A stretch of 64,000 nucleotides of DNA from sequence record OR142618.1. One strand, written 5' to 3'. How positions within the stretch are numbered: the stretch's first letter is position 1; every line of letters begins with the position of its first letter. Positions 1 through 64,000 of the stretch are shown piece after piece. The translations under genes were made by a program, and so were the position numbers. Under the pieces are notes generated by a model that had not been told where the DNA came from, did no database searches, and was given only the letters and a program-made list of their open reading frames with translations.

Positions 1-6
1 TTCAAT

Positions 7-49
7 ATCTTTTTCTTTATCTTTTTCTTTATCTTTTTCTTTATCTTTT
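7..49. repeat. 12-bp tandem repeat ATCTTTTTCTTT x3.5
   Basis: Read directly at 7, 19, 31 and partial at 43. Confidence 0.9.
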
Positions 50-520
50 ATCATTGCAAATACAAATAATAATTATTCTTATTTGCATTTAGTGATGTAA
101 ATAATTCTTATTTGTATTTGCGATTAATTCTTATTTGCTACAATAGATAGAATAAGAATAATTCACATTTGCAATGCCGCTAAAAGCGCTGTAAGCGCTG
201 TATATTGCGTAGTAGTGCTAAGCAATGCGTTAGTACAGCTACGCGCACAAACGCTGTTATGCGCGCTTGTAGCGCGTTTTAGGGCCCATGCGCATGCGTA
301 TACCTGTAGCTTTACATAGTAAAATGCAGAAAAGACGTCGTCTATTAACGTGCCTGTCTTAATAGAAATATACAATTGTACAATACCTGCGAAATCCTAC
401 ACACTACAGACATGCAAACAAGCAATGTGCTTGCAAGCATAAAAGTTTTTAAAAAGTAGTAGACACAGTGTAGCATCCCTAGTAAGCTACACACATAAAC
501 AACACAACGGAGTACAAGCT

Positions 521-991
521 ATGTCTAATGTAAGCATCCCTGCTGTAACTGTAGAGAACATCGGCACCCTGCGCATCGTGCGCACCGCTAACAAGGAGGT
601 CGGAAGTGTGCTCGACCTAAAAGTTAACGGGGTAGTAGTAGGGCAAGCTTTCCCGCTCTACAGCACAAAAACCCAGCGTAGCTGGAACGCGAGCATGCAC
701 GCTACCGTTAACGGCGTAGAGGTGCAGTTTGCACAGGAAGGCGTGTTCAGTGCAATCCGCATTGCACGGGCGTTCGAGGATGCAGTAAAGCACGCCGTTA
801 GCAACGGCGAACAAGGGCAACCCCTCCCCGCGCCGGCGGCGGCAGAAGCGCAAGCAGAAGCGCAAGCAGAAGCCCCGGCAGCGCAGACCGAGGATGCGCC
901 GGAGACCCCGGCAGCCGAAGCTAAGCCCGCCCGCAAAGGCGGCAGCAAAGGCGGCAGCAAAGGCGGCAGCAAAGGCGGCAGCAAAAAGTAA
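521..991 (+). CDS. Hypothetical early protein with Ala/Glu/Pro linker and (KGGS)4 basic tail; paralog of 6699..7136
   Basis: GGAG RBS, TAGACA-N17-TAAGCT promoter upstream, terminator after stop; shares TKTQRxW and GVFSAIRIARA with 6699..7136. Confidence 0.9.
   Translation: MSNVSIPAVTVENIGTLRIVRTANKEVGSVLDLKVNGVVVGQAFPLYSTKTQRSWNASMHATVNGVEVQFAQEGVFSAIRIARAFEDAVKHAVSNGEQGQPLPAPAAAEAQAEAQAEAPAAQTEDAPETPAAEAKPARKGGSKGGSKGGSKGGSKK
935..982 (+). repeat. AAAGGCGGCAGC x4 (KGGS repeat) inside CDS
   Basis: Four exact 12-bp copies. Confidence 0.95.
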
Positions 992-1006
992 GCGCTGCTA
1001 ACACAG

Positions 1007-1119
1007 GAAAGGGGCAACTGCCCCTTTCCTTTTATGTCCTAGTTGTAAACGCAAATTAATCTTATTTGCATTTGCACAAGTCATTCTCCGGTTGCATTAC
1101 TGCGGTAAGATGTTAGTAT
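1007..1119 (+). repeat. Terminator + box + sigma70 promoter cassette, copy 1
   Basis: 113 bp, 6 mismatches versus 1884..1996; GGGGC/GCCCC hairpin + T tract, CTTATTTGCA box, TTGCAT-N16-TAGTAT. Confidence 0.9.
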
Positions 1120-1145
1120 ATATGTAGCTATACGGAGTAATTGCT

Positions 1146-1376
1146 ATGAAGCGCAAGTACCTAAAGGCACAGTTCGAGCATGTCAGTGCCGGGCGAGTTG
1201 CAAAAGAACTCGACGAGAAGTTCAATTTCGTTGTAGGCGATAATGTACACTACTGGGCCATCTTCGAAACTAATGTCAAACCCGAAGTTCTACAAAAGGC
1301 AATTCATGACATGAACGGTGGTGCTTACTGCCATGCATATTCTATTCCGTATGAGGATGTAGAGGAGTATCTCTAA
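1146..1376 (+). CDS. Hypothetical protein (76 aa)
   Basis: GGAG RBS, follows cassette promoter. Confidence 0.8.
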   Translation: MKRKYLKAQFEHVSAGRVAKELDEKFNFVVGDNVHYWAIFETNVKPEVLQKAIHDMNGGAYCHAYSIPYEDVEEYL

Positions 1377-1590
1377 TGCTCTACTATCGCGATGTTTATG
1401 CAGGTGTTTGCTGTTAAACTTGTATAGCCGGCACCAGGTCGCATATAACACGCCTAGCCCCATGCAAACTGCGGACATGATCCATTCACGCCTGTAGCGT
1501 ATGTTCGAAGAATTCGGTTGCAAGCCCGACGGTTGCTCTGCTAGCATGTACGAGGATAAGACGCACATTACACTAGCCTGGAGCAAGTAA
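1376..1590 (+). pseudogene. Possible disrupted small gene
   Basis: Slot begins with TAATG overlap and its TAA abuts the next ATG at 1591; a continuous reading needs a frameshift near 1414 and passes TAG at 1495. Confidence 0.3.
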
Positions 1591-1881
1591 ATGGATATGT
1601 CGATTGTGAACAAGCGCTTCGAGAAAGAACTAGCGCTGTTTAATGTCGAAGTTCTCAGTAAGCGCACAGTGAATCATATAACGAAACCGAACATCGAAGT
1701 TTCGTTCAAACTAAAGGGTCATACTACTGAAGAAGAGATGACCACTGTTACTCAGCTCGCACGTCCCATTATGGAGTATGTAAGCGGACGTAGGGTGGTC
1801 TGGGCACATACCGGTCTTTGGCGCTCAATGAAAGACGACCTCGAAGTAGCAGTGCTGACAATGAAGTTATCCAAACAATAA
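1591..1881 (+). CDS. Hypothetical protein (96 aa)
   Basis: GGAG upstream; ends at cassette copy 2 terminator. Confidence 0.8.
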   Translation: MDMSIVNKRFEKELALFNVEVLSKRTVNHITKPNIEVSFKLKGHTTEEEMTTVTQLARPIMEYVSGRRVVWAHTGLWRSMKDDLEVAVLTMKLSKQ

Positions 1882-1883
1882 GA

Positions 1884-1996
1884 GAAAGGGGCACTTGCCC
1901 CTTTCCTTTTATGTCCTAGTTGTAAATGCAAATTACTCTTATTTGCATTTGCACAAGTCAATCTCCTGTTGCATTACTGCGGTAAGATGTTAGTAT
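1884..1996 (+). repeat. Terminator + box + sigma70 promoter cassette, copy 2
   Basis: Near-identical to 1007..1119. Confidence 0.9.
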
Positions 1997-2036
1997 GTGT
2001 TTAGCAGTAACACATAACTAGCAGGAGCAACAGACA

Positions 2037-2297
2037 ATGGCAAAGGTTTACCAAGCAAGTGACAGCACCGGTGAGTGGCAGTGTGTTGTTATCCTCCCCG
2101 ACGTTGACTCGGCTCTTCTGTACGCTACCAAGCGCTGCGCGCAAATGGGCAAGGTGGAAGTTGTCGGTCCGTGGGCTCCTGTAATGCCACAGCATTACGC
2201 GAACATGCCGAAAGGTGACGGTGCGGAAGTGCAGTGGCGCCTCATCCCGCCGGGTTGCGGTGTAGCCTGGTACGTCACTTCGGTTAACGACAAGTAA
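2037..2297 (+). CDS. Hypothetical protein (86 aa)
   Basis: AGGAG RBS after cassette promoter. Confidence 0.8.
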   Translation: MAKVYQASDSTGEWQCVVILPDVDSALLYATKRCAQMGKVEVVGPWAPVMPQHYANMPKGDGAEVQWRLIPPGCGVAWYVTSVNDK

Positions 2298-2307
2298 GGA
2301 GACAGAC

Positions 2308-2610
2308 ATGAACCTCGTTACTCTGTGGATCAACGGGCGTGCTGTGACTGCCCGCAAGGTTGTCAGTAAACACACTGTCCGCAATCCGAACAGTCCGATC
2401 GATATCGAGACTATCGACGTTGTTCGACTGCGTCTGCCCCGTGGTGTTCGTGCTAGCAGTTGGGCACTCCGTAAGGCAGTGTACCAACTCATGGAGCAAA
2501 GCTGTAGCTGCTCGAGAGACTGTTGTGGACACTGGTTCGGCGGCGCACGCAAGATCTACATTAAAGGCAGAGACGTCAGTGTAGTTGCCGGGTACCAGCG
2601 CAATTACTAA
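2308..2610 (+). CDS. Hypothetical protein with CSCSRDCCGHW Cys cluster
   Basis: AAGGAG RBS; terminator right after stop. Confidence 0.8.
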   Translation: MNLVTLWINGRAVTARKVVSKHTVRNPNSPIDIETIDVVRLRLPRGVRASSWALRKAVYQLMEQSCSCSRDCCGHWFGGARKIYIKGRDVSVVAGYQRNY

Positions 2611-2611
2611 A

Positions 2612-2677
2612 GGAAAGGGGGCAACTGCCCCTTTCCTTTTATGTCCTAGTTGTAAATGCAAATTATTCTTATTTGCA
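2612..2677 (+). repeat. Terminator + box cassette, partial copy 3
   Basis: Matches the first ~66 bp of copies 1 and 2, then diverges. Confidence 0.9.
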
Positions 2678-2865
2678 ATGATAATATCCCCGCCACGCAA
2701 ATAAGAACTAATCTTAGAACAAATATTCACTTGATTTTTCTCCCAATATAGTGTATGTGTATACCGGATAAGATTAAGTCTTGTTTGCTTGTTACATTTT
2801 ATATGTTGCAATGCTAAGGCAATGATACTATTATATGTACAGTAATATAACCCAGGGGATATAAC

Positions 2866-3171
2866 ATGTCAGCAGAATTGAAGCGGTTGTTAGAGATTTT
2901 TCCAACCTTTAAATCATTCATTTATGCTGAAGGGGCATATGGCATTGATGTTTGGAAGGCTACGGGTAGTGTTACTTTGGAACAGGTATTCAATGCTGTT
3001 AATGCAGGTAATGCAGAATGGCAATGTAAAGGTGATCCAACATGCAGCCTGGAACAAAACAGCATGTATATTTTCATTACTATTCAGGAACCAGACTACA
3101 CAGGAATGGTTGATATTGATGTTTGTGTAAAGATTACTAACGGTAATGAAGTAAGTTATCAAATAGCATAA
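2866..3171 (+). CDS. Hypothetical protein (101 aa)
   Basis: AGGGG RBS, TTGCAA-N17-TATTAT upstream, terminator after. Confidence 0.8.
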   Translation: MSAELKRLLEIFPTFKSFIYAEGAYGIDVWKATGSVTLEQVFNAVNAGNAEWQCKGDPTCSLEQNSMYIFITIQEPDYTGMVDIDVCVKITNGNEVSYQIA

Positions 3172-3172
3172 T

Positions 3173-3205
3173 AAAGGAAAGGGGGAATTAATCCCCTTTC
3201 CTTTT
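3173..3205. terminator. Bidirectional intrinsic terminator related to the cassette hairpin
   Basis: AAAGGAAAGGGG-GAATTAAT-CCCCTTTCCTTTT. Confidence 0.85.
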
Positions 3206-3390
3206 ATATATAATATACTTATAAATAAGAATTAATTTTATTTAATTAAAATTAGAATAATTCTTATTTGCACGATCCCGCACTTATAACACAAGTATAT
3301 TACAAAAGCAAGAATAAAATTAACTTGACACACATATGTAGAATATAGCACAATGTGTTTATAAATTATATTACTACAGGAGTGTTAACC

Positions 3391-3762
3391 ATGTTCAAAT
3401 GCAAATTGTTTGTAGTAGATCCTGTTTATAACAACCTTTGCTACACTCAACAAATATGGCTCGAAAGTGACATAAATGTGTGTAGTCAAATAAAGCGTAT
3501 TATTTCTGACGCAGAATTGGCATGCGCAAACAGGATAGTAAATAATCCTCATAGTCCGCTGTGCGTTAAATCGGCAGCATTAAAAATGGTTATGGACGGG
3601 CGCATTGACATCGAACTCAAAGATGTCGATAGTTACGTTGATCAATATAAAGACATTCTTCCTAGCACAAATATTTTGGGTGTTTTTAAACCGACGTTTT
3701 TATCTAACTGGAAAGAAGAGTGTGAACTTTATTTCCTCACTTGTGTTGAAAAAGACAATTAA
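3391..3762 (+). CDS. Hypothetical protein
   Basis: AGGAG RBS before ATG 3391 (ORF track starts at 3355). Confidence 0.75.
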   Translation: MFKCKLFVVDPVYNNLCYTQQIWLESDINVCSQIKRIISDAELACANRIVNNPHSPLCVKSAALKMVMDGRIDIELKDVDSYVDQYKDILPSTNILGVFKPTFLSNWKEECELYFLTCVEKDN

Positions 3763-3773
3763 TATAATATAAT

Positions 3774-4061
3774 ATGGAATATGATTTAAAAAATATTGTT
3801 TCGAAGACTATCTTATCTAATAAAATTAAGATAGTCTCTTTACGTACTGTAGTAAAAACTCAGTATAAAAGAGTAGACTTCCATTATAAGATAGAATGTG
3901 AAAATAGTTCTACAAAACGTAATTTGGCACTTGCCCGTATATACAAACCATTAGAACACACATTAGGTTCAAAACTTGTTTATGTAGATGTTGTGCCTAT
4001 CAAGTTTAAGAAAGATGAAATGCCATCTACTATTCTATCGGTAAGTGTAATGACTAGTTGA
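3774..4061 (+). CDS. Hypothetical protein (95 aa)
   Basis: Tiled after previous gene; similar length and beta-alpha-beta pattern to 1591..1881. Confidence 0.7.
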   Translation: MEYDLKNIVSKTILSNKIKIVSLRTVVKTQYKRVDFHYKIECENSSTKRNLALARIYKPLEHTLGSKLVYVDVVPIKFKKDEMPSTILSVSVMTS

Positions 4062-4202
4062 TATTTGGATTTGATAATTGGAAATATAATAGTAATTCTT
4101 ATTTGCAATTATAATAAATTCTTGTTTACTTTTAAAATAAAAGCAAATTCTAGTTGCATAGCTAGAGGCACTGTGCTAGTATATTAAAAAATAAAGACAG
4201 GA

Positions 4203-4394
4203 GTGTTATTCATGCAAACCAAAGCAACCGAGTTGGCAGTAGGCGATGTTGTTTTCTACAATGGCATGAAAATGACTATCCAGAAAATTTCTAAAGGTCG
4301 GTGTGCAATAGATATTACACTAGTAAATACTTTGGCTAAACTCACATCTTATGTGACAGTCGACTACGACGAAGAATTTGAAGAAGTATTATAA
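4203..4394 (+). CDS. Small hypothetical protein, SH3/KOW-like beta pattern (start 4203 or 4212)
   Basis: TTGCAT-N17-TAGTAT promoter, AGGAG RBS; ELAVGDVVFY pattern. Confidence 0.7.
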   Translation: MLFMQTKATELAVGDVVFYNGMKMTIQKISKGRCAIDITLVNTLAKLTSYVTVDYDEEFEEVL

Positions 4395-4411
4395 TGCAGA
4401 AATTATAGTCA

Positions 4412-4440
4412 TAAGAAAAGGGGCATTGCCCCTTTTCTTA
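4412..4440. terminator. Bidirectional terminator between convergent genes
   Basis: TAAGAAAAGGGGC-ATT-GCCCCTTTTCTTA perfect inverted repeat. Confidence 0.9.
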
Positions 4441-4677
4441 TAGTCCCAACAAATGCTTGCCACTTTTGACTTGCATCATACGTACTTTCTTTTTGCGCAT
4501 TTGCGTTCTTACGTTCAGGCTGTTGGGACCTTTGAAGCTATACAGTATTTCAGTAGTCCCGTCTTCATAGTTGCGTACCACATTTGCAACAATTTGACTG
4601 CCTTCCTGGAACGCTTCGATAAACACGCAGTAATTGAAATTTTCCTTGTTAGCGTTATGTGCGCGTAGTTGCATCAT
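4438..4677 (-). CDS. Hypothetical protein (79 aa)
   Basis: AGGAG RBS and TTGCAT..TATACT promoter on the minus strand. Confidence 0.8.
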   Translation of the reverse strand: MMQLRAHNANKENFNYCVFIEAFQEGSQIVANVVRNYEDGTTEILYSFKGPNSLNVRTQMRKKKVRMMQVKSGKHLLGL

Positions 4678-5030
4678 TTTCTGTTACTCCTGCGTTGTTT
4701 TGCTTTGTTATGTGTAGTATACGCTATGTGTGTACTAATGCAAGAATTTTCTTCCATTTTCTTTCAAATAAAATGTTATTAGCATCTATTCTGTTATAAC
4801 ATTTTCTATGACTTCGTGTTTTGCAAATAAGAATTATTCGCATTTGCATTCCTACCTATCTGCCTAAATTTTAGGCAGCCTGGGTGATTGTCTCCCCCGC
4901 CCTATTACTGGTCTCTGTATAAAGATAATAGCATATTTGCATCTGCATGCAAGCATTTTTTGTAGAATTTTCCTCTTGACATTCCTTGCTGTAGGCTACA
5001 TTATGCACACACAAAGCAGGAGATACCATT

Positions 5031-5411
5031 ATGGCACTCATAGCATTAGTCGCAACTGCATATGACAAAGAAGGCGATAAGTTCGACTATGTTCGATATC
5101 TTAAAGCTCATATCAATTTTGTGTCTGCTCAAGATCAACTGAAAGAATGGATCAAAAACAAAATTGATGCAAGTATAGCAGAAGTTAAAATCGGATTACG
5201 TGCAGAAATCGAAGTATTGGCCTATTTGGGAAACTATATAAGCCATAGTCAACGGATTATTAGTCCCGCCGGGATCATCATGTACATTGTTCTTGATGAG
5301 AAGTATGTTAACGAACTTCACGGTCAAATTTCTAATGCAATTGATTGTGAAGAAAAGAAACATGTAATAAAGAAAGAAGAAAACGTCACTTATATTGATT
5401 TTAAAAAATAA
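5031..5411 (+). CDS. Hypothetical protein (126 aa)
   Basis: AGGAG RBS, TTGACA upstream. Confidence 0.8.
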   Translation: MALIALVATAYDKEGDKFDYVRYLKAHINFVSAQDQLKEWIKNKIDASIAEVKIGLRAEIEVLAYLGNYISHSQRIISPAGIIMYIVLDEKYVNELHGQISNAIDCEEKKHVIKKEENVTYIDFKK

Positions 5412-5447
5412 CTTGCGTTAGCTGTAATGTATATGTATTATGTACTC

Positions 5448-5604
5448 AAGTTTGCAGCAAGACGTATTAATTTGTTTTGCTGTTAGTTGTAACTCCTGCT
5501 ACCAAGTATGTGTTGAGCTAATGCTCCTGACTTGGTTCTTGGTACACTGGTTTGGGTGTACCGTTCTTGAGCTGCAAAGGGCTTGCCCGGAGCAGCTTTT
5601 TTTT
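5448..5604 (+). ncRNA. Candidate structured small RNA or attenuator leader
   Basis: TTGCGT-N17-TATTAT (5413-5441); stems 5455-63/5474-82, 5501-07/5530-36, 5515-18/5523-26, 5541-47/5556-62; terminator 5570-75/5592-97 + T tract. Confidence 0.65.
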
Positions 5605-5684
5605 GACCAATATTATTCATTTGACAAAAAATAATAATTAAAAATATAATAGCTTAGTGTATAACTTCCCGTATTAGGCTAATT

Positions 5685-6056
5685 ATGAAATTTGTTATTG
5701 CTGCTATTGCATTGTCTTTGTCCACACTAGTTTCTGCAGAATCTATTTCTGAAGTTAAGATAACTAAAGAAACATGTCTTACACTTCTAGAATTATCTAA
5801 GATTCATGTTGATATGGTAGTAAATGAACACATGAATGCAATACAAATTGCATCTCAAATGGATATTGTATCTAATTCATATAAGAATAATAATAGTAAA
5901 TGGCTTGCATTCTTGCAAGCTCAAGCAAATATTTCAAAATTAATTGATAATGTATATGAGTTTTCATCTACTGAAGAAAGAAAGATTATTCCTCTAGCCA
6001 TATTTAACGGTTGTATGGAAAGAGTTGGTAATACTTTAGAAATATATAAGAAATAA
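5685..6056 (+). CDS. Hypothetical protein with predicted Sec signal peptide
   Basis: MKFVIAAIALSLSTLVSA-ES N-terminus; own TTGACA-N18-TATAAT promoter. Confidence 0.75.
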   Translation: MKFVIAAIALSLSTLVSAESISEVKITKETCLTLLELSKIHVDMVVNEHMNAIQIASQMDIVSNSYKNNNSKWLAFLQAQANISKLIDNVYEFSSTEERKIIPLAIFNGCMERVGNTLEIYKK

Positions 6057-6057
6057 T

Positions 6058-6366
6058 ATGTATAATGTATATGTAGTCCACGGAATAGTCAACACAGGCG
6101 TTGAGACTAATATTTGTGATATAGAACGTTACATTACAAGTAACGACTTCCATGCTGTAGCAAAGTTTCTTAATTTTAAAGAACATATGGTACCAAACAC
6201 ACGATTAATTGTTTCTGGATTAAATACTAAAAAGAACATATTAGAATTAGAATTAAATTTATCGAAAAAAGAATATGTAGTATCAGGTTTTAGAGTTACA
6301 TCACCTGATATAAATGAATGTATTGAATATTACCTGTGTAGAAGGATATTTAAGTTACATGATTGA
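6058..6366 (+). CDS. Hypothetical protein (102 aa)
   Basis: Tiled 1 nt after previous stop. Confidence 0.7.
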   Translation: MYNVYVVHGIVNTGVETNICDIERYITSNDFHAVAKFLNFKEHMVPNTRLIVSGLNTKKNILELELNLSKKEYVVSGFRVTSPDINECIEYYLCRRIFKLHD

Positions 6367-6698
6367 ATTTATATTAAAATCCCTTTTATTAACTTCAGTT
6401 GTCAGTGTTGGCATACTACTGATATTCATTATTATTTCATTATTAATGTTGGGCTTAGGACCGATAGTTCCATTCCTTATTTAATTTTAATTATTTGCAA
6501 GCAAATGCAAATGCGAATAATTCTTATTATCCAGCAGGCTACTGTACCTAATCTTCGTTAGATAAAATCTATTAGAATCTACAAAGTCCATTAAAACGTT
6601 CAATTGTACATGGTGGCCAGATCTGCATATACTACACACATGAAGCAAGCAAACAGCGCTTCATAAACAAACCCAAATACAGCTAGGAGTTCCAAATC

Positions 6699-7136
6699 AT
6701 GACCAAAGCAACCGTTACCGTCGAGCAATCCGCAATCAAACTGGTCCGCCGCAACCTGGAAGGGCACCGGCAGGCCCTGCTGCTGAACGGCGTCGAAGTA
6801 GGCAGCAGCGAAGCGTTCTACAAGACCAAAACCCAGCGCACCTGGTCGGCGAAGATCGACGCCAACATCAACGGCAAGGACATCGTCCTCGAACAGAAAG
6901 GCGTGTTCAGTGCGATCCGGATCGCCCGGGCGATGGAACAAGCAATCCTGTTCATCCTGACCGACGGCAAAGAAGGCGCCGAGATGCCGGCCAGCACGCT
7001 GAGCAAGGAAGAGCAAGCCCACAACCTGGTCAAGGCAGTAGTTCAGGTTGCCGGCCACGCAGTCCAGTCCGGCGACGCTGCCCCGGCGAAGAAAGGCAGC
7101 TCGAAGAAGCGCAAAGAAGCCCAGCCGGAAGCATAA
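6699..7136 (+). CDS. Hypothetical early protein; paralog of 521..991
   Basis: AGGAG RBS, GC-rich codons, shared motifs, basic C-terminal tail. Confidence 0.9.
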   Translation: MTKATVTVEQSAIKLVRRNLEGHRQALLLNGVEVGSSEAFYKTKTQRTWSAKIDANINGKDIVLEQKGVFSAIRIARAMEQAILFILTDGKEGAEMPASTLSKEEQAHNLVKAVVQVAGHAVQSGDAAPAKKGSSKKRKEAQPEA

Positions 7137-7149
7137 TCCGGACTACACC

Positions 7150-7175
7150 GAGAAAGCACCGAAAGGTGCTTTCTC
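7150..7175 (+). terminator. Intrinsic terminator with GAAA loop
   Basis: GAGAAAGCACC-GAAA-GGTGCTTTCTC. Confidence 0.85.
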
Positions 7176-7292
7176 TATGACTGTTAATAACAAATATTCT
7201 TATTTGCATCTATTCTGATATAATAATAACTCTTATTTACAAATCATACTGAATACTGTATTTTACACATTAAACATTGTAGGTAATATAAA

Positions 7293-7781
7293 TTGAATAT
7301 ATTTGTGACTGACACAAATCCTTATGTATGTGCCAAACATCATTGTGATGTTCATCTAAGAAAGATGATAGTAGAAACAGCACAATTGTTAAGCACTACT
7401 CATTATATAATAAACGGATATACTCCTGCATATAAACCTACTCATAAAAATCATCCATGTGCCGTTTGGATTAGAGAAAGTTCAAAAAACTATGAATGGA
7501 CTTATGAACTTCTTACAAGTCTTATAAATGAATTTGAATATAGATTTGACAAACAACATGCAACTAAAATTCACCTTTCGTCATTAAAAACTATACCAAA
7601 ACTCCCTAATATAGAAAGAACAGAGTTTGTCTTAGTTATGCCAGACGAATTTAAAACAGGTAATGTAACACATTCATATCAGTTATATTTAAATGACAAA
7701 TTTAAAGAATGGGCATCGAGATCTAACAGACCCATTTATGCTACATATACAAAGACACCTAAACCATATTTTATTAGTTGA
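7293..7781 (+). CDS. Pyrimidine-dimer DNA glycosylase / endonuclease V superfamily protein
   Basis: MNIFVTDTNP..HCDVHLRKMIVETAQLLST..YKPTHKNHPCAVW motif; TTG start. Confidence 0.75.
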   Translation: MNIFVTDTNPYVCAKHHCDVHLRKMIVETAQLLSTTHYIINGYTPAYKPTHKNHPCAVWIRESSKNYEWTYELLTSLINEFEYRFDKQHATKIHLSSLKTIPKLPNIERTEFVLVMPDEFKTGNVTHSYQLYLNDKFKEWASRSNRPIYATYTKTPKPYFIS

Positions 7782-7853
7782 AATATAATAAAAATGATTG
7801 ACATGTACATAAGATCATATTATGCTGTATAAAACAGCAAGGAGTAGATATAC

Positions 7854-8087
7854 ATGTACCGCAAACTGAATACAAATCCACGCCCAATGCCAAAAACAAA
7901 GGCAATTCCAACTAAATTTGTCATTCAGTACACTGCACGGAATAAAGCAACAGAAAGTTTGTTCAAAAAAAGAACTATTACATTACATGCGTTTGGGCGT
8001 CTCGATGCACAAACACTCCTATCGAAACATATCCGAAAAAATAATTTGGAATTAGGTGTAATTATTGATTTCGGTGAAACAGTTTAG
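7854..8087 (+). CDS. Hypothetical basic protein (77 aa)
   Basis: AAGGAG RBS, TTGACA-N17-TATGCT promoter. Confidence 0.8.
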   Translation: MYRKLNTNPRPMPKTKAIPTKFVIQYTARNKATESLFKKRTITLHAFGRLDAQTLLSKHIRKNNLELGVIIDFGETV

Positions 8088-8098
8088 TTAGTGACACA

Positions 8099-8124
8099 GG
8101 AAAGGGGGCAGTTGCCCCCTTTCC
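8099..8124 (+). terminator. Cassette-family terminator followed by GCAAAT hexamers and a box
   Basis: GGAAAGGGGGCA/TGCCCCCTTTCC stem. Confidence 0.85.
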
Positions 8125-8354
8125 CATTATTAAGTCAAATGCAAATGCAAATACAAATTATTCTTATTTGCACAGATCAGACCATCCATTCCAATAACAT
8201 TACTAACTTGGATGAAATGGCTTACTACAATGAACTTTGAATACTAAAAAGTACCTAAGAAGTAATTCCAGTTGTATCTAAAACACTATGTGTTATTATA
8301 CATATAGTGTTTTTATTTCTTATAACTATATTCAATAATAATGGTAAAACATAT

Positions 8355-8678
8355 ATGATTGAAGTAATTAAATGCATTATATGTAATGAATCACCCCGTC
8401 CTGGTGCATTTGCAGCATTTATTACTCAAATGCGTCAAGTAGTAAAACCTCATGCAACTATAACTAGTTGGAATATTCTGCCCGGCATTAATGATGATCC
8501 AACTAGTTATATTCATGCATTCAGTATAAAATCAAAAACAGCATACAATATTAATCAAGCAGTTACCTTATTACTAATGTCATTATATAATGCTAGTGAA
8601 TATAAGACTAGCTACATACCTACTTCGTTTAAAGACTATGAATCTACAATAAAACATTTATCTAAGATCAAACAATAA
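8355..8678 (+). CDS. Hypothetical protein
   Basis: Likely ATG at 8355 (track start 8307); CxxC near the N-terminus. Confidence 0.65.
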   Translation: MIEVIKCIICNESPRPGAFAAFITQMRQVVKPHATITSWNILPGINDDPTSYIHAFSIKSKTAYNINQAVTLLLMSLYNASEYKTSYIPTSFKDYESTIKHLSKIKQ

Positions 8679-8742
8679 CCAGTTGCATATTTACAAATAT
8701 ACATGTATGCTAAAACATATACACAATCATGAGTACATTATC

Positions 8743-8898
8743 ATGACAAAAGAAATTGCTTTTACTGAAGGATTAAAAGCAGGCACTCAAATAAAAGAAG
8801 GCAAAGCTATCCTAACTGACTTCTTTCGATATTTCAATTCCTTACCAACTAATATGAGAACTTCTTTTATCATCGGTATCAAAACCGGTAGAAACTAA
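8743..8898 (+). CDS. Small hypothetical protein
   Basis: TTGCAT-N17-TATGCT promoter upstream; ATG at 8743. Confidence 0.55.
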   Translation: MTKEIAFTEGLKAGTQIKEGKAILTDFFRYFNSLPTNMRTSFIIGIKTGRN

Positions 8899-8985
8899 TA
8901 AGCATATTAATTTTCATATTTTGGTAGACAAGGGTACTCACTGGATGCATACTGTACACATACAGAACATACGGAGTACAAAGGG

Positions 8986-9255
8986 ATGGATGCGCGTAGC
9001 CTGCTTCGCCTGATAGAAGACCTCCCTATAGCTGTCTTCGGCAGCACAATGGATATTGTTCATCGAGTCAATTTTGAAGCTCTGGACAATGCCGCCCACA
9101 CCGACGGGGTAAAAGTCCACGAAGACGGAACCAACCGTTATACGGACGCTTTTGTTGATTGTTGGCTCCGCAGCGTCGAAACAATTTTGGCCTGTTGCGA
9201 TTTTGTGACCGAGGATGCCGCTAAGTGGTATATCGAGCACGGTGTCAAGTTTTGA
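8986..9255 (+). CDS. Hypothetical protein (89 aa)
   Basis: AAGGGA RBS; natural composition. Confidence 0.7.
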   Translation: MDARSLLRLIEDLPIAVFGSTMDIVHRVNFEALDNAAHTDGVKVHEDGTNRYTDAFVDCWLRSVETILACCDFVTEDAAKWYIEHGVKF

Positions 9256-9353
9256 CATCCTCCGCCTCGCCTGCAGATAAAAAGGTTGACGTAGACTAGC
9301 AATGGACACATAATAATTACAACGCAACGCAACTAGCCCTGGAGGGCAAAACT

Positions 9354-9503
9354 ATGTGTAACATTCAATGCATGAACAGCAAAGCCGGCGAGTCCTACGC
9401 ATGGGTTTGGAGCGATAGCGATAGCGATATCTGCTACGAAGTTATCTTCCGGCATGGCCAAGTCCTCACCCAGGTTTGGCTCGGATATGATATTGTAGCC
9501 TAA
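9354..9503 (+). CDS. Small hypothetical protein (49 aa, not in ORF track)
   Basis: TTGACG-N17-CATAAT (9286-9314), GGAGG RBS, hairpin 9512-9536 after stop. Confidence 0.7.
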   Translation: MCNIQCMNSKAGESYAWVWSDSDSDICYEVIFRHGQVLTQVWLGYDIVA

Positions 9504-9552
9504 CACCAACTAAAGCCCCGTCCCAGGCGGGGCTTTACCGAAGGAAAAGATC

Positions 9553-9762
9553 ATGATCGAACAACTGAAAGACATGCTCGTAGCGCAACGCATGCGCATG
9601 AACCAACTCGAAAAACTGCGCTACACCGGACGCGTCGCTAGCGAGTTGCATGCCCACGCCAGGGAATTGTGTGAAGCATTGGAACTGGCAATTGCAAATG
9701 CCCAGTGCCTGGAAATGCGCAAGTGCGAAGAGGGCACCCTGCACGCCCTCTTCGCACAATAA
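9553..9762 (+). CDS. Hypothetical helical protein (69 aa)
   Basis: AAGGA RBS. Confidence 0.75.
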   Translation: MIEQLKDMLVAQRMRMNQLEKLRYTGRVASELHAHARELCEALELAIANAQCLEMRKCEEGTLHALFAQ

Positions 9763-9795
9763 CCCACCGCGCACAACCCGACAAGGAAACTAACC

Positions 9796-10287
9796 ATGAG
9801 CACTACCATCCCCGATTCGATTCATCCGAGTGATCTTCCTGAAATCGGGCTGCCATTAGCCGACGGAACCTTCTTTGCCCGCCAATGGCTCAATGGCAAG
9901 GAATACGCCTACGTCGATCTCGGCAAAAGCGCCGAGTTCACTGGAGAATGGGGCAAGTATGGCCATGACGTGGTCGGCGCCGGCAGCTACCGAGACGGAG
10001 CTTCGAACACGGTCGCTATGGCAGAAGCTGGCAGTCCGATTGCCAAGCAAGCCATGGAGATCGGAGAAGGCGTATTTATTCCCTCTGTTCTGGAACTGGC
10101 TCTTCTGTTCTCCGCCAAGCAAGCAGGCGAGTTGTCTGGTTTCGCAGATCGCTGGTATTGGTCGAGTTCGCAGGACTCCGCTAACGCCGCCTTCAACATG
10201 GACTTCGGCGACGGCTACACAAGCGGACACGTCAAGTACGTCGACTTCCGTGTCCGCCCCGTCCGCAAGATTCTCATCCTTCAGTAA
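9796..10287 (+). CDS. DUF1566/Lcl C-terminal (C-type-lectin-fold) domain protein
   Basis: GASNT..PSVLEL..WYWSSSQ..AFNMDFGDG..K..FRVRPVR motif set; GC-rich codons; AAGGA RBS. Confidence 0.8.
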   Translation: MSTTIPDSIHPSDLPEIGLPLADGTFFARQWLNGKEYAYVDLGKSAEFTGEWGKYGHDVVGAGSYRDGASNTVAMAEAGSPIAKQAMEIGEGVFIPSVLELALLFSAKQAGELSGFADRWYWSSSQDSANAAFNMDFGDGYTSGHVKYVDFRVRPVRKILILQ

Positions 10288-10425
10288 TATAGCCCCGGCG
10301 AGCAAACATTGCTCGGAAGGTGCTAGCTGAACGACTGACGGAACAATAAATAACGGTTGACGTGCGTCTAGCGGCGGATGCATAATAGCTACAAGACAAC
10401 ACAGCAAGCCCCGGAGGGCGCAACC

Positions 10426-10626
10426 ATGTCCCAGATCGTAGATGTCAAGCAAATTGCAATTGATGCAAACCGTCGCCCGGCCTACAATGCGGTCATGGTG
10501 CGCTGGTTGATGCAGGAAGCTGAACTTCACCGTAGCTGCGGTCGCACCGCTACCCTGTTCTGCATCGTTCGCAACCGCCCCGACGGCACCCAGCGCCAGC
10601 TTGTGCAGCTTGTGGCTAGCGAGTAA
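10426..10626 (+). CDS. Hypothetical protein (66 aa)
   Basis: TTGACG-N18-CATAAT (10357-10386), GGAGG RBS before ATG 10426. Confidence 0.75.
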   Translation: MSQIVDVKQIAIDANRRPAYNAVMVRWLMQEAELHRSCGRTATLFCIVRNRPDGTQRQLVQLVASE

Positions 10627-10656
10627 CCTCTACAACCCTACGCCCAGGAGGCCGTC

Positions 10657-10821
10657 ATGAATGCTGTACTGGCTAAACTTCAAAACGAACGCTGTGCAAC
10701 CCTTCGCTTGATGTTGCTCCCAGAGAACCGCGGGTATCGGTTCACTGACCACCCCTGGGCAAAGCAAATCCGCAATCTGCACGACGAAGCCAAGTGCATC
10801 CGCGAACATTACAGTAAGTAA
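10657..10821 (+). CDS. Small hypothetical protein (54 aa, not in ORF track)
   Basis: AGGAGG RBS, open frame to TAA. Confidence 0.7.
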   Translation: MNAVLAKLQNERCATLRLMLLPENRGYRFTDHPWAKQIRNLHDEAKCIREHYSK

Positions 10822-10855
10822 TCCAATCCCACTGGATCTTACTGAGGATAAGATA

Positions 10856-10945
10856 ATGACCTACGCAGAACTAATAAAGAAATTTCATAACATAGAAGCC
10901 GGTCATTATCTTTCCGACATTGAAGTAATCTTTCAGGAACATTGA
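10856..10945 (+). CDS. Micro-protein (29 aa, not in ORF track)
   Basis: GAGGA RBS; MTYAELIKKF... Confidence 0.45.
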   Translation: MTYAELIKKFHNIEAGHYLSDIEVIFQEH

Positions 10946-11010
10946 GTACAACATTAATGAATTGCTGGGCTTCATCATTTATTGACTAGCCTATGCACAG
11001 GAGAACTAAA

Positions 11011-11307
11011 ATGAATTGCGAACATTTTTTCCTCAGTGCAGTAAAAGAACTTCTGTCCCTGTACCACATTAAGAGTACTATTCAACCGTCTTCTGATAAC
11101 CTCGAAGAATTGGTAGTAGTTATTACCGATACTGCTTTCGGTACTATCAGATATGTCGGTAATAACACCGGATCAGTTATGTGTTATACTATGGGCAGTA
11201 ATTACCCGTTGTATGACACTGAATGTTATTCCGACCGAACTATGATAGATTGTGTTATGTTGATATCAGTTTGGTATTCAATGTTCCCGACATTCGATAA
11301 TAAGTAA
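11011..11307 (+). CDS. Hypothetical protein
   Basis: AGGAG RBS before ATG 11011. Confidence 0.75.
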   Translation: MNCEHFFLSAVKELLSLYHIKSTIQPSSDNLEELVVVITDTAFGTIRYVGNNTGSVMCYTMGSNYPLYDTECYSDRTMIDCVMLISVWYSMFPTFDNK

Positions 11308-11563
11308 TATAATGGTTGCCCTATATAGTGTATGATGTTAGTTGTATACTATATAGAACATTTCTATTAACTGGGAGGGATTAATAAAAATATTTTCTTG
11401 ACAATAGCAGGTATAGGATAATTCTATTATACTGAAAATTGTTATAGAAAAATATAGTTGACAAATTTTGAAAGTGATGAATTCCAACACCGGGTGGCTG
11501 TAAGCTGAGACGGTTGACATTCGGTGAGTGGTGGATTGTTACGCGGGTAGATTTTGAAATTCA

Positions 11564-11790
11564 CCGTCTATAGGTTCACTTATGTCACTTATGAGTCATT
11601 TCCGTATATAGGTTCACTTATAACACATATAAGTTACTTCCATTCGCTCATAAGTAACGTTCGATTATAAGTATCTTTTGCTTATATGTTCACTCATAGG
11701 TTATGATAAATCACATTCAATACTGTTACTACACACATTCAAACCTATAAGTCATTTCACTGTATTGTACTGTACTGTACTGTATCATAT
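11564..11790. repeat. Non-coding repeat tract: 20-bp direct repeat, TTCACT/ATAAGT units and a (TGTAC)n run
   Basis: CCGT(C/A)TATAGGTTCACTTAT at 11564 and 11602; further GTTCACT/ATAAGT copies; TGTAC run near 11766. Confidence 0.7.
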
Positions 11791-11959
11791 ATACTTCATA
11801 CAATTTTCTTCTTTATCATGCTGCTAGTAAACAATCTATGTTATTATGCGTAGAAATGTTGTATAGTGTATTATAGTAAGTATAGTATGATTGCTATACA
11901 ATATTCCTAATCTCATATTGTTGTTTAACTTTCCAAATCTGTCTCGGCTGTTCTACTTT

Positions 11960-12124
11960 ATGTCTCATAGTTACGTATTTTCTTTATCTAGGCGTATACG
12001 TAATAAACAAAGTAACTTTATAAAAAATTACTATAACTCATTAAAATGGGTATACGGTGAAAGAAACATTTATAGATATATTACACGATACTCATTATGT
12101 AGAGCACTATATAGAGGCTATTAA
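11960..12124 (+). CDS. AT-rich micro-protein, array 1
   Basis: ATG at 11960 within track ORF 11891..12124; tiled with the next gene. Confidence 0.5.
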   Translation: MSHSYVFSLSRRIRNKQSNFIKNYYNSLKWVYGERNIYRYITRYSLCRALYRGY

Positions 12125-12130
12125 ATAAAA

Positions 12131-12340
12131 ATGAGTGGTATAATAAAAACATCTGTGTATTATAATAATATTAATATATCTTCTTATGTTGCAATTATTA
12201 AACTAGCTACAACATATAGGTTAAAAGAATTTTCACACGTTGGAAATTTAAATATATCTTTAATACGCAATAAAACGTATGTTACATTAAGTGTAAGTAA
12301 ATATGGTATAAAAATTAATGTTAATATTAGAAATATCTAG
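12131..12340 (+). CDS. AT-rich micro-protein, array 1
   Basis: Same-strand tiling. Confidence 0.55.
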   Translation: MSGIIKTSVYYNNINISSYVAIIKLATTYRLKEFSHVGNLNISLIRNKTYVTLSVSKYGIKINVNIRNI

Positions 12341-12485
12341 TAGAATAAGGGTTATACGATATCATACATTCCTTAATGCTAAATATACACTTTTTAGTAG
12401 TATACCGAATTTAAGCATGTATAAAATAGGCATTGATGTTGATGATAACGTTATATCTATAATAGTTTACCAAACATATGAATAA
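12318..12485 (+). CDS. AT-rich micro-protein, array 1 (55 aa, not in ORF track)
   Basis: MLILEISSRIRVIRY... fills the gap and overlaps both neighbours. Confidence 0.55.
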   Translation: MLILEISSRIRVIRYHTFLNAKYTLFSSIPNLSMYKIGIDVDDNVISIIVYQTYE

Positions 12486-12693
12486 AATATTTTTAATTTC
12501 TAACAATATTAATTTAATGAAGTATAACATACTTTACTATTATTATTCTGCTATTGCAGTTAATACACATAAATTCTGGAAGGATAGAAGCTACGATATT
12601 GAAATAACATTTACAGGAGGCAATGCAATTATTCTGGAGTTGTTATTTCTAAATTGTAGAATAAAGGTTAGGAAACAATATGACTACGAATAA
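12478..12693 (+). CDS. AT-rich micro-protein, array 1
   Basis: Overlapping tiling. Confidence 0.55.
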   Translation: MNKIFLISNNINLMKYNILYYYYSAIAVNTHKFWKDRSYDIEITFTGGNAIILELLFLNCRIKVRKQYDYE

Positions 12694-12874
12694 GATGATA
12701 CACTGCTCGCGTATTGTAGGGATGAACAGAATACGAAAATACATTGTTGTATTTTATAAATGTGAGTTTAAAAGTTTATATATACAGCTTAATAACGAGC
12801 TTGGCTATTATGGAAGTTTAAGTTTAATGTATAGAGACTTTGATTCAGATATACTTTTTCGTATAATTCGATAA
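12680..12874 (+). CDS. AT-rich micro-protein, array 1
   Basis: Overlapping tiling; SRI motif. Confidence 0.55.
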   Translation: MTTNKMIHCSRIVGMNRIRKYIVVFYKCEFKSLYIQLNNELGYYGSLSLMYRDFDSDILFRIIR

Positions 12875-12876
12875 TT

Positions 12877-13062
12877 ATGAATATATTTAAAATTAGTGTT
12901 TTATCTTATGAAACAATGCAATTAGATACATTGCTTCGATATATTACAATACCCCAACATGTACCTATAAAGACTGTTTCTATAGTATATTTAAATGATT
13001 CAAAATTTGAAGTATACATTATCTTTGATAATATGAATTATATAATACTCACACATGAATAG
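12877..13062 (+). CDS. AT-rich micro-protein, array 1
   Basis: Shares LSYET with 13055..13282. Confidence 0.6.
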   Translation: MNIFKISVLSYETMQLDTLLRYITIPQHVPIKTVSIVYLNDSKFEVYIIFDNMNYIILTHE

Positions 13063-13282
13063 TATTTTATTAAGATCTAGAATTCTATCATACGAAACTA
13101 TAAATTCTTTTTTTAATATACTCTCGGCTATCAGTAGTAAGCGTAATCATACCTGGTCTGCTGTACGCAGCGTATCGTGCGAGTGTTTCAGAGACAATAA
13201 TTACACACGGGTAAATTTCTCTGTTGAAACCTTTGCAGATAATACATTTATTTTAGCCAAATATAGAAGTAACAAAGCATAA
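13055..13282 (+). CDS. AT-rich micro-protein, array 1
   Basis: SRILSYET; overlaps previous stop. Confidence 0.6.
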   Translation: MNSILLRSRILSYETINSFFNILSAISSKRNHTWSAVRSVSCECFRDNNYTRVNFSVETFADNTFILAKYRSNKA

Positions 13283-13408
13283 CTCTATATTAAATATACA
13301 CTAGGGTGAAGGGTGAATAGTATAAGATTGAAACTTGTATATAAGAAAGTGGATAATACATGATAAAATGAATAAACATGTAGGAATGGGTTATATGTGT
13401 GATTATGC

Positions 13409-13520
13409 TGTAGTGAAGTGTTGGGAGTGAAATGAAGTGGATGAAGTGAAATGAAGTGGATGAAGTGAAATGAAGTGAAGTGAAATGAAGTGGATGAAGT
13501 GAAGTGAAATGAAGTGGATT
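13409..13520. repeat. Purine-rich tandem array of GAAGT/GAAAT/GGAT units
   Basis: GTGAAATGAAGTGGATGAA repeated with variants; almost no C on the plus strand. Confidence 0.85.
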
Positions 13521-13653
13521 ATCTACTAGCACAATTGATTTAAAAAAATGCGTGCTAGCTCCACCATTCTAAAAAAATAAAATCTTGCTATGCGAATGTA
13601 TGCAGTTTTGCTATAATATTATTATATTTAATCTAATATAACGGAATTTTAAA

Positions 13654-14028
13654 ATGATATTTGTTTTTGGTAGTAATGAAGCGGGTCGACATGGCGCTGG
13701 TGCAGCAAAATTTGCACTACAGCGTAAAGGTGCAATCTACGGTATCGGTGTAGGTCATCATGGACAAAGTTATGCAATTCCTACTAAAGATCATAACATA
13801 ATTACACTACCGTATGCTGATATAGAAAAATATGTTAAGCAGTTTTTAGAATATGCGAAAAATAATCCACAATTGCAATTTCAAGTAACCCGAATTGGTT
13901 GTGGTCTAGCAGGTTTCACTGATAACGAAATAGCTCCGCTGTTTGTTACTGCATCGGATAATTGCTATTTCGATAGCGCCTGGTCGCCTTATCTTCCTGG
14001 CAATTTTAAATTTTGGGGAAGTATATGA
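13654..14028 (+). CDS. Macro-domain-like phage protein (A1S_2505-type family)
   Basis: IFVFGSNEAGRHGAGAA..SYAIPTK..FQVTRIGCGLAG motifs; extended -10 TGCTATAAT upstream. Confidence 0.75.
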   Translation: MIFVFGSNEAGRHGAGAAKFALQRKGAIYGIGVGHHGQSYAIPTKDHNIITLPYADIEKYVKQFLEYAKNNPQLQFQVTRIGCGLAGFTDNEIAPLFVTASDNCYFDSAWSPYLPGNFKFWGSI

Positions 14029-14240
14029 ATATAATAGAGAGAATACAAGACTATAATAGTGTTTTTGATAGAATAACAGTCTCATATTTATTGCAATTAA
14101 TATCAGGACCTGAAAAGTTAAATAACTTTGATTTTATCAATATAAAGATAGTAACATATAAAACTAGTGTAACTAGTAAACCTAGTGCAACACTAGAATA
14201 TAGAACATGCAGTTTTCCTATAAAAATAGGATTAGTATAG
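14025..14240 (+). CDS. AT-rich micro-protein, array 2
   Basis: ATGA overlap with the previous stop. Confidence 0.6.
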   Translation: MNIIERIQDYNSVFDRITVSYLLQLISGPEKLNNFDFINIKIVTYKTSVTSKPSATLEYRTCSFPIKIGLV

Positions 14241-14455
14241 TGAATAAACAAACAGAATATATTCACGCATACATCAAGGTATTAAGCGTCTGTTCTATTA
14301 ATAAAATTATTAATAAGCGAGTGAAACATTTTAGTATATACATAACAGAAGTTATTCATGATTTTGATGGAAAATATTTAATTGTGAGAGCTAAATTTTA
14401 TATTGTAGGTATTTACGGTTGTTATAGCAAGCCGGTTATATACAGATGCATATAG
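14240..14455 (+). CDS. AT-rich micro-protein, array 2
   Basis: GTG start overlapping the previous TAG. Confidence 0.55.
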   Translation: MNKQTEYIHAYIKVLSVCSINKIINKRVKHFSIYITEVIHDFDGKYLIVRAKFYIVGIYGCYSKPVIYRCI

Positions 14456-14640
14456 ATATATTAGATTATTCAGCACGTTTCGGCAGAAGGTCTAATGCCG
14501 TATATATGTTAATTTACCTTGCGTTTTTAACGGTTAATAGTAAACATATAAAAATAAAAATAGATAAATCGTCTAGGGTTTTCTTTTCTATAATAGAAAA
14601 CAACAATTTAAGATATAGTATAGGTATAGTATGTCAGTAA
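14446..14640 (+). CDS. AT-rich micro-protein, array 2
   Basis: Overlapping tiling. Confidence 0.55.
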   Translation: MHIDILDYSARFGRRSNAVYMLIYLAFLTVNSKHIKIKIDKSSRVFFSIIENNNLRYSIGIVCQ

Positions 14641-14888
14641 AGGATATACTAATTTTATCTAATTTCTTTAATAAAGAAAAGTCGATTGCATCTATTTGTC
14701 CCATGCTAACAGTAAATTCAAATCTTGCTCCTTTAGAAATGCCGTTCGAAAACATAAAACTTCTAACTGTAAATATACATTTTTCCAAAGCTACCTCAAA
14801 CCACATAAAATATGAGTTTACTTTTGTAACAGACAACACCGTACTTAACAACTTAAATGGATATGCAGTGTATATAAGACATGATTAA
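14631..14888 (+). CDS. AT-rich micro-protein, array 2
   Basis: Overlapping tiling. Confidence 0.55.
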   Translation: MSVKDILILSNFFNKEKSIASICPMLTVNSNLAPLEMPFENIKLLTVNIHFSKATSNHIKYEFTFVTDNTVLNNLNGYAVYIRHD

Positions 14889-15102
14889 ATATTTCGACAG
14901 TGTTACCAATATCCTATTTTTATCCCATTATATTATTGTAAATGATAAACTTATATCTGCATTTGTAAAATTTTACAATACGGATAAAAATAAAGATGTT
15001 AAACCGCATTTTATTATAGTTACAGACTATTATAATAGAATATCGAAAAATATATTTTTCGTAGTAGACGATGCGTATTATGTAACTAGGTATAACGAAT
15101 GA
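14881..15102 (+). CDS. AT-rich micro-protein, array 2
   Basis: Overlapping tiling. Confidence 0.55.
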   Translation: MIKYFDSVTNILFLSHYIIVNDKLISAFVKFYNTDKNKDVKPHFIIVTDYYNRISKNIFFVVDDAYYVTRYNE

Positions 15103-15338
15103 ATTATCATACCAAACTTTTTACATCAGTTAATACATTTTCTATATCACATGCCATGCACTGCAATATATGTAATGCACATTTAGCTAACATAACGTTT
15201 TTATTTTATATTAAAGATGCATATTGTGTAGATTTGCATCACGTTAAGTTAACAACAAAAAAATTGTTTAATAAAGATGAAATTTATATGTTTACTAATA
15301 TAAATTCTTTAAAAATATGTGAAATACGTTGTGTATAA
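15099..15338 (+). CDS. AT-rich micro-protein, array 2
   Basis: ATGA overlap with the previous stop. Confidence 0.55.
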   Translation: MNYHTKLFTSVNTFSISHAMHCNICNAHLANITFLFYIKDAYCVDLHHVKLTTKKLFNKDEIYMFTNINSLKICEIRCV

Positions 15339-15467
15339 CTTTTTATATTATAATAAGTTTTATAGCATGATTGAGAATCATCTAAATTTATGTTCAATGT
15401 ATATACGAATGCCTAATAATCTTACTTATTAACGTACTATTCAGCATTATAGGATTTTATAATTGAT

Positions 15468-15653
15468 ATGTATATAATAGACCTGCAATATTTTTATTCC
15501 TACAAATCTATAATAAAATCCATAATATATATTAACACACATTCCATTAATGTACGTTTTTCATTAATAAAATACCACTACGCATGGCTAGTATATACTA
15601 GTCACGGTCATACATTATTCAACAAAATAATAACAGATAATATTGCTAAGTAA
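15468..15653 (+). CDS. AT-rich micro-protein, array 2
   Basis: Same strand, similar size and composition. Confidence 0.45.
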   Translation: MYIIDLQYFYSYKSIIKSIIYINTHSINVRFSLIKYHYAWLVYTSHGHTLFNKIITDNIAK

Positions 15654-15753
15654 TCGTTTCATATTTGCTTATAAACAAATGTTTACATAATTGTATTACA
15701 TAGTGTATTATTAAGTATTGTTGCAAGGATCGCAACAACGGAGATAACAAGGA

Positions 15754-15939
15754 ATGTTAACAATTTCATCAGTAGAATTGGCATATGTAAATACTACATG
15801 CCTTTTTAGGGCATCTATGTTGCTAAGGGAAATGCCAGGTAGTAATATAAGAGTTTATCTAGGTAAAAAAGTACAAACGATGGTAATGTTGTCACGTACA
15901 TTACCTGTTAAAATTGGATATATTCCGCAGAAGGGTTAA
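15754..15939 (+). CDS. Small hypothetical protein (61 aa)
   Basis: AAGGA RBS, promoter-like sequence upstream. Confidence 0.7.
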   Translation: MLTISSVELAYVNTTCLFRASMLLREMPGSNIRVYLGKKVQTMVMLSRTLPVKIGYIPQKG

Positions 15940-15942
15940 GAA

Positions 15943-16920
15943 ATGACTATAGTATATGCACATGAAATAAAAAATGATGTTTTTGTAGTTAGAACTAGTG
16001 CATATCTGTTTAACAATAATACAGCAATCCCTAGGCAAAATAACGGAAAACCTATTATTTCTGTCGATTTTGCTATACATGACGGAATAAAAGAACATGC
16101 AGTAAAAAGTAATGGTTTGATAGAATTTTATGCATCTAAAGACGACATAGAAACTAAACAGTACACAATAATAACATATATTCATTATGTTTCTCATTAT
16201 ATTCATTCTGTAGATAATACTATATTGTCTGTTCAAGATTATGACACATTTAAACTATGTAATGAAATAGATAAAGGATATTTAAATCTTTATTCTGAGT
16301 GCTATGCCAAGACAAAATACAAAGAAGATACAATCCAAATTGTCATACAAAATAAGCTCGAAAGTATTGAAGACGAAATGCTAAGAAAGCATGCAATGCC
16401 TGTATTTTTGCCAGATCCGTACAACGTAAGTTCCGGAAAATCGGTGTATTCTATAAATTTAGAAAATGTAATTATAGATTACATTGAAACTAATGTTAAT
16501 TCTGTAGTTAAAAATAAACTTGAACAAAAAATAAAAAATCCTTCTGATCCGTATTTTTATAAATCAAAAATTCTTAGAAACCAATATTATATAGAAAAAA
16601 CAAACATTTCTATTGCACTAAGTATAGGACAGTCACTACACAGTACACTCTATACTAGTAATACGTTCGTCGGGTCTATAGAAAGTATTAACATATCGTT
16701 AAAACATGCTATGAAACAATTAAAAATGATGTGCGATCTTTATATATCGTTAAATGATACATCAAATACCGATATGACCTTTTTAGTTGGCCATCTCGAC
16801 TCATTAGCTAGAATAGTACGACAGATAGATTTTAAAATAAAAGATAAAGACAAAAGAACTTTATTAATTGATTCGATTGATAAAATAAAAGAAAGTATAA
16901 TAAAAAGAAAAGAAGATTAA
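15943..16920 (+). CDS. Hypothetical protein (325 aa)
   Basis: Long ORF tiled after previous gene; no motif recognised. Confidence 0.85.
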   Translation: MTIVYAHEIKNDVFVVRTSAYLFNNNTAIPRQNNGKPIISVDFAIHDGIKEHAVKSNGLIEFYASKDDIETKQYTIITYIHYVSHYIHSVDNTILSVQDYDTFKLCNEIDKGYLNLYSECYAKTKYKEDTIQIVIQNKLESIEDEMLRKHAMPVFLPDPYNVSSGKSVYSINLENVIIDYIETNVNSVVKNKLEQKIKNPSDPYFYKSKILRNQYYIEKTNISIALSIGQSLHSTLYTSNTFVGSIESINISLKHAMKQLKMMCDLYISLNDTSNTDMTFLVGHLDSLARIVRQIDFKIKDKDKRTLLIDSIDKIKESIIKRKED

Positions 16921-16935
16921 ATCTTCTTTTCTTTT
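16903..16935. terminator. 15-bp perfect inverted repeat centred on a stop codon; likely bidirectional terminator
   Basis: AAAAGAAAAGAAGAT-TAA-ATCTTCTTTTCTTTT between convergent genes. Confidence 0.6.
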
Positions 16936-18154
16936 ATATTATTAAAATTGTTTTTGTATAAGTATACGTATTATTGTCGTATGTAGTTACTCGCCATGAT
17001 ATGTCTTGCGTCTGTCCCACTGTGCCGGAATTTGACGAAAAAGTCCATGTTCTGTTAACTACAACAGGATCATTTGGTCTTACATAATTAACAGAGCCCT
17101 TTGAATTTGTTCTAGTTGTATTAGATCCTACAGGCAGAGGGTATGCAACTCCGTCAAATACTATTTCTTCAGATACGATTGCTTGATAGCCGAATGTAAA
17201 TATTGCAGATCCGGTTACACTAGCACCCTGCTGTACTTGGTTAGGACCGGAAATGTTCATAGTAGGAACTATTGCTGCACTATTTGTTAAATTATATAAC
17301 AGTGCATAAGTAGGCGATATAACAGGATATATTGCACTAGAAATATGTTCTATTACTGTAAATTGCAAATTTCCTTGAACTATAGTTTGTGTGTCAAATT
17401 CCGTAAATATTACATAAAATGATATAACAGATGGACTGTTTAACTTTGCTTGAACAGACATCTGGACGTTGTCTATTTTAAGTATAAAAACTGTTTGATA
17501 TGTATTATTTAATTCATAGAACGTTTTAGTACATGGTTTGCTGTTAGTTGGTACGCTTGGTGCAGATATTCCGAAAAATACAACAGAATTTATATTTTCT
17601 AAAAGCTCCTTCATCTTTGTAGAAATAGTAGTGCTCGGCGAGGTCATCTGAGGCGTTATTCTTATTGCGCCGCCTGTATTGAAAAATTGTCTTGCATGAT
17701 TATTATCATTAAATGTGACAGTAAACTCTGAATATACAGATTGATCCCACGGAGCACTCGTCGGTCTACTAGATGTTAGTTTAGTAGTATAAGTCGGATT
17801 TGCTAATTTACCTCTATTAGCTTCTAATAAAGATAATGCATCGCCTAATGGTAACAATGTACCGGGCGGTTGCATTACATCATAGTTATATGCAGCAATT
17901 GTATTACTTGAAGATACAATTGCTGGCCAGGCTGCGCCTAGTAACGATGTGCCTTGATGTAATGCAATAGTTTGCATAGTAGAAAACAGTGTATTCCAGT
18001 TAGATGCACTGATTATATTTCCTATAGCAACTTGTTGTACAGGAACAGTCTGTCCGTATCCGTAGCTACCTGTTCCTGTACCTAAAATATTTTGTATTTT
18101 AGAAGAAAATAGATTATAATCAGCAGCCTGTATTACCTGATTTCTTGCGTACAT
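16934..18154 (-). CDS. Virion structural protein (tail/baseplate associated)
   Basis: IQAADYN..GTGTGSYGYGQT N-terminus recalled from jumbo-phage structural proteins; in the tail cluster. Confidence 0.7.
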   Translation of the reverse strand: MYARNQVIQAADYNLFSSKIQNILGTGTGSYGYGQTVPVQQVAIGNIISASNWNTLFSTMQTIALHQGTSLLGAAWPAIVSSSNTIAAYNYDVMQPPGTLLPLGDALSLLEANRGKLANPTYTTKLTSSRPTSAPWDQSVYSEFTVTFNDNNHARQFFNTGGAIRITPQMTSPSTTISTKMKELLENINSVVFFGISAPSVPTNSKPCTKTFYELNNTYQTVFILKIDNVQMSVQAKLNSPSVISFYVIFTEFDTQTIVQGNLQFTVIEHISSAIYPVISPTYALLYNLTNSAAIVPTMNISGPNQVQQGASVTGSAIFTFGYQAIVSEEIVFDGVAYPLPVGSNTTRTNSKGSVNYVRPNDPVVVNRTWTFSSNSGTVGQTQDISWRVTTYDNNTYTYTKTILII

Positions 18155-19590
18155 TATTTAGAGCCTATTGCACATAAAACTAATTCTACATCCGATGTTG
18201 ATTTAGAACTAATAGCACGTCCTATAATACTATATACACCCATAGGACCTAACTGTTGCAATTCTGACATTGTTATTCTACGAGCAACACCAGGAACATC
18301 ACTAGCAACTAATCTATCGCCCTTAGATATGGGTCCTATTACTTTCACGGGTACTCTTCCTGCTAATGCAACAAACGGATGAGTGTCATCTGTCCCTGCG
18401 TCGGCATTCATCATTATGCCTGCACTTGTACTTATTACACCGAATACTTCTGTATCTGCATCGAATGTTGTCATTGTTATTTCTTTAGAACCACCCAATT
18501 TAACTACAGTTCCTGTATCTAATTCTCCATCAGCTTCATATCTTTCTGCAAGATCTGCATATTTACTTGATGTAGACGTACCTATTAAATTAGTTCCATA
18601 AATATTTTGGAAAGGACTAATTTGGCTTCCTATAGAAGAAGTAGTTGTTCTAGCATTTATTTTAGATGTTGTTATTTCGTTTATGTATGATAGGCCAAAT
18701 GCATTATTAATATCGCCGATTGTGGTAGTATCAGGTACACCGGGAATTAGTTTATCTCTTGCATATAATTCCATACCGTATATTTTAGAATATCTATTTG
18801 TATCTGAACCTAAAGTAAATGCATTAGTTGTGCTAGGTATTAAGTTAGTAATAACACCATAACCTGGCTGCCCGGATCCGACTGATAAACTATTAGCATA
18901 CATCCCGCTTGCATATATACCTGCAATTCTACTCGAAGCACTACCTAGAGTATCAGTTGTGTTTTTCATCCCAACTGCTGTATCACTAAGAGGTATAAAA
19001 CCTAAAGTAATATTACCGTTTGATCTAGAAAATACAATTTCTTGTGTTGCAAGAAATCTTCTTGCATATACATCTGCAAATGTTAAACTTGCCGAACCTA
19101 TAGAATACTGAGAAGTTGTACTGGGTAGTACATTACCGCCTATAGTAGTAGCACCTAATTGGGTTGTTCCTGCAACTAAATTAGTTGTATTAACTGTACT
19201 GAAATAACCTACTCTGAATCTATTTGCGGCGGCGCCTAAATCTACTGTATTTGTTGCAGGAATTATTGTAGAATCTACTGTACTTATTAATGATTTCCAC
19301 GATGCATGATTTGGGTTTGCACTAGTGTTGTCTGTAGAATTGACAGGATCGTTTCCTATCCATACTTTCATTACATTAGTTCTAGTATCAAACCAAAGTT
19401 GCCCTTTTATTGCACCCCTAGGAGATGTATTATTTGCAAAGTTTTCTAATGTTCTTATTGTAGACTGTGCTAAAGATTGTCCATATGCAGGTGTTATTCT
19501 ACCAACTAAGCTAGTAGAATATACGTTAGATATAGTACCATCAGGTATTGCTATTATATTTCCGTTTGACTTTGTAATTGTATATGACAT
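18154..19590 (-). CDS. Tail fibre/spike-like protein with C-terminal intramolecular-chaperone (S74-like) domain
   Basis: C-terminal ADLAERY..GTVV..VFGVIS..ALAGRVPVKVIGPISKGDRLV; beta-repeat body. Confidence 0.75.
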   Translation of the reverse strand: MSYTITKSNGNIIAIPDGTISNVYSTSLVGRITPAYGQSLAQSTIRTLENFANNTSPRGAIKGQLWFDTRTNVMKVWIGNDPVNSTDNTSANPNHASWKSLISTVDSTIIPATNTVDLGAAANRFRVGYFSTVNTTNLVAGTTQLGATTIGGNVLPSTTSQYSIGSASLTFADVYARRFLATQEIVFSRSNGNITLGFIPLSDTAVGMKNTTDTLGSASSRIAGIYASGMYANSLSVGSGQPGYGVITNLIPSTTNAFTLGSDTNRYSKIYGMELYARDKLIPGVPDTTTIGDINNAFGLSYINEITTSKINARTTTSSIGSQISPFQNIYGTNLIGTSTSSKYADLAERYEADGELDTGTVVKLGGSKEITMTTFDADTEVFGVISTSAGIMMNADAGTDDTHPFVALAGRVPVKVIGPISKGDRLVASDVPGVARRITMSELQQLGPMGVYSIIGRAISSKSTSDVELVLCAIGSK

Positions 19591-19592
19591 TA

Positions 19593-21338
19593 TTAACCTA
19601 CCCTAATCCATACGTATGCACATTGCCACGGAGATTGGTTATTATGTTTTCCGTCGCCGCCGACAGAAGAAGTTAGAGGCGCTGTAGTAACGCTCTGGAA
19701 TCCGTAACCGTCTTCGACCCTAGCAGATTGACCGCCGACTGAACCGAATCTACCCGATTGCGAAACGTTATTTCCGAAACCTTGTATATGCTGATGCGCT
19801 GGCATCTCTGCTACAGTAAGTTTATGGAAATAAGTTCCTCCTGTTGATCCGGCAGCATATCCACCCGAATCTCCATTTGCATCAGTAGTAGATCCGTTCC
19901 CGACTATAGATCTGCCCTGTGCATACGGATTCCAGACCCCGAATCCTAAATAAGTTGCTGGGTTTGCCGAATTAGTTGCGTTAATGTATACAGAACCTAT
20001 AGGATATACTAATTCTCTAGTAGCTGCAATGGCAGTTAAAATTTTCTGATCTACTTGGTCTTGGGTATAAACGGTAGGAAGATTGCCAGTATGCCATATT
20101 CTTTGACCGTTTATATATAGTGCGCCGTCGTTTACGCCATCTGTATGCAGTCGAACATCGTAATCAGTAGAAGAGTTCGTGGCATGGTGAAAATCTAAAT
20201 ACCTAGCTATTTCTGTAACACCAGATGTACTAACAACAGGAATCTTGTTAGCCATATTTCCAGGAACACCAGGTGCTATAACATCGTGTGACGCTGCTGT
20301 GCCTAATCCAACTACAGTTGTGTTCATTGTAACGTTTGTAGTACCGTCTAATACTACTGAACCTAAAACATTTCCAGTTAGTGTTAATGTTCTGCCAAAC
20401 GTCCATTTATCTGCAGAAGCTGCTCTGGTTGCATTAGTCGCACTTGATGCATTACCTACGAAATTTACAGAATACATGTTTCTATAGCGCCGAGCAGTAG
20501 AACCTAAGTCATACGTATTATCTATTACAGGCATCAAATGAGAATTTAAACCTTGATTTGTGCCAGTTCCTAGTGTTAATAACGTCGTATTTACATCTTG
20601 GCCGAAGAATCTTGTTACTCTATATGAAGTACCACCTATAATCCATGTGCCCCTACAGAATAAATCGTTATTAGGTCCGTTTTCTAATGCTATAACAGAA
20701 GAACCATTAGTAAAAGTTATACCACCGGAATTAATCCATGCTTTCTTTGTATATAAATTATCCCATTGTTTTGCAGACGAACCCAAACTAGACGATGTTA
20801 TAAACTGACAAGGATTCGGCATAGTCGATTGGGTTTCGGGTAATATGTCGCCTTGAACTGAAGTATTTCCTACAACTGTAAGAGCAGTTCTGTTAGAACT
20901 AGATGTACATTTTCTTAAAGTTGCTTCTGTTCCGAAAAAGCCCACTGCATAGATATTTTTAAATCTAAGTGTAGGAGACCCTATATTAATTGTATTATCA
21001 ACTTTTGGCAATAGATCTTGTATTAATGCTCCGCCAATAGGAGTCCACATTTCGTTAGATCTATCTGCACTAGTGTTATCGTTAGGAGATAGAGGGTCTG
21101 CTCCTTTCCATACTTTAAGTATTTCCTGCTGAGTATCATACCACAGTTGGCCCTTAATGGCCCCCCGAGGCGGAATTGTATTGGCAAAATTTTCTAAATG
21201 CCTAATTGTACTCTGTGCTATTTCTCCGCCATATGGTGATATGTCTTTGCCTAGTAATGGCAAAGTATAATTCTCTAATATCGTTTGGTCTGCAACAGTA
21301 ATAGGGGTGCCGTTACTTTTGGAAATATTATATGACAT
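19593..21338 (-). CDS. Tail fibre-like protein with gp10/short-fibre-type C-terminal domain
   Basis: Same N-terminal module as 18154..19590; C-terminal YPIGSVY..NPATYLGFGVW..HKLTVAEMPAHQH..HNNQSPW. Confidence 0.75.
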   Translation of the reverse strand: MSYNISKSNGTPITVADQTILENYTLPLLGKDISPYGGEIAQSTIRHLENFANTIPPRGAIKGQLWYDTQQEILKVWKGADPLSPNDNTSADRSNEMWTPIGGALIQDLLPKVDNTINIGSPTLRFKNIYAVGFFGTEATLRKCTSSSNRTALTVVGNTSVQGDILPETQSTMPNPCQFITSSSLGSSAKQWDNLYTKKAWINSGGITFTNGSSVIALENGPNNDLFCRGTWIIGGTSYRVTRFFGQDVNTTLLTLGTGTNQGLNSHLMPVIDNTYDLGSTARRYRNMYSVNFVGNASSATNATRAASADKWTFGRTLTLTGNVLGSVVLDGTTNVTMNTTVVGLGTAASHDVIAPGVPGNMANKIPVVSTSGVTEIARYLDFHHATNSSTDYDVRLHTDGVNDGALYINGQRIWHTGNLPTVYTQDQVDQKILTAIAATRELVYPIGSVYINATNSANPATYLGFGVWNPYAQGRSIVGNGSTTDANGDSGGYAAGSTGGTYFHKLTVAEMPAHQHIQGFGNNVSQSGRFGSVGGQSARVEDGYGFQSVTTAPLTSSVGGDGKHNNQSPWQCAYVWIRVG

Positions 21339-21341
21339 AAA

Positions 21342-21947
21342 TTACCCCATTTGCACTCTAACAGTATATTGTATTTGTAATGCTCTATTAGATGATTTTT
21401 GTATAGGATGGAATATTACATGAGTAATCATTATTGCTTCACTTTGATCTAAATTTCCAGCTATACTAGGTGGCCCTACATATAACGCAATTTCATCGAA
21501 TACAGAACTATCTTTATTATCTTCTGCAAAACTGGGAGCTCTGTCTATAATTTGTTGTTGTAGTCCTGCTTCATCGTATGCAAGAGTAGTGGTTACTTTT
21601 AAATCTGAAAAATTTGTACTTCCTAAAATAACTTCTATTTTATTCTGAAGTGTATTATCTATTTCTTTTTTAAATGTTTCGTTATATAACGAATCGTCGG
21701 GATTACGTATAATAGAAACATTGGGTTCCCTATAAATTATTTCACCCTCAGCAGTCACTCGAGTACCGCCGTTGCCGAAAGCCATATATCTTACGTGCCC
21801 GTTATCTTGTCCAGCCAATGCAGATACTATAGCAGCAGCCAAATTACCGAAATGAATTGCATTCTTTTTGCTAAGAAGTATTTCACCCGTGTCTTTATCT
21901 ACAATAGTAAGATGCCCAATAGCACGGATAGTTCCACTATCTTGCAT
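21342..21947 (-). CDS. Conserved virion structural protein
   Basis: GHLTI..KKNAIH..FDEIALY..THVIFHPIQKS pattern; late promoter upstream. Confidence 0.7.
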   Translation of the reverse strand: MQDSGTIRAIGHLTIVDKDTGEILLSKKNAIHFGNLAAAIVSALAGQDNGHVRYMAFGNGGTRVTAEGEIIYREPNVSIIRNPDDSLYNETFKKEIDNTLQNKIEVILGSTNFSDLKVTTTLAYDEAGLQQQIIDRAPSFAEDNKDSSVFDEIALYVGPPSIAGNLDQSEAIMITHVIFHPIQKSSNRALQIQYTVRVQMG

Positions 21948-22079
21948 ATTAACCCCTTTTATTTAATAATTCTTTATTTGTTTTCAGATCTACAATTTTA
22001 ACGTGATCGAGGGCGTGACCGAGCACGTCCTCGTCTGGTTTTTTATTGTTACTGTTATCTTTCTTATTATCCATATCGA

Positions 22080-22087
22080 TATTTATC
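22080..22087 (-). promoter_or_regulatory. Putative late promoter GATAAATA
   Basis: T4 TATAAATA-like; recurs before structural genes. Confidence 0.6.
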
Positions 22088-22098
22088 TGTGTTTTAAA

Positions 22099-25000
22099 CT
22101 ACGGAGTTAATCCACTTCCAGGTCTGTTTTGTAAAAATATAGCCCAGGGAGTTGTACTTAGAGCAAGACCACCGTTATTATTTTCCCATATGTACTTACC
22201 TGTATCTTCTTGTTCTTGTTTATACGAACCGTCAAATACTCTAGTATATAAAGGCACAGTTGTATCTCCATTTGTTCCGGTATATACAGATGTCCCTAAT
22301 GATCCCCTAGTCAATCCGTGTAATTTATTACCGCGTTTATATAAGAATTCTATACGTTCGGTTCCTATCCAAACTACACCGGGTTTACTATTAGACGGAT
22401 CTACTATTGCAGATGCATCTACTAACTCTATAGATTTATCTGTAAGTTTTAATGGTTTAGCTAATCTAGTGCTATAATAATCAGAAATCCTAACATAGTG
22501 TGTTTCGCCCATTTCATCTAGGTGTACCCTGAAGCTTAGTGGTTTGGCAGGATATTTGATTACAACATTATCACCTTGCATTGTAACTGGATTTATGAAA
22601 TTGTGTTGTTCATTGAATACAGCTACCCACGAATTATTAACAATATCGGTTACTTTTTGAATGTTTGTTTCAGTCCAATCGATTCGTATAATATCGCCTG
22701 CGTTAAGAGTACCCTTATATACTACTAATAACTTAGCATTATCACCTGTTATATTTGTGAATTCTATAGTGTAGTCTTTGTCTTTAGTTTTACTAATTCC
22801 ATTTATATAAACTGTCTCTCCTACAAAATTACGTATACTAGTATCTACAGTGAAAAGTTTTGTATTTGTATACAATATTTCTTTACTCTTACGAGTATAT
22901 AAATTATTAGATACACTGATCATTCTTTTGTTAGCAGCAACAAACATGTCTAAAGTCTGCAACTTATATTCAGATGTAGTAACAGAAGTTATGTTATATT
23001 TGTTCATTACATACGAAACATAATCATCTAACTTCATTATAGAATAAGATTGATATTTAACTGTAATTACAGTTCCTGCACTCGGCGCAATTTCAAAATT
23101 AATAACAAGTTCAGGAGTAATTCCACTATTATCTACAACTACTGTATAGCCATACATTGCAACTCCGCTTGAATAAACACCCTGGACTCTGTTGGGGAGA
23201 ATATTCATACCTGTATGTATCATAGTATCTACACCATTTGCAGTAATATCTACAAACTTGTATGTAAGTTGTCCCGATGCCTGTGCGACTACTTCGTCAG
23301 GATTAGCAATAGTTGGCATATCTATAGGTAGTAGGTACACACTATCTGCATTTTCTGGAGAATCTATGCTTGGATCCCAAGCAAATGTATCCCATGTGTT
23401 TATATCTTTATTTTGTTTTGTATTTCTTAAATCTACAGTTATGTATCCTTGAGTATTATCCCTTACTACCGAATTAGTATCAAACCTATAATCGTTAGCT
23501 ACAGTAGTTTGTGAAGTATAATTATCTTTATAGACTACTGATATAATATCACCTGTACTGAAACTAGTAGGATATGCAATGACTACGGTATTAATGCCGT
23601 TGTTATCTATATTAAACTTCAATTTGTCTTCAGTATTAGGATCTCCGTTTATAACTAACCCTATTATATCCTGTAACACTATTTTTTCAGTTAATACTAT
23701 TTTAACAAACGGGTTCGAAGTATCTGTATTAGTAACAACATACTGAACTTCTGTAGTCTTCGCATTAGAATCTACAATAATAACCATGTTCTCTGTAGGA
23801 GATACTAATGCTTGTTCTTCTGGGATGCCTTCTCTTACGTCAGTATCTTCAAAATATGCACCATCTATTATAGGCTTACTAGTGTCACTGTTAAATGTAT
23901 TAGTAACAGGATTAAAAGTAAACACTATTTCGTCACCTTCTACTGCGCCAGGAACTTCTATAGATGTAAAATTAGAACCTTTTGTAGCAGTGTATTGTGT
24001 AGAAGATCCATTTAGTGTTACGCTAGTTATATCTACTACATATCGTATGACAAATGTTGTTTTTCCTTCCGATATGACTGTTGCACTTGTTTCGGTATAA
24101 TTAGGAGTAATAACATACGTAGCAGTAGAGGCATCCCATGCGTATTCGTCCCATTTTGTACTATCCCACGGTCTGCTAAATATGTACTCAAAATCTTTAG
24201 CATCTATGACCTTGCCTTCATAGTCACACCCGTATTCGTCGCCGAATCGTTCGTTAAATTGGAATAAAACATCTCTCTCGCCGGCTGAACTTTCGTATAG
24301 ACGTTCAGTAAACGAACTGTATGGATATGAACCGTTTATGGGTGCGGCACTTAAAATATCCCGTTGCAAGTCAGTTTGATATAATATATATCTTCCAGCA
24401 GCGCCAGAATATTGTAAGTATTCAGTCCATAATTGACGATTACCTTCTTGTATTGTGCCCGGTATACCCCAACGTAATTGACCCCACTTAGGTATACCCC
24501 AGCCGCCTGCGATTTTACCAGCTGGATCTATTGCTAAATCAAATATAGGTTTAAGCACTTTACCGGGTTGTCTAGCATTATATTCTAACCTCATTTCCTC
24601 TAACGGAGTTTGGGTGAATTCTGTACCAGAATATAATTTTATTTTAGATCCTATTTTAATAAGAGTATTTGATTTAAATGTTACTTGTAGATAACCATTC
24701 TCGTTTATTTCTACATCATATTGCTCTTTAGTAATAGTTTTTCCATCTACCTTAATTTTCCAAACAGATTTTATATCGGTGTAGTTTACTATTATTACAT
24801 CACCTGCATCAGGAGTAGAAGGAAGTATTATAAATGTTGCATTTAATATTGTAGTGAATGTGTAACCTTCTATTTCTTGCCCATTTATTGTTACAGATGT
24901 TATTCTAGAAATATCTTTATTAGCACCTAATTGATATTGAGAAATTCCATCTAATGCTATAAATTCATCATTAGGAGTATTTGCTATAAGAACTACTTGG

Positions 25001-28000
25001 CCACCGGTACCGATAAATGTTTGGTCGCCTAAGTCTATATAATTCGGTTTAGTTATGTAACCGCATTGTACTCGATCGTATAACGAATTTATATCAAATA
25101 ATCTGGGTACTTCTATCGGACGGAATGGTGCTTGTTCTCCCTCGTGATCGTCTGGCCAATCATATAATGAATCATAGTCATACGCTGTTCCGTTCGCGAT
25201 ATCCATAGGAACATTATATTTTACCCCTAAGTCTCTTATTTTTGTAGTATACGGTTTAATTTCTTTTATATAAGAAATAAAACTCTGTATAGGATCAGTT
25301 GTAACCGATTCTTGCTGAGTTAAACTTTCTCCTTCTTGATTAACTTTTATATAAGTAGTCTTGAATACCCAATCTAAGTTTTGTTGCTCAGATAAAACAT
25401 AATTTATTAACGCAAAGAACACTAAGTTCCTCATTACTAAGTTTGCGTCTTTAAATACATTGTTATAAAGAGCAAATATTAGTTCTCGCAGTGCATTATC
25501 ATTTGTATATGATCTAGATACTGTATAGATTGCAGGCAACAACTGAATAGCACTGTTCTGACGTCCAATTAGCGTAAAATTCTGATTACTGTATTGATAA
25601 AGTGTAAATTCTTCAGGTCTTACTAATTTAACTATATCGCCGTCTTTTAGTTTTCCTACAAGTCCCGTTAATTCACCTACAGTAGACACTTGTTTTACAG
25701 GTGTTGTATTAAATTGATTAAATCCGTCAGCATACCAGTTTACATATCTCCAAAGAACAGAAGACGCTAATCCATCAGCCCATGCAGGATTAAAATCTTT
25801 TATAGATATAGTAGACAGAAGACTGTTTGCATTTTGAACAAATACTTTTCTTGCTGCCATTCTATTATCTATCATAGATTGTCTAGGTCTTACTTTTATA
25901 CCCAATTTACTAAATTCAGACAACGTAGGATCAGGAACTATATCTCCGTTTATGTTATATCCAACTAAACTATCTACTAATCTATTCCATAGATATGTAG
26001 GGATAACCGAAACTTCGTCGCCTTCCCTTAGTAGTTTCCATTCTGTATGTTTCTCGTTTATATTTTTAGTGTATCTATAATTAACCTGGAATACTGGTGT
26101 TTTTCCATTAATAGTTTTTGATACATTAGAAAATACAAACGAATTATTTCCTATAAACGAGAACCATTTATAACCCTGCGATTTAGGATTAGTTATAAGA
26201 TTTTCTACACTAGTAGAAGTCATATTTCTACTTTTTATATTATTAGGTATTTCTTGTTTACCTTTTACCCAATAATAATATATAGGTGTTGCTTGGCCAG
26301 CAGAATTAGTGTCATACCTGACAACATAATCTGTTAACGATTTCGGTGTGCCAGTGCCGTTGTATAAATCAGGCGTAAACGGACTCGAAACCCATTCGTA
26401 AACATTTATTACTGAACCTGGGAATAGTTTACCCCAATTATCCCTTCTATATTCTAGAATTTGTTCTTTGGTTTCAGATCCATCTAGTTTTCCGGGTTGT
26501 TCATATTGTAAATACCTGCAAGTAGATGTATCCCACCATAATCTCCCCACTTCAGAATCTGTAAATGCCAATTCGTCGTCTATATTTGCAGAATTAGCCG
26601 AAACAGAATATGTAGTAGGATCTATTTCTGATTTATAGTGAATGTTTCTATCAGCAGTTCCGGGTATTAATCCTTTAACTGGATCGTAAACTGGTAGAAA
26701 ATCTATAGTTTGTTTAGTGTCTTTATCATAGAAATATGCATTTTCAAATAATTTACTATCTACTAAATTTTGTCTAGAACGAATATTTGTTATAGTAGAT
26801 CCGGAAACAACAGCAACAGCCCAGTCATTGTCTGAATTTATACTATCTATCCATACTTTACCCGATGTTACATTAACCGTTGCATTATTTTTAAATCTCA
26901 CATTTTTAAAGAATAAAGGATTCTGTATAGGTACATTAGTTACTTGGTTACCTTCTTTATCAAATATTGCATCTATAACACCGTCCGAATCTACAGTATA
27001 CGAATATACCATATTGTTTATAACACAATACGGATATAGCGCATTAGTAGCAGGTGTTAGTCCAGAGTATATAACAAATACACCCCAGTCGATACCTACT
27101 GACGAGGCATTACCTACCCAAATGTAACTAGTTAGACTCGGTTTAGAAACATCTTTTCTTTCCCACAATGTAAATATATTTTTAGGATATAGTATTTGAT
27201 GAGTAACATCTTTAGTGTTTACATACCCAGCTGTAGGTATATTTCCGTCTAGCTGTTTTGTAGTAGGAACTAATCTATCATTATACTTAATCTCATTACC
27301 TACAATTACTGGCATTCTGCCATTAGGTTTAGATAGCCAACGCTCGTTATCATCACTATCTATAGTAATAATCATATCATACGGACTATCTTCGTCTATT
27401 TTATTTTTTATAATAGAAATTAACTTATCGATAGTTATGACAGTCTGGTTATAAATTATTGCTATTTTGGGAGGTTTTATATAACCGTATCCCGGTTCAG
27501 TTATAGTAACAGAATCAATTCTTCCATTTTTTAATACAACCTGTCCTGTTGCTCTAATTTCCTCTACAATACTATTATTGGGGCTATTTAATTGATTGCC
27601 TTGCAAATATGCATCTACATTAGGATCTAAGCCAGCATTAGCTTCTTCGGGTGTAGCAAATACTATTATAGGTGTAGTAGTATAAATCATTTCTGAACTT
27701 AATACTCTAACTTCAGAAACTTTACCTGTACCATATGATACAGGATATGATAACTCTACTATTTGCGGATCACTTTTTACTAAATCGCCGTCAATTAATA
27801 CTTCTAATTGTGCATTACTATTAGTAGCACCAAAATCTGCTAACTTAAATGCAAATTCCTCGTAAATCTGAATATTTTCATTACTTTTAATAAATTCAGA
27901 TCGTAAGAGTTTATCTACAGACTGCTTTGTACCTTTCTGAGAAATCATGCCTTTATAGAATAGATATTGCTGATCGCCTGTAATACGTAGATTGTTTAAA

Positions 28001-31000
28001 TACTCTCTATCTTGGAATCCTATTAGATGTCTAGCAGTTTGTTCTATTATGGGATTATCTAATGTATTTTCGGTATCGTAATAATGCCATATTGAATCAG
28101 TTAAATTCTCAAAGTTTTGTAATAGATTATCATCTTGTATTAAATAACCATCCGCCTCAAATTTACCGTACCAATCGTTTGTGCGAATGCCGCGCAACTG
28201 AAGTCTTTTTTGTCTAGAGTATAGTAACGGATCGTATATAGTATCATTAAATATAGTTTTGTTATCAAATAGTATAGCGTGTTCTGTATCGCTTGTAGAA
28301 ACACGGAATAAATATATTCCAATTTGATCGCTTTCGTGAGATACAGAGATAGTTCTTCTGTCCCTATCTATGATAGTATCATTAGGCGATATAGCATATC
28401 CATTTTGATCTAATATACTATAAACACCATTTGATATTCTTTCTACCTTCTCAGGATAACCTTCGTTTACTTCTAATGTAATTTTAGAAGCGCCAGGGGC
28501 GACGAATAAAGTGTTATTTGGTGCCCATTGAGTGGTTGCCCAGAATAGGAATCCCTTAGCAGAAGTAACCCAATTTAATACTTCTCCTGTAGTTTGGTCT
28601 ATTTCGTTAAATTTCCATCCGTTTAATTCTAAATACTGACCATATCCTATTAGGAAATCAAATACATCCTGAGGAGTATCTAATTCACTTCCGTATTCTA
28701 TTTCGTAGAATTCGCTATAATCACCTTCATTAATATAGTTTACTGTTATACCGCCAGTTGCAGGAAGTGATTTTAGACGCATCCAGTTATCTTGATTAAA
28801 TTTTCCTTGTGCTGCAATAACAACGCATTGATAGTAGACTCCATTGTATCGAACTACATCTCCGTAATTGTACTGAACATTAGTGTCATAAATTGTGAAA
28901 TTAGAAGTTGTTCCACCTACATTTATTGTAGTTCCGGATACTAACGTACTTCTAGGAACAACTTTAAATACAGGATTTAATACATCATATCCTCTTACTT
29001 CAAATTTTCCATATTCATTTACACGTATTGCAACACCACTGAATACATATTCAGTTATAGGTTTGCCAGTATATACTCTTACATGTATATTTTCATTAGG
29101 TAACAACATGCTAGAATTAGTAGAGCCACCGGATATACTATCGGCATATACATTCAATGTATCTACATTAGTATATCCTGCAAGTCTATGTGCTAAACAA
29201 ACATCTAACGAACGTATCTTACTACCGAAATTGTATGTAATATCTTGTTTACCCATGAAGGACAATCTATCAAATACGTATTGTTGATATCCAGAGTTTA
29301 ACACTATATTTCCATTTACTACTTCGCCGTGGGCATATGTGTTACTATTAGAAATTCTTGTATATGTAGAACTCGATATGTACTGCTTCGCGTTTATGGG
29401 TGCTCTTGTGTCGTCAAGTGGATTCCAGTATCTTTCTCCGAAATCTGCAGGTTTCATTAAATATAACAATTCTAACTGAACAAATGGCCATTCCGAATTA
29501 GTATACCATGCTTCTTCTACAGGACTATTGTCCCCGAATATCCATTCGTCTTGAAGTGTTTCTATTTCTTGATTAGAAAGCTGCGGAACTATACCTAACT
29601 CCTCTGGTGTTTTTAAATCACCAGAAGTATCTGACGGTATTAGATTTGGAACTAATCCAGTTCTTTTATACTTTTCGTGGGTGCCTGCTCTATTGCCACG
29701 GCGAATTATACCGTTTTCAATATCAGTCCACATATCAGTATTTTGTGAAGTATAATCTCCATTATATTCTTCATCCCACCAGGTCGGCTTTTCTACAAAA
29801 CCTAACATTTCCCATGGTGTTTTATTAGGTGTTAGTGTGTTATAGTAGTATTTGTATAATCCGCGCCAGGATCCGATAGAATCGTTACTAACTGGACGAT
29901 AATTCCAAGTTTTCCAGTTTAACGAATTAAATCCAGAATATAATTTATAATTAAGACTATTCTTTAAACACCATTTTAAGAAATAAGGTTTTACTATTTC
30001 ATTATATTGTTGCAGAGTATACCCGTTTTCATAAAATTTTGTCGGTTTTACATCGTCTAATTTAAGTAATAAATTGTAATCTAGTCTAAATTTGTCGGCA
30101 ATATTGTTATATATTCTTGTTTCAAATTCTAATAATAGATCATCCCTAATATCACCGTAGGTGGGTATTTTAGAACCATCATGACCTAAAATTACTTCTG
30201 TAGGAGTAACATAACTAGTATCTACAATTATTTTAGGTTGATATACAGGATAACATCCTATTTTAGAAGGTGTTGCAGGTATTTTTGCAGAAAGTATGTT
30301 ATTGTATATACGAACAATATACGACGTATTCGAAGGTGTACTAGACAGTTTAACAACTAAATTATTATTAGAATACGATAGTGTATAGTCTTTATCTATT
30401 GTTAATGTATTGTAATCAACAGAAGTGCCAGATCTTCTAAATACAAGAACAGAAGAATCCATTTTACCTAATATGTTATTAGTCGGTACTAATAATGTAT
30501 TTCCTACTGATGCGCTAGAGAAATTGTATTCATCGTATACATCACCCCATGCAGCCATATATGACTGTGTGAAGGCACCATTGTATTCGAACGTGCTAGT
30601 AACGCGATTTATCACATACGTAAACAATGCATCTATGTTTACTGGGTTTGTATTTTGATTTAAAGGCGCTGCTATTAATTCTTTTGCATATTTTATGAAC
30701 TTATCTTTATATCTAGTATATTCGTCGCGTGCAAATCTTATAGCAGAATTTATATTTAATTCTTCGCTAGAAGATACAAGCATTGTTTTTAACAATGGAC
30801 TTCTATTTTGTAGAATAAATGTACCTAAAGATTTGTCTTCAGCAGTATCTCTGTAATTATTATTAGAACTATAAGGATCTCCTTTAAATCCTATTTGATT
30901 AGTCATTATACTAACAAAATGGTTTGTTAACTCATTCGACGAGTATTCATTTACTTCTAAGTTGTTAGGGTTATTCTCTAATTGTTGTGGAATTTGATAA

Positions 31001-33672
31001 TACCCTAGTGCGTTATCTGGTAAAGCTTCTTTAGAATATGTGTATGTTTGAATAACATCAGTTGCAGAGAGTGATCTCAATATTTTTATAGTTTTAGTAG
31101 GTTTCCCGTCGTTATCCAGGACTATAGTAAATTCTACATTCTGTGCAAGGGTAGATTTATTGTATTCTACTCTTATGTCAAATATACCCGGTTCCAATTC
31201 TTCGGGTGTTACGCTTAGTTCGTATTCTTTTTGCGAAGAATCCGATACTACAAATCTATCTATTACTCTTTGTTTAGAATTTCCGTCAAATGGCACCCAG
31301 GTATGCTCATATGTGGGATTAGAGCCAGATATTGTATAATTCCATTGTTTAAAATAATAATAACCTTTTATTGGTTCGAATTCATTTCCGTTAAAGTATT
31401 GGAATACATCCATGTGAAGATCGTGTCTAAACACAATATCGGATATTTGACCTAAGTTTTTTACTTCAATAGGAAATCCTAGTATTTCATCGTCGTATGC
31501 ACTTTCTTCATTTATTTTATACGAAAAAATCTTAGATCCAGCAAATGTAGATTGCGGGAAACTATCTAACGAAATTGCATTGTTATTAGAGTCTAAATCG
31601 GTATAATATAAATTAAATAAAGGAGCTTGGTTAGCATTTGTTTTTCTATTATAAGTCCTTTCCCATTGTACTCCAGTATAATAGAACATGTCTCCTGCAA
31701 ATGTATCTCCTTCAGTTACTAATACTACATCTCCTTTAGCAACTTTTGTGTATTTGTTAGGAACAGGGATTATACTGTTTACTACAGTATTGTCTGGCTG
31801 TTCTACTTTAACTATTTTCCATATATAGTCTGTTGCATTTAGTGTAAGAGTTTCGTTATCTCTTACTATTAATTTAACAATACTATCGTCGGGCACTATA
31901 TTTTTAAATTCTACTAATAGTGCATTATCTTGTTCTATTGTAAAACTAACAAAATCATCTGCAGGATTATATAAGTAGTCATACGATACTGGATCATTGT
32001 TTGCATCTCTTGTATATGCATCTATTTGAATACCTATTATATGATTACCTATATTTTGTTGAGTAAAATTAAAAGTAAAATCATTATTAAATAAAAATGT
32101 TCTTCTGGCGCCTGGTCCTTCTATTGCTTCGGCAGCAGGCTTCTTATACATGTTTACTTTATTGTTTACATTTATTTCTACTTGGTCACCAGGCAATAAC
32201 CCATCTATGTTATCATTTATGATTACATCAAATGCTAAATTAGTAGGTAAGGTAGTTCCTGTAATGGTTACAATGCTATTATTCTTACCAACAGGTGTAT
32301 TTAATGTTTCTACATTAAATGTAAACGAAGTTCTCGGCTGTCTTATAGATGTTCCTCTGTTAACTACATCTATAGTCTTAATAGTTCCTACGCTAGATGG
32401 TGTATAAAATTTATATTCAACGCCATTTGTTATGTTTTCAAAACTAACATTGTTTATATCATACGAAATAGGATTCCATTGCAATCCTTTTGTATCTGCA
32501 ATGAAATTCATTTGGTTTAATTCATCTTCGTACGAATACCATTCGGGATTGTAAAACATTTTGTTACCACGTTTTACAATTACAAATATATCATCTGTAT
32601 CAGTAAATGGTTTTCGTAATATTATATTGTATGGCGCTGCATCTGCAATAAATGTATCTACAATTGGATAAGTTATTGTGCTATTAGATAAGAAAATTAA
32701 CTTATCTTGATCTTCTAATAGTTTTCCATCAATAGTGTATGATGCAGAATTTGATATACTAGAAATATTATCAGACTCGGCTACTAGATTAACTTCACCT
32801 AAGTAATTATTTCCAGATTTAAATAACTCTATATCTCTATCAAACTCTATAATAGGTCTTCTTGCCTTAACTGCGTTGTTATACGTAGATGTATTGGTTG
32901 CAGAGGCAGAAGTTGCCATTACAGATTTATGATACCATTTGTTAGTGCGGGACCATGCGTTGCCATCTCTGCAGCCGCGTTCTATAGTGATATAATCTAC
33001 AGAGCCAACAGTATCTACTAAGTGAGATTCATCTTTTACTAAAATAATACCTTTTCCGACACCTTCTACAGTTAATGGTCTATTAAATGAAGACGAGTTA
33101 GTATATTGTATTCTGAGTCCGTTAGAAAGCTGAATAGTATTACCGTTTTCTAATGTTATACTGGCGTTCTTTTTTCCTATTATATTGTTTATTATCCATT
33201 CGTCTGCGTTTATACCACTTTCGTTTTCTACTGTTAACATAATAACAGGCAGCCGATCTTCTATCCAATAATAATTTTGGAAATTTATAAATTTATCTAA
33301 ATCTATCGGCGGACCGAAAGAATAATATCCGCCAGAAAATAAAGTGTCATTATTCTTTGTATTAGCACCATAATAATTTAACCTGTTTAACAAGTCTTGG
33401 TAAAACATTATATTTGTTTGATCTAACGTAGTAGAATCAATACTATACGAGGTTGCTTCTAACTGATACCAAGTCCGTTCTTTAGTAGGTTCTGCTAAGT
33501 AATAATCATTTATAGGATCATGTCTACCGGGAACTCTTCTACCTATGTAGGCAGTTATATCCTCTACATTCTTTTTAGAAAATAGTTGCTCAAATGTAGC
33601 TAAAAAGAATCTTTTTTGGGTATCTGTTCTAAATATACCAGGTAACTTGTTAAACGTTTTTAATGTTGCCAT
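22099..33672 (-). CDS. Giant virion protein (3857 aa), probable baseplate wedge/fibre scaffold
   Basis: Uninterrupted 11.6-kb ORF next to the gp6-like wedge gene; beta-rich; contains YNYGDVVRYNGVYYQC, a carbohydrate-binding-like motif. Confidence 0.85.
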   Translation of the reverse strand: MATLKTFNKLPGIFRTDTQKRFFLATFEQLFSKKNVEDITAYIGRRVPGRHDPINDYYLAEPTKERTWYQLEATSYSIDSTTLDQTNIMFYQDLLNRLNYYGANTKNNDTLFSGGYYSFGPPIDLDKFINFQNYYWIEDRLPVIMLTVENESGINADEWIINNIIGKKNASITLENGNTIQLSNGLRIQYTNSSSFNRPLTVEGVGKGIILVKDESHLVDTVGSVDYITIERGCRDGNAWSRTNKWYHKSVMATSASATNTSTYNNAVKARRPIIEFDRDIELFKSGNNYLGEVNLVAESDNISSISNSASYTIDGKLLEDQDKLIFLSNSTITYPIVDTFIADAAPYNIILRKPFTDTDDIFVIVKRGNKMFYNPEWYSYEDELNQMNFIADTKGLQWNPISYDINNVSFENITNGVEYKFYTPSSVGTIKTIDVVNRGTSIRQPRTSFTFNVETLNTPVGKNNSIVTITGTTLPTNLAFDVIINDNIDGLLPGDQVEINVNNKVNMYKKPAAEAIEGPGARRTFLFNNDFTFNFTQQNIGNHIIGIQIDAYTRDANNDPVSYDYLYNPADDFVSFTIEQDNALLVEFKNIVPDDSIVKLIVRDNETLTLNATDYIWKIVKVEQPDNTVVNSIIPVPNKYTKVAKGDVVLVTEGDTFAGDMFYYTGVQWERTYNRKTNANQAPLFNLYYTDLDSNNNAISLDSFPQSTFAGSKIFSYKINEESAYDDEILGFPIEVKNLGQISDIVFRHDLHMDVFQYFNGNEFEPIKGYYYFKQWNYTISGSNPTYEHTWVPFDGNSKQRVIDRFVVSDSSQKEYELSVTPEELEPGIFDIRVEYNKSTLAQNVEFTIVLDNDGKPTKTIKILRSLSATDVIQTYTYSKEALPDNALGYYQIPQQLENNPNNLEVNEYSSNELTNHFVSIMTNQIGFKGDPYSSNNNYRDTAEDKSLGTFILQNRSPLLKTMLVSSSEELNINSAIRFARDEYTRYKDKFIKYAKELIAAPLNQNTNPVNIDALFTYVINRVTSTFEYNGAFTQSYMAAWGDVYDEYNFSSASVGNTLLVPTNNILGKMDSSVLVFRRSGTSVDYNTLTIDKDYTLSYSNNNLVVKLSSTPSNTSYIVRIYNNILSAKIPATPSKIGCYPVYQPKIIVDTSYVTPTEVILGHDGSKIPTYGDIRDDLLLEFETRIYNNIADKFRLDYNLLLKLDDVKPTKFYENGYTLQQYNEIVKPYFLKWCLKNSLNYKLYSGFNSLNWKTWNYRPVSNDSIGSWRGLYKYYYNTLTPNKTPWEMLGFVEKPTWWDEEYNGDYTSQNTDMWTDIENGIIRRGNRAGTHEKYKRTGLVPNLIPSDTSGDLKTPEELGIVPQLSNQEIETLQDEWIFGDNSPVEEAWYTNSEWPFVQLELLYLMKPADFGERYWNPLDDTRAPINAKQYISSSTYTRISNSNTYAHGEVVNGNIVLNSGYQQYVFDRLSFMGKQDITYNFGSKIRSLDVCLAHRLAGYTNVDTLNVYADSISGGSTNSSMLLPNENIHVRVYTGKPITEYVFSGVAIRVNEYGKFEVRGYDVLNPVFKVVPRSTLVSGTTINVGGTTSNFTIYDTNVQYNYGDVVRYNGVYYQCVVIAAQGKFNQDNWMRLKSLPATGGITVNYINEGDYSEFYEIEYGSELDTPQDVFDFLIGYGQYLELNGWKFNEIDQTTGEVLNWVTSAKGFLFWATTQWAPNNTLFVAPGASKITLEVNEGYPEKVERISNGVYSILDQNGYAISPNDTIIDRDRRTISVSHESDQIGIYLFRVSTSDTEHAILFDNKTIFNDTIYDPLLYSRQKRLQLRGIRTNDWYGKFEADGYLIQDDNLLQNFENLTDSIWHYYDTENTLDNPIIEQTARHLIGFQDREYLNNLRITGDQQYLFYKGMISQKGTKQSVDKLLRSEFIKSNENIQIYEEFAFKLADFGATNSNAQLEVLIDGDLVKSDPQIVELSYPVSYGTGKVSEVRVLSSEMIYTTTPIIVFATPEEANAGLDPNVDAYLQGNQLNSPNNSIVEEIRATGQVVLKNGRIDSVTITEPGYGYIKPPKIAIIYNQTVITIDKLISIIKNKIDEDSPYDMIITIDSDDNERWLSKPNGRMPVIVGNEIKYNDRLVPTTKQLDGNIPTAGYVNTKDVTHQILYPKNIFTLWERKDVSKPSLTSYIWVGNASSVGIDWGVFVIYSGLTPATNALYPYCVINNMVYSYTVDSDGVIDAIFDKEGNQVTNVPIQNPLFFKNVRFKNNATVNVTSGKVWIDSINSDNDWAVAVVSGSTITNIRSRQNLVDSKLFENAYFYDKDTKQTIDFLPVYDPVKGLIPGTADRNIHYKSEIDPTTYSVSANSANIDDELAFTDSEVGRLWWDTSTCRYLQYEQPGKLDGSETKEQILEYRRDNWGKLFPGSVINVYEWVSSPFTPDLYNGTGTPKSLTDYVVRYDTNSAGQATPIYYYWVKGKQEIPNNIKSRNMTSTSVENLITNPKSQGYKWFSFIGNNSFVFSNVSKTINGKTPVFQVNYRYTKNINEKHTEWKLLREGDEVSVIPTYLWNRLVDSLVGYNINGDIVPDPTLSEFSKLGIKVRPRQSMIDNRMAARKVFVQNANSLLSTISIKDFNPAWADGLASSVLWRYVNWYADGFNQFNTTPVKQVSTVGELTGLVGKLKDGDIVKLVRPEEFTLYQYSNQNFTLIGRQNSAIQLLPAIYTVSRSYTNDNALRELIFALYNNVFKDANLVMRNLVFFALINYVLSEQQNLDWVFKTTYIKVNQEGESLTQQESVTTDPIQSFISYIKEIKPYTTKIRDLGVKYNVPMDIANGTAYDYDSLYDWPDDHEGEQAPFRPIEVPRLFDINSLYDRVQCGYITKPNYIDLGDQTFIGTGGQVVLIANTPNDEFIALDGISQYQLGANKDISRITSVTINGQEIEGYTFTTILNATFIILPSTPDAGDVIIVNYTDIKSVWKIKVDGKTITKEQYDVEINENGYLQVTFKSNTLIKIGSKIKLYSGTEFTQTPLEEMRLEYNARQPGKVLKPIFDLAIDPAGKIAGGWGIPKWGQLRWGIPGTIQEGNRQLWTEYLQYSGAAGRYILYQTDLQRDILSAAPINGSYPYSSFTERLYESSAGERDVLFQFNERFGDEYGCDYEGKVIDAKDFEYIFSRPWDSTKWDEYAWDASTATYVITPNYTETSATVISEGKTTFVIRYVVDITSVTLNGSSTQYTATKGSNFTSIEVPGAVEGDEIVFTFNPVTNTFNSDTSKPIIDGAYFEDTDVREGIPEEQALVSPTENMVIIVDSNAKTTEVQYVVTNTDTSNPFVKIVLTEKIVLQDIIGLVINGDPNTEDKLKFNIDNNGINTVVIAYPTSFSTGDIISVVYKDNYTSQTTVANDYRFDTNSVVRDNTQGYITVDLRNTKQNKDINTWDTFAWDPSIDSPENADSVYLLPIDMPTIANPDEVVAQASGQLTYKFVDITANGVDTMIHTGMNILPNRVQGVYSSGVAMYGYTVVVDNSGITPELVINFEIAPSAGTVITVKYQSYSIMKLDDYVSYVMNKYNITSVTTSEYKLQTLDMFVAANKRMISVSNNLYTRKSKEILYTNTKLFTVDTSIRNFVGETVYINGISKTKDKDYTIEFTNITGDNAKLLVVYKGTLNAGDIIRIDWTETNIQKVTDIVNNSWVAVFNEQHNFINPVTMQGDNVVIKYPAKPLSFRVHLDEMGETHYVRISDYYSTRLAKPLKLTDKSIELVDASAIVDPSNSKPGVVWIGTERIEFLYKRGNKLHGLTRGSLGTSVYTGTNGDTTVPLYTRVFDGSYKQEQEDTGKYIWENNNGGLALSTTPWAIFLQNRPGSGLTP

Positions 33673-33678
33673 TTTTAG

Positions 33679-36600
33679 TTAAATTCTCATATTCATTTCT
33701 GTTAAGTTATTTACTATCTCTACATTAGCTACAGTTGCAGTAGATATAAACAATTCATCCGATTCTGCTCTAATTTGGAATAAATTGCCAAATTTAGAAG
33801 TTTGTTCTATAGGTACTATAACAACCGAACCTATAACTCCTGCTAGGGTTTGGTGAATGTATGCTGCTAATTCTGTATAATAGAATGATTCACCGAAATC
33901 CCAGTTGTTTATGTTAAAATATTCGTCTATTGCAGAAACAACTTTAGATTTTATTTCGTTGTCAGTTAAAGTAGTGGAACCTACTTTAACTACTTTGAAT
34001 GTACATTTGTATTCTTCTCTTGCTTGCTGGCCAAATAATACCTTAAATCTAGCAGGCTGGAATACAATTTGGTCTGACAGCATTTTGTATGTACTAAGAT
34101 CACCAAATTGTATTCTTAGTTCTTCAGTGGTAGGCGATTCAGGGAAACGTTCGATAGGTAAATTTTGATTTTTCCATTTAAGGATATCGTCATAATACGA
34201 TTGTGTTAAAGTTACCATATCTACAATATTACTTATACTAGGATCTATTCTGTTATCTGAAGGAGCATAATGTTTCCATTTATAATGCAACGGATAAAAC
34301 TGAGAATCCTCATTCTGTGTATAACCCCTTCCGTTACTAACACTATGGTCATCATCAAACACATATGATAATACAGCATAACTTGCAGTTAATGTCATAA
34401 ACTGTGCTAATGAAGACGAATTAGCCTTTGCTGCGGTTATACCTGTTATTTCGTTAATAGTTTGATTATTTCCATTGTTAATGCGTATTGTTTCAAAAAT
34501 ACGACTACCAGGAGAATCTAAATTCTGTGTTACAATATTTATTCCGTCATTTTCTATGCGTTCTATAAAAATAGTTGTCCCATCAACACTATTATTACTA
34601 TTATAATTATCAGAATATATTGCTTCTAATACTTTAGTCCTTAGCAATGATTTAAAAGATGATTCTGCTGCACTTGCAATTAAAACTAAGTCCCTTGCAA
34701 CAACATCATTATAATTAAAATCTAAACTATTAGGATTCTGTTGGCGAAGATCTAACCAAGATGCTTGCCATAATCTATTATATTCATACCCGTCGTAATC
34801 TGTGGTTTTTTCGTGAAAAACTAAATCCGTAGGTGAAACAAATTGTTCAAAAATAAAAGTATTATCTGGTATACCGTCTCTATCTCTGTCTGCAGGAACT
34901 ACTACTATTTTTCTGGGATCACTATAGCCGTCAGATTCTATAAATGTTTGGAAAGAATTCCAGACAATAGAATTACCCAATTGGCCTTGATTAGAATAAA
35001 ATATTCGTATAATATCGTTAACTTGTTGCCCTACGTATTCTGCATCTAAAACGCCAGCAGATGCAGCTCCGGTTGGCAATGCACCTGGTAATAATATGCC
35101 GTTTTGCCAATACTGAATTTCTTTAGGTAAAGTATCTCTGTATTTTAAAATTATTTTGTTGTCGGGATATGTTAAACTAACTATACCGTTAACCAAACGC
35201 CATTGACCGTTTCCGATAAACTGCCAATTTTCTACTATAGTAGGACCTGTGTTAATTCCTAATATTTCTATTTCATCTCTTTGTGCAGAACCGGTGTTTA
35301 TATCAAATTCGGTTTCGTCAGTATCGTAGTAAAATTCTACGGTACCATTTGTTTCAAATATAAACTTTGTTCCTCTTGATAAAAATGTGTAATTATCTGT
35401 TTCGGTAGAATACGTCAAAACAAGCATCCAGTCTTTTCTAACTGCAGGTTGAGATAAAGATAAATCGAATTCAAAATTATCTAAATTTGTAGTGGGTACG
35501 CCCAATACAATAAACCACGAACCTTCTGGATCTACATCTATATCGTACTTTAATCCAAATTCATTTCTTCTAAATAGTTGATTTGCTATATCTGTAGTTT
35601 CTTCTGTATCAAACGTTGTTTTATATCTAGGATATACACTATCTACATACCAATTGGCTGGAATTTCTATATCAAATACAAATAAACTTGCGTTTAATCT
35701 AGTTGCAATAAACTCATTATCTGTAGTTGCATCCCCTTGTGACACTGGGTTAGTAATACTTTTAACTGTTACTTCTTTATATTCTGTACCGTTTGTAAAT
35801 TTAATTTTAGATCCGACAGAAAGGAATCTAAATTCCCCTTCTGGTCTATTATTATAATTCGTAGGATATATATAGTTGGTAGATCCTTTAACTAAGTATC
35901 CTGTATTAGTTGCATCAGACGACGGATACGTTACCCACTTTGCTTGAGTAGAAGTGTATCTAAATATATTAGGAACTCCGGGGCGAACAATAGAGGTATT
36001 TATGGGGTTAGGAGTTGGGTTTTGTCTATATCTTATATACTCACTTAGGTAATTATTCCAATAAAAGTTGATTAAATCTTGATTTCTGATAAATGTCTGT
36101 AAATTATTTCTAACTACTATATTTTCGCTAACTAATTTATCACCCATTGCTACTGTAGTAGAAGGCACAGTACTCTGATTGTATATAGAACCATCTTCGC
36201 CAAAAATATTTAAATTTTGATGAAATCCAGTAGGATCGTTAATATCTATATATCTAGAATGTCCAGAATGTGTTCTATTGATAGCATGAACTTTTGCAAT
36301 AGAACTACCCTGCGTTAACGGGAAAACATTATAGTCCTCATTGTTTACCATTCTGTCTTGGGTATAATATACTTGCGGTGCTCTGGTTTTTATCTCATCG
36401 TTTGTTTCTGTAGGCGAAGAATTAGATATAGTTTGTTCTAAACTAAAAATTAATCGAAGATCATATTGTTGAGAATCCGCACCTATATACGGTATTACTA
36501 ATTCCATCCCGGATGCTTCTTCCGGACGTAAAGTAAAAGTAGTGTTAGATGAAACTCTATACCATACTCTAAATGTACCTGTAGGAATAGTACCGAAATT

Positions 36601-37638
36601 TCCATCAGAGAATTTAACAGAAATTTGATCATTAACTCTAGAAACTACTTCAAATATATTTCTTATACCTAAGTTAATACTATTATAAATTATATTTGTT
36701 CCGCCAGAAACGTTAGGTACCTTAGTCCATTTTTCTTCAACAGTTCCAATTTCGTTAATCTCTTGGACCCACACATCAGTTTCGTTTATATTTCTATCAT
36801 TTATATCTATAATTCTATTTTGAACAGGAAAATCGAATGCAAAATCTTTAAATGCAAGAGTACCTTGTTTAAATTGCAAAAAGAAACCTGTGTTTGCAGA
36901 ATCTAACCCCTGACCATCGTTCCTGTATATAACATGAAACGCATCGTCTGGATCGGGTTGTCTTTCCGTAAATGTTTCGTCAAAATCTGAGTTAACTACT
37001 TCAAACGGTAGGGCGACATTATTGACAACTATCGGTATAGGAAATGCAACGTTTACCCTTTTTACGTTGTTTAATTGATATAAGCTAGTAGGTATATTAC
37101 CTACTGTTCCACTTTTAAATGGTCTACCAAATGGATTAGTAGAAGCGAATGCCGCATTTAATATAGTTATAAACTTGTCATAACTATCTATATCGTTAGG
37201 ATCATTCCAAAATACAGTTCTATTATTTAAATTCCTTTCTTGAGAATCTGTAACTGGTTCCGACGTTTGCACACCTATTAATTTAAATAACCCTTTAGCA
37301 GGTATATTTCGTTTAGGTTGATAGTTTATCATTCTAGCTAAACGTATAATGCTATCCCTACGCTCAGCAGTATCCATAAAGTTTTCTCTAGAATTTAAAT
37401 CCATTCTGAATGCAAGACTAGTTCCTAGATATGCAAGCAATTCAATAATAGCAATAAATTCAGAGCTTTCTATGTAATCATTAAAATCTTCAGGATAATG
37501 AATTTGAACATAATTAACTAACGCAGTCTTTAAGGAATCAAAATCATATGCTTTGAAATCGACGTCCTTGAAACTTTTATATATTTTTCTATAATCTTCC
37601 GCTGCGAACAGATTAGATTGTCTTACGTCTTGTGACAT
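33679..37638 (-). CDS. gp6: Baseplate wedge protein, T4 gp6-like (extended)
   Basis: YDFDSLK..DFNDYIESS..LAY..ENFMDTAERRDSIIRLARMINYQPKR; TQDRMVNNEDY motif. Confidence 0.85.
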   Translation of the reverse strand: MSQDVRQSNLFAAEDYRKIYKSFKDVDFKAYDFDSLKTALVNYVQIHYPEDFNDYIESSEFIAIIELLAYLGTSLAFRMDLNSRENFMDTAERRDSIIRLARMINYQPKRNIPAKGLFKLIGVQTSEPVTDSQERNLNNRTVFWNDPNDIDSYDKFITILNAAFASTNPFGRPFKSGTVGNIPTSLYQLNNVKRVNVAFPIPIVVNNVALPFEVVNSDFDETFTERQPDPDDAFHVIYRNDGQGLDSANTGFFLQFKQGTLAFKDFAFDFPVQNRIIDINDRNINETDVWVQEINEIGTVEEKWTKVPNVSGGTNIIYNSINLGIRNIFEVVSRVNDQISVKFSDGNFGTIPTGTFRVWYRVSSNTTFTLRPEEASGMELVIPYIGADSQQYDLRLIFSLEQTISNSSPTETNDEIKTRAPQVYYTQDRMVNNEDYNVFPLTQGSSIAKVHAINRTHSGHSRYIDINDPTGFHQNLNIFGEDGSIYNQSTVPSTTVAMGDKLVSENIVVRNNLQTFIRNQDLINFYWNNYLSEYIRYRQNPTPNPINTSIVRPGVPNIFRYTSTQAKWVTYPSSDATNTGYLVKGSTNYIYPTNYNNRPEGEFRFLSVGSKIKFTNGTEYKEVTVKSITNPVSQGDATTDNEFIATRLNASLFVFDIEIPANWYVDSVYPRYKTTFDTEETTDIANQLFRRNEFGLKYDIDVDPEGSWFIVLGVPTTNLDNFEFDLSLSQPAVRKDWMLVLTYSTETDNYTFLSRGTKFIFETNGTVEFYYDTDETEFDINTGSAQRDEIEILGINTGPTIVENWQFIGNGQWRLVNGIVSLTYPDNKIILKYRDTLPKEIQYWQNGILLPGALPTGAASAGVLDAEYVGQQVNDIIRIFYSNQGQLGNSIVWNSFQTFIESDGYSDPRKIVVVPADRDRDGIPDNTFIFEQFVSPTDLVFHEKTTDYDGYEYNRLWQASWLDLRQQNPNSLDFNYNDVVARDLVLIASAAESSFKSLLRTKVLEAIYSDNYNSNNSVDGTTIFIERIENDGINIVTQNLDSPGSRIFETIRINNGNNQTINEITGITAAKANSSSLAQFMTLTASYAVLSYVFDDDHSVSNGRGYTQNEDSQFYPLHYKWKHYAPSDNRIDPSISNIVDMVTLTQSYYDDILKWKNQNLPIERFPESPTTEELRIQFGDLSTYKMLSDQIVFQPARFKVLFGQQAREEYKCTFKVVKVGSTTLTDNEIKSKVVSAIDEYFNINNWDFGESFYYTELAAYIHQTLAGVIGSVVIVPIEQTSKFGNLFQIRAESDELFISTATVANVEIVNNLTEMNMRI

Positions 37639-37652
37639 GAATTAATTCCTAC

Positions 37653-38045
37653 TTATAATCTATCTATGTTAGAACTATTTTCTTGAGTAAAAATAGCAAT
37701 AAGCCTTTCTGGGGTTTGGTATGGCAAAAATGTAAGTAATACTTCTATTCTTATTCCGTTGTGAAGTTGTATTACTTTTATATCGTCATCGCTATTTAAT
37801 TGAACTCTCGGGTCAGAACCAATTACGTCCTTGACATCATCTACAACTATTCCTACTGTATATTCGTCTAGGGGATCCATTACATAGTCGTGTATGATAC
37901 TTCCAAATTCGGGTAACATAACTCGTTCGCCCTTTCTTGTATAGAAATGATTCATTAAATCTACTTTAACTAAATCTATGTCATTTACTTGATACGGTGG
38001 CCTAACTTTACCTACCGTAGAAAATCCAATAAACACTTTTGCCAC
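37653..38045 (-). CDS. gp25: Baseplate wedge subunit gp25-like
   Basis: DLMNHFYTRKGERVMLPEFGSII..DPRV motif. Confidence 0.9.
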   Translation of the reverse strand: MAKVFIGFSTVGKVRPPYQVNDIDLVKVDLMNHFYTRKGERVMLPEFGSIIHDYVMDPLDEYTVGIVVDDVKDVIGSDPRVQLNSDDDIKVIQLHNGIRIEVLLTFLPYQTPERLIAIFTQENSSNIDRL

Positions 38046-38068
38046 TTTATTATTCCTGTTTATTTCAA

Positions 38069-38076
38069 TATTTATC
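38069..38076 (-). promoter_or_regulatory. Putative late promoter GATAAATA
   Basis: About 25 nt upstream of the gp25 start. Confidence 0.65.
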
Positions 38077-38181
38077 TGGATATTTTTCTACATACTTAAC
38101 TTGACGGATAACAGTAAAATTAGTATACTGTGTACATGTTAAGTAATTCCGCTTAACAGTAACCAAGCTAAGAAAAAGAAA

Positions 38182-38424
38182 ATGGCAAAAGAAAAAGTAA
38201 CTTTCCCTATCTATAAATTCAACCGCATTGCAGAAATGGCTGACAAATATAATTCTAAAACTAAGACACAACGGTTTCAAGTTATGTCTAAGTTTAAAGG
38301 AACTCAGCTCATAGAAGTTGGACTGTACGATACTAAAGATAAGAAATATGTACTAGTAGATACACGCCATTATACAATGGATGATTGTATAAAAGAAATG
38401 GAATCTATGATTTCAGGAAAGTAA
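38182..38424 (+). CDS. Hypothetical protein (80 aa)
   Basis: TTGACG-N17-TATACT promoter (38101-38129); terminator 38440-38468. Confidence 0.75.
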   Translation: MAKEKVTFPIYKFNRIAEMADKYNSKTKTQRFQVMSKFKGTQLIEVGLYDTKDKKYVLVDTRHYTMDDCIKEMESMISGK

Positions 38425-38468
38425 CTTAAACAGAAGGAAGGGGGTTAAGTAACTAACCCCCTATTTTT

Positions 38469-38753
38469 ATGCCCGGAAAATTAAAGTATCATAATAGCTA
38501 TGACTTTATATACGGCGTCTATGTTATCGCAAAAGATTCCCACAAAGGACAATATGTATGCATAGCTTTATCCGAAGACTTAGACGAAGAATATATATTT
38601 AATGAAATCAATTTTTATAGTGTACGCTATATAAAAGATAATTTCTACGATGTATATTGCAAATTCGATTTATTTACTTTTGCTAGAATGTTGGCAACAC
38701 ATTTAGAATTATTGTACGACAGAAGATACAATTATTTTAATGACGATTTATAA
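38469..38753 (+). CDS. Hypothetical protein (94 aa)
   Basis: ORF converging on the gp5-like gene. Confidence 0.55.
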   Translation: MPGKLKYHNSYDFIYGVYVIAKDSHKGQYVCIALSEDLDEEYIFNEINFYSVRYIKDNFYDVYCKFDLFTFARMLATHLELLYDRRYNYFNDDL

Positions 38754-38760
38754 AGGAGCA

Positions 38761-40194
38761 TTATGCTCCTTTATTTTTGTGCTCAGGGCACGGTTCGAAT
38801 GTATTAAATCTAGATACTATAGTAGTTACTCCTGGCTGAGACATTCTATTATATCTATTTGCATCACTAAACTCAGGCAATATATTAGTTTTGCCATTAG
38901 TAGTAGGTGTACTTGCTTCAGTAGGAGAATCAGGCGCAGGCGGCTGCGGACCGTTCATATGTATATTAGCACCTAACTCGATAATATCCCCGCCTGCACT
39001 TAACCCATATGTTCCGTTAGTAGCAGTTGCTATCTGTCCTGCAGCTTGTAAATTATAATTAGAACCTGCTTTTAAAGATATATCAACTCCGGCAGTGTTA
39101 TGCAAACTGCCTCCTAATTGATTTAGTAATGTATCTTTTTGTGATTGAATATTTAAATTATTATTAGCTTGTATAAATATATCTCCGCCTTGACCTGTTA
39201 GTTCCGGTGCTATGCCTCCGGTAGAAACAGTAGTATAGTCTTTAGATGCTTTAATGTTTATATTTCTTCCTGCCTCTATATTAATATCTCTATCTGCTCG
39301 TATATTAAAATCTTCCATAAAACGTAAAGATCCGGATTTTGCACCAAATACATCTACGTTGCCCGAGTTATCTAATTCTATCCAAGCAGTGCCCAATTTA
39401 TTAATTATATAAATTATTCCATTAGTTTCATCTAATCTTATTTGAGCACCAGATCTAGTTCTTAATGTGATATGTTCGGATGTGGGTGCATCATCCATAA
39501 CGAACTGATGACCGCCATGCCTTCTTGCATTTGCACCGTCTATTACTGGACCTGGGGTAAGAATACCGAATACCTGACTAGGTGCTTCCCTGCGTGCAGA
39601 TGATGAAGATACACCCCGTATATTATCGTTAATAAGCCCTTGCGTTTTTAATCCTTGGGCAAGACTAGCAACAGGTTTATTAATAGTTTGTGCATTTACT
39701 TTTTCTAGTGTGTTTTTATTATATTCGCCTACAGGTAGAGATTTGCCTGCTGTCTCATAATTATTAACACTGCCAGCAACTGCAGGAATCATATGATTCA
39801 TCTGTTGTTGCCATATGCATCCAAACCAAAATCCCTTTGCAGGGTCGCCGTTAGCAAACATTACAGCTACCTGATTTTCAAGATCTGGCGGAACTGCCCA
39901 CATACCGTAAGATGTTTGTGTTTCGTGGAATGCAGATACATCTTGTGAGCCGCCGATTGTCATAGGATTAGTTGCGCCAGCAAATGGCGAACAGTATCCA
40001 ACTAACAACCAACCAGATTCATCGCTCGGATCAGTACCGAATTCCGGTACCCAAACCCTAAGTCTTCCCATTCTGTTGCTATCGACATTATCTTTGACAA
40101 ACCCAATATACATTCCGTAATATTTTTGTGCTCTGCCAGTTGGTGTTTTGCTAGCAGACGGATTTACACCTACTGTTCTAGAATATGTACTCAT
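38761..40194 (-). CDS. gp5: Baseplate hub/central spike protein, gp5/VgrG-like OB fold
   Basis: YIGFVKDNVDSNRMGRLRVWVPEF..W..PPD..V.V.F..GD..GFW; beta-helix repeats; IHMNG; no lysozyme motif recognised. Confidence 0.8.
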   Translation of the reverse strand: MSTYSRTVGVNPSASKTPTGRAQKYYGMYIGFVKDNVDSNRMGRLRVWVPEFGTDPSDESGWLLVGYCSPFAGATNPMTIGGSQDVSAFHETQTSYGMWAVPPDLENQVAVMFANGDPAKGFWFGCIWQQQMNHMIPAVAGSVNNYETAGKSLPVGEYNKNTLEKVNAQTINKPVASLAQGLKTQGLINDNIRGVSSSSARREAPSQVFGILTPGPVIDGANARRHGGHQFVMDDAPTSEHITLRTRSGAQIRLDETNGIIYIINKLGTAWIELDNSGNVDVFGAKSGSLRFMEDFNIRADRDINIEAGRNINIKASKDYTTVSTGGIAPELTGQGGDIFIQANNNLNIQSQKDTLLNQLGGSLHNTAGVDISLKAGSNYNLQAAGQIATATNGTYGLSAGGDIIELGANIHMNGPQPPAPDSPTEASTPTTNGKTNILPEFSDANRYNRMSQPGVTTIVSRFNTFEPCPEHKNKGA

Positions 40195-42218
40195 TATTGA
40201 TTAAACCTTTGGATGTCTATGTCTGTTATATCAGTTAATTTATCTCTTACTGCTTGCAATTCTTGGCGGAATATGCCTTTGGAAAAAACATGCTTCACTA
40301 CTATAACTTGATATATGCCATTTATAATAGTATTTTGTTTCATGGAAGATGTTACTGTTCCTTCTATATAATTTAAATTAGGAGTCTGACTAGTAAACAA
40401 AAAGAATACCTGAGACGAAGTAGGATTAACATAAGATGTATTTGTACTGTTTATCCTATCCTCTACTGTACTTATTTTATTAGTTGTGGGCGGACCTAGC
40501 CAATAAGGATCTCCTTTTATAGATAAATCTATTTTAAGCAATTCGGCATTATCATCATACATTATTTGAGAAAATAATGAAGATAAAAAAGATTTACCTG
40601 CATGATAGTTGTCTTCTACACCTATATCATCATTTGAAGTATCTGGGGTTTCTATAGTTGTAATAGGAAGTTTACTTAATGAATCTGCAGTAGCATCTTC
40701 TATAAATTGTATGGCATTTTGCCTTACTTCAGTTTCTTGATCTGTGTCGGGATCTGCATTTGTATTTTCTCTAATCCTTGCTTGCCTTCCTTTTGACACT
40801 AGAGACGATTGTTCTGTATTTGTATCTACAGTAGATACATTTCTAGGATCCTGGCGATCTGTACCAGGAGTAACTGTTGAATTAAATTTGCTTTTCACAG
40901 ATGTACTTGTTGACATCTTCTGTTTTAATAATAACTGATCAGGAGACATTCTTCTACCTGGATCAACAGATGTATAAGTATCTACTGTTCCTGTTTGTCT
41001 AGGTAGCGTAGCATACCACATGAAATTAAATTTCAAATTAAAATCTAATATTTGATCATTTAATCCAGTAAATAGATAATTATAATGCTTTCTTAGTACA
41101 CTTCTGCCTAAATATTCATTAAATCTGTTTTCTGAAGACTCGGGTGTAACTCTAGATTCATCCTTCGATGCAACTATTGTCATTGTATCGTACGGTACGA
41201 TAACATACCTAAAATTCCTAGCATAATCCCCTCTTCCTGGGTCATATTCTAGCGTGTCTACTTGAGACAAAACCCTATATAATTTTTTAACCATAGACCT
41301 ATTCGGATCTGGATTAAATTGGGGGTGAGCCGGAACATCCGAACCTGCAATTTCCTTTTCAATAACTTCTGTAGAATTTATTATAGTTTCAATTATATAC
41401 TGAATACTAGTATTATCATAAAATTGAACAGTAGTTACTGAGTTATCATCCACTACATAGTCAGATAATCTGTCAATTGTTTGGTCGGAATTAGATATTT
41501 TTAACGGAGCATTTATTAATCTCTCATCCGAAATTATTATTTCGTACTTATCTGGCTTCAATTGTTTATTAGATGCTCGCTGTGGCTGTCTATCATTGAG
41601 TGATTGTTTTAATTTTTCTAACATTTCGCCTACAGTTTTGCCAGAAAGAGATATACCTTGTTGCATATCGCCGTATTGGTTTGTATATCCTAGTTCACTG
41701 TATACTGCTCCTACAAAATCATAAGTTGTACCCGATCCTGTAACAACCATATCCATTTTAGTTATAGTAATAGGAAATACCCATTTTGCCTTCATAACAG
41801 ACGGCAACGAAGAAGTTGTTGTTCTACCTTTAAAAGTCAATTCCATAAAATATGGTGCTTTTAAGTAATTATCTATACCTAAACTAACAGCAGATGCATA
41901 TAACTGATCTAACATACTACTGCCATGAGGTTCTTGAATTTTAAAAGATAATGTTGTAGACTCACCCGTGCCGGTTTCTACTGTCATTCCAGGAACAGTT
42001 GTTAATATGAAGTCATCTATACCTAATCCAGTAACACCCGATTCTGCAATTGTTATTTGCCTGGACCTGTCTAATACATTATTGTTTACTATATCTTCTA
42101 TAGAGCACATATATAGTCGCAAATGATAAGTAGTGCTAGTTATAGAATCTAATGGATTAGGTAAAAACGGATACATATTTGTATCCGTATTAGTAGGAGT
42201 AGGTTTGTTTAATGACAT
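40194..42218 (-). CDS. Baseplate hub protein (gp27-like)
   Basis: Position between gp53-like and gp5-like genes; LSIKGDPYWL and GIYQVIVVKHVFSKGIFRQEL motifs. Confidence 0.65.
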   Translation of the reverse strand: MSLNKPTPTNTDTNMYPFLPNPLDSITSTTYHLRLYMCSIEDIVNNNVLDRSRQITIAESGVTGLGIDDFILTTVPGMTVETGTGESTTLSFKIQEPHGSSMLDQLYASAVSLGIDNYLKAPYFMELTFKGRTTTSSLPSVMKAKWVFPITITKMDMVVTGSGTTYDFVGAVYSELGYTNQYGDMQQGISLSGKTVGEMLEKLKQSLNDRQPQRASNKQLKPDKYEIIISDERLINAPLKISNSDQTIDRLSDYVVDDNSVTTVQFYDNTSIQYIIETIINSTEVIEKEIAGSDVPAHPQFNPDPNRSMVKKLYRVLSQVDTLEYDPGRGDYARNFRYVIVPYDTMTIVASKDESRVTPESSENRFNEYLGRSVLRKHYNYLFTGLNDQILDFNLKFNFMWYATLPRQTGTVDTYTSVDPGRRMSPDQLLLKQKMSTSTSVKSKFNSTVTPGTDRQDPRNVSTVDTNTEQSSLVSKGRQARIRENTNADPDTDQETEVRQNAIQFIEDATADSLSKLPITTIETPDTSNDDIGVEDNYHAGKSFLSSLFSQIMYDDNAELLKIDLSIKGDPYWLGPPTTNKISTVEDRINSTNTSYVNPTSSQVFFLFTSQTPNLNYIEGTVTSSMKQNTIINGIYQVIVVKHVFSKGIFRQELQAVRDKLTDITDIDIQRFNQ

Positions 42219-42517
42219 TAAATTATACCTTCTAACGATTCTATGGTAGGTGCATATATAGATTTTCCTGCAGTAAAATCGTATATAGGATCGATTAATT
42301 CATCCATATTTCTTACCGCAAATACCCACCAAAGTTCTTCTGTTCCGTATAAATCATACGAAAGCAAATCGGGTCTTTGATCATATTTAGGTGCAATAAC
42401 AATTAATTCATCAGTTATATTAGGTAATATTTTCCTAGGAACCCATAAATCTAAATAAAAATCTTTTATAGGTGTATCATAATATCGACTTTTCGTAGAA
42501 GAAATGTTATTTGCCAT
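42218..42517 (-). CDS. gp53: Baseplate wedge protein gp53-like (LysM-like)
   Basis: YDQRPDLLSYDLYGTEELWWVFAVRN..DPIYDF. Confidence 0.8.
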   Translation of the reverse strand: MANNISSTKSRYYDTPIKDFYLDLWVPRKILPNITDELIVIAPKYDQRPDLLSYDLYGTEELWWVFAVRNMDELIDPIYDFTAGKSIYAPTIESLEGII

Positions 42518-43152
42518 TATATAAATCCTTTATTATTCTTCAGTAACTCACCTGTCCTAAATTTACTTAGATCAAATGTCTGCCTAACCTCTTGTGGATT
42601 ATATTGAGGTTCTAACGTTATCGTCATAGTTAATTGAGTAGGAACATCTGTATTTTCACTTATGTTGTTAAATCTTACAGGGACATAATCTACTTTGTTG
42701 TCTAAAATAATACTGAAATTTTTAACAACCACTGGTACATTTTTGAACATGTATGTTCCTAAGTAATTAAATGATAAAATAGGCGGCGGCGTACCTGCTC
42801 TTACTAAATCTGTTTGTCCGAAGTAATTTTTTGTTACTGTTCGCATAAAATGCATTGCTGCTAATGTATATCTTGCCTCTACATCTGTTTGTGATGTAAA
42901 TATTGCTTCTACTGATATAGGCTGAGGTGCAGATTTAACATATGCAAGGTATTTGTAGTTAGTATGAGTAAAATGAAAGGATTCATCGTATTCTGCATCT
43001 GCTGCTAATGTAACTATCGGTCTGAACGGAAATATCAAACCGCCTGTCTTTTTTAGAGGTGCAAGAATGTTAACAAGCTGGTCGTTACTTTCTCCAAATA
43101 AATCATTTGCAGCTAACGCATTCTTTGGTTTTAAAATTGCTCTACTATCCAC
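42517..43152 (-). CDS. Tail-tube initiator / baseplate-tail junction protein (gp48/gp54-like)
   Basis: AGTPPPILSFNYLG..FKNVPVVVKNFSI tube-fold motif; GATAAATA at 43173-43180. Confidence 0.6.
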   Translation of the reverse strand: MDSRAILKPKNALAANDLFGESNDQLVNILAPLKKTGGLIFPFRPIVTLAADAEYDESFHFTHTNYKYLAYVKSAPQPISVEAIFTSQTDVEARYTLAAMHFMRTVTKNYFGQTDLVRAGTPPPILSFNYLGTYMFKNVPVVVKNFSIILDNKVDYVPVRFNNISENTDVPTQLTMTITLEPQYNPQEVRQTFDLSKFRTGELLKNNKGFI

Positions 43153-43254
43153 GATATATAATCTCTTTTATATATTTATCAGTAGGTTTATATGCTAATA
43201 TTTGACTTTGAAAATATTTTGTTGTAAAATAATAATAAAAAGCATGGATGCACA

Positions 43255-44097
43255 ATGAATACAAAAATTGTAGTTAATTATATTAATAATAAAGAAATGT
43301 TAAAGGAAATACATCGTAGTAAAAATTCATTCTGCGAATATATTTCCCCAGAGTATAAAGATTACGATATTATCTTTACTTCAAAAGAAGACTGTCTGAA
43401 ACAAGAAAATATAAACGCAGCAATACTTAAACGAGCAGAGCGTTTAACTCAAGTACAGATAGATGAATATGCATTAAGAACAAATACTAGTTCTAAAAAA
43501 GCAAAAGCATCTATAACCCAAGTAGATCCTGCAACAATAAATAAACATGATGTTGTTTTTCGTGTTATCACATACGAACATATTCCAGAAGATCATGATA
43601 GGAAAAAGACAAAAAAATCAATTAAAGACTATCATGTTAAGTTAAATTTTACTCCTTTTAAGCATTTTATTATAGACGAAAATAATAACTTAGTAGAAGT
43701 AGGCAGAAGCCACAGCAAAAAAGGAGAGTTTTGCTTAACTGGAGGATCTATATCAGATAGATTAGCAAAAATGTTTATGTTGTTAATTGACAAATTCGGT
43801 CAAAAAAGCAACTGGCGTGGATATTCATATCTAGATGAAATGAAGGGACAAGCTTTACTTCAGTTAGCGTCTATGGGGTTGCAATTCGACGAACATTTAA
43901 GTGATAATCCCTTTGCATATTACACTTCGTCTATAAACAATTCTTTTACTAGGGTATTCAACATAGAAAAACGTAATCAAATAATCAGGGATGATTTATT
44001 ACAAAATATGGGACAAAATCCTAGCCTTACTAGACAATTAGAACACGATGAGCAAATTCGGTTGCTCAGAGAATTAAATGATTCTAAAGATGATTAA
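43255..44097 (+). CDS. gp55: Late-transcription sigma factor, T4 gp55-like
   Basis: YINNKEML..NWRGYSYLDEMK..FD..SDNPFAYYT..NSF..EK. Confidence 0.8.
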   Translation: MNTKIVVNYINNKEMLKEIHRSKNSFCEYISPEYKDYDIIFTSKEDCLKQENINAAILKRAERLTQVQIDEYALRTNTSSKKAKASITQVDPATINKHDVVFRVITYEHIPEDHDRKKTKKSIKDYHVKLNFTPFKHFIIDENNNLVEVGRSHSKKGEFCLTGGSISDRLAKMFMLLIDKFGQKSNWRGYSYLDEMKGQALLQLASMGLQFDEHLSDNPFAYYTSSINNSFTRVFNIEKRNQIIRDDLLQNMGQNPSLTRQLEHDEQIRLLRELNDSKDD

Positions 44098-44108
44098 AAG
44101 GATTTAAA

Positions 44109-45122
44109 GTGGGTAATTTATTTAAGAAAGTTGCATGTTTTAGTGATATTCACTTCGGATTGCATCATAACTCTAAAATTCACAATCAAGACTGTGAAGA
44201 TTTCATTAAGTGGTTTTGTAAAACTGCTAAAGAAAAAAATGCAGAAACATGTATATTTTTAGGCGATTGGCATCATACAAGAAACACCATTAATGTATCT
44301 ACACTAAACTACACCATGTCTAGTTTAGAACTACTAAACGATACGTTCGAAAAAGTATATTTTATCACTGGCAATCATGACCTTATGTATAGAGAAAAAA
44401 GAGAAGTACATTCTATTCCGATGGGTCACAAATATCCTAATATAGTTATGATAGAAGATCCGTTCGAACAAGGAGATGTATCTATTCTACCGTGGTTAGT
44501 AGGAGATGAATGGAAAGACGTTCCTAAAATAAAAGCAAAATATTTGTTTGGGCATTTAGAAATTCCAGGATTTAAACTAAATGCAATGGTAGAAATGCCC
44601 GATGTAGGAGAAATAAAATCCGAACATTTTGTTAATCAAACATATGTATTTTCTGGACATTTTCATAAGAGACAAGTAAATGGAAAAATTAATTATATCG
44701 GCAATCCATTTGGTCACAACTATTCTGATGTATGGGATTTTGATAGGGGTGCAATGTTTTTAGAATGGGGAGGGGAGCCTGAATATGTTAATTACGAAGA
44801 CGGACCTAGATTCATATCCACTACATTGAAACAAATACTAGAAAATCCAGATTATTATCTTAAGCCAAAAACTCACGTAAAAGCAACTATAGATGTAGAT
44901 ATAACATACGAAGAAGCCAATTTCTTACGTGAAACATTCTTGTCTTCATATAAAGTTAGAGAATTTAAATTATTACAGTCTAAATATAGCGAACACGAAA
45001 TAGAAAGTGATACTGAAACTGAATTCGAAACTGTAGATGAAATTGTTATTTCCGAACTAACTAATATTCAAAGTGATAACTTTGATAAAAACATACTTAT
45101 AAGCATTTACACAAACCTATAA
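44109..45122 (+). CDS. gp47: Recombination endonuclease subunit (Mre11/SbcD-like)
   Basis: SDIHFG, LGDWHH, GNHD, FGH, SGHFH metallophosphoesterase motifs. Confidence 0.92.
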   Translation: MGNLFKKVACFSDIHFGLHHNSKIHNQDCEDFIKWFCKTAKEKNAETCIFLGDWHHTRNTINVSTLNYTMSSLELLNDTFEKVYFITGNHDLMYREKREVHSIPMGHKYPNIVMIEDPFEQGDVSILPWLVGDEWKDVPKIKAKYLFGHLEIPGFKLNAMVEMPDVGEIKSEHFVNQTYVFSGHFHKRQVNGKINYIGNPFGHNYSDVWDFDRGAMFLEWGGEPEYVNYEDGPRFISTTLKQILENPDYYLKPKTHVKATIDVDITYEEANFLRETFLSSYKVREFKLLQSKYSEHEIESDTETEFETVDEIVISELTNIQSDNFDKNILISIYTNL

Positions 45123-46876
45123 TGTTAAAATTTAAATCTATATCAATGCGAAATTTTATGTCTGTCGGTAATAATACACAGACTATATTGCTAGACGAAA
45201 ACGATCTAACATTAGTTTTAGGAGAAAATTTAGATCTCGGTGGCAATGACAGTAAAAACGGAACCGGTAAGACTGCAAAATTAAATGCACTTTCATACGC
45301 ACTCTTTGGTACAGCATTAACTAATATAAGAAAAGAAAATCTAATTAATAAAACAAATGAAAAAAATATGTATGTTAAATTAGAATTTTCGTTGAATAAT
45401 AAAGAGTACAAAATAGAAAGGGGAAGAAAACCCAATATATTTAAAGTTATAATCAACAACAAAGAATTAGAAACAGACGAAACTGACGAAGCGCAAGGCG
45501 ACAGCAGACAAACACAACTTGCATTAGAAAAGGAATTAGGTTTTAGTCATAATATGTTTAAAAACATAATTGCACTAAACACTTATTCCACTCCTTTTCT
45601 CTCTATGAAAACTACCGAACAAAGAGAATTAATAGAACAACTGCTAGGCATAACTAAACTAAGTGAAAAAGCAGATATTCTAAAAAATTTAGTTAAAGAT
45701 ACTAAAGATAGAATTAAAGAAGAAGAATTTAGAATTAAAGCAATCCAAGAAGCAAATAAAAGCATAGAACAAAACATTGCTTCTATGGAACTTAGAAGCA
45801 AAGCCTGGGATAAAAGACATTTAGATACTTTACAAGAATACAGAGAATCGCTAGAGCATCTAAATAAAATAGATATAGATACTGAAATAGAAATGCATAA
45901 AGTTTTAAAAGAGATTTCTATTAAAGAAAGAGAAAAAAATGATATTTTAAAAGAATATAATATTGTAGAACGAGAAATACAGTCGTTATCTACAACAGTA
46001 TCTCACCTTTCGTCACAATTACTAAAAACTACAGAACACAACGAATGTCCTACATGCGGACAAGAATTAAATGATAGTCATACTTCATTAACTGAATCTT
46101 TAAAATTAAAGTTAGAATCTGCAACTAATTCACTTAAAGAAAAAGAAAATGAAAAAGAATTAATTTTAAATACATTAAATTCTATTTTTATACCGGAAAA
46201 ACCATCTACGTTTTATTCGTCTTTAGATGATGTTTATAATCATAAAACTATGATTAATACACTAGAGCATTCTATAGAAAAAGAAGAAATGCTAACTAAC
46301 CCTCACGTAGAAAATGTTTCTATTTTACGGGATAGTATAAAACAAGTGGATTTTGAAACTATTAATACGTTAGTTTCGCTGCGAGATCATCAAGAATTTT
46401 TATTAAAACTGCTAACCTCAAAAGATAGTTTTATAAGAAAAAAGATTATAGATCAAAATTTATCTTATCTAAATACAAGACTTGCACACTACTTAATAAA
46501 AATAGGATTGCCACACGAAGTAAAATTTATGTCTGACCTAGAAGTTCAGATTACAGAACACGGCAGAGAATTAGATTTTGATAATTTAAGTAGAGGTGAA
46601 CGCACCCGTTTAATTCTTTCACTAAGTTGGGCATTCAGGGATGTATTTGAAAGTCTTAACTATAAAATAAATCTGCTGTATATAGACGAATTAATAGACA
46701 ATGGATTAGATACCAGAGGTGTAGAATCTGCTCTAAGCATTCTAAAACAAATGTCAAGGGATTCTAGCAGAAAAGTATTTTTAGTGTCACACAGAGAAGA
46801 ATTAATTGGACGAGTTGATGTTCAACTAAAAGCAGTAAAAGAAGGTGGATTTACTTCTTATACAATCGAAGGATAA
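45122..46876 (+). CDS. gp46: Recombination endonuclease ATPase subunit (Rad50/SbcC-like)
   Basis: Walker A NGTGKT, CPTC zinc hook, LSRGE signature, YIDELID, LVSH. Confidence 0.92.
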   Translation: MLKFKSISMRNFMSVGNNTQTILLDENDLTLVLGENLDLGGNDSKNGTGKTAKLNALSYALFGTALTNIRKENLINKTNEKNMYVKLEFSLNNKEYKIERGRKPNIFKVIINNKELETDETDEAQGDSRQTQLALEKELGFSHNMFKNIIALNTYSTPFLSMKTTEQRELIEQLLGITKLSEKADILKNLVKDTKDRIKEEEFRIKAIQEANKSIEQNIASMELRSKAWDKRHLDTLQEYRESLEHLNKIDIDTEIEMHKVLKEISIKEREKNDILKEYNIVEREIQSLSTTVSHLSSQLLKTTEHNECPTCGQELNDSHTSLTESLKLKLESATNSLKEKENEKELILNTLNSIFIPEKPSTFYSSLDDVYNHKTMINTLEHSIEKEEMLTNPHVENVSILRDSIKQVDFETINTLVSLRDHQEFLLKLLTSKDSFIRKKIIDQNLSYLNTRLAHYLIKIGLPHEVKFMSDLEVQITEHGRELDFDNLSRGERTRLILSLSWAFRDVFESLNYKINLLYIDELIDNGLDTRGVESALSILKQMSRDSSRKVFLVSHREELIGRVDVQLKAVKEGGFTSYTIEG

Positions 46877-46877
46877 T

Positions 46878-46901
46878 AAAAAGAGGCTTAAGCCTCTTTT
46901 T
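46878..46901. terminator. Bidirectional terminator
   Basis: AAAAAGAGGCT-TA-AGCCTCTTTTT. Confidence 0.85.
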
Positions 46902-47637
46902 TATTAGTTTCTATTTTTGCTTTATCTAGTTGCTGTTTACTAATATATTTCGCATTAATTGTTATATTTTTGTTATCTCTTGCTTTAGTTAACCTATGAG
47001 CACCGTCTATTACATATAGTTTACCGTTGTCTTTATACACTATTATAGGGATGCTCACATCGGCAGCTTTTACTCTCGACGGCGCTAATTTGGTATATCG
47101 TAATATCCATGTTAAGTCTTTTATTTTAACACTTTCTACAGGAGCATGCTCTGTACTTCTAAAAATATCATCTAATCTATATTCATTACCATTATGCGTT
47201 AATGTACTATGTTTACCTTCTGTATAAGATTCAGAAATAGTATTAATGTTGTTGCCTATGTTAGATATTCTTGTTAAACTAGATTCAGTATCAGAAGCTA
47301 TTATGTCTCTACTATCTCCTGATCCTTTAAAATCGTAAACAATTATTCTTACTACATTAGGGAATATAGAAGATTTATTTACTTTAAGTCTTTTTATACG
47401 GTTACCCTGGGTGTCGTATAATGTTTCGTCAATTATATTAATATTAAAAGATTTTGCTAAATCCTTTGCAGTAATACCTACCTCTGCGGGTGATTCTCTA
47501 GAATATCTAGCCCTATTATCTATTACTAACTCGGTATTGTTGAAAAATGGATATTTATTCAATACATTGTTTAGTATTTTTTTAAATTTTGTATCTATAG
47601 GCTTAAACGGTAAAATCTCACCTTCTATAAATCTCAT
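46888..47637 (-). CDS. Protein with C-terminal ParB/Srx-like domain
   Basis: PIIVYKDNGKLYVIDGAHRL motif. Confidence 0.65.
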   Translation of the reverse strand: MRFIEGEILPFKPIDTKFKKILNNVLNKYPFFNNTELVIDNRARYSRESPAEVGITAKDLAKSFNINIIDETLYDTQGNRIKRLKVNKSSIFPNVVRIIVYDFKGSGDSRDIIASDTESSLTRISNIGNNINTISESYTEGKHSTLTHNGNEYRLDDIFRSTEHAPVESVKIKDLTWILRYTKLAPSRVKAADVSIPIIVYKDNGKLYVIDGAHRLTKARDNKNITINAKYISKQQLDKAKIETNKKEA

Positions 47638-47639
47638 TA

Positions 47640-48137
47640 TTATTTACTCAGCTGTTTTACTTTCTCTTTATTCTCTTCTGTCCAGAAATTATTCCAACTA
47701 CAGAATACCCAACCCTTGTAATCTATACTATTATTTACTTTAATACCGGTTTTTTCTTCAAATACTACCCATTTGCCTTGCCGAGTTATTTTTATAAAAA
47801 TAATATTAAAATCACCTTCGCTAGCAGTATCACGTACCTGTGATATCCATGTATCTAATTGTTTGCACTCTCCCTCGAACAACGAAGTAAATGAAAATTT
47901 TGCATACGATTTACATTCAGAATTAAAATGTTCCCATGTATCTGGAGGGAAAATATCACCTTTATAGGATTTGATTTGATTATTGCCTAGTGATGTTTTT
48001 CTGACAGAATTTTGTCCTCCTATAAAGGCACCTGAATGTGCTGTTCTAGTAAAGGGTTCGTTGTAAAATGAGGTAAGATCTTTTGCTACATCTCGTTCCC
48101 AGCTACTACCTTTAATTTTACTTTTCGATCCAGACAT
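47640..48137 (-). CDS. PD-(D/E)XK nuclease, Holliday-junction-resolvase-like
   Basis: SKIKGSSWERDVAK..GDI..ECKSY motifs. Confidence 0.75.
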   Translation of the reverse strand: MSGSKSKIKGSSWERDVAKDLTSFYNEPFTRTAHSGAFIGGQNSVRKTSLGNNQIKSYKGDIFPPDTWEHFNSECKSYAKFSFTSLFEGECKQLDTWISQVRDTASEGDFNIIFIKITRQGKWVVFEEKTGIKVNNSIDYKGWVFCSWNNFWTEENKEKVKQLSK

Positions 48138-48211
48138 GTTTTGTTAACCTTTTATATACCTGTTAAATTTTACATTATTTAGTTAATTTTATACCCATAT
48201 AATACTGTCGA

Positions 48212-48297
48212 GATAAATATGTGTGTAGATAACTTATAGCATTATTTTTAACGATTTTAGTACAATGGTTGACAGTATTAATATCGTATGCTATAAT
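48212..48297 (+). promoter_or_regulatory. Tandem late promoter (GATAAATA 48212-19) and consensus sigma70 promoter (TTGACA 48269-74, N17, TATAAT 48292-97)
   Basis: Exact consensus hexamers with 17-nt spacer; no ORF downstream. Confidence 0.85.
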
Positions 48298-48303
48298 CCG
48301 CAA

Positions 48304-49270
48304 CATAATAAAACTAAAGGACGTATGTAACAAAACAGACGTTCTCCTAAGTGTTTTAAAGTTTTTGCTTAGGAAGACCCAGTTGTATGTTTAAAGGGTG
48401 AACGGTAACGGGCATTCTTGTTTAAGACTAGTTCTTATGAAGACATTGGCAACTAACATAGCAGCTTTGTTCCATCATTGGATATTGGTAGTAGAAACTA
48501 TCCCCATCGTGCCTTTACTGTAGTACCGTTAGAGACGGAGATGACGCAGGAAAAAAGGTTATTTAAATTATGATTTTGGGTGCTGCAGAACACTTTCGTA
48601 AACAAAAGGAATATAGTTTACGTATACACAACGGGAACGGGAAAAAGCTTTTTAAGCAAAAACGAGTCCCTGGTAATTGGTGTTTAACGGGAGTGACGTC
48701 CCAAATGTTATTCATCGATTAACACTGTAAGAAGGTTGTAAGGGTTATTGTGTTCGAAGTGGTTTACACAACTGTTCTTCCTACATTTATGTACAGAAGT
48801 GTAAACGAAAGGATGTTGCTCTGGTAGAAAAAGATCAACGTACTTTATGACACTATCCTTGTGACATATGTACTTGTACCAACAACAGCCGCAGGTTACG
48901 GATATGGTATTACAAACTGTACTGCGGTTCCGGGAGTTGAAAGTGGATGTTAGCTTAGGTGGCTGTTTGCTTAATTATAATGTTTAATTTAGGCAATATA
49001 AGCGTCGGGTGAGGCTTTCGTAGGTTGCGTGTTTATGCTACGGTGTAAATGGGCTAGACTACTGGCGCATACATGAGTATTGTAGGATTGGCGCTTTAAT
49101 AAAGAAATTTGTTAAAGTTTGAGTTTAGCTCCCCGCTCATTAGCAATAAACGTTGCTAGTCGATAGTATACCCACGCCTAAATAATGCCGTCATTGTTTA
49201 GTTTTTTTAAAAAATATAATTGTCAATTATATGTCGTACGCATCTACCCCGAAAAGGGGTAGATGTTTAT
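48304..49270 (+). ncRNA. Candidate large (~900-nt) highly structured non-coding RNA
   Basis: Perfect promoter, no ORF of 60 aa or more, 5'/3' end pairing (48310-26 with 49185-205), many nested stems with G-U pairs on the plus strand, terminator-like hairpin. Confidence 0.7.
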
Positions 49271-49498
49271 GACTTTCGTTTACACTCATGTCATAATCAG
49301 TACACGCCATTTTAGGCCATTCTACATCAATACACTGCTTCTAGCAGTGTATTGGACATACAAAATGATCTTAAATTATATCAAATTTGTTTAATTACTT
49401 TAATTTTGTTACTTTAGTAATTTGTATTTTGTTTATATGAGTTGTAGTTTACGAAAACGAATATAAACAAAATACATATGTGAACTGTAGTTCACATA
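49214..49498. repeat. Cluster of perfect inverted repeats
   Basis: 49214-32 (9 bp), 49328-54 (12 bp), 49424-75 (15 bp), 49477-98 (10 bp). Confidence 0.85.
49241..49270 (+). terminator. Terminator-like hairpin
   Basis: CATCTACCCC-GAAAA-GGGGTAGATG then TTTAT (short T tract). Confidence 0.65.
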
Positions 49499-49650
49499 CT
49501 TACTAACGTTGTATATTACGGTAATTCTATAAAATATCTCTATATAATTATAAACGTTTTATGGCATACTACGACTGAACGAAATTGAAAATTAACTAGA
49601 GATTTAATTAGATAAATAATATTGTAAAAATTGTATAGAGGTATACATCA

Positions 49651-50103
49651 ATGAACGATTACACACATTACACAGAGGAAGATTTCATATTTTTAGCATA
49701 TGATTTAAATACTCAGCTTATAAATGATGGATATCCTGACGCTGCTGTAAAATTTATTACTAATCAGTTTATTTTAGAGCATAGACATCCTGACGAAATA
49801 AAACGTTGTATAGGATGTAATTCTAAAATGTACGAAGATGTTATTGCTACTAAGAGAAATTTATCTGGTAAATCGCATTGCAGACATTGCGAATCGAAAC
49901 TTAGTATGTATAAGGAAGTTGTTAAAGAAGTAGCAAATACAACACAAATACTTCGCATACCAGAAAAACATTTAAATTCAGTTAAACGATTAATTAGAAT
50001 ATATAATGAGCAAAACAAAACTAGTGCATATCAGAGTATATTAGTTAAAACAAAGAAACTTAACACAGGAGTTTCTAAAAAGTCAAAAAGAAAGGGACGT
50101 TAA
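49651..50103 (+). CDS. Hypothetical protein with CxxC..CxxC zinc ribbon and basic tail
   Basis: CIGC..CRHC; GAGG RBS; GATAAATA at 49611-18. Confidence 0.8.
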   Translation: MNDYTHYTEEDFIFLAYDLNTQLINDGYPDAAVKFITNQFILEHRHPDEIKRCIGCNSKMYEDVIATKRNLSGKSHCRHCESKLSMYKEVVKEVANTTQILRIPEKHLNSVKRLIRIYNEQNKTSAYQSILVKTKKLNTGVSKKSKRKGR

Positions 50104-50119
50104 TTGTCCCTTTCTTTTT
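50085..50119. terminator. Bidirectional terminator
   Basis: AAAAAGAAAGGGAC/GTCCCTTTCTTTTT. Confidence 0.85.
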
Positions 50120-50339
50120 ATAGGAAGCTTCTACCTGTTTCTGCTTCGATTTTTTGTTTAATAAATTCTCCTAAACGTACCCGCTCTTGATATGATAAAG
50201 ACCAAGCAGTGTGCCAGTCAAATCCATTAATTTTATCACATATTTGGACTATTTCGCCTTCTAATCCCAGTGATTCTTGTTCATATTCTTGTATAACGTT
50301 CCTAATATCATCTGGGGTTCCCGATACTAGGATTCTCTG
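50118..50339 (-). CDS. 73-codon -1-frame extension of 50327..51181 (gp51/GT-like), no start codon of its own
   Basis: Open frame QRILVSG..DWHTAWSLSYQER..SFL*; in-frame TAA just upstream of the slippery heptamer. Confidence 0.75.
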   Translation of the reverse strand, partial: QRILVSGTPDDIRNVIQEYEQESLGLEGEIVQICDKINGFDWHTAWSLSYQERVRLGEFIKQKIEAETGRSFL

Positions 50340-51181
50340 AAAAAACTTACTGGGTTAAAATCTACAGGTACTACAAAACTTTTATTACAGTTGTCGCATA
50401 CTGCATCAAAGTCGCCATTAACTCCTACTTGATTTATTTCTTTTAAAAGACTATCTATTTTATTAACATCTGCTCTATCTATATTTGCTATAAATTCTTT
50501 TATATCAGCTAGTGTCTGAGCAGTATTGTTAACTATGTCTATACCGTTAGTTTCATCTACAATACGAACTATTGTTTTTGCAATTAATTCAAAATTTAAT
50601 GATGACAGTTCATTTATTGTATTAGAAAAGGCAGAAAGTTTTTCTTCATCTGAATACATATCGCTTTGCATTATTCTAATAAATTTTGCTTGTTCTAATG
50701 CAGTTTTTGCAACTGTCATATTATCTGAAAAATCATATGGTCTAATAAATATAGATAGACCGTTATCAAGGTTTACGACGTATTGATCTTCTAAATAAGT
50801 GGACGTATTAATAACATTTAATAAGTCTATTCCATATAAATTTTTATGATTGCAATGCGGGCACGTAGAAGAAATATCTATTGTGTTACCGTATGATGCT
50901 GCTTTTATAGCAACACATATCATATGAATGTCATTAATCAAGAGTTTATTTACATCTTTAATTCCCGGTACACAACTCTTAATTACTTCTTTTAAGCCTT
51001 CACCGTTCACTAATGCATCAGGATTTTTTATTAATACTTCATCTTTTCCTGTCATAGCATATACCCCTAGTTCTCCGGAATCGGTGTATTCTACAACATT
51101 TGATGGATAAAATGAATTTCCGCTGGGCAAACGAATATAAGATTTGAATGTTCTGTAATATTGATGTAATTTGTTGCTCAT
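50327..51181 (-). CDS. Baseplate-hub/tail assembly chaperone (T4 gp26-like)
   Basis: YRTFKSYIRLPSG.FY..VYAMTGKDE..NPDALVNG..CPHC..C..C; next to the tape-measure-like gene. Confidence 0.75.
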   Translation of the reverse strand: MSNKLHQYYRTFKSYIRLPSGNSFYPSNVVEYTDSGELGVYAMTGKDEVLIKNPDALVNGEGLKEVIKSCVPGIKDVNKLLINDIHMICVAIKAASYGNTIDISSTCPHCNHKNLYGIDLLNVINTSTYLEDQYVVNLDNGLSIFIRPYDFSDNMTVAKTALEQAKFIRIMQSDMYSDEEKLSAFSNTINELSSLNFELIAKTIVRIVDETNGIDIVNNTAQTLADIKEFIANIDRADVNKIDSLLKEINQVGVNGDFDAVCDNCNKSFVVPVDFNPVSFFRES

Positions 51182-51200
51182 AGTGTGTATATGCTCTTTT

Positions 51201-51228
51201 GATAAATATGCTATATACCGTATTTATC
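51201..51228. promoter_or_regulatory. Overlapping divergent late promoters (GATAAATA plus 51201-08, minus 51221-28)
   Basis: Two inverted octamers 12 nt apart between divergent tail genes. Confidence 0.65.
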
Positions 51229-51250
51229 ATAGCATTTTATAGAGGTTCTT

Positions 51251-53647
51251 GTGGCAGAAGATATTAGAATTGTTGGCGTTGATCCTAGTGTCCCTGGCTG
51301 GGCTAGAGAAGAAACTCTTAATAAAATAGTATCTGAGTTAAAAAAACTCAATGGATCTAATACAAGAGAAAACGACGAACTAAAAGATGCAGTAGATGAA
51401 CTAGTTAGGGTAACCCGTAGATCTAACGAAGATACATCTAGAACAGATAATAACACTGAAATAAAAGAAGCATTAAATAGATTATCTTCTTCGTTAAAAC
51501 AACAGAAAAAATCTGATAATTCTTTATCTGCAAAGCAAGGGGGAAACAAACCTCCCGTATTGCCGCCTGACAATAAGAAATCTAAATTAGATACATATAC
51601 TATAGGCGCATTTATTACTGCCGTCGGTACTGCTTCAAAGGCAGTAGCAAAATTTACTTTAAGTATGGCATCTTTTGCAGTTGGCGGAAGTATATATGCT
51701 GCATTAAAGCAAGCTGCATCGTCGCAACTTACTTTATCTAGAGATTTATATAAATCAGGTTGGAACTTCGGAACGGTATTAGACGATGCATCTGGTATTA
51801 TTAAATCTACCAACTTAGACGGTATTTCGTATGCCATAAAAGGTTTAGGTATAAATTCATCTGCACTATCTGAAGTATTAAAAGGCAATGAATTAGCAAT
51901 ACAAAAATACGGAATAAAATCGTTTGTAGATTTGTCTTCTAGCTTAAAAAGACAAGGCAATAGCTTAGGTATGTCTTTAAAAGAAACAGCAGATTATGTA
52001 GGAGAATATTTAGAATCTCAACGTTTAATGGGTACATTTGATAAAATGCGCCAAGTAAACATGACTGCCCTTGCATCTAAAGCACTTAAAGATACCCAAG
52101 CATTTGCTACTGCATTAAGAATGTCTACAGAAGACCTTCAGGCAAAAATGAATGAAAGTTTAAAAGATGTAGACTTTCGTGTAGCAATAGAATCAGTTAA
52201 CGCAAATTCTAAAGAAGCCGCCGCCCAAATTTATGCCGCTTTGCCGGAACAATTGCAAACTATGTTTAAGGTAGCTCTTAAAGATACTCCGTCTTTTATG
52301 GCATCCAAAGAATACGCCGATTTAATAAAATCCGGGCAAGGAGAATTAGCTAGACAAATAATTGCAGTATCATCTGGACTGAAATCTGGTAATATAACTA
52401 ACGGTCAGGCAGATGATGCAATGAAACGACTTATAAAATCTACTAGTTTTGCAGAAAGTACAATGCGTAGACTTGCTATGCTAGATGCTCGTGGACTAAT
52501 AGATAGTAATGTTGCTGCTGCTGCGTATGGATTAAAAGACCTTAGAGATAAAATGGATGGTCATTATGAAGGAATCCAAAATACAGAAGCTACAAATTTA
52601 GCAAAAGTCGAAGATGTAAGAAATAGAGCATTAGCTGTATTAGATACGTTTGTATCATCTATAATGAGAGCAGGATTCGAATCTGATGAATTTGCTAAAT
52701 TATTAGATAATGCAAATGAAATGTTAAAAACAATTCATAATACAGCAGAAGACTTAGGTAAACAATTAGGTCCGGAATTATTTAAATTTGTTAACAATGC
52801 TATGGAATATCTAAATGGTTTATTTAGTAAAGATGTAGCAGGAAATATAAATGTAAATTATTCTAAAATAATAGGAGATATTTTAACAAGTTCCGGTGCT
52901 GCTATAGTAGTTGGCGTTCTTGCTATTATGACTACATTTAAAGGTGTTGTTATTTCTTCGTTATCGTCGTGGCTTAAAGGTGCATCAGGACCTATGTCAT
53001 CATTAGGTGGCACCGTAAAAACTATAGCAGGAAGATTAGGGGCATTTGCAGCACTAGCAGTATCGTTTACAAATGGAATAGGTAGATTAAGTCAATCAAT
53101 TTCGGAAGGCGGCGATGCAATAGAATCTGCATTGAATTTTTTATCGGGCGCCGGCGAAGGTATAATAGATCCTGTGTTTAAATCCCTTACATGGGCAGCT
53201 AACAAATTAGGTATAGTATCTGATGAAGCAGCAGATGGATTTAGTAAATACATCAGTGATACTAATTTGCAACAGTTCTTGGGTCTACAAGATATACCTA
53301 TAAAAGTAGAAACTACTAATAAACCTGCATATACACCGCCTGGACCTACTGCTACTAAAACATCTGCATACGGTAAAATAGAAACTCCGAAAGCTCCTGC
53401 TATAATTCCTACAGCTCAGCCAGATGTCGCAGACGCAGCAAAACAAAGTCCTACTCCTGTAGATCCTACTAGCAATATAAAGCCTATAGAAAATACAGGA
53501 ATGAGTTCTCAAGACATGCTAAATAGAAGTACAGATAAACTTATACGTTTACAAGAAGAACAAATACGACAGTTACAAGAGCTTGTAGATATTCAGCGCA
53601 GAGCATTAGCTGCTACTAGAGAAACTGGATTTACAAGAACTAGGTAA
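51251..53647 (+). CDS. Tape-measure-like protein
   Basis: Long helical Ala/Gly/Ser-rich protein with hydrophobic segments, beside the chaperone gene; GTG start. Confidence 0.65.
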   Translation: MAEDIRIVGVDPSVPGWAREETLNKIVSELKKLNGSNTRENDELKDAVDELVRVTRRSNEDTSRTDNNTEIKEALNRLSSSLKQQKKSDNSLSAKQGGNKPPVLPPDNKKSKLDTYTIGAFITAVGTASKAVAKFTLSMASFAVGGSIYAALKQAASSQLTLSRDLYKSGWNFGTVLDDASGIIKSTNLDGISYAIKGLGINSSALSEVLKGNELAIQKYGIKSFVDLSSSLKRQGNSLGMSLKETADYVGEYLESQRLMGTFDKMRQVNMTALASKALKDTQAFATALRMSTEDLQAKMNESLKDVDFRVAIESVNANSKEAAAQIYAALPEQLQTMFKVALKDTPSFMASKEYADLIKSGQGELARQIIAVSSGLKSGNITNGQADDAMKRLIKSTSFAESTMRRLAMLDARGLIDSNVAAAAYGLKDLRDKMDGHYEGIQNTEATNLAKVEDVRNRALAVLDTFVSSIMRAGFESDEFAKLLDNANEMLKTIHNTAEDLGKQLGPELFKFVNNAMEYLNGLFSKDVAGNINVNYSKIIGDILTSSGAAIVVGVLAIMTTFKGVVISSLSSWLKGASGPMSSLGGTVKTIAGRLGAFAALAVSFTNGIGRLSQSISEGGDAIESALNFLSGAGEGIIDPVFKSLTWAANKLGIVSDEAADGFSKYISDTNLQQFLGLQDIPIKVETTNKPAYTPPGPTATKTSAYGKIETPKAPAIIPTAQPDVADAAKQSPTPVDPTSNIKPIENTGMSSQDMLNRSTDKLIRLQEEQIRQLQELVDIQRRALAATRETGFTRTR

Positions 53648-53676
53648 TAAACACAATATATATTGAGATAGAGTAC

Positions 53677-55392
53677 ATGTCTAGTTGGAAAAAACATTTT
53701 AAGCCTGCATCAAATTCAGCGCTGCCTATACAAACTAAAAATACATCTGGTTATGCTTCTGCTGTTTCAAAATATAACACATGGCTTCCTGAAGTTTATA
53801 TGGGTCCGCCTAACAGATTGGAGCGGTACATTCAATATGAACAAATGGATCTAGATCACGAAGTAAACACTGCATTAGATACTATAGCAGAGTTTTCTAC
53901 ACAACCAGACGGTGTAACTGGATTACCATTAAATATAAAATTTACAGAAGAACCTACCGAAACAGAATTAAAAATTTTAACAAAAAGCTTAAAAAGATGG
54001 ATACATCTTAATAAGTTTGAAGATAGGCTTTTCGGTATTTTTAGATCTACAATAAAGTATGGAGATCAATTCTTTATAAGAGATCCAGAAACTTACGAAT
54101 TATATTGGGTAGACCCGCACAAAGTAGAAAAAATAATTGTTAACGAAAGTAAAGGAAAAGAAATAGAGACCTATTTCATTAAAGATGTCGATTTAAATAC
54201 TGCAGAGTTAGTAGGATCTAATGTAACTAATAAAATACAAATAGGATACGGAAACACAGCATCTGCTTTCCCCCAAGCAACTATGGGAATAAATCCTGCA
54301 GGACCATACGCATCTGCAAATAATCCTAGTCAGAATGGCTCGTTAGCTAACAGCGAAGCTATGCCGATAAATGCAACGCATATAGTTCATTTTTCTATGA
54401 CAGAAGGTATGAATTCTGCGTGGCCATTCGGTACTAGTGAATTAGAGACTATATTTAAAGTATATAAGCAAAAAGAAATGCTTGAAGATGCAATGCTTAT
54501 ATATAGAATTCATCGTGCACCGGAAAGACGTGTGTTTATTATCGACACAGGTAACTTGCCTCCTAACAAAGCTCAGCAAGTGTTAGAGCGCGTTAAATAT
54601 GAAGTACAACAAAAAAGGATTCCTAATAAAACTGGCGGCGGAAGTAATATTCTAGACTCGTCATATAACCCTCTTTCTACTCTTGAAGATTATTATTTTG
54701 CTCAATCAGCAGACGGCAGAGGATCGAAAGTAGATGTTTTACCAGGAGGTTCTAATCTAGGCGAAATAGATGATATGCGTTATTTTAATAATAAAATGAT
54801 GCGTGCGTTAGGAGTTCCTAGTTCATATCTGCCTACAGGGCCCGATGATGGTACAGCAGGATATAATGATGGAAGAGTAGGAACTGCATATATACAAGAA
54901 TATAGATTTAGTGAAAGATGCAAAAGACATCAACGCCAGATAGTAAAAACATTAGATAAAGAATTTAAACTATATCTTAAGTTTAGTGGCATTACTATAG
55001 ACAATAGTATATTTAATATAACATTTGTAGAGCCACAAAATTTTGCTAAATATCGACAAATAGATATGGATTCTGCTCAAGTTGCAGTTTTTAATGGAAT
55101 TGCTGATGTCCCCTACATAAGTAAGCGGTTTGCATTAAAACGTTATTTAGGTTGGGGAGAAGCTGAAATTCTAGAAAACGAAAAAATGTATGCAGAAGAA
55201 CAGAGTCTTAAAAACAAACGTGGTAAAAAAGCTGATGCTGGTATGAGACAAGTGGGTATTTCGCCGGCTGCGCTAGCTGGTGTTGGGGAGTTTGATACTA
55301 GTGCAGTTAGTGATAGTTCTGACTTTAGTGATGACGATATAGTCGATGATATTGATTTAGATCAAACAGTAGAAGACTTTGGGAAAGAATAA
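53677..55392 (+). CDS. gp20: Portal protein, T4 gp20-like
   Basis: LEDAMLIYRIHRAPERRVF.ID.GNLP..KA; EDYYF..GRGSKVDVLPGGSNLGEIDD. Confidence 0.95.
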   Translation: MSSWKKHFKPASNSALPIQTKNTSGYASAVSKYNTWLPEVYMGPPNRLERYIQYEQMDLDHEVNTALDTIAEFSTQPDGVTGLPLNIKFTEEPTETELKILTKSLKRWIHLNKFEDRLFGIFRSTIKYGDQFFIRDPETYELYWVDPHKVEKIIVNESKGKEIETYFIKDVDLNTAELVGSNVTNKIQIGYGNTASAFPQATMGINPAGPYASANNPSQNGSLANSEAMPINATHIVHFSMTEGMNSAWPFGTSELETIFKVYKQKEMLEDAMLIYRIHRAPERRVFIIDTGNLPPNKAQQVLERVKYEVQQKRIPNKTGGGSNILDSSYNPLSTLEDYYFAQSADGRGSKVDVLPGGSNLGEIDDMRYFNNKMMRALGVPSSYLPTGPDDGTAGYNDGRVGTAYIQEYRFSERCKRHQRQIVKTLDKEFKLYLKFSGITIDNSIFNITFVEPQNFAKYRQIDMDSAQVAVFNGIADVPYISKRFALKRYLGWGEAEILENEKMYAEEQSLKNKRGKKADAGMRQVGISPAALAGVGEFDTSAVSDSSDFSDDDIVDDIDLDQTVEDFGKE

Positions 55393-55613
55393 TGAAAATA
55401 AACGATATTATAACAGAAGGTTATTATAATCCTGCAGACGATTCTAGTGCAATTGCACATAAGTCAGACACACGTAGACCTAGACTAACATTTTCTCATT
55501 TAAATAAGCTTAGAAAAATGAGAGAATTGCGTAAAGTAGAAACAGAAGAACATTTAGTGTTAGTTAGACAAATGTATAGCCAGCCGACACAATCGGACGA
55601 TGCATTTGGATAA
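55392..55613 (+). CDS. Small conserved head-region protein
   Basis: DTRRPRLTFSHLNKLRKMRE; overlaps the portal stop; terminator 55637-58. Confidence 0.75.
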   Translation: MKINDIITEGYYNPADDSSAIAHKSDTRRPRLTFSHLNKLRKMRELRKVETEEHLVLVRQMYSQPTQSDDAFG

Positions 55614-55679
55614 AATTTCTAAAAATGTTAGTTTTTGGGGCATAAATGCCCCTTTTTTAATATTAAGTGTAAATACCGA

Positions 55680-55687
55680 TATAAATA
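55680..55687 (+). promoter_or_regulatory. Late promoter TATAAATA
   Basis: Exact T4 late consensus upstream of the head operon. Confidence 0.75.
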
Positions 55688-55718
55688 ATATACAACGTTT
55701 TCCTAAAGGAGTAAAAAC

Positions 55719-56531
55719 ATGTCTCATCGTAAGGAACTAGAAAAAGTTCTAGATCTTCTACTAAATGAAAATGCAGAACAAGCTTCGGCATTATTACATC
55801 AAATTGTTGTAGCTAAAGCTCGTGATATTTACGAACAAGAATCTGCAGATTTTGAAGAAGATTTTGTAAATGAAGAAGTAGGTGGCGACAGCCGCGAATC
55901 GTTTATCGACGACATTAAATCTGACGAAGAAGAAATCGATGCAGATGAAATGTTTGATGATCAGTCTAGCGAATTAAATTCTGAAGATGAAGAAGAAGCT
56001 GATGTTGATCAAGATATAGAAGATAAAGTAGAAGATCTAGAAGCTCAGTTAGCTGCATTAAAAGCAGAATTTGAAACTCTAGTAAGTCAAGAAGAAGATG
56101 AACCGTATCATCCTAATTTAGAACAAGATTTAGATGATGCTGCCGCTGATGCCCTAGAAAAATTTGAAAGTTTAGAAGAAGCAACTAAGTTTAGTGATTC
56201 TGTAAACGTAGATATGAAACAAGAAGGTAAATTAGCAGGAACAGGTAATAAAAGTAAAACTGGTTCTGTAGATAAAGAATCACCTTTTAGCAAACCTACT
56301 CAAAAGAAAAATTACGGAGTAGATCCTGTTAAATTTGCTAAATCTACTAATCAAGGCGCTGAAGCTTCAAAGAAAGCAGACGAATCGTGTGATTTGAATA
56401 CAGAAGCTACTCCTGAAAAAGTTAGCGATCCTGCAATGAAACAAGAAGGTAAATTAGCAGGAACAGGTAATAAAAGTAAAACTGGTTCTGTAGATAAAGA
56501 ATCACCCCTATCTAAAGCACCTAAGAAGTAA
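55719..56531 (+). CDS. Acidic prohead core protein (gp67-like position) with internal duplication
   Basis: Very D/E-rich; between portal and protease; exact 71-bp repeat 56214-84/56436-506. Confidence 0.75.
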   Translation: MSHRKELEKVLDLLLNENAEQASALLHQIVVAKARDIYEQESADFEEDFVNEEVGGDSRESFIDDIKSDEEEIDADEMFDDQSSELNSEDEEEADVDQDIEDKVEDLEAQLAALKAEFETLVSQEEDEPYHPNLEQDLDDAAADALEKFESLEEATKFSDSVNVDMKQEGKLAGTGNKSKTGSVDKESPFSKPTQKKNYGVDPVKFAKSTNQGAEASKKADESCDLNTEATPEKVSDPAMKQEGKLAGTGNKSKTGSVDKESPLSKAPKK

Positions 56532-56549
56532 TTTAGGATAAGTATAAGT

Positions 56550-57182
56550 ATGGCTAGACAGCTTTACGAATATATGTCCCAATCTAAGGGATCGATAATA
56601 ATAGAACACGGCACTGGACCTGACGGTGCCCGTGATCTATTTATGCGCGGAATATTTATTCAAGGTGATGTAAAAAATCATAATCAGCGCATCTATCCCC
56701 TACATGAAATATCTCATGCAGTTGAATCAGTAAAAGCAAAAATACAGGAAGGGTTTTCTGTTTTAGGAGAACTCGATCATCCAGAAGAATTAACTATTAA
56801 TTTAGACAGAGTGTCTCATATAATCACAGAAATGTGGATGGAAGGCAACTGCGGCTACGGCAAATTAAAATTATTAGATACTCCTACTGGAATTATTGCT
56901 AAAAGCTTATTAACTGCCGGAGCCAAATTGGGCGTAAGTTCTCGCGGCTCAGGTAATGTAGGTTATGACGGTGTAGTGAGCGACTTTGATATTGTAACAG
57001 TTGACATTGTTGCACAACCGAGCGCGCCTAATGCATATCCTAAACCTATATATGAAAGTTTATACAACATGAAAGGCGGCGAAATCATTATGGATTTAGC
57101 CCGTAACACACCACAGGATCCTAGTGCAGATAAATATCTCAGTAGGGAAATAATAAAACTTATATCCGAATTGAAAAAATAG
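56550..57182 (+). CDS. gp21: Prohead protease, T4 gp21-like
   Basis: NHNQRIYP, LGELDHP, GVSSRGSG, DIVAQPSAPNA. Confidence 0.95.
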   Translation: MARQLYEYMSQSKGSIIIEHGTGPDGARDLFMRGIFIQGDVKNHNQRIYPLHEISHAVESVKAKIQEGFSVLGELDHPEELTINLDRVSHIITEMWMEGNCGYGKLKLLDTPTGIIAKSLLTAGAKLGVSSRGSGNVGYDGVVSDFDIVTVDIVAQPSAPNAYPKPIYESLYNMKGGEIIMDLARNTPQDPSADKYLSREIIKLISELKK

Positions 57183-57194
57183 TAGGAGATTTAA

Positions 57195-58301
57195 ATGACA
57201 GTGAAGTTCGAACATATCCTAAACGAACAAACTTCTTTAAGTGCAGAAGTAAAATCTGCTATTACAGAAGCATGGGAAGCTCGTATAGGACAAGTAAAAG
57301 AAGAACTCACTGCTGAGCTTCGTGAAGAATTTGCTCGTAAGTTTGCACACGACAAAGAACAACTTGTCGAAGCAATGGACAAATTCTTAGAAGAAAAAAT
57401 CCGCAGTGAAATCGAAGAATTTGCTCAAGACAAACGAGAACTAGCTGCCGAACGAGTTCAAGCTAAAATGCAAGTAAAAGAACATATCGAAATGCTCGAT
57501 AAGTTCTTAATAGATGCAGTTTCTAAAGAAGTCAAAGAACTTCGTGAAGATCGCCGTGCAATTAAAGGCAATCTAGAGAAACTAGAAGAGTTTGCACTCA
57601 CTAATCTTGCAACCGAAGTTAAAGAGCTTCGGGAAGAAAAGCAAGCATTAGTTCGTCAGAAAGTTAAATTAATTAGTGAAGCAAAAAAACAATTAGCAGA
57701 AACTAAAAAGCAGTTCATAAAGAAAGCGTCGCAAATAGTAGACACAAACATTAATAGCGTATTGCAAGAAGAAATAAAGCAATATAAAGAAGATATTGAT
57801 GCTGCTCGTCGAAATGACTTTGGACGTCGTTTATTTGAAGCTTTTGCTGCAGAGTACATGACTTCGCATCTAAACGAAGGTAGTGAACTTAAGAAACTCA
57901 AAAATATTCTTATACAAAAAGAAGAAGCCCTTAATGAAGCTTTATCTCATGTAGAAGAACGTGAAGCACTTGCAGAAAATCTACGCACTCGCATTTCTGT
58001 ATTAGAAGAGCGTGTTAAACGTAGCTCTGTAATGTCTGAATTGTTAGCTCCGCTAAATAAAGAAAAGCGTAGTGTAATGCAAGATCTTTTAGAGTCTGTA
58101 AAAACAGAACATTTAAAAGTTGCATATAACAAATATTTGCCAGCAGTGCTAGATTGTAGTGCAGCACCGGCAAGTAAAAAAGAAGCTCTAACTGAGTCAG
58201 CAAGAGCTGTAAAAACTGGTAACAGGGCGTCTAGCGTTGCCCAGCAAGATGACTCATCTGTAGGCGTTGAAGAATTAAGACGCCTAGCAGGCATTAAGTA
58301 A
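57195..58301 (+). CDS. gp22: Prohead scaffold protein, gp22-like
   Basis: Coiled-coil E/K-rich protein between protease and major capsid genes. Confidence 0.85.
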   Translation: MTVKFEHILNEQTSLSAEVKSAITEAWEARIGQVKEELTAELREEFARKFAHDKEQLVEAMDKFLEEKIRSEIEEFAQDKRELAAERVQAKMQVKEHIEMLDKFLIDAVSKEVKELREDRRAIKGNLEKLEEFALTNLATEVKELREEKQALVRQKVKLISEAKKQLAETKKQFIKKASQIVDTNINSVLQEEIKQYKEDIDAARRNDFGRRLFEAFAAEYMTSHLNEGSELKKLKNILIQKEEALNEALSHVEEREALAENLRTRISVLEERVKRSSVMSELLAPLNKEKRSVMQDLLESVKTEHLKVAYNKYLPAVLDCSAAPASKKEALTESARAVKTGNRASSVAQQDDSSVGVEELRRLAGIK

Positions 58302-58320
58302 TTAGGAGAATAACTTAAAA

Positions 58321-59508
58321 ATGTCTAATCGTCTATTTGAAAGCAACTGGGCTGCTACTAAAAGCGCCCTCACTGAAGGTCTAAAAGGTCAACGTAAGTC
58401 GACCATGGACGCAGTAATGGAAAACACTAAGCGTTTCTTAGTTGAAAATGCTTCCGCCGGTGCAACCCAAGCCGGTAACATAGCTACTATCAACAAAGTG
58501 ATGCTACCCCTAATCCGTCGTGTTATGCCTTCCGTTATTGCTAACGAAATTATGGGTGTACAGCCTATGACTGGTCCCGTAGGTCAGATACATACCCTAC
58601 GTGTTCGTTATGCTGATACTGCATCTGGTGTTCAAGCTGGTACTGAAGCACTAAGCCCGTTCGATATTGCAAAAGCATATTCCGGTAACGAAGCTTTAAA
58701 CAACAGCACTAACCCAGTTCCAGGCGCTGCCAACACTTCTCGTATGGAAGGTTTTGCTGGTAATCGCATGAACATTCAAATTCTAAAAGAAACCGTAGAA
58801 GCACGTACTCGTCGTCTAAGCGCTCGCTGGACCTTCGAATCTGCACAGGATGCTAACGCTCTTCACGGTATAGATATAGAAGCTGAAATCATGCAAGCTT
58901 TAGCTCAAGAAATTACCGTCGAAATCGACCAAGAAATGCTAAATCGTCTACGTATTTTAGCTGGTCCGGCTCCTGTAACTTATAACCAAGCTGCTGTATC
59001 TGGTACTGCTACTTATGTTGGTGATGAACATGCTGCATTAGCTGTAATGATCAACCAACAGGCTAACTTAGTTGCTGCTCGTACTCGTCGCGGCGCTGCT
59101 AACTGGGCTGTTATTTCGCCTAACGCACTAACTGTTCTACAGTCTGCAACTACTTCGACTTTTGCTCGTACTACTGAAGGTGTATTTGAAGCGCCTACTA
59201 ACGTTAAATTTGCAGGTACCTTAAACGGAACTATGCGCATTTATGTAGATACTTATGCTGCTGAAGATGAAAAAGTTTTAATCGGTTATAAAGGTTCGAC
59301 TGAAACTGATGCTGCTGCATTCTTCTGCCCGTATATTCCGTTAATGAGCACTGGTCCGGTAATTGATCCTACTACTTTCGAGCCTGTAGTATCATTTATG
59401 TCCAGATACGGTTACTTAGAACTCACCAATACTGCTAACTCGCTGGGTAACGGTGCTGACTATCTAAGTTCGATTGCTATAGATGCATCCACTCTTAAAT
59501 TCTTCTAA
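58321..59508 (+). CDS. gp23: Major capsid protein, T4 gp23-like
   Basis: GVQPMTGPVGQI, ARTRRLSARWT.E.AQD..HGID, FFCPYIPL, F.PVVSFMSRYG. Confidence 0.97.
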   Translation: MSNRLFESNWAATKSALTEGLKGQRKSTMDAVMENTKRFLVENASAGATQAGNIATINKVMLPLIRRVMPSVIANEIMGVQPMTGPVGQIHTLRVRYADTASGVQAGTEALSPFDIAKAYSGNEALNNSTNPVPGAANTSRMEGFAGNRMNIQILKETVEARTRRLSARWTFESAQDANALHGIDIEAEIMQALAQEITVEIDQEMLNRLRILAGPAPVTYNQAAVSGTATYVGDEHAALAVMINQQANLVAARTRRGAANWAVISPNALTVLQSATTSTFARTTEGVFEAPTNVKFAGTLNGTMRIYVDTYAAEDEKVLIGYKGSTETDAAAFFCPYIPLMSTGPVIDPTTFEPVVSFMSRYGYLELTNTANSLGNGADYLSSIAIDASTLKFF

Positions 59509-59543
59509 TAATAACAAGTTATACTTGTTATTCGAAGAATACC

Positions 59544-59575
59544 AAAAAAGTGTAGTAGAAATACTACACTTTTTT
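59544..59575 (+). terminator. Terminator after the major capsid gene
   Basis: AAAAAAGTGTAGTA-GAAA-TACTACACTTTTTT. Confidence 0.9.
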
Positions 59576-59625
59576 ATTGACTAGAAAAAAATAATTTGTT
59601 AGTATTATAAAAAACTATTTTATAT

Positions 59626-61203
59626 ATGTCAGACTTAATAATACAAATAAAAGAATTGATAAAAAGTAAACCAAAGCATTTCAGTGTTTTGATTAAAAAA
59701 GATTTAAAATTAGCAGAATTTGTAGAGCAACACTGCACTAATCCCTATAATACTGTGTATGCTGCTAAAGTGTATACTGCTATAACCGGCGAAAAAGAAG
59801 AATGCAAATACGGAAACACAAAAAAATTTAATTCAATAAATGACGGGTTTAGATTTTGTGGTACTGCATCCTCGTGCAAGTGTTGTAAAGAAAGTGTATC
59901 TAATAACTTAGTGCAATCAAAAAAGATAGAAAATAAAGAAATATCAAAGAAAAAGCGTGAAAAAACTAATCTAAAAAAATACGGAGTATCAAATACTGGG
60001 CAATCTGCTATTGCTCTACAAAATCATGCAAAATTTTACGAAAATAAACAAAATGTAGACAAAGTAACGTCTAAGATAAAGCACACTAAGTCAATAAAAT
60101 ACGGTAACAAAAATTTTAATGGTAATAAATGGTATTCTAAAATATCGGAAAAACTAAAAGAAAATAATTTATCTTTTACTATACAAGAACATGAATATAA
60201 AGGTATGGCAGAAACATATTGCATAAAATGTGGAACCTGTAATACCACTTTTATGTCTAAGGTTAGATATAGTAGTATACCGACTTGTGCAATATGTATG
60301 CCAGAATTGACAGTATGTAATTCAACACAAGAACAAGAATTATTTAATTTTATAAGACAACATTATTCTGGAGAAATAATAACTGGATCTAGAAAAATAT
60401 TAGATTCTGGAAAAAGTTTAGATATATACCTTCCTGAAAAAAATCTTGCGATAGAATATAATGAGCTTTATTGGCATGTAATAGATAACGATCGTTTACC
60501 GCACATAACTAAAACGTATCATTATGACAAATATATAGGTTGTAAAGAAAAGGGAATATCGTTAATTACTATATATGGACATTTGTATAACTCTAAAAAA
60601 ACTATAATAGAAAACAGATTACTTCATAAATTAGGCTATACACAAGAAACAGTATATGCTAGAAAATGTATTATTAAAGATGTGCCTTCTGCAGAAGAAA
60701 AAGAATTTTTGAATAAAACGCATATACAAGGTTATGTTCCGTCATCTATAAAATACGGATTGTATTTTAATGATGTATTAGTTGCATTAATGAGTTTCAT
60801 AAAATCATCTAACAGAAACATTTCGGGAAATAACAGATACGACTACGAATTGCTTAGATATGCAACATCTTGTTCAGTACTAGGCGGTGCATCTAAATTG
60901 TTTTCTCATTTTGTAAAGATTAATATTCCTAATTCTATAGTTTCATATTCACAAAATGAATGGAATACAGGCAATGTTTACCGTATATTAGGGTTCAAAC
61001 AAGAACCTAAAATAAACATAGGATATTGGTATGTAAGTCCGGATTTTTGTAAAGTATATCATAGGACTAATTATACTAAAAAGAAATTAATAGAACATGG
61101 CTTTAATTCAAATAAGTCAGAACACCAGATAATGGAAGAGCGTGGATTTAGACGACTATATGATTGTGGTAATACCAAATGGGTGTGGGAAAACAAAATA
61201 TAA
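59626..61203 (+). mobile_element. Free-standing Hef-like homing endonuclease (Vsr/PD-(D/E)XK core + C-terminal domain)
   Basis: LDIYLPEKNLAIEYNELYWH, YARKC..HIQG, GASKLF, YDCG motifs; own TTGACT-N17-TAGTAT promoter (59577-59605). Confidence 0.7.
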
Positions 61204-61254
61204 GTTTTTAAAATACAGAGTTGTGTTATACTTTAAAAATAAAAGGGGTTTTTA

Positions 61255-61719
61255 GTGTCAGACATAGTTGATATACGTTTTGAGTTTGTAGGATACGATT
61301 CAGACATAAAATACGTAAATAATTGCGAAAATAGTGGATGTTATGATGAGGGTATATGTCGTTGTGGACATTTTGAAGATACAGATATAAATGGTATACC
61401 AGATGATCCCGAATATATTTTTCCAACTAAAATGTCTGTATGGAGACGAGTAGGATATAATGGAATATATGATGATTACAAACATAGTTACTATGAAATC
61501 ACTGAATCCGATAGAAAATATTTTGCAAAAATAATGCATTTTATCGGTTATACACTAGATTCTTTTTATTTTGATATCGAATCGGGGTACTATGGCGAAG
61601 AAGGCGGAGATCTAGTACACGATAAACAGGGCTTGTTAAAATCTGCCATGATTGACATTTTAAATAGACCTGACGAAGAAGACAGATTGGTGTATTTATT
61701 ATCTAAAACTTGGGAATAA
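61255..61719 (+). CDS. Cys-motif hypothetical protein; paralog of the N-terminus of 61721..62419
   Basis: CENSGCYDEGICRCG and GYYGEE motifs. Confidence 0.8.
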   Translation: MSDIVDIRFEFVGYDSDIKYVNNCENSGCYDEGICRCGHFEDTDINGIPDDPEYIFPTKMSVWRRVGYNGIYDDYKHSYYEITESDRKYFAKIMHFIGYTLDSFYFDIESGYYGEEGGDLVHDKQGLLKSAMIDILNRPDEEDRLVYLLSKTWE

Positions 61720-61720
61720 T

Positions 61721-62419
61721 ATGGATACATTCATTACATTTTATGGCAGATACTATGCAAATTTAGATTACGAACTGCAACATAATTGTAATAACGATTG
61801 TATAGAAAGCGGCATATGCAGATGTTCTGTAATAACATCCCCTGTAGTGGTATCTATCAATAACTATAAAGTGTATGATATGGTCGAGGTGTTAGTAAAT
61901 AAACCCGATTTAAACGGAACACCTAGATGTGTTAGATATATGTATAGTCAAATAGAGCAATATTGTGTAGAAAGAATCATAACAAAACATAAAATTTTAG
62001 ACGGTTCACTATATTATGTAACTGTCGAACGTGGTTATTACGGTGATGAAATAGGTGACATAATCCATGAAAATGAACAAAATGCAATGGATGATATTTT
62101 AACGATGATTTCATTAAAAACCGATATAGAAAAACTACATTATGTTTTAATGTTAGAATACGGGTATATTGCTCCTATAATTTCTGAGTGTAAAAACTTG
62201 GCTATTAAAAAAGTATGTATAAACGATATAGTTCCTACTATTGCATATAAAAGTATGGAACCTCAGCATACCTATCATTTAGATGTATATGATGATATGA
62301 TAATGGGTGTGCTAAAGGGAAATAAATTGATTGATGGTAATCATAGATATTCATTTTATATGAATAAAATGAGAGATAAAAATAAAGATAACTTTGTATA
62401 TTATATAGAATTATCTTAA
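61721..62419 (+). CDS. Cys-motif protein with C-terminal ParB-like motif
   Basis: CNNDCIESGICRC, GYYGDE, LIDGNHRY. Confidence 0.8.
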   Translation: MDTFITFYGRYYANLDYELQHNCNNDCIESGICRCSVITSPVVVSINNYKVYDMVEVLVNKPDLNGTPRCVRYMYSQIEQYCVERIITKHKILDGSLYYVTVERGYYGDEIGDIIHENEQNAMDDILTMISLKTDIEKLHYVLMLEYGYIAPIISECKNLAIKKVCINDIVPTIAYKSMEPQHTYHLDVYDDMIMGVLKGNKLIDGNHRYSFYMNKMRDKNKDNFVYYIELS

Positions 62420-62429
62420 CGGTGTATAT

Positions 62430-62735
62430 ATGAAAACAATAGGCGTGGATTATGATGACACTATATCACAAGATGATAACGGATGGTTATCTGTATTACT
62501 TGCACTTGAGCATATTGGATACAGGGTTGTTATTGTTACTTACCGTAATCCTACCTGCTATCCAGAAGATCTTCAATTTTTAATAGACAAAGGATATAAG
62601 GTATACTTTACAAGTCAACATGCTAAAAGAACGTATATGGAAAATCTTGGCATAGATATAGATATTTGGATAGACGATAGTCCTGAATCTATATTATACA
62701 ATTACGATTCATATTTAGGTAAGTATATAAAATAA
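62430..62735 (+). CDS. HAD-superfamily phosphatase-like protein
   Basis: IGVDYDDTI (DxD), IVTYR, DIWIDDSP; terminator 62734-60. Confidence 0.8.
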   Translation: MKTIGVDYDDTISQDDNGWLSVLLALEHIGYRVVIVTYRNPTCYPEDLQFLIDKGYKVYFTSQHAKRTYMENLGIDIDIWIDDSPESILYNYDSYLGKYIK

Positions 62736-62795
62736 AAAAGGAGCATAATGCTCCTTTTTTATTGATAAATATATGCATCTTAAGGAATAAGGTGT

Positions 62796-64000
62796 ATGTC
62801 GAGTAAAATTAAATTCACGGATCAATATATCCTATCTAGTGTTGGGCAAACTTCTAATAATATAGTATATTTGCAAGTAAATGATGATCAGCAATTAGTT
62901 GTTACTCATCCTATGTATGCAACTGAATGGTCTACAATAGGTGGGCTTAGAGTAACAGGTGATCAGTCTAAATTTGATGGATCATTAGAAGTTGGATATG
63001 AATTGCTAGTAGGACAAACATCTACCTTTAACAACGACATGGTAGTAAACGGTTTAGTTACAGTAAACAGAGATTCTCTAGATGCAATGCTCATTCACGG
63101 GAATGTTACATTACATGGCAACTTAACTGTAGTAGGTAGCAGCTCAGGGACTACACCCGGGCAAGTAACTATTTCCGACAACATTATGGTCGTGAATACA
63201 GATGACGTAGGTCCGGGCGTCACTGCAACATATTCTGGTTTTGAAGTCCAGCGTGGAATTCCCGTAGGCGAAACTAATAGTCACGGTGAACCTGGCCAAG
63301 GTAAATTGCCTTCTGCTGGATTAGTTTGGAATGAAGTGCAAAAATCCTGGGATCTTAATTATAACCCTATTCTTTCTGAAAAATTACCACAAAATCCTAG
63401 AATAATTAACTTAGGGCAGCCAGTTGCTGACAACGATGCTTCTACAAAAAAATATGTGAATGATAGCATAACTGCTGCACTTGACGATGATATTTATTTA
63501 GATAGACTTACTGATGTAACAATTTCTTCTCCGGCTAATAAAAATATACTACAGTACGATTCTTCTACATCGCAATGGAGAAATTTACCATATTCGTTTA
63601 TACGATTAACGGATGTAACTGGTGTATCTGTCCCGAGAGGATATGTAAGATGGAATGCAGCAGGAACACAGTTAGTATATGAAACCACTATAGATTATGC
63701 ACAGTTAACTGGATTGTCTGATGTAGCTAAAGCAGGACAAGGGGCTCTAAGTTTTCTTAGTGATGTAACGTTATCATCGTTATCTAATACACAGGCATTA
63801 TTTTATAATGGAACCTCTTGGGTTAATAGACTAATTAATTACTCCGACATTCAAAATACTCCTACTAACAATTCGTATAGTTTTATTGGATTAAATGATA
63901 CAAATAATACAGTTGTTAATAACGGATATGTAAGATGGAATGCAGCAGGAACACAGTTAGTATATGAAACCACTATAGATTATGCACAGTTAACTGGATT
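62796..64000 (+). CDS. Tail fibre-like structural protein, truncated by the window end (not in ORF track)
   Basis: Open from ATG 62796 (MSSKIKFTDQY..) to the window end; DASTKKYV and LxDV fibre repeats; GATAAATA at 62764-71. Confidence 0.85.
   Translation, partial: MSSKIKFTDQYILSSVGQTSNNIVYLQVNDDQQLVVTHPMYATEWSTIGGLRVTGDQSKFDGSLEVGYELLVGQTSTFNNDMVVNGLVTVNRDSLDAMLIHGNVTLHGNLTVVGSSSGTTPGQVTISDNIMVVNTDDVGPGVTATYSGFEVQRGIPVGETNSHGEPGQGKLPSAGLVWNEVQKSWDLNYNPILSEKLPQNPRIINLGQPVADNDASTKKYVNDSITAALDDDIYLDRLTDVTISSPANKNILQYDSSTSQWRNLPYSFIRLTDVTGVSVPRGYVRWNAAGTQLVYETTIDYAQLTGLSDVAKAGQGALSFLSDVTLSSLSNTQALFYNGTSWVNRLINYSDIQNTPTNNSYSFIGLNDTNNTVVNNGYVRWNAAGTQLVYETTIDYAQLTG
63639..64000 (+). repeat. Exact 77-bp direct repeat in the fibre gene (63639-715 and 63924-64000)
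   Basis: Encodes GYVRWNAAGTQLVYETTIDYAQLTG twice with no synonymous change. Confidence 0.95.

Follow-up and report, generated by a model that had tools for sequence, protein, structure and literature searches.

A repeated Fur-box-like palindrome at the edges of early gene cassettes in the PA5oct-like jumbo phage Callisto

Organization of the early region

The stretch of DNA analyzed here (the window) comprises the last 64 kb of the AT-rich, 287-kb genome of Callisto, a virulent PA5oct-like jumbo phage of Pseudomonas; coordinates refer to the window unless given as Callisto positions. Positions 55-8172 belong to the long terminal repeat, which is transcribed early. In PA5oct, the early genes transcribed by the host RNA polymerase are gp34-gp105 (PMC7318152), and the control elements given in the PA5oct papers are confined to -35/-10 motifs and terminators. 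The Callisto region is built of small gene cassettes, 0.28 to 0.60 in GC content, that present in order a terminator, a palindromic site, a sigma-70 promoter and the gene, such that the site forms the upstream edge of the cassette. A unit of about 110 bp with the first three of these elements occurs in three copies (1005-1119, 1884-1998 and 2615-2677 onward).

The site is an imperfect palindrome of 27 bp, TGCAAATAAGAAT-T-ATTCTTATTTGCA (a 13-1-13 dyad), in which the 13-mer ATTCTTATTTGCA forms the conserved half. The consensus sequences of the unseeded and the seeded half are exact reverse complements of each other, and the dyad is thus apparent independently of the search seed. It comprises an inner 7-1-7 element, TAAGAAT-T-ATTCTTA, and a second heptamer, TGCAAAT, which is shifted outward from the inner one by 6 bp; additional hexamers in the same 6-bp register often continue beyond it. 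Allowing up to two mismatches, the 13-mer has 24 matches in the window, as against 5.95 +/- 2.35 in dinucleotide shuffles, none of which (0/100) attained this number. Twenty-one of them fall within 55-8172, 8 are exact, and together they merge into 16 distinct 27-bp sites, in keeping with the original prediction of about 16 operators in the first 8.2 kb. Beyond the early region there are just three matches (27602, 42049 and 53259), each with two mismatches and at chance level. The match at 5876 (two mismatches), within a coding sequence, is probably a chance occurrence too. The array does not stop at the edge of the window but reaches back to Callisto 204.2 kb, with at least nine further sites, and this upstream part contains three tandem full palindromes (Callisto 204221-204340); overall, about 25 sites are scattered across about 27 kb. 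A genome-wide scan revealed no second concentration in the 287 kb, the remainder being chance-level matches.

The array in the window opens with a four-site cluster on the plus strand (61-173; sites 61-87, 90-116, 113-139 and 147-173, with cores at 75, 104, 127 and 161), 348 nt upstream of the gene at 521-991. The next plus-strand site, with tandem ATTTGCA elements (1044-1076, core 1058-1070), lies in the repeated unit 1005-1119 and is followed 21 nt downstream by a -35 hexamer, TTGCAT; its equivalent in the second copy of the unit occupies 1921-1953 (plus; core 1935-1947). The site at 2651-2677 (plus; exact core 2665-2677) is followed by a weaker one in the opposite orientation (2696-2722, minus; core 2696-2708, two mismatches). 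Two sites abut at 3220-3272, one on the minus strand (3220-3246) and one on the plus strand (3246-3272) with an exact core at 3260, and a further plus-strand site (4081-4107, exact core 4095-4107) precedes the promoter of the gene at 4212-4394. A full palindrome, TGCAAATAAGAAT-T-ATTCGCATTTGCA, occupies 4822-4848 in the divergent gap between the genes at 4438-4677 (minus) and 5031-5411 (plus). At 6494-6532 a near-palindrome (6506-6532) has an array of GCAAAT hexamers to its left and lies 169 nt upstream of the gene at 6699-7136. Both of the near-perfect 21-bp palindromes predicted originally are present, at 4825-4845 and, one base off its predicted position, at 6508-6528. Two tandem plus-strand sites follow at 7182-7241 (7182-7208, with an exact core, and 7215-7241), the first of them 6 nt after the end of a terminator at about 7151-7176. 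Finally, the predicted hexamers in 6-bp register at 8135-8158 read TCAAAT GCAAAT GCAAAT ACAAAT and run into a plus-strand site with an exact core (8146-8172). Six sites begin 6-22 nt past an intrinsic terminator stem, which agrees with the predicted post-terminator placement.

Polarity and promoter context of the sites

Among the stand-alone sites, 16 are oriented with transcription and one against it. The promoter-proximal half-site is much better conserved than the distal one, and most sites pair a strong half with a degenerate half. No site overlaps a predicted -35 or -10 element: a stretch of 15 to about 180 nt separates the end of the site from the predicted -35 downstream, and nine cassettes have 15-21 nt between the end of the core and the -35. 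This last spacing falls in the zone contacted by the alpha subunit of RNA polymerase, and the terminal TTGCA of the site is the very sequence used as the -35 element of the phage early promoters. Moreover, five of 21 sites have a -10-like hexamer 12 nt downstream, as opposed to 0.65 expected. These features would suit a site that acts on the polymerase itself, as an upstream element or a -35-like decoy (TTGCAN), or one bound by a nucleoid protein or some other host regulator. We consider both very unlikely: the spacing between site and promoter is variable (15 to about 180 nt), the 11-12 nt to the -10-like hexamers is too short for sigma-70, and no DnaA-box cluster is found in Callisto 195-235 kb. 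Nor is the site known to match the consensus sequences of Fis, IHF, DnaA, TyrR or GacA.

Conservation of the core and cassette junctions

Across six relatives, only 2/91 columns of the core are variable, compared with 87/1325 in other intergenic DNA. The exact core is kept in metagenomic relatives of 45-51% GC, and it is conserved amid otherwise unrelated flanks across 33-51% GC, while two more distant relatives (contigs L076 and L077) display altered motifs. All four gene insertion/deletion junctions between relatives in positions 1-8200 lie at or beside a site. One (1119/1884) is inside the 110-bp repeats; another (2662-2677) is on a core, at a synteny junction against all five relatives compared; a third (3184/3260) is at a core edge, where an additional gene cassette in Paride, Cassandra and MIJ3 terminates exactly at 3260; and the fourth (8183/8217), against Cassandra and MIJ3, is 11 nt past the core of 8146-8172. 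The coincidence has a roughly estimated P of 0.1-0.2, as intergenic junctions would often be near sites by chance. Being repeated, the sites also serve as junctions for the gain and loss of cassettes, and these data reveal how PA5oct-like phages exchange early genes.

In these respects the cassettes recall the PeSLs of T4-like phages (PMC2839356; PMC4122927), in which a stem-loop and a sigma-70 early promoter flank small variable genes, and indel junctions between close relatives are located at the modules. Callisto likewise has a stem-loop followed by a sigma-70 promoter and the 4/4 junctions, albeit of modest significance; its stems (AAAGGGG-loop-CCCCTTT) and TTGCAT-type -35 elements resemble the published ones (PMC4122927). 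The repeat might, therefore, have no protein partner of its own and be kept as a terminator-promoter module because recombination between its copies shuffles the early cassettes, a view with which their spread in GC content agrees. However, PeSLs belong to another phage group and have no described palindromic operator between stem-loop and promoter. Homologous recombination requires neither a dyad nor an exact 13-mer, and it does not account for a core that persists in unrelated flanks of disparate GC content; together with the chance proximity of intergenic junctions to sites, this makes such a module quite an unlikely explanation.

Resemblance to Fur-family operators

Several features of the dyad are those of Fur boxes (GATAATGATAATCATTATC, 19 bp, read either as 7-1-7 or as hexamer arrays), namely the single central base, the GAAT-n-ATTC core, the hexamers in a 6-bp register and the multicopy arrangement. 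The outer heptamer, TGCAAAT, is a half-site of an operator crystallized with a Fur protein (PMC4506495). Fur sites usually cluster at 3- or 6-base offsets (PMC2189734), and 6-base offsets are present at 8135-8158, 6494-6518 and in the tandem ATTTGCA at 1064-1076. The inner 21-mer consensus, AAATAAGAAT-n-ATTCTTATTT, is found verbatim in bacterial chromosomes, an identity that applies to the phage consensus and not to every phage site. A scan with AAATRAGAATNATTCTYATTT yielded matches at no fewer than 120 loci in bacteria. Among the matches listed, both halves carry G in 45, 48 are mixed, and both halves carry A in 27, which is the type of the phage consensus. Of 20 A-type loci checked, 12 adjoin Fur-family or iron/redox-type genes: a Fur-family regulator in six cases, feoB in two, and a TonB-dependent receptor, an iron-type binding protein, a catalase and a flavodiiron/rubredoxin-type flavoprotein. 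The inner 21-mer is accordingly identical to ones upstream of fur-family, feoB and TonB-dependent receptor genes. No Fur-family homologue was detected in Callisto itself.

Thus, the resemblance underlying the original Fur-box reading is real and extends to identity with natural bacterial operators, but individual sites depart from it. By the rule that a Fur box matches GATAATGATAATCATTATC in at least 14/19 bases (quoted in PMC6922518), only two of 22 Callisto sites qualify (61-87 and the one at 6494-6532), the others scoring 10-13, and 32 positions throughout the AT-rich genome reach this score. Against the canonical 7-1-7 element the sites match at 8-11 of 14 positions. In crystal structures of Fur with DNA, Arg57 contacts a guanine at heptamer position 2, where the dominant inner TAAGAAT has an A; the guanine occurs in the outer TGCAAAT and in the TGCGAAT variants, and natural bacterial boxes have A at this position in 102/240 half-sites. 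GCA after ATTT, near-invariant in the phage, is present in merely 10/240 natural half-sites (4%). A symmetric dimer predicts neither the half-site asymmetry nor the orientation with transcription. Further, promoter overlap is seen for 83% of the Fur clusters of E. coli (PMC2189734), whereas the Callisto sites lie upstream of theirs, and the setting is that of a virulent jumbo phage. The main text of the paper on the PA5oct infection transcriptome makes no mention of iron or siderophore genes.

These un-Fur-like features, the GCA extension, the asymmetry and the orientation bias, are what one might expect if the sites were operators of a sequence-specific protein encoded by the phage itself, which would coordinate the early cassettes and have a specificity that merely overlaps that of Fur. 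The candidate is a family of three paralogues, encoded at 521-991, 6699-7136 and Callisto 204721-205425, and the three strongest site clusters each lie directly upstream of one of them. This arrangement is repeated in four divergent contigs encoding homologues (L071, L072, L073 and L074), and in L076 and L077 the motif shifts together with the divergence of the protein; their altered motifs are better fitted by a co-evolving phage protein than by Fur. The paralogues possess basic C-terminal tails, and the PA5oct record lists the counterpart of the Callisto 204721-205425 product as a 'structural protein' detected by mass spectrometry. Such a binder could be delivered with the virion and act in shut-off, activation or counter-silencing. 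However, none of 40 terminal-repeat proteins matched a DNA-binding family in Pfam, and neither did the paralogues in PHROGs, which was run on ten proteins including all three. Their N-terminal domain is predicted to be a five-stranded sheet with a helix (confidence about 90, residues 10-100), the model of which has no significant match to a solved structure (best E 0.03, TM 0.24), and it is also present as 6-16 repeats in giant proteins. There are, moreover, family genes without upstream sites (L174; L071 1122-1430), and an unrelated operator is unlikely to match the 21-bp Fur-family box by chance. A phage-encoded binder is a serious and close rival, though on balance a rather unlikely one, to host Fur, which we tentatively favor as the protein that binds these Fur-type extended operators.

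Parallels with the terminal repeats of T5-like phages

The palindromes PalD-PalJ in Repeat Region 3 of T5-like phages have been proposed to be cleavage or injection-stop elements (Davison 2020, bioRxiv 10.1101/866236). We found that these terminal-repeat palindromes match the Fur 7-1-7 element at 12-14 of 14 positions, near-canonical and a much better fit to the Fur box than the Callisto copies. Their half-site AAATGAGAAT is nearly identical to the Callisto AAATAAGAAT, TGCGAAT variants are common to both, and a palindrome of the Vibrio T5-like phage PG07 equals 4823-4848 of the window at 25/26 bases. In both groups the sites reside in the long direct terminal repeat, in the DNA that is expressed first; in T5, the terminal-repeat DNA is also the first to enter the cell. 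However, in T5-like phages the sites are gathered into a single cluster next to paired DnaA boxes, at the untranslated end of the repeat, while those of Callisto are dispersed between cassettes, with no DnaA-box cluster. As regards phage-encoded candidate binders, no homologue of T5 A1 or A2 was found in Callisto.

We suggest, as an unlikely extension, that Fur-box arrays are a common, unrecognized terminal-repeat feature of two distant groups of virulent phages, the T5-like phages (PalE-J beside the injection-stop signal) and the PA5oct-like jumbo phages, with repeat-bound host Fur serving as a checkpoint or handle in earliest infection. Fur could then hold or organize the incoming end, set early transcription according to iron status, or be titrated, in which case host iron metabolism would be reprogrammed. 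Fur binding, if true, would also provide a concrete identity for the palindromes next to the injection-stop region of T5, which have long gone unexplained.

Implications for early gene control

Under the favored reading of host Fur binding, iron-loaded Fur dimers would occupy the sites, perhaps several per site at the 6-bp offset, in the part of the terminal repeat transcribed first by the host RNA polymerase. With 15-180 bp between them and the -35 downstream, the sites are unlikely to mediate classical repression by occlusion; instead, bound Fur might modulate the early promoters in response to host iron status, insulate or counter-silence the AT-rich early DNA, or be progressively titrated while phage genomes replicate. 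There is a precedent for a host iron repressor acting on phage DNA in the iron-regulated prophage toxin promoters, stx1 under Fur and tox under DtxR. However, each of these is a lone operator that overlaps a single promoter in a temperate phage, with no early-region array.

In an operator common to the early cassettes the PA5oct-like group would have its first candidate control element; a member of this group, Paride, has been studied for therapy and for the killing of dormant cells. With a core sequence shared with bacterial Fur sites, the phage may either read the iron sensor of its host or soak it up. If host Fur does bind, the first transcription wave of a virulent jumbo phage would be coupled to the iron state of its host or, alternatively, the phage would drain the host of its iron repressor.

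An array of palindromic sites in the early region

The window forms the final 64 kb of the record of Pseudomonas phage Callisto (OR142618.1). Its first 9,000 nt (Callisto 222855-231854, 100% identity) share 95-98% identity with ten further Wroclawvirus records, PA5oct and Paride among them, and their PA5oct counterpart (27.4-36.3 kb) lies within the 39,080-bp direct terminal repeat. In that repeat gp34-gp105 show high transcription 5 min into infection, nearly all early transcription comes from one strand, and the block by rifampicin indicates dependence on host RNA polymerase (PMC7318152). The regulatory elements given in the PA5oct study and its preprint are -35/-10 motifs and terminators only (PMC7318152); the element described here is absent from the PA5oct papers and from the literature searched for the motif, where the motif string retrieved primers and unrelated matches only.

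Its 13-mer core, the conserved half of a 27-bp site, has 24 matches in the window with up to two mismatches, as against 5.95 +/- 2.35 in shuffled sequence; 21 of the 24 fall in 55-8172, and eight are exact. Across the full Callisto genome, assembled from pieces, 37 of 65 matches at the same threshold lie within 200-231 kb and the remainder occur sporadically, with 0-4 in each 10 kb, which upholds the original prediction of a concentration in the early region. The array therefore continues upstream of the window, where we found three tandem full palindromes (Callisto 204221-204340) and single sites at Callisto 206058, 209056, 210486, 214645, 216525 and 217954, and its span coincides with the published early block of PA5oct. 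This is a genuine, highly significant and conserved element. The two abundant early non-coding RNAs in the PA5oct annotation, ncRNA001 (5968-6203 of our PA5oct sequence, L070) and ncRNA002 (L070:19656-20106), both end in terminators that are directly followed by motif sites, in one case the triple palindrome and in the other the counterpart of the Callisto 217954 site.

Anatomy of the site

Alignment on the conserved 13-mer yields the consensus TGCAAATAAGAAT-T-ATTCTTATTTGCA; its left half played no part in selection and still matches the right half exactly as its reverse complement. Each unit therefore forms a 13-1-13 dyad, strong in one half and degenerate in the other. Of the stand-alone sites, 16 have the strong half in the direction of transcription and one has it in the opposite direction; the dyad is complete on both sides at 4822-4848 (a divergent gap), at 6506-6532 and in the cluster of three (Callisto 204221-204340). 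Where a terminator is present the site starts 6-22 nt past its stem, and it ends 15 to ~180 nt upstream of the next predicted -35 element; a terminator-site-promoter unit of ~110 bp is present in three copies. Rfam returned no match on window 1-12000, and DnaA boxes form no cluster in Callisto 195-235 kb. Directly before the two largest site clusters lie T/C-rich tandem repeats, TATCTTTTTCTT x3.7 at window 6-49 and, ahead of the triple palindrome (Callisto piece L003:24120-24215), similar units of ttcatttctttattcatctc.

We rejected the site as a promoter on account of its wrong spacing to -10-like hexamers. A subset of sites (Callisto 204328, 210486, 214645 and 216525; window 3260 and 7196) has a -10-like hexamer 10-12 nt past the core, a distance resembling the box-to-minus-10 spacing of the activator-dependent middle promoters of T4; one offset is occupied in 5 of 21 sites versus 0.65 expected, a significance that is only marginal once the 60 offsets scanned are allowed for.

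Sites as cassette boundaries

When Callisto is compared with PA5oct, Paride, Ettore, Cassandra and MIJ3, all indel junctions in window 1-8200 fall at or next to a site. Junction 1119/1884 lies inside the 110-bp repeats, 3184/3260 at a core edge and 8183/8217 11 nt past a core; that at 2662-2677 lies on a core where the alignment blocks overlap, so the extra DNA has a copy of the site on each side. The element doubles as the boundary of cassettes (terminator, site, promoter and small gene), whose GC content ranges in mosaic fashion from 0.28 to 0.60. The PeSL modules of T4-like phages, which pair a terminator with an early promoter, show the same junction behavior (PMC4122927), although we consider a purely recombinational element, with no binder of its own, improbable. 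Separately, a segment of ~300 bp (Callisto 211531-211839; L003:31531-31839) is 89-94% identical in dozens of unrelated P. aeruginosa phages, including BR153a, PAO1_Ab17 and CF23a, which points to phage groups having exchanged early-region DNA.

When window 3260-8183 is aligned across six phages, variable columns number 2 of 91 in cores, 8 of 84 in left halves and 87 of 1,325 in other intergenic DNA, suggesting that constraint acts on the core only. Divergent metagenomic relatives, retrieved through a protein and not through the motif, furnish stronger evidence of conservation: contigs L071, L072, L073 and L074/75 (45-51% GC) have the exact core at cassette boundaries, with TGCGAAT as the left half. 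The more distant L076 and L077 have altered elements in its place, in the former an array with three copies of TGCAAAC-A-ATTTGC (L076:270-420) and in the latter a perfect 12-1-12 palindrome, AAATGAGATGAG-T-CTCATCTCATTT (L077:3032-3056). Scanned against IMG/VR, a 17-mer from the site hit 59 contigs once each, which is chance level, and recovered no relatives.

A candidate phage-encoded binder

A protein encoded by the phage might bind the sites, and here three paralogues (window 521-991 and 6699-7136; Callisto 204721-205425) come into consideration, as each has one of the three strongest site clusters upstream of it. Their homologues in L071-L075 repeat this cluster-then-gene arrangement; however, a second copy in L071 and the family member in contig L174 lack it. 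Each paralogue combines a conserved N-terminal domain of ~90 residues, confidently predicted as a five-stranded sheet with a helix, with a basic or charged low-complexity tail, which dominated the matches in a word-indexed homology search with the 521-991 protein. Neither a profile search against solved structures nor a fold search with the predicted structure gave a significant relative. Giant proteins of up to 3,636 residues also contain the domain, in 6-16 repeats, and the Callisto 204721-205425 gene corresponds to one whose PA5oct annotation is that of a structural protein detected by mass spectrometry. A metagenome scan for pairs of cores separated by 9-39 nt, a pattern that favored tandem repeats, gave 93 loci, mostly unrelated tandem repeats and none with this family. 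The link between the family and the sites is no more than suggestive.

No regulator emerged from Pfam searches of 40 terminal-repeat proteins or from PHROGs searches of ten. The sole early gene with a family match, 7293-7781, just downstream of two sites, hits phrog_624 'DNA binding protein' (E 7e-52) and, weakly, Pfam Pyr_excise. We regard a phage-encoded binder as possible, though somewhat less likely than binding by host Fur. A GC-rich leader of ~350 nt (window 174-520), with no plausible plus-strand ORF and no Rfam match, separates the site cluster from the 521-991 paralogue; similar long leaders precede the L071 homologues and occupy Callisto 204341-204720.

Relationship to Fur operators

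The original prediction read the sites as Fur-box-like operators. By the classical rule of 14 matches in 19 they mostly are not Fur boxes: just 2 of 22 sites reach it, as do 32 positions across the AT-rich Callisto genome, and the sites match the canonical 7-1-7 element at 8-11 of 14 positions. An operator crystallized with a Fur protein is TGCAAAT-n-ATTTGCA (PMC4506495); its half-site is the outer heptamer of the phage site, and the L076 copies resemble it too. A scan of 185,579 bacterial genomes for AAATRAGAATNATTCTYATTT recovered at least 120 loci, many in high-GC beta- and gamma-proteobacteria; among the matches listed, 45 have G on both halves, 48 are mixed and 27 have A on both halves, as in the phage consensus. 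The replacement of the 'essential' G by A is hence common in nature. Twenty A-type sites among the matches listed adjoin Fur-family regulators (six), FeoB (two) and, once each, a TonB-dependent receptor, an iron-type binding protein, a catalase and a flavodiiron/rubredoxin protein, with eight having unrelated or unassigned neighbors; mixed-type sites in the same set adjoin FecR and a ZnuA-like gene. These neighborhoods indicate that the phage consensus, as a consensus, is in sequence terms a natural Fur-family operator.

Near-canonical boxes also occur in T5-like phages, in many of which a short-query BLAST with the 4822-4848 palindrome found matches. The three matches examined are all in non-coding DNA of the terminal-repeat (pre-early) region, at whose untranslated end palindromes of the AAATGAGAAT-n-ATTCTCATTT type form arrays beside DnaA boxes: Escherichia phage AKFV33 (L178:5538-6058, ~8.66-9.18 kb), Salmonella phage polluks (L177:190-330) and Vibrio phage PG07 (L176:5600-6060). 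These palindromes, such as TGAGAATGATTCTCA and TGATAATGATTCTCA, match 12-14 of 14 positions of the 7-1-7 element, and AKFV33 has eight positions with at least 14 of 19 matches within about 500 bp. The region corresponds to PalD-PalJ of Repeat Region 3, near the injection-stop signal, in a T5 palindrome paper that makes no mention of Fur (bioRxiv 10.1101/866236). Homologues of T5 A1, A2 and p007 were not found in Callisto.

Fur does not explain the asymmetry of the half-sites with their orientation bias, the position upstream of promoters, or the silence of the PA5oct main text on iron genes (PMC7318152). The GCA after ATTT, near-invariant in the phage, occurs in 10 of 240 natural half-sites among the matches listed; it may supply the G of a second heptamer, shifted by 6 bp, or else reflect a different protein. 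That some other factor acts at the sites seems very unlikely. No Fur homologue is detectable in Callisto, and binding by the Fur of the host, somewhat short of an even chance, is the leading reading, one that we hold tentatively. As a class of sequence, the sites are best described as a Fur-family operator, extended and made asymmetric.

Follow-up and report, generated by a model that had tools for sequence, protein, structure and literature searches.

Short RNAs derived from the 3′UTRs of mRNAs are known from enterobacteria, DapZ, MicL, CpxQ and SroC being examples. A 3′UTR may also act on the message that carries it: in icaR of Staphylococcus aureus, a UCCCCUG motif in the 3′UTR pairs with the mRNA's own Shine-Dalgarno region and blocks translation initiation (PMC3868564). 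In Bacillus subtilis, expression is repressed in vivo by anti-Shine-Dalgarno-like 8-mers that lie hundreds of nucleotides past the ribosome-binding site and pair with it; genes are as a rule depleted of such long-range sequences, which in that system lower both translation and stability (Gill et al. 2025, PMC12697547). Among the giant phages of Pseudomonas, ONT-cappable-seq has mapped sRNAs, and the eleven of 201phi2-1 are intergenic or 5′UTR-derived (PMC11512511). Four ncRNAs have been annotated in phage PA5oct (ncRNA001-004, at 8263-8498, 21951-22401, 103065-103368 and 246116-246734; PMC7318152), a count given as five in the 2018 preprint and as four in the 2020 paper.

The DNA analysed here, a window of 64,000 nucleotides, matches base for base the end of the Pseudomonas phage Callisto record (OR142618.1; window position = record position − 222,854). 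Callisto is a jumbo phage of 287 kb that belongs to Wroclawvirus, the genus with PA5oct as its type member. Between the homologues of PA5oct EST35_0095 and EST35_0096 (gp95 and gp96 here) we find a structured RNA that is conserved across the genus, transcribed and unannotated as RNA. In PA5oct the element occupies 32,667-32,859, inside the 39-kb terminal repeat, where gp34-gp105 are highly transcribed at 5 min after infection and where early transcription, the work of the host RNA polymerase, runs almost exclusively on the Watson strand (PMC7318152). Searches of Pfam, PHROGs, PDB sequences and the ESM Atlas suggested no function for gp95, gp96 or a 64-aa ORF that overlaps the element. The 34% GC phage genome also contains islands of 55-70% GC, found in the window at about 600-1000, 2100-2500, 6700-7100 and 9400-10100, which are probably acquired genes.

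The likeness to icaR lies in a C/U-rich motif (UCCCCUG in icaR, CUCCUGCU in the element) that is complementary to the Shine-Dalgarno region of the same message and is carried, in the gp95 mRNA by prediction, on a long 3′UTR. The element differs in that it belongs to an early gene of a phage with a Gram-negative host, in that its motif lies in a linker between hairpins, and in that its duplex, of 8+3 bp and predicted from sequence only, is probably too short for RNase III. As in the B. subtilis study, a pyrimidine-rich 8-mer lies far downstream of the site it matches, at a distance of ~470 nt in the gp95 mRNA; whereas the 8-mers of that study were synthetic substitutions in a Bacillus, that of the element is natural, conserved and scaffolded, which suggests that it is used and not avoided. 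With the 3′UTR-derived sRNAs of enterobacteria the element shares, by prediction, a short RNA that uses the terminator of the upstream gene, an accessible seed, and a U-rich spacer followed by a hairpin and a U-tail. The sRNAs of 201phi2-1 are set apart by their intergenic or 5′UTR origin, whereas the element is in a 3′UTR and is without a sequence relative outside Wroclawvirus. The ncRNAs of PA5oct are ORF-free transcribed regions of the same genus, and ncRNA001 and ncRNA002 also fall in the early terminal-repeat region, but all four occupy loci other than 32667-32859 and have no sequence similarity to the element; identity with any of them was rejected on these grounds.

Folding of the 165 nt from 5440 to 5604 gives a minimum free energy (MFE) of −57.0 kcal/mol, compared with −42.8 ± 3.6 kcal/mol for dinucleotide shuffles (z −4.0), and none of 200 shuffles folds as well. 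The helices of P2, P3, P4 and the terminator (Table 1) have pair probabilities of ~1, and the hairpins and terminator of the preliminary description are all found at the positions it gave. The exception in detail is the inner stem of the terminator, described there as GGGC/GCCC; such a stem would give a 2-nt loop, and we therefore assign it as GGG/CCC closed by a CUUG loop. The terminator hairpin (5569-5598; −15.5 kcal/mol) has a z of −1.5 by itself and is followed by a U8 tract (U9 in phage Ettore). A pairing of CTCAAG with CTTGAG, proposed earlier, is real: it appears in the centroid fold as an optional closing stem, and the fold constrained to contain it (−55.3 kcal/mol) lies 1.7 kcal/mol above the MFE. 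Within the linker between P2 and P3, positions 5490-5497 are unpaired with a probability of 0.8-0.94.

Once corrected for GC, the element ranks 8th among ~1600 windows of 160 nt for folding. Its GC content is 44%, compared with 28-34% in the adjacent genes. The + strand folds to −57.0 kcal/mol and the − strand to −46.1 kcal/mol, an advantage of 11 kcal/mol that stems from G-U pairs, as expected of an RNA. Other + strand stretches that fold far beyond their GC expectation are 49120-49400, 1882-2036, 17780-18020 and 55-520 (residual z −4.2, −3.7, −3.5 and −3.3). Of these, 1882-2036 precedes the gene at 2037 as its leader; within it, a CUCCUG pairs beside the GCAGGAG ribosome-binding site of this gene. 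The stretch 55-520, in a 467-nt intergenic gap, includes a long GC-rich hairpin.

Table 1. Features of the gp95-gp96 region of Callisto, in window coordinates.
Feature	Position	Strand	Description
gp95 promoter, TTGACA-N17-CATTAT	4976-5004	+	10/12 match
gp95 Shine-Dalgarno region	5015-5026	+	AGCAGGAG (5015-5022), A, then UAC; complementary to 5489-5500
gp95 (homologue of PA5oct EST35_0095)	5031-5411	+	126 aa, no known family
Candidate internal promoter, TTGCGT-N17-TATTAT	5413-5441	+	8/12 match, −35 3/6; below scan threshold
Optional closing stem, CUCAAG/CUUGAG	5445-5450/5566-5571	+	centroid fold
Hairpin P2	5454-5464/5473-5483	+	11 bp, 8-nt loop, −14.1 kcal/mol, z −5.0
Linker	5484-5500	+	sole long single-stranded segment; CUCCUGCU at 5493-5500
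Hairpin P3	5501-5507/5530-5536	+	outer 7 bp, inner 4 bp GAGC/GCUC, −13.4 kcal/mol, z −4.2
Second CUCCUG	5524-5529	+	in P3, half buried
Hairpin P4	5541-5548/5555-5562	+	8 bp, 6-nt loop, −12.6 kcal/mol, z −3.9; then U-rich GUUCUU
Intrinsic terminator	5569-5604, stem 5569-5575/5592-5598	+	7 bp, 3x3 internal loop, 3 bp GGG/CCC, CUUG loop
gp96 promoter, TTGACA-N18-TATAAT	5621-5650	+	perfect sigma-70, 12/12; between terminator and gp96
gp96 (EST35_0096 homologue)	5685-6056	+	signal peptide

The element is present as a single copy in all ten Wroclawvirus genomes of the phage collection. Only six of its 160 nt vary; five of these sites are unpaired, and the sixth (G5464A, in the stem of P2) converts a G-U to an A-U pair, so that all 45 pairs are intact across the ten genomes, with none broken and no compensatory change. 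Covariation, which had been proposed as a check of the fold, is absent among the relatives, all of them at least 96% identical. The variability of the element (6/160, 3.7%) is close to that of the gp95 coding sequence (11/312, 3.5%), and the adjacent non-coding sequence 5605-5684 (9/80, 11%) is three times more variable than the element. The linker sequence is invariant in the ten genomes.

A distant blastn search of 50,697 phage records returned no relative outside Wroclawvirus, all matches being to the same genus. At the protein level, no distant relative of gp95 or gp96 was found in IMG/VR, nor of gp95 in JGI metagenomes, and degenerate hairpin patterns had no match in IMG/VR, metagenomes or GTDB genomes. 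The Rfam search suggested at the outset yielded no family that matches the element, with nothing relevant at gathering score for the whole window or at E up to 10 for 5300-5750; a scan for tRNA and tmRNA found none. No paralogue was detected by blastn-short against 107 kb (Callisto 180-230 kb joined to the window) or by BLAST searches of the complete Callisto and PA5oct records.

The hexamers of the gp95 promoter are invariant in the ten genomes, with variation at spacer positions 4986 and 4991, and from their position transcription would start near 5011. Between the gp95 stop codon (5411) and 5569 there is no hairpin with a U tract that could terminate the transcript, and 5404-5450 is unstructured; the element is therefore at least the 3′UTR of the gp95 mRNA, with 193 nt from the stop codon to the end of the U tract. 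The preliminary description had left this placement out of account. The gp95 unit is accordingly predicted, from these signals, to be a monocistronic early mRNA of ~594 nt. RNA-seq evidence comes from the assembled contigs of four runs, which are without read ends, strand or abundance. The contigs of run X3 have zero depth over 4773-4969 and coverage by 5026, and contigs pass unbroken from the gp95 coding sequence into the element (5026-5508; 4333-5789 in run X1). Some contigs bridge 5604, as assembled sequences only. The summed k-mer depth of bin 5364-5560, which holds the element, exceeds that of the preceding gp95 bin (5167-5363) by a factor of ~10-50 in runs X2, X3 and X4; in X1 the profile is flat. 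Contig depth is a poor measure; the excess hints at a short RNA more abundant than the coding region, whether an sRNA or a stable 3′ fragment. The PA5oct contigs also contain a 24-nt insertion at 7079, within ORF 6699-7136.

An internal promoter directly ahead of the fold had been proposed, and the sequence TTGCGT-N17-TATTAT is indeed present, with TTGCAT in place of TTGCGT in the other nine genomes. It is a weak candidate: 738 sites on the + strand of the window score at least 8/12, so that an internal promoter is a possibility. A stricter rule (TTG, an exact 17-nt spacer and at least 5/6 in the −10) leaves 22 sites. Upstream of the gp95 unit, a − strand gene at 4438-4677 has a GCAGGAG ribosome-binding site within 4678-4700; its complement on the + strand, ACUCCUGC, occupies 4686-4693. 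Between this gene and a convergent + strand gene ending at 4394, a terminator-like hairpin of 15 bp at 4410-4442, scored on the − strand, could serve both.

The invariant linker motif is a perfect 8/8 complement of the gp95 Shine-Dalgarno region. Beyond these 8 bp an A-A mismatch is followed by a further 3 bp, formed by 5024-5026 with 5489-5491. The Shine-Dalgarno region is likewise invariant in the ten genomes, while the adjacent positions 5013, 5014 and 5030 vary. In the MFE structure of the predicted 594-nt mRNA the pairing is present in 10/10 genomes, and the Shine-Dalgarno region has an unpaired probability of ~0; for 17 of 128 control genes, the MFE structure of an arbitrary 594-nt fragment likewise pairs the Shine-Dalgarno region with a partner over 300 nt distant, which makes the full-length fold by itself weak evidence. 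Of 2134 windows of the 107 kb, none forms a better duplex with the gp95 start region than the gene's own 3′UTR (−22.9 kcal/mol; fraction 0.0014), and the dinucleotide-shuffle p for this duplex is 0.026. When the downstream regions of 128 genes are compared as partners for gp95, its own ranks second, and the matched-pair z of gp95 (−2.9) is the most extreme of the 128 genes, a value that for one gene in 128 is about the chance expectation genome-wide.

Two CUCCUG motifs occur in the 160 nt (p = 0.00045 in shuffles). When the CUCCU core of the seed is kept and its flanks are shuffled, as many start regions are matched as by the real seed (p 0.13-0.23). Taken together, the anti-Shine-Dalgarno match has modest statistical support (p about 0.002-0.03), from a test selected with the motif already in view. 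The motif also matches four other early genes besides gp95. GCAGGAG occurs 22 times in the genome, once within the element, and five of the other occurrences are ribosome-binding sites clustered within 10 kb around it; for these five start regions, at Callisto 218043, 220241, 224891, 227531 (− strand) and 227885, the predicted energy of binding in trans ranges from −8.0 to −16.3 kcal/mol, compared with −4.4 kcal/mol for gp96. More broadly, early genes favor the Shine-Dalgarno variant CAGGAG, found at 14 of 25 AGGAG-type sites; 12 of the 14 are located in Callisto 210-234 kb (window −12,000 to 11,000). The C two bases ahead of GGAG in CAGGAG is unexplained by pairing with the 3′ end of 16S rRNA.

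The reading that we favor, tentatively and with a probability of about 0.4, is that the element is a 3′UTR, or a 3′UTR-type sRNA, that acts as a scaffolded anti-Shine-Dalgarno repressor and dampens early-gene translation in cis and possibly in trans. No stop signal interrupts transcription from the gp95 promoter ahead of the terminator, and P2-P4 would form the 3′UTR of the gp95 mRNA; a shorter RNA of ~155-160 nt with the same terminator would probably accumulate as well, made from the weak TTGCAT-N17-TATTAT promoter or by processing. The hairpins would keep the 17-nt linker single-stranded, leaving it available to pair with gp95's own Shine-Dalgarno region through the 8 bp, the mismatch and the 3 bp described above. 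Such pairing would join the two ends of the mRNA and, after synthesis of the 3′ end, keep additional ribosomes from loading; as ribosomes load during transcription, pairing in cis could act late only. In the free RNA, the same seed could cover the GCAGGAG-type ribosome-binding sites of the four neighboring early genes, and the net outcome would be an inbuilt means of damping, or shutting off, the translation of early genes. The preliminary description had placed the element among sRNAs that might sponge a protein, mimic an antitoxin or regulate by base-pairing. A non-coding, strongly folded RNA in an early, highly transcribed region fits that account, and of the functions it named, a base-pairing regulator is the most plausible, as a prediction.

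In phage T4, early-translation shut-off is a role of proteins, RegA or RegB. An extension of the proposed repression, and one that we consider unlikely, is that in this phage an RNA and not a protein shuts off early translation: a stable sRNA, once released, would mask with its CUCCUG(CU) seed the CAGGAG/GCAGGAG sites of a dozen early genes, the seed's parent gp95 among them. Other roles were considered for the RNA and rejected. A Rsm or Crc/Hfq sponge is at odds with a single GGA, lost in two strains, and with the lack of A-rich repeats, and the helices are too short for an RNase III site. An RNA anti-CRISPR that mimics CRISPR repeats was also set aside, as the element presumably bears no likeness to those of P. 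aeruginosa.

The main rival to anti-Shine-Dalgarno repression is a purely protective 3′ structure, in which the hairpins and terminator shield the gp95 mRNA from 3′ exonucleases and insulate the next cassette, the Shine-Dalgarno match being coincidental. The location of the element, between stop codon and terminator with no signal in between, is what a passive end would have, the early region is rich in terminator-promoter joints and structured spacers, and both the modest statistics and the post hoc choice of the test leave room for coincidence. However, neighboring cassettes manage with a terminator ~15 nt past the stop codon (that at 4410-4442, after the gene end at 4394, is one), and 158 extra nt, three individually significant hairpins and two CUCCUG motifs exceed the needs of protection; on balance we judge a passive end to be somewhat improbable. 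We are more doubtful of a stand-alone early sRNA gene that has its own promoter and acts on host mRNAs or a host protein rather than on phage ribosome-binding sites. It would account for the TTG-N17-TATTAT sequence and AT-rich upstream tract directly ahead of the fold, one of the 22 such sites in 64 kb, and for the excess k-mer depth of the element bin in three of the four RNA-seq runs. Moreover, P4, the U-rich spacer and the U8 terminator resemble the Hfq-binding 3′ module of enterobacterial sRNAs. Its −35, with just 3/6 matches, is unlike the TTGAC/TATAATA class reported for the phage, however, Rfam offers no match even at E up to 10, and, with one GGA and a lack of A-rich repeats, the RNA does not resemble an Rsm or Crc/Hfq sponge.

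If the element were the functionless relic of a decayed gene or cassette, or if its inverted repeats worked at the DNA level, that would explain why it varies no less than gp95 coding sequence and why its family is confined to one genus. Against these readings, every change avoids breaking a pair, the G-U pairs favor the + strand RNA by 11 kcal/mol, the GC content is above that of the surroundings and the adjacent non-coding sequence is three times more variable; we regard such an origin as improbable. Still less credence can be given to the 64-aa ORF (5440-5634) as a genuine small protein gene. The frame is open in 10/10 genomes, and five sister genomes (Deifobo, Paride, Ettore, Cassandra and PAC2) annotate a CDS, a hypothetical protein, over the element. 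As previously observed, however, the ORF lacks a Shine-Dalgarno sequence and starts, at ATG 5440, within the putative −10 hexamer (5436-5441). It reads through the terminator, comes in lengths of 55, 56 and 64 aa (owing to a frameshift in Ettore and to two independent stop codons), shows three non-synonymous substitutions to one synonymous, and has no Pfam or PHROG match. The CDS calls are probably spurious, an over-annotation of a non-coding RNA. The antiterminator or attenuator switch put forward earlier, which would set read-through into the gene for the secreted protein gp96, is equally hard to credit. The element shares with attenuators and riboswitch antiterminators a terminator and an upstream segment complementary to its 5′ arm: the 8-nt perfect complementarity between 5451-58 and 5571-78 is real, arising in 47 of 5000 shuffles (p about 0.01), and the closing stem, which costs just 1.7 kcal/mol, competes with the lowest 3 bp of the terminator. 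The forced antiterminator helix, however, gives −46.5 instead of −57.0 kcal/mol, a penalty of 10.5 kcal/mol, and requires that P2 melt; P2 forms ~100 nt earlier in transcription than that helix. The element also differs from those systems in lying outside any leader, since it trails a gene and leads none; no aptamer family matches it in Rfam (to E 10), and its sole ORF is without a ribosome-binding site. Attenuation of gp96 in particular is unlikely because the perfect gp96 promoter lies past the terminator.

For PA5oct, which serves as a model of jumbo phages and is a candidate for therapy, the element adds an unannotated structured RNA together with a hypothesis that can be tested by mutation. 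To our knowledge, the regulatory RNAs of lytic phages have barely been charted, and, if anti-Shine-Dalgarno repression by the element is confirmed, we know of no earlier phage case of icaR-type 5′-3′ UTR control. Confirmation would also make the linker motif a natural instance of a long-range anti-Shine-Dalgarno sequence that has been retained and not purged.

Follow-up and report, generated by a model that had tools for sequence, protein, structure and literature searches.

To our knowledge, very few large structured noncoding RNAs (ncRNAs) of bacteria and phages have been described, namely OLE, GOLLD, ROOL, HEARO and raiA; we know of no large phage ncRNA with an established function, and the majority belong to systems that are uncultured or difficult to manipulate. 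The φ29 pRNA, about 120–174 nt in length, has a defined two-domain fold, and ColE1 RNA II is a transcript of ~550 nt, the folding of which matters for its function. Multimeric assembly into a homo-oligomeric cage or ring is a feature of GOLLD and ROOL (10.1101/2024.12.08.627333). Four transcribed regions without ORFs, ncRNA001–004, were detected by RNA-seq in Pseudomonas phage PA5oct at positions 8263–8498, 21951–22401, 103065–103368 and 246116–246734 (PMC7318152).

The window analysed here is a stretch of 64 000 nucleotides from record OR142618.1. It represents the terminal part of a PA5oct-like Pseudomonas jumbo phage, and phage Callisto is 100% identical. Positions ~48304–49266 on the plus strand are very probably the gene for a highly structured ncRNA of ~960 nt, the PA5oct-lineage member of an undescribed phage RNA family with lengths of ~570–1000 nt. 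Folding, conservation with covariation and the lack of an Rfam match all support the proposal of a preliminary description that a large structured phage RNA of undescribed class is expressed here from its own plus-strand promoter. In PA5oct coordinates the locus lies at about 75.83–76.80 kb; it belongs to the same phage lineage as ncRNA001–004 but has other coordinates, is not among the four and is annotated as tiny CDSs.

Rfam 15 was searched at gathering score (GOLLD RF01998, ROOL RF03087, OLE, HEARO, raiA and all other families), a check suggested in the preliminary description, and gave no match in the window, nor in 16 further loci (homologous or syntenic) and two from cultured phages. 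At E < 10, five weak matches were obtained in 48100–49700, all of which are noise; the best, nqrA-II, reached 23 bits, whereas its gathering score is 55. ARAGORN found neither a tRNA nor a tmRNA in the 64 kb window, and the genes flanking the RNA are complete and unsplit. These results and the Rfam search agree with the earlier statement that no hallmark of tmRNA, RNase P or group I/II introns was seen. No description of the RNA was found in the literature.

Like GOLLD and ROOL, the RNA is a large (0.6–1 kb), multi-domain and heavily paired phage ncRNA, in which conserved junctions alternate with variable hairpins and which has its own promoter. Unlike these classes, it is matched by neither of their covariance models, even at E < 10, and no tRNA gene is present in the 64 kb window, whereas GOLLD and ROOL are often, if not strictly, tRNA-adjacent. 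Another difference is the distribution of the family, whose members occupy a fixed syntenic slot in T4-like jumbo phages infecting Gram-negative hosts and in environmental relatives. It shares with φ29 pRNA that it is a phage-encoded structured RNA, and the portal gene (PA5oct gp149) is ~4 kb from the RNA gene; φ29 pRNA is absent from the five weak Rfam matches, and we know of no RNA requirement for T4-like terminases.

Diverged homologues were identified in at least eight other lineages of uncultured phages, the loci of which are numbered here with the prefix L. The closest relative, L119, was matched by the window in nhmmer with E = 2 × 10−24, and covariance-model matches were obtained in L119, L122, L124, L133, L167, the L152 group, the L005/L051/L218 group, L222 and L157. 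The common order of the slot is SbcCD, PDDEXK nuclease, RNA and gp26-like baseplate hub, which was confirmed in the window, L119, L133, L152, L157 and L167. SegE-type homing endonuclease genes adjoin the homologous RNA in L157 and L187, which makes the locus a target for mobile DNA. Among cultured phages, sequence searching returned 11 genomes, all near-identical and PA5oct-like. The core model gave no significant match in Salicola phage SCTP-2 or Sinorhizobium phage Phosso, the nearest other cultured relatives by PDDEXK protein; the same slot in Phosso holds an unannotated gap of 1 kb that abuts an RNase HI gene.

Same-slot ORF-free gaps in L003/L006/L007/L044 and in L145/L147/L150 gave no match to the RNA in nhmmer or blastn. 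With filters off, covariance model R2 scored only 9–10 bits in the gaps of both groups, at the expected place and on the expected strand in L003, L007 and L150. Besides the RNA itself, at least two unmatched, structured ORF-free inserts occupy the slot in other clades, and in these jumbo phages the junction between SbcCD/PDDEXK and the baseplate hub seems to be a conserved site for ncRNA. A motif scan with TATTGNTAGTAGAAACTANCC yielded one true member, L133; L126–L132 and L134, from the same scan, were discarded as a chance coding family. Scanning with AAGGATGTTGCTCTGGT gave nothing related, and the single match in a motif scan of genome contigs, in a Firmicutes MAG, was due to chance.

Every ORF between 48138 and 49650 is 52 aa or shorter, which bears out the ORF-free interval of ~1.5 kb reported previously. 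The G+C content is 0.38–0.42 in 48350–49250, compared with 0.27–0.33 in the flanks, and G exceeds C within the same segment. Several GenBank records (PA5oct gp142–145, Ettore, Cassandra, Paride and PAC2) place four to six hypothetical CDSs of 31–52 aa in the region, and small PA5oct CDSs were added by the authors from RNA-seq coverage (PMC7318152). On this basis the locus could be read as a cluster of tiny-protein genes and the RNA as an ordinary polycistronic mRNA, a reading that is highly improbable given that near-identical genomes from other annotators have no CDS called here and that the annotated mini-ORFs overlap one another and occupy both strands. A Pfam search of ten small ORFs at the locus gave no match, and protein similarity was detected in none of the frames. 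When the small ORFs were compared with the homologues L119, L122 and L133 using tblastn, the reading frames were not conserved except for 21 codons, which coincide with a nucleotide block that is 84% identical between the window and L119; the alignment of these two sequences contains a 49 nt indel and further non-triplet indels.

Variation within the lineage points in the same direction, as its pattern across the RNA is not codon-like and all substitutions at paired sites preserve pairing (G·U to A–U twice and C–G to U·G once). In eight PA5oct-like phages the RNA is approximately threefold less variable than the flanking genes, with 8 variable sites in 967 nt versus 2.6 per 100 nt outside (P = 7 × 10−5), and the segment 48717–49200 has 0 variable sites in 484 nt (P = 3 × 10−6). 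At the nucleotide level, the RNA region is more strongly constrained than the adjoining genes.

The RNA is built from a covarying core and conserved blocks, spaced by hairpins that are fixed in position and not in sequence. The three-helix core (48471–48590, plus strand) was delineated using covariance models R1 and R2 and covariation. It consists of helix P_A (48487–48502, loop AGAA), helix P_L (CCCA 48503–48506 with UGGG 48577–48580) and the variable hairpin P_V (48512–48558), and its joining strands UAUUG, CCCCAUUG and AUGAUYUUGGGUG..GCAG are conserved. The window contains this family-defining arrangement, with P_A abutting the CCCCAUUG strand, the variable hairpin and AUGAUCUUGGGUG closing P_L, at 83–85 bits (R1, R2). 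The window, L119 and L122 score 83–98 bits with the two models, and seven more lineages score 21–75 bits. Both sides have changed in 14 of the 17 core pairs in a model-fitted alignment, with 94% of cells paired, and none of 500 shuffles matches this. The pairwise alifold energy of the window and L119 is −90; shuffling the columns gives −47 ± 6, and the reverse complement gives −66. Sequence and structure conservation with compensatory changes in relatives, which the preliminary description had asked for, was thus found. At the position after the core every lineage has a hairpin, with unrelated sequences; in the window this is CGUAAAC/GUUUACG, immediately 3′ of the core (48597–48622, plus strand; pair probability 0.92), a stem that had been recognized earlier.

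A second set of family features is also present in the window: block C (GAU...GCUCUG...GAAA.AGA, 48812–48834), a terminal CCCC/GGGG hairpin and an upstream σ70 promoter. Block C as a whole (AAAGGAUGUUGCUCUGGUAGAAAAAGAUCAAC, 48807–48845, plus strand) contains the pattern GATNNNGCTCTGNNNGAAANAGA, which is common to eight loci (the window, L119, L122, L133, L167, L152, L157 and L187) and always lies 3′ of the core where a core exists; L218 has a variant. Scanning with the block C pattern recovered L152, L157, L167 and L187 among ~45 chance matches. Block D (48878–48934, plus strand), defined by comparison with L119, has the helix GCCGCAG/CUGCGGU (48888–48894 with 48922–48928) and a conserved loop inside; over 57 nt it shares 84% identity with L119, where AUCUG/CAGAU takes the place of CGCAG/CUGCG, three of the pairs being compensatory. 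Block E (AAAUGGGCUAGACUACUGGCGC, 49047–49068, plus strand) was compared by hand among the window, L119, L122, L133, L157, L167 and L187; it is related to UAAUGGGAAGAUGGUG..CGCC elsewhere, and its stem covaries as GGG/CCC, GAGG/CCUC and GUGG/CCAC. The block F hairpin UAGCAA-UAAACG-UUGCUA (49139–49160, plus strand; probability 0.91) corresponds to CUGCAA-UAGACG-UUGCAG in L119; the loop is conserved and two pairs are compensatory. Support for the 3′ half of the RNA comes mostly from the comparison of the window with L119 and from manual block matching. In lineage-wide analysis with MAFFT and RNAalifold the sequences were alignable only at the anchor blocks, and the intervening hairpins were unalignable.

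Folding of the window RNA itself was compared with dinucleotide-shuffled controls, as had been suggested: the plus strand folds better than the shuffles (z = −3.5) and the minus strand does not (z = −1.1). The single-sequence minimum free-energy (MFE) structure is at odds with the comparative core structure. At the 5′ end (48318–48375, plus strand) there are two hairpins, GGACGU/ACGUUC (48319–48344) and UCCUAAG/CUUAGGA (48345–48374), which covary in L119, where different complementary sequences (ACGCCGG/UUGGCGU and GGUAGG/CCUAC) occupy the same positions. Polymorphism G48320A replaces a G·U pair by A–U. The second hairpin had been proposed before; it is complementary and has a covarying equivalent in L119, but its single-sequence probability is low. 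The 5′ and 3′ ends had been thought to enclose the whole RNA by two pairings. One of these, GACGTAT with ATGCCGTC, has a probability of 0, GGACGU instead pairing locally with ACGUUC. The other gives a possible closing helix, AAAACTAAA/TTTAGTTTT (48310–48317 with 49198–49205, plus strand), with eight of the nine proposed pairs present in the MFE structure at a mean pair probability of 0.5; conservation of this helix in L119 was not found.

Several of the remaining stems of the preliminary description were recovered. The hairpin GUUUACAC/GUGUAAAC, which precedes block C (48762–48806, plus strand) and had been given as GTTTACAC/GTGTAAAC, has a pair probability of 0.91 and several compensatory pairs relative to L119. 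GCAG/CTGC was recovered within GCCGCAG/CTGCGGT (probability 0.88), the GAAA-capped stem as a hairpin of 10–11 bp at 49093–49118 (plus strand; pair probability 0.98) and TAGCAA/TTGCTA as the block F hairpin. AACAGCC/GGCTGTT (probability 0, no counterpart in L119) and GCGTCGGGTG/TACCCACGC (probability 0.09) were dropped, so that together with the GACGTAT pairing three long-range stems are unsupported.

The GC-rich hairpin CAUCUACCCC-GAAAA-GGGGUAGAUG (49240–49266, plus strand; 10–11 bp, pair probability 1.0), followed by UUUAU, agrees with the 10 bp hairpin previously placed at the close of the RNA and is probably its 3′ end or stabilizer. The RNAs of L119, L122, L133 and L157 end in a similar CCCC-loop-GGGG hairpin without a long U tract. 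In the proposed mechanism this terminal hairpin would set or shield the 3′ end.

The predicted start at ~48304 derives from a σ70-type promoter, TTGACA-17-TGcTATAAT (48269–48297, plus strand), which matches the consensus at 12 of 12 positions, has an extended TG and is the only such match in the 2 kb region scanned (47900–49900). The perfect promoter noted previously as pointing into the RNA is therefore present. Near-consensus σ70 promoters occur in six lineages: those of L119, L122, L133 and L157 have at most one mismatch and lie 100–220 nt upstream of the core, and in L187, where no core was found, a promoter is directly upstream of its RNA. PA5oct depends on host RNA polymerase (PMC7318152), which would transcribe the RNA from the start of infection. 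A late promoter had also been proposed. Its motif, GATAAATA, is present at 48212–48219 (plus strand) and recurs in L119 at the same distance, ~56 nt, upstream of the −35 box, but as a motif alone it leaves the promoter role unsupported: GATAAATA shows no enrichment across the window (9 occurrences, 9.2 expected), and the T4-type TATAAATA has 3 occurrences, with 17 expected.

The z-scores, the G>C skew, the G·U pairs in covarying helices and the orientation of the promoter agree, and the plus strand is thus taken to be functional. The same observations bear on whether the locus acts as DNA, either as a packaging or recombination site or as a decayed foreign gene with incidental structure. A G+C content above that of the surroundings and the SegE-type genes beside the RNA would fit such an element. 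It has hardly any probability in view of double substitutions that compensate each other in 14 or more pairs between lineages, strand-asymmetric folding and G·U use, the conserved promoter and the absence of protein similarity in all frames. The functional product would be the folded RNA itself, neither peptide nor DNA.

Downstream of the RNA, a gene of 150 aa (49651–50103) has the same orientation and also has low diversity (4 variable sites in 453 nt), as might be expected if the RNA regulated this gene as a very long leader or in the manner of a riboswitch; an antisense regulator of neighbouring genes was considered together with it. Such a cis-acting role is very unlikely. No homologue of the 150 aa product was detectable in IMG/VR, and the RNA persists in L119, L133, L005 and L157, where other, often convergent, genes replace the 150 aa gene. 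The next genes are convergent in L133 and L005, and the RNA is therefore not a cis leader. In the window, the strong terminal hairpin ends the RNA 385 nt before the 150 aa gene, and the RNA overlaps none of the neighbouring genes.

Between the RNA and this gene lies an AT-rich spacer (49271–49650, no strand assigned; G+C 0.24–0.27), outside the conserved RNA, with inverted repeats at 49420–49498 and a minus-strand terminator-like hairpin. Like ColE1 RNA II and T4 ori(uvsY), the locus has a promoter-driven ncRNA near AT-rich DNA and replication or recombination genes. The RNA might accordingly be a replication-origin transcript that forms an R-loop or primer in the manner of these systems, with 49271–49650 unwinding. 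The strong promoter, the structured RNA and the ensuing 380 bp of 24–27% G+C with inverted repeats would suit an origin, as would the adjoining nuclease genes (SbcCD and PDDEXK), the location of the T4 uvsY origin next to genes 25/26 and the RNase HI gene beside the same-slot gap of Phosso. An origin is nevertheless unlikely here. Unlike in ColE1 RNA II and T4 ori(uvsY), the AT-rich DNA is not co-conserved with the RNA: a partial counterpart is present in L122 and L133, and it is missing from L119 and from L005- and L003-type loci, where convergent genes follow the RNA directly. The spacer evolves at the neutral rate (8 variable sites in 380 nt), whereas the body of the RNA is constrained, and the stable terminal hairpin stands between the two and ends the RNA first. 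We know of no R-loop origin that requires ~1 kb of covarying structure.

For the ncRNA, we tentatively suggest, by analogy with other ornate phage RNAs, that it may be a stable, trans-acting RNA with an architectural role (a component of a ribonucleoprotein, a scaffold or a decoy) and not a cis-regulator or replication primer. The cage or scaffold, packaging and replication-priming roles put forward in the preliminary description are conjectural. Somewhat more doubtful is that the RNA of PA5oct, with Pseudomonas aeruginosa PAO1 as host, is the founding member of a new class of ~1 kb ornate RNAs that T4-like jumbo phages have long kept at a single locus, and that it has its own biochemical role. 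If this were true, the RNA might be a ribozyme, form an RNA-only assembly or serve as the core of a ribonucleoprotein for replication, morphogenesis or counter-defence, with no counterpart among characterized phage RNAs. At least six deposited genomes carry four to six hypothetical mini-proteins in place of this RNA, an annotation that the present assignment corrects. As a member of the family resides in a cultured, sequenced therapy-candidate phage with RNA-seq data and a standard host, its deletion, timing, localization, partners and three-dimensional structure are directly testable.

The stretch at 48138-49650, between a PDDEXK_15 nuclease gene and a 150-aa ORFan, carries a real, conserved, large structured RNA gene (about 48304-49266, plus strand) that was previously unannotated. 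The window is the final 64 kb of the Callisto record. A 1.5 kb query (48140-49650) matches eleven records of Pseudomonas aeruginosa PA5oct-group jumbo phages (Wroclawvirus, Arenbergviridae) at 99.1-100% identity, with 100% in Callisto and Ettore; the PA5oct counterpart lies at about 75.67-77.18 kb. Neighbouring genes were identified by PHROG and Pfam matches. On the upstream side these are SbcD-like and SbcC-like nuclease subunits (44109-46876, +), a 249-aa virion protein (46888-47637, -) and the 165-aa PDDEXK_15 'resolvase-like' nuclease (47640-48137, -). The ORFan (49651-50103, +) is followed by a T4 gp26-like baseplate hub protein (50327-51181, -) and a 798-aa virion protein (+), after which the portal gene is next in order in PA5oct.

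The longest ORF in 48138-49650 is at most 52 aa, in agreement with the preliminary description of this stretch as ORF-free. The G+C fraction is 0.38-0.42 within 48350-49250, with G exceeding C, compared with 0.27-0.33 on both sides. Four to six overlapping 'hypothetical proteins' of 31-52 aa on both strands (window 48175-49394) are annotated over the RNA in some GenBank records (PA5oct EST35_0142-0145 and equivalents in Ettore, Cassandra, Deifobo, Paride and PAC2), and are missing from further records of near-identical genomes, which annotate nothing there; they are probably misannotated. Pfam gave no match to ten small ORFs over the region. Peptides were excluded as the product, the homologues having no conserved reading frames. 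Searches with Rfam 15 gave no match at gathering score in the whole window and only noise at E < 10 in 48100-49700, and the 64 kb contain no tRNA or tmRNA gene. The PA5oct omics study lists four ncRNAs, all elsewhere in the genome (PMC7318152).

The early promoter proposed in the preliminary description is TTGACA-17-TATAAT with an extended TG (48269-48297), the sole perfect match in a 2 kb scan (47900-49900), and the closing 3' hairpin is perfect at 49240-49266. The plus strand of 48296-49270 folds at -273.6 kcal/mol, compared with -243.8 +/- 8.5 kcal/mol for dinucleotide shuffles (z = -3.5; reverse strand z = -1.1). Six of the stems proposed earlier are present in the MFE structure with high pair probability, but GACGTAT/ATGCCGTC, AACAGCC/GGCTGTT and GCGTCGGGTG/TACCCACGC are unsupported in the fold of the window RNA. 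The MFE includes the enclosing helix AAAACUAA/UUAGUUUU at a probability of 0.5; TCCTAAG/CTTAGGA pairs with low probability when the window RNA is folded singly but covaries in the closest relative. The supposed late promoter GATAAATA exists as a motif, but its frequency in the window is not above chance (9 versus 9.2 expected). Occurrences of the T4 late consensus TATAAATA in the whole window are far fewer than base composition predicts (three versus ~17), and late promoters of PA5oct-type phages probably differ from it in motif.

Diverged homologues were found using nhmmer, motif patterns and a covariance model, and they display the conservation and covariation on which the earlier proposal depended. 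Relatives recovered from IMG/VR and JGI metagenomes with the PDDEXK neighbour as query showed no RNA sequence similarity at their loci; a protein search of a large collection yielded nearer PDDEXK relatives (70%, 64% and 53% identity). Using nhmmer, the window gap was aligned over ~760 nt (E = 2e-24) with L119, L120 and L121 (L numbers denote loci of other, mostly uncultured phages), and in blocks with L122 and L123. L119, the closest relative, has the gene order of the window, and its alignment retains the -35/-10 promoter at equal spacing, conserved sequence blocks and hairpins in which both strands have changed together. A 21-nt motif of the most conserved block retrieved L133 in IMG/VR, and a degenerate pattern of the second block retrieved L152 with four sister contigs (115-310 kb), L157, L167 and L187. 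One core motif searched in GTDB species-representative genomes gave a single, unrelated chance match. Wherever the flanking DNA of a lineage is long enough, the RNA occupies the interval from the SbcCD/PDDEXK genes to the gp26-like hub gene, with varying orientation and intervening small genes. The RNA is unlikely to be a cis-leader of the downstream gene, because that gene lacks conservation and often runs convergently. In L157 (3822-4299, -) and L187 (881-1396, -), SegE-type GIY-YIG homing endonuclease genes are immediate, divergently oriented neighbours of the RNA gene; in L157 the perfect promoter of the RNA lies within the coding sequence of the endonuclease, on its other strand.

From five lineages a covariance model was built for the three-helix core (48471-48590), followed by a second iteration. 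The core comprises hairpin P_A with an AGAA loop, the strand CCCCAUUG directly after it, the variable hairpin P_V and the strand AUGAUCUUGGGUG, which closes the long-range helix P_L (CCCA with UGGG). Scores were 83-85 bits for the window, 88-98 for L119, 85-94 for L122, 75-86 for L133, 72-74 for L167, 46-68 for L124, 49 for the L005/L051/L052/L218 group, 45 for the L152 group, 38 for L222 and a low 21 for L157, the membership of which is corroborated by conserved blocks C and E, the terminal hairpin and a perfect promoter. Complementarity is retained despite differing sequences: P_A is GGUAGU/ACUAUC in the window and GUUAGU/ACUAAC, GGUGU/ACACC, AGUAA/UUACU, GGUUGG/CCAACC or GUUGAGC/GCUCAAC in others, and P_L is CCCA/UGGG in the window and CACG/CGUG, CGCA/UGCG or CCUC/GAGG in other lineages. 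Standard pairs fill 94.4% of cells in a ten-sequence alignment (72.3% shuffled), 14 of 17 pairs are changed on both sides, none of 500 shuffles matches any observed measure, and a shift of the 3' partner by 1-3 columns leaves pairing at 28-44% and lowers the covariation score from 0.58 to ~0.04; the pairing and covariation figures are somewhat inflated, as this alignment was fitted to the model. The same compensatory changes appear in plain MAFFT alignments.

Outside the core, RNAalifold gave -90.3 kcal/mol for the window/L119 alignment (column shuffles -47.4 +/- 5.9, reverse complement -65.9), with 38 compensatory pairs compared with 24.9 +/- 5.1 in shuffles. Block C (48807-48845) is found in nine lineages, in L218 as a variant; the block D helix (48888-48928) has three compensatory pairs relative to L119; the stem of block E (near 49047-49068) covaries among L133, L157, L167 and L187; and in L119 the hairpin at 49139-49160 retains its loop and shows two compensatory pairs. 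The window, L119, L122, L133 and L157 share a terminal CCCC-loop-GGGG hairpin that lacks a U tract. Between these anchors each lineage has hairpins at equivalent positions that are unrelated in sequence and length, and global alignment therefore failed. The estimated size from promoter to terminal hairpin is ~960 nt in the window, ~800 in L119, ~1000 in L122, ~750 in L133, ~840 in L157 and ~570 in L187, where no core was found. Upstream of the core, at a distance of 100-220 nt, the window, L119, L122, L133 and L157 each have a near-consensus sigma-70 promoter (12 positions, no more than one mismatch); in L187 such a promoter lies just upstream of the RNA. Since PA5oct also relies on host RNA polymerase (PMC7318152), we infer that the RNA is transcribed early, possibly continuously.

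A 9.5 kb alignment of the locus and its surroundings was made from eight PA5oct-like phages. Apart from the ORFan (0.9), the flanking genes have 2.2-4.9 variable sites per 100 nt and the spacers 48138-48303 and 49271-49650 have 2.1-2.4, compared with eight sites in the 967 nt of 48304-49270 (Poisson P = 7e-5) and none in the 484 nt of 48717-49200 (P = 3e-6). All substitutions at confidently paired positions preserve pairing (G48320.U48343 to A-U, G48543.U48560 to A-U, C48716-G48679 to U.G); the remainder fall in predicted loops. The RNA body is therefore under more nucleotide-level constraint than protein-coding DNA, and the adjacent spacers are not. A role as replication origin or primer RNA is suggested by the AT-rich spacer and the neighbourhood, but this spacer is neither conserved alongside the RNA nor constrained. 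Among the genes, that of the 249-aa virion protein is unusually variable (4.9 sites per 100 nt) and the ORFan unusually invariant (P = 0.009). The 49271-49650 spacer (24-27% G+C) contains a 60-nt imperfect inverted repeat (49420-49479/49498) and a terminator-like hairpin (49476-49499) on the minus strand, whereas the next gene is on the plus strand. It partly resembles the spacer after the RNA in L122, and hairpins at its position in several relatives carry C(UUCG)G read on the minus strand.

In two further groups of related phages the slot of the RNA gene is occupied by different inserts, likewise ORF-free and well-folding, which may be divergent members of one superfamily. In freshwater-type jumbo-phage contigs related to PA5oct, a non-coding element of ~500 nt with ~75% identity occupies the PDDEXK-hub interval (L003:6556-7065 (+), L006:5675-6215, L007/L044:6530-7045). 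Across just four sequences, compensatory changes affect 22 of the 122 predicted pairs; by eye, the element shows a hairpin-CUCC-UUGA-hairpin-GGAUCUGGAG order comparable to that of the core, and the core model scores only 9 bits, though at the expected place. This second structured RNA may be a distant homologue of the window RNA. The gaps in three hub-gene relatives (L145:4688-5257, L147:7110-7819, L150:6595-7996; minus strand of the loci, 570-1400 nt) are mutually alignable and share the motif GGAUACCCUUGGUCUGACUCCUCCG, with no detectable similarity to the window RNA. The cultured 469 kb Sinorhizobium phage Phosso (PV764938.1), with the gene order of the window, has an unannotated 1 kb gap between its RNase HI and PDDEXK 'resolvase' genes (L202:6954-7967), in which the core model found nothing significant. 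A conserved 58-aa minus-strand ORF (..ALKFSWYMRGGVSYEDVLNMS..NLETTKK..PFF; L003:7054-7230 (-) and equivalents in L006, L007 and L044) immediately follows the hub gene in many relatives, with further nhmmer matches in L052, L009, L053, L046 and L005. In L150 (1-2392) the T4-type portal gene contains an intein (Pfam Intein_splicing within Portal_T4).

With a cis-leader unlikely, the spacer evidence against an origin and peptides excluded, we tentatively favour a stable trans-acting architectural RNA (an RNP, scaffold or decoy). GOLLD and ROOL, of which the structures but not the functions are known (10.1101/2024.12.08.627333), share this broad kind, but the window RNA belongs to neither. Among the large ornate phage RNAs, a known kind, it forms a new family, and its role is directly testable in PA5oct on PAO1.

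Follow-up and report, generated by a model that had tools for sequence, protein, structure and literature searches.

Evidence for a programmed -1 ribosomal frameshift in the gp26-type tail gene of PA5oct-like jumbo phages and their relatives

One gene in the DNA of a jumbo phage very probably makes two proteins, a short and a long form, by programmed -1 ribosomal frameshifting. We put the probability of this reading at about 0.88. The gene lies on the minus strand of the window, a stretch of 64,000 nucleotides from sequence record OR142618.1. Programmed frameshifting is by far the best reading of the locus, and we infer the slip itself from the sequence; the signal, the conservation of the signal and the coding constraint on the extension are established.

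In the mechanism that we propose, most ribosomes would end at the TAG at 50329-50327 and release a PF12322 protein of 284 aa that corresponds to T4 gp26. Others would pause on U UUU UUC owing to a stem-loop 6 nt downstream, the two tRNA-Phe would slip back one base, and the -1 frame would then be read for 73 codons. The long form of 354 aa would thus carry the same N-terminal domain and, at its C-terminus, a small domain of three helices, and would correspond to T4 gp51. Both forms may jointly chaperone the tail's central hub and tape measure without becoming part of the virion, with the extension providing an extra contact. We infer this chaperone role, like the ratio of the two forms; the role is proposed by analogy, with G/GT of lambda on the one hand and with the genetics of T4 on the other, where gp26 and gp51 are hub-assembly chaperones, and it gives a G/GT-like working model for the gene.

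Source of the DNA and anatomy of the slip site

Over positions 49500-52000, Pseudomonas phage Callisto matches the window at 100% identity, and ten further jumbo phages of the PA5oct group (Wroclawvirus) match it at 98.8-99.4%. By its sequence, the DNA belongs to a jumbo phage of Pseudomonas aeruginosa that resembles PA5oct. Records of the PA5oct group annotate the 284-aa ORF as 'baseplate hub' or hypothetical, and a joined CDS is given in none of them. The features of the locus are listed here.

50327-51181, minus strand: short-form 0-frame ORF, 284 aa, with the PF12322 T4_baseplate domain and two CxxC pairs
50339-50345, minus strand: slippery heptamer T TTT TTC, at Phe-Phe codons 280-281, in X XXY YYZ phase
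50327-50329, minus strand: 0-frame stop TAG, three codons past the heptamer
50355-50357, minus strand: TAA closing the -1 frame, four codons 5' of the heptamer
50118-50339, minus strand: -1 extension, 73 codons and the TAA stop at 50120-50118; C50339 would be read twice
50300-50332, minus strand: predicted stimulatory stem-loop, 6 nt past the heptamer, with an outer stem of 10 bp and an inner 3-bp GGG/CCC stem
50084-50120, minus strand: terminator-like hairpin with a T run, beginning at the extension stop codon and also facing a convergent ORF (49651-50103, plus strand)
51251-53647, plus strand: divergent 798-aa virion protein, a candidate tape measure, with an ESI-MS/MS mark in PA5oct and conserved as a neighbour

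On the minus strand the 284-aa ORF ends in AGT TTT TTC AGA GAA TCC TAG. An earlier, sequence-only reading of this DNA had pointed to an in-phase T TTT TTC in this end, and the heptamer is present at 50345-50339. It had also described a -1 frame that stays open for 73 codons to the TAA at 50120-50118, which we confirmed with the count starting at C50339, and a TAA just 5' of the heptamer in the same frame, which we located at 50357-50355. Because this upstream TAA closes the frame, the slip site would be the sole entry for ribosomes into it. The same reading saw no start codon near the 5' end of the -1 frame; in fact no ATG, GTG or TTG occurs anywhere in the 73 codons, and the ORF lists indeed miss the frame. 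Frame arithmetic gives a frameshift product of 281 + 73 = 354 aa, in line with the fusion of about 354 aa that had been proposed, and at the sequence level its junction peptide is the predicted one. As an empirical control, the -1 open lengths after all ORFs of the window were uninformative, their values being inflated by downstream genes.

A 9-bp stem had been noticed past the heptamer. The stem is real, and RNAfold adds one pair to it, so that positions 50332-50323 pair with 50309-50300 over 10 bp, with the GGG/CCC stem inside and a spacer of 6 nt. The predicted stem-loop has a folding energy of -13.8 kcal/mol (z = -2.63), and none of 200 dinucleotide shuffles fold as well. The closest relative outside the PA5oct group (L090, 56% identity) reads A AAT TTT TTC at the site, has a homologous 73-aa extension, and keeps all 10 pairs of the stem with one compensatory and two wobble changes; covariation of the window's own stem comes from this one relative only, and two sequences carry no statistical weight. 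More distant relatives with the heptamer A AAT TTT form a clade with a 13-bp stem that starts 5 nt past the heptamer. In this clade, 83% of cells are paired versus 23-58% with a slid partner, and double changes occur at 5 pairs; the full stem was counted by hand, RNAalifold having given the outer stem only. The 70 nt past the heptamer fold better than shuffles, with a mean z of -1.9 across 67 distinct orthologous sites. Rfam holds no family at the slip site.

The arrangement resembles that of E. coli dnaX, which makes gamma and tau: a bacterial-type -1 slip on a heptamer followed by a stem-loop gives two proteins that share their N-terminal part. The shifted frame of dnaX ends immediately, which makes the frameshift product the shorter of the two, whereas here it would be the longer. 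A Shine-Dalgarno-like stimulator lies upstream in dnaX, and none is visible at the window site. The main text of Sharma et al. 2014 gives no explicit efficiency for U UUU UUC.

The terminator-like hairpin at 50120-50084 has 15 pairs, and 0.3 such sites were expected in shuffles. It starts at the stop of the -1 frame and not at the 0-frame stop, so the transcription unit takes in the 210 nt past the 0-frame stop. A similar terminator-like hairpin directly follows the extension in L090.

The short form and the extension as proteins

The 284-aa protein matched Pfam PF12322 (T4_baseplate) as a whole domain, with an E-value of 2.9e-25 and 89.7 bits (cut-off 24.5), and phrog_150 with an E-value of 3.7e-23. 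The PF12322 match spans profile positions 16-219 and ends at residue 282, at the Phe-Phe codons. On these sequence matches, the short form is the T4 gp26 equivalent. AlphaFold modelled the domain with a pLDDT of 90.9 and the extension as three helices with a pLDDT of 90.7. Foldseek and VIA searches with both models gave no clear fold match, and the structural matches to the PF12322 model were mostly driven by a helical hairpin at residues 147-205.

The extension behaves as a conserved protein. Its 73 residues in the window align full-length with 42 other extensions at 18-33% identity, and conservation begins right after the slip, with F-F-R/Q-x-x-L-L..P-E-E-I. Within the PA5oct group the extension protein is 100% identical. 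Four sites vary at the nucleotide level (50148, 50190, 50199 and 50223, differing in Cassandra and PA5oct), and all four are synonymous third positions of the -1 frame. With the extension by itself, tblastn gave matches in the PA5oct group only, the PDB sequence search with the extension profile returned nothing under E 0.09, and the window's extension did not match phrog_634 directly.

These observations bear on whether the open frame could be an artefact or a product of decay, that is, an indel introduced by sequencing at the T run, a frameshift mutation that arose recently or a 3' region that is open but untranslated. Homopolymer runs are error-prone and the ORF lists miss the frame, and a sequencing indel had been named as a doubt from the start. 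The same T run, however, is common to 11 independently sequenced genomes of the PA5oct group, distant orthologues share the architecture with none fused in frame, and the extension combines amino-acid conservation, synonymous-only variation and a confident fold. We regard an artefact or decay as highly improbable, the least probable of the explanations weighed here.

The extension might instead be a separate small gene, translated from a non-canonical start of its own or by termination-reinitiation and unfused to PF12322. Annotators have called it as an ORF of its own in XaC1, CBB, Munch, GAP32, Vibrio 2.275.O, 121Q and the cyanophages. In two other genomes homologous ORFs do have their own ATG and lack the heptamer: in Cygsa01 the extension has a start of its own, with a TAATG overlap, and in the uncultured phage LR756508 it is a separate ORF with an ATG in the +1 frame. 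The extension domain can therefore work unfused. Against separate initiation in the window, however, the -1 frame there is without ATG, GTG and TTG. Among the relatives, the first ATG, GTG or TTG lies anywhere from codon 4 to codon 47 of the extension, most often at codon 38, whereas the residues right after the heptamer are conserved, so that the conserved junction motif precedes any possible start codon. Independent initiation would not select for a slippery heptamer that persists, in three variants, at about 170 loci, and T4 gp51 has the extension fused in frame. A separate gene is therefore an unlikely account of the frame, and programmed frameshifting is favoured.

Conservation of the slippery heptamer

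A tblastn search with the 284-aa protein found 86 phages outside the PA5oct group, at <60% identity, and all of them are jumbo phages. A profile scan of IMG/VR gave 80 jumbo-type loci at 31-48% identity, and in every one of the 80 the same codon position carries a slippery heptamer in phase. Three types occur, A AAT TTT in 43 loci, T TTT TTC in 31 and T TTT TTT in 6, and all obey X XXY YYZ. The type of heptamer changes while X XXY YYZ holds, which points to selection for slippage and not for Phe-Phe. In these 80 relatives the 0-frame stop lies 1-6 codons past the heptamer, and on complete contigs the -1 extension has 73-91 codons.

Nine jumbo phages in GenBank also keep the heptamer. Atu_ph07, XaC1, CBB, Munch, GAP32 and Vibrio phage 2.275.O have the same ..TTT TTC end and a conserved ..F-D-P-x-x-F-F C-terminus, and 121Q, RaK2 and XacN1 show the same architecture. 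In the first six of these phages the -1 frame opens 2-5 codons before the heptamer. The 0-frame stop is up to 11 codons past the heptamer in XaC1 and Munch, for an overall range of 1-11, and the -1 frame of the relatives is mostly open for just 2-6 codons before the heptamer. Counting jumbo phages, cyanophages and Aeh1, the same architecture is found in about 170 loci, more than chance would give, with a conserved extension of 60-91 aa in the -1 frame at all of them. Conservation of the heptamer in orthologs, which the sequence-only reading had put forward as a check, is thus borne out across about 170 loci and three slippery variants. No natural in-frame fusion was found in the jumbo clade among 96 related protein clusters (156-303 aa, one chimera aside). 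A 361-aa protein, P0097, was considered as a fusion of domain and extension and rejected; it consists of a gp26-like N-terminal half and a hydrophobic region, on a 1.3-kb contig.

The variety of heptamers also bears on slippage by RNA polymerase on the T6 run, by which some mRNAs would gain one U or lose two. The site is a homopolymer run, T6 here and T7 in six relatives, as such slippage would need. Efficient transcriptional slippage usually requires runs of about 8 or more, which counts against it. In the 43 relatives with A AAT TTT followed by one more T, the run is just 5 bases long; theirs is a canonical tandem-slip site and a poor polymerase substrate. The stem-loop is moreover kept 5-7 nt downstream, the geometry of ribosomal -1 frameshifting. 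We therefore consider polymerase slippage improbable, marginally more so than a separate gene, and keep ribosomal frameshifting as the explanation.

Relation to T4 gp26 and gp51 and to lambda G/GT

Leiman et al. 2010 (PMC3004832) class T4 gp26 and gp51 among the hub assembly chaperones; gp51 is given there as essential and not part of the particle, with an unknown mechanism. That T4 encodes the two separately, as the sequence-only reading had stated, holds, in that T4 has two PF12322 genes. T4 gp26 is the PF12322 domain alone (215.6 bits), like the short form described here. T4 gp51 (249 aa) has PF12322 at residues 1-201 (E 3.9e-52, 177.5 bits) followed by about 48 C-terminal residues, and this tail matches phrog_634 as well as the final 50 positions of the phrog_150 profile. 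The tail also shares with the extensions a junction motif (F, K/R, LL, then P-D/E-D/E-I), which in T4-type gp51 reads F-K-L-L-x-N-P-D-E-I, and a later M/L-P/S-x-x-E/D-R motif. The two T4 genes differ from the jumbo-phage locus in being paralogous, divergently transcribed and without a slippery site. The end of T4 gene 26 reads ...TTC TTT GAG..., with a stop codon that overlaps gene 25 at its start.

Cyanophages and Aeromonas phage Aeh1 share the jumbo-phage arrangement. The gp26 genes of S-SSM7, S-RIM8 and Aeh1 close with T TTT TTC in phase. In S-SSM7 and S-RIM8 the -1 frame past gp26 runs into an ORF annotated as gp51; in Aeh1 the -1 stretch after gp26 is unannotated. All of 80 further cyanophage-type loci have a slippery heptamer and a -1 extension, which makes 82 cyanophage loci together with S-SSM7 and S-RIM8. 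The small cyanophage ORFs called 'gp51 baseplate hub assembly catalyst' (T4-GC 12) occupy the same position, in the -1 frame after gp26 and behind T TTT TTC, but are annotated as free-standing genes of 45-63 aa. Sullivan et al. 2010 (PMC3037559) noted that cyanophage and vibriophage gp51 lacks the first ~200 residues, that the cyanophage ORFs reach ~20% of the T4 gp51 length, and that Aeh1 has its gp51 'missing'; frameshifting goes unmentioned.

The sequence-only reading had called the extension gp51-like, a claim that holds as probable, with one refinement. The cyanophage extension aligns with T4 gp51 residues 210-245 (hhalign E 8.8e-5) and also matches phrog_634, which makes its homology to the gp51 C-terminus solid at the level of sequence. 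At 60-66 aa it falls short of the jumbo-phage extension in length, and it does not carry the P-E-E-I junction motif. Profile alignment places the jumbo extension in the same register as the cyanophage extensions (hhalign P 5.4e-4) and as the C-termini of T4-type gp51 (P 3.2e-4, probability 39%), and both matches are weak; the hhalign probabilities of the two span 30-39%, and the link to the gp51 C-terminus rests partly on position. A comparison of the extension profile with the whole T4 gp51 sequence had given a probability of 1% and is superseded by the tests with the C-terminal profile. Homology of the jumbo extension to the T4-type gp51 C-terminus is thus probable, not proven. What changes in the earlier claim is that gp51 itself is PF12322 plus a tail, and the extension corresponds to the tail.

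In scans of whole records, T4 showed two PF12322 genes, and Aeh1, S-SSM7, PA5oct and Cygsa01 each showed one. As far as the sequences indicate, phages with one PF12322 gene frameshift and T4-type phages with two do not, Cygsa01 having one gene and a separate ORF. Because T4 gp51 is PF12322 with an in-frame extension, and single-gene phages frameshift, the 354-aa product would be the gp51 equivalent. In a maximum-likelihood tree, the gp26 and gp51 genes of T4-type phages group together (support 97/94), with Aeh1 as their sister (95/92), and the cyanophage and jumbo genes fall outside the clade of T4-type phages and Aeh1. The tree, with a midpoint root used for drawing only, places the apparent duplication inside the Straboviridae, after the split from Aeh1. 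On the simplest reading of these sequences, frameshifting would be older, and T4-type phages would have swapped in a duplicated gene pair.

Xu, Hendrix and Duda reportedly described in 2004 a conserved -1 frameshift in tail assembly chaperone genes, lambda gpG/gpGT among them, and P2 E/E+E' is a frameshift of the same kind. The PF12322 frameshift would add a new member to this lambda G/GT kind of tail-chaperone frameshift. On this reading, both systems decode a single gene in two ways, the longer product gaining a C-terminal extension by an X XXY YYZ slip close to the 3' end of the shorter reading frame. The two products are in each case presumed to act as tail chaperones that stay out of the virion, and the architecture is kept while the sequences have diverged. 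The proteins differ in that PF12322 has about 280 aa and two CxxC pairs here, versus about 140 aa for gpG, and in that the extension here is short (60-91 aa). The gene here also does not lie between the tube and tape-measure genes, nor on the same strand upstream of the tape measure. No description of a frameshift in gp26 or gp51 genes was found in the full-text literature, a coverage that stops short of subscription journals, so an earlier description is possible.

The sequence-only reading had linked the gene to the lambda G/GT strategy, which it described for tail assembly chaperones beside tape-measure genes. The slip strategy would be the same, but the gene is divergent from the 798-aa candidate and so is not in the lambda position. 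This divergent pairing with a virion protein of 720-800 aa is kept in XaC1, CBB, GAP32, 121Q, RaK2, L090 and L091. The 798-aa neighbour is marked ESI-MS/MS in PA5oct and matched nothing in Pfam or PHROG; its atlas feature score of 0.94 to tape-measure clusters is a lead only, and a note on RaK2 ORF088 reads 'similar to ... tail tape measure protein'. On these weak grounds it is a candidate tape measure. The PA5oct homologue of the 284-aa protein, gp336, has no ESI-MS/MS note, unlike its structural neighbours, which fits a protein absent from the virion. The homologue in CBB is labelled 'structural protein', a poor fit to a non-virion chaperone. GenBank record AM101 labels gp26 and gp51 as tape-measure assembly chaperones.

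Structural kinship between PF12322 and gpG has a hint. The PF12322 model aligned with the HK97 tail assembly chaperone 2ob9_A over 102 of 107 residues (Z 6.3, rmsd 4.8 A), values in the chance range and a lead only; 2ob9_A was the only re-aligned structural match that was covered nearly end to end. Foldseek matched a gpG-like chaperone at E 1.1, and PHROG 'tail assembly chaperone' matches had E-values of 0.011 and 0.3. We entertain, as a doubtful but possible extension of the model, that -1 frameshifting is ancestral for hub and tape-measure chaperones across the T4 superfamily (jumbo Rak2/PA5oct-like phages, cyanophages and Aeh1-type phages), that T4 genes 26 and 51 'resolved' it by duplication, and that PF12322 is a remote gpG-type homologue.

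The finding gives an expression mechanism and a second product to a tail gene annotated as a single 'baseplate hub' ORF in jumbo phages of the PA5oct, Rak2 and Atu_ph07 types. For annotation, it means that small ORFs after gp26 that are called gp51 or 'hypothetical' would be C-terminal extensions and not free-standing genes. It would also explain why T4 carries two related genes, 26 and 51. The hub-assembly roles of T4 gp26 and gp51 have stayed unclear (PMC3004832), and the two may now be seen, in a model that can be tested, as a G/GT-like pair of chaperones, one short and one long. If the frameshift is ancestral and the kinship with gpG is true, the G/GT strategy would be universal in long-tailed phages, and T4 would be no exception to it.

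Sequences bordering the chaperone gene and its extension

One hairpin, with runs of T and A flanking it on both sides, lies at window positions 50084-50120, between the convergent genes for the extension (minus strand) and ORF 49651-50103 (plus strand), and is probably a terminator working in both directions. Within the extension itself there is a sigma-70-like promoter match of 10/12 (window 50192-50221, minus strand). Such matches are rarer in this region than in shuffles, so it is probably due to chance.

On the other side, a virion protein gene is divergent from the chaperone gene throughout the jumbo clade:

51251-53647, plus strand, 798-aa virion protein, tape-measure candidate

Pfam and PHROG searches of this protein gave no match. 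We regard it as a tape-measure candidate because its language-model neighbours are tape-measure clusters, and because an annotation note in RaK2 likewise points to a tape measure for its counterpart. At the T4 ratio of residues to tail length, its size would match a tail of about 130 nm.

Junctions in relatives

The closest relative outside PA5oct-like phages (56% identity) carries two slippery heptamers in tandem, A AAT TTT overlapping T TTT TTC, both of them in phase (L090:2334-2343). In ENA contig k141_28048 (L092, 1281 bp), the called protein is 361 aa long and joins a gp26-like N-terminal half to a hydrophobic region resembling multi-pass membrane segments. Either a chimera created during assembly or a distinct architecture may account for it.

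Probably fused and unfused gp51-like extensions in T4-like and other phages

In T4-like cyanophages, the ORFs that carry the annotation 'gp51 baseplate hub assembly catalyst' are 45-63 aa long and begin at a Met inside a -1 frame:

L093:1393-1584, cyanophage 'gp51' ORF
L094:1432-1569, cyanophage 'gp51' ORF
L100-L179, cyanophage 'gp51' ORFs

An in-phase T TTT TTC stands at the end of gp26, continuous with the -1 frame of the annotated 'gp51', in all of these loci (82/82). The ORFs look like frameshift extensions of gp26 rather than free-standing genes. Aeromonas phage Aeh1, reported to be without gp51 (PMC3037559), has the heptamer T TTT TTC together with a 58-aa -1 extension that carries no annotation and bears the gp51 C-terminal motif (L095:1390-1580).

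The heptamer is absent from the uncultured 484-kb phage LR756508 (L187:1420-1650) and from Cygsa01 (L099:1209-1382), and in both the homologous extension begins with a separate ATG. This ATG lies in the +1 frame 9 codons upstream of the stop in LR756508 and in a TAATG overlap in Cygsa01. These two lineages are natural examples of the extension domain being produced unfused.
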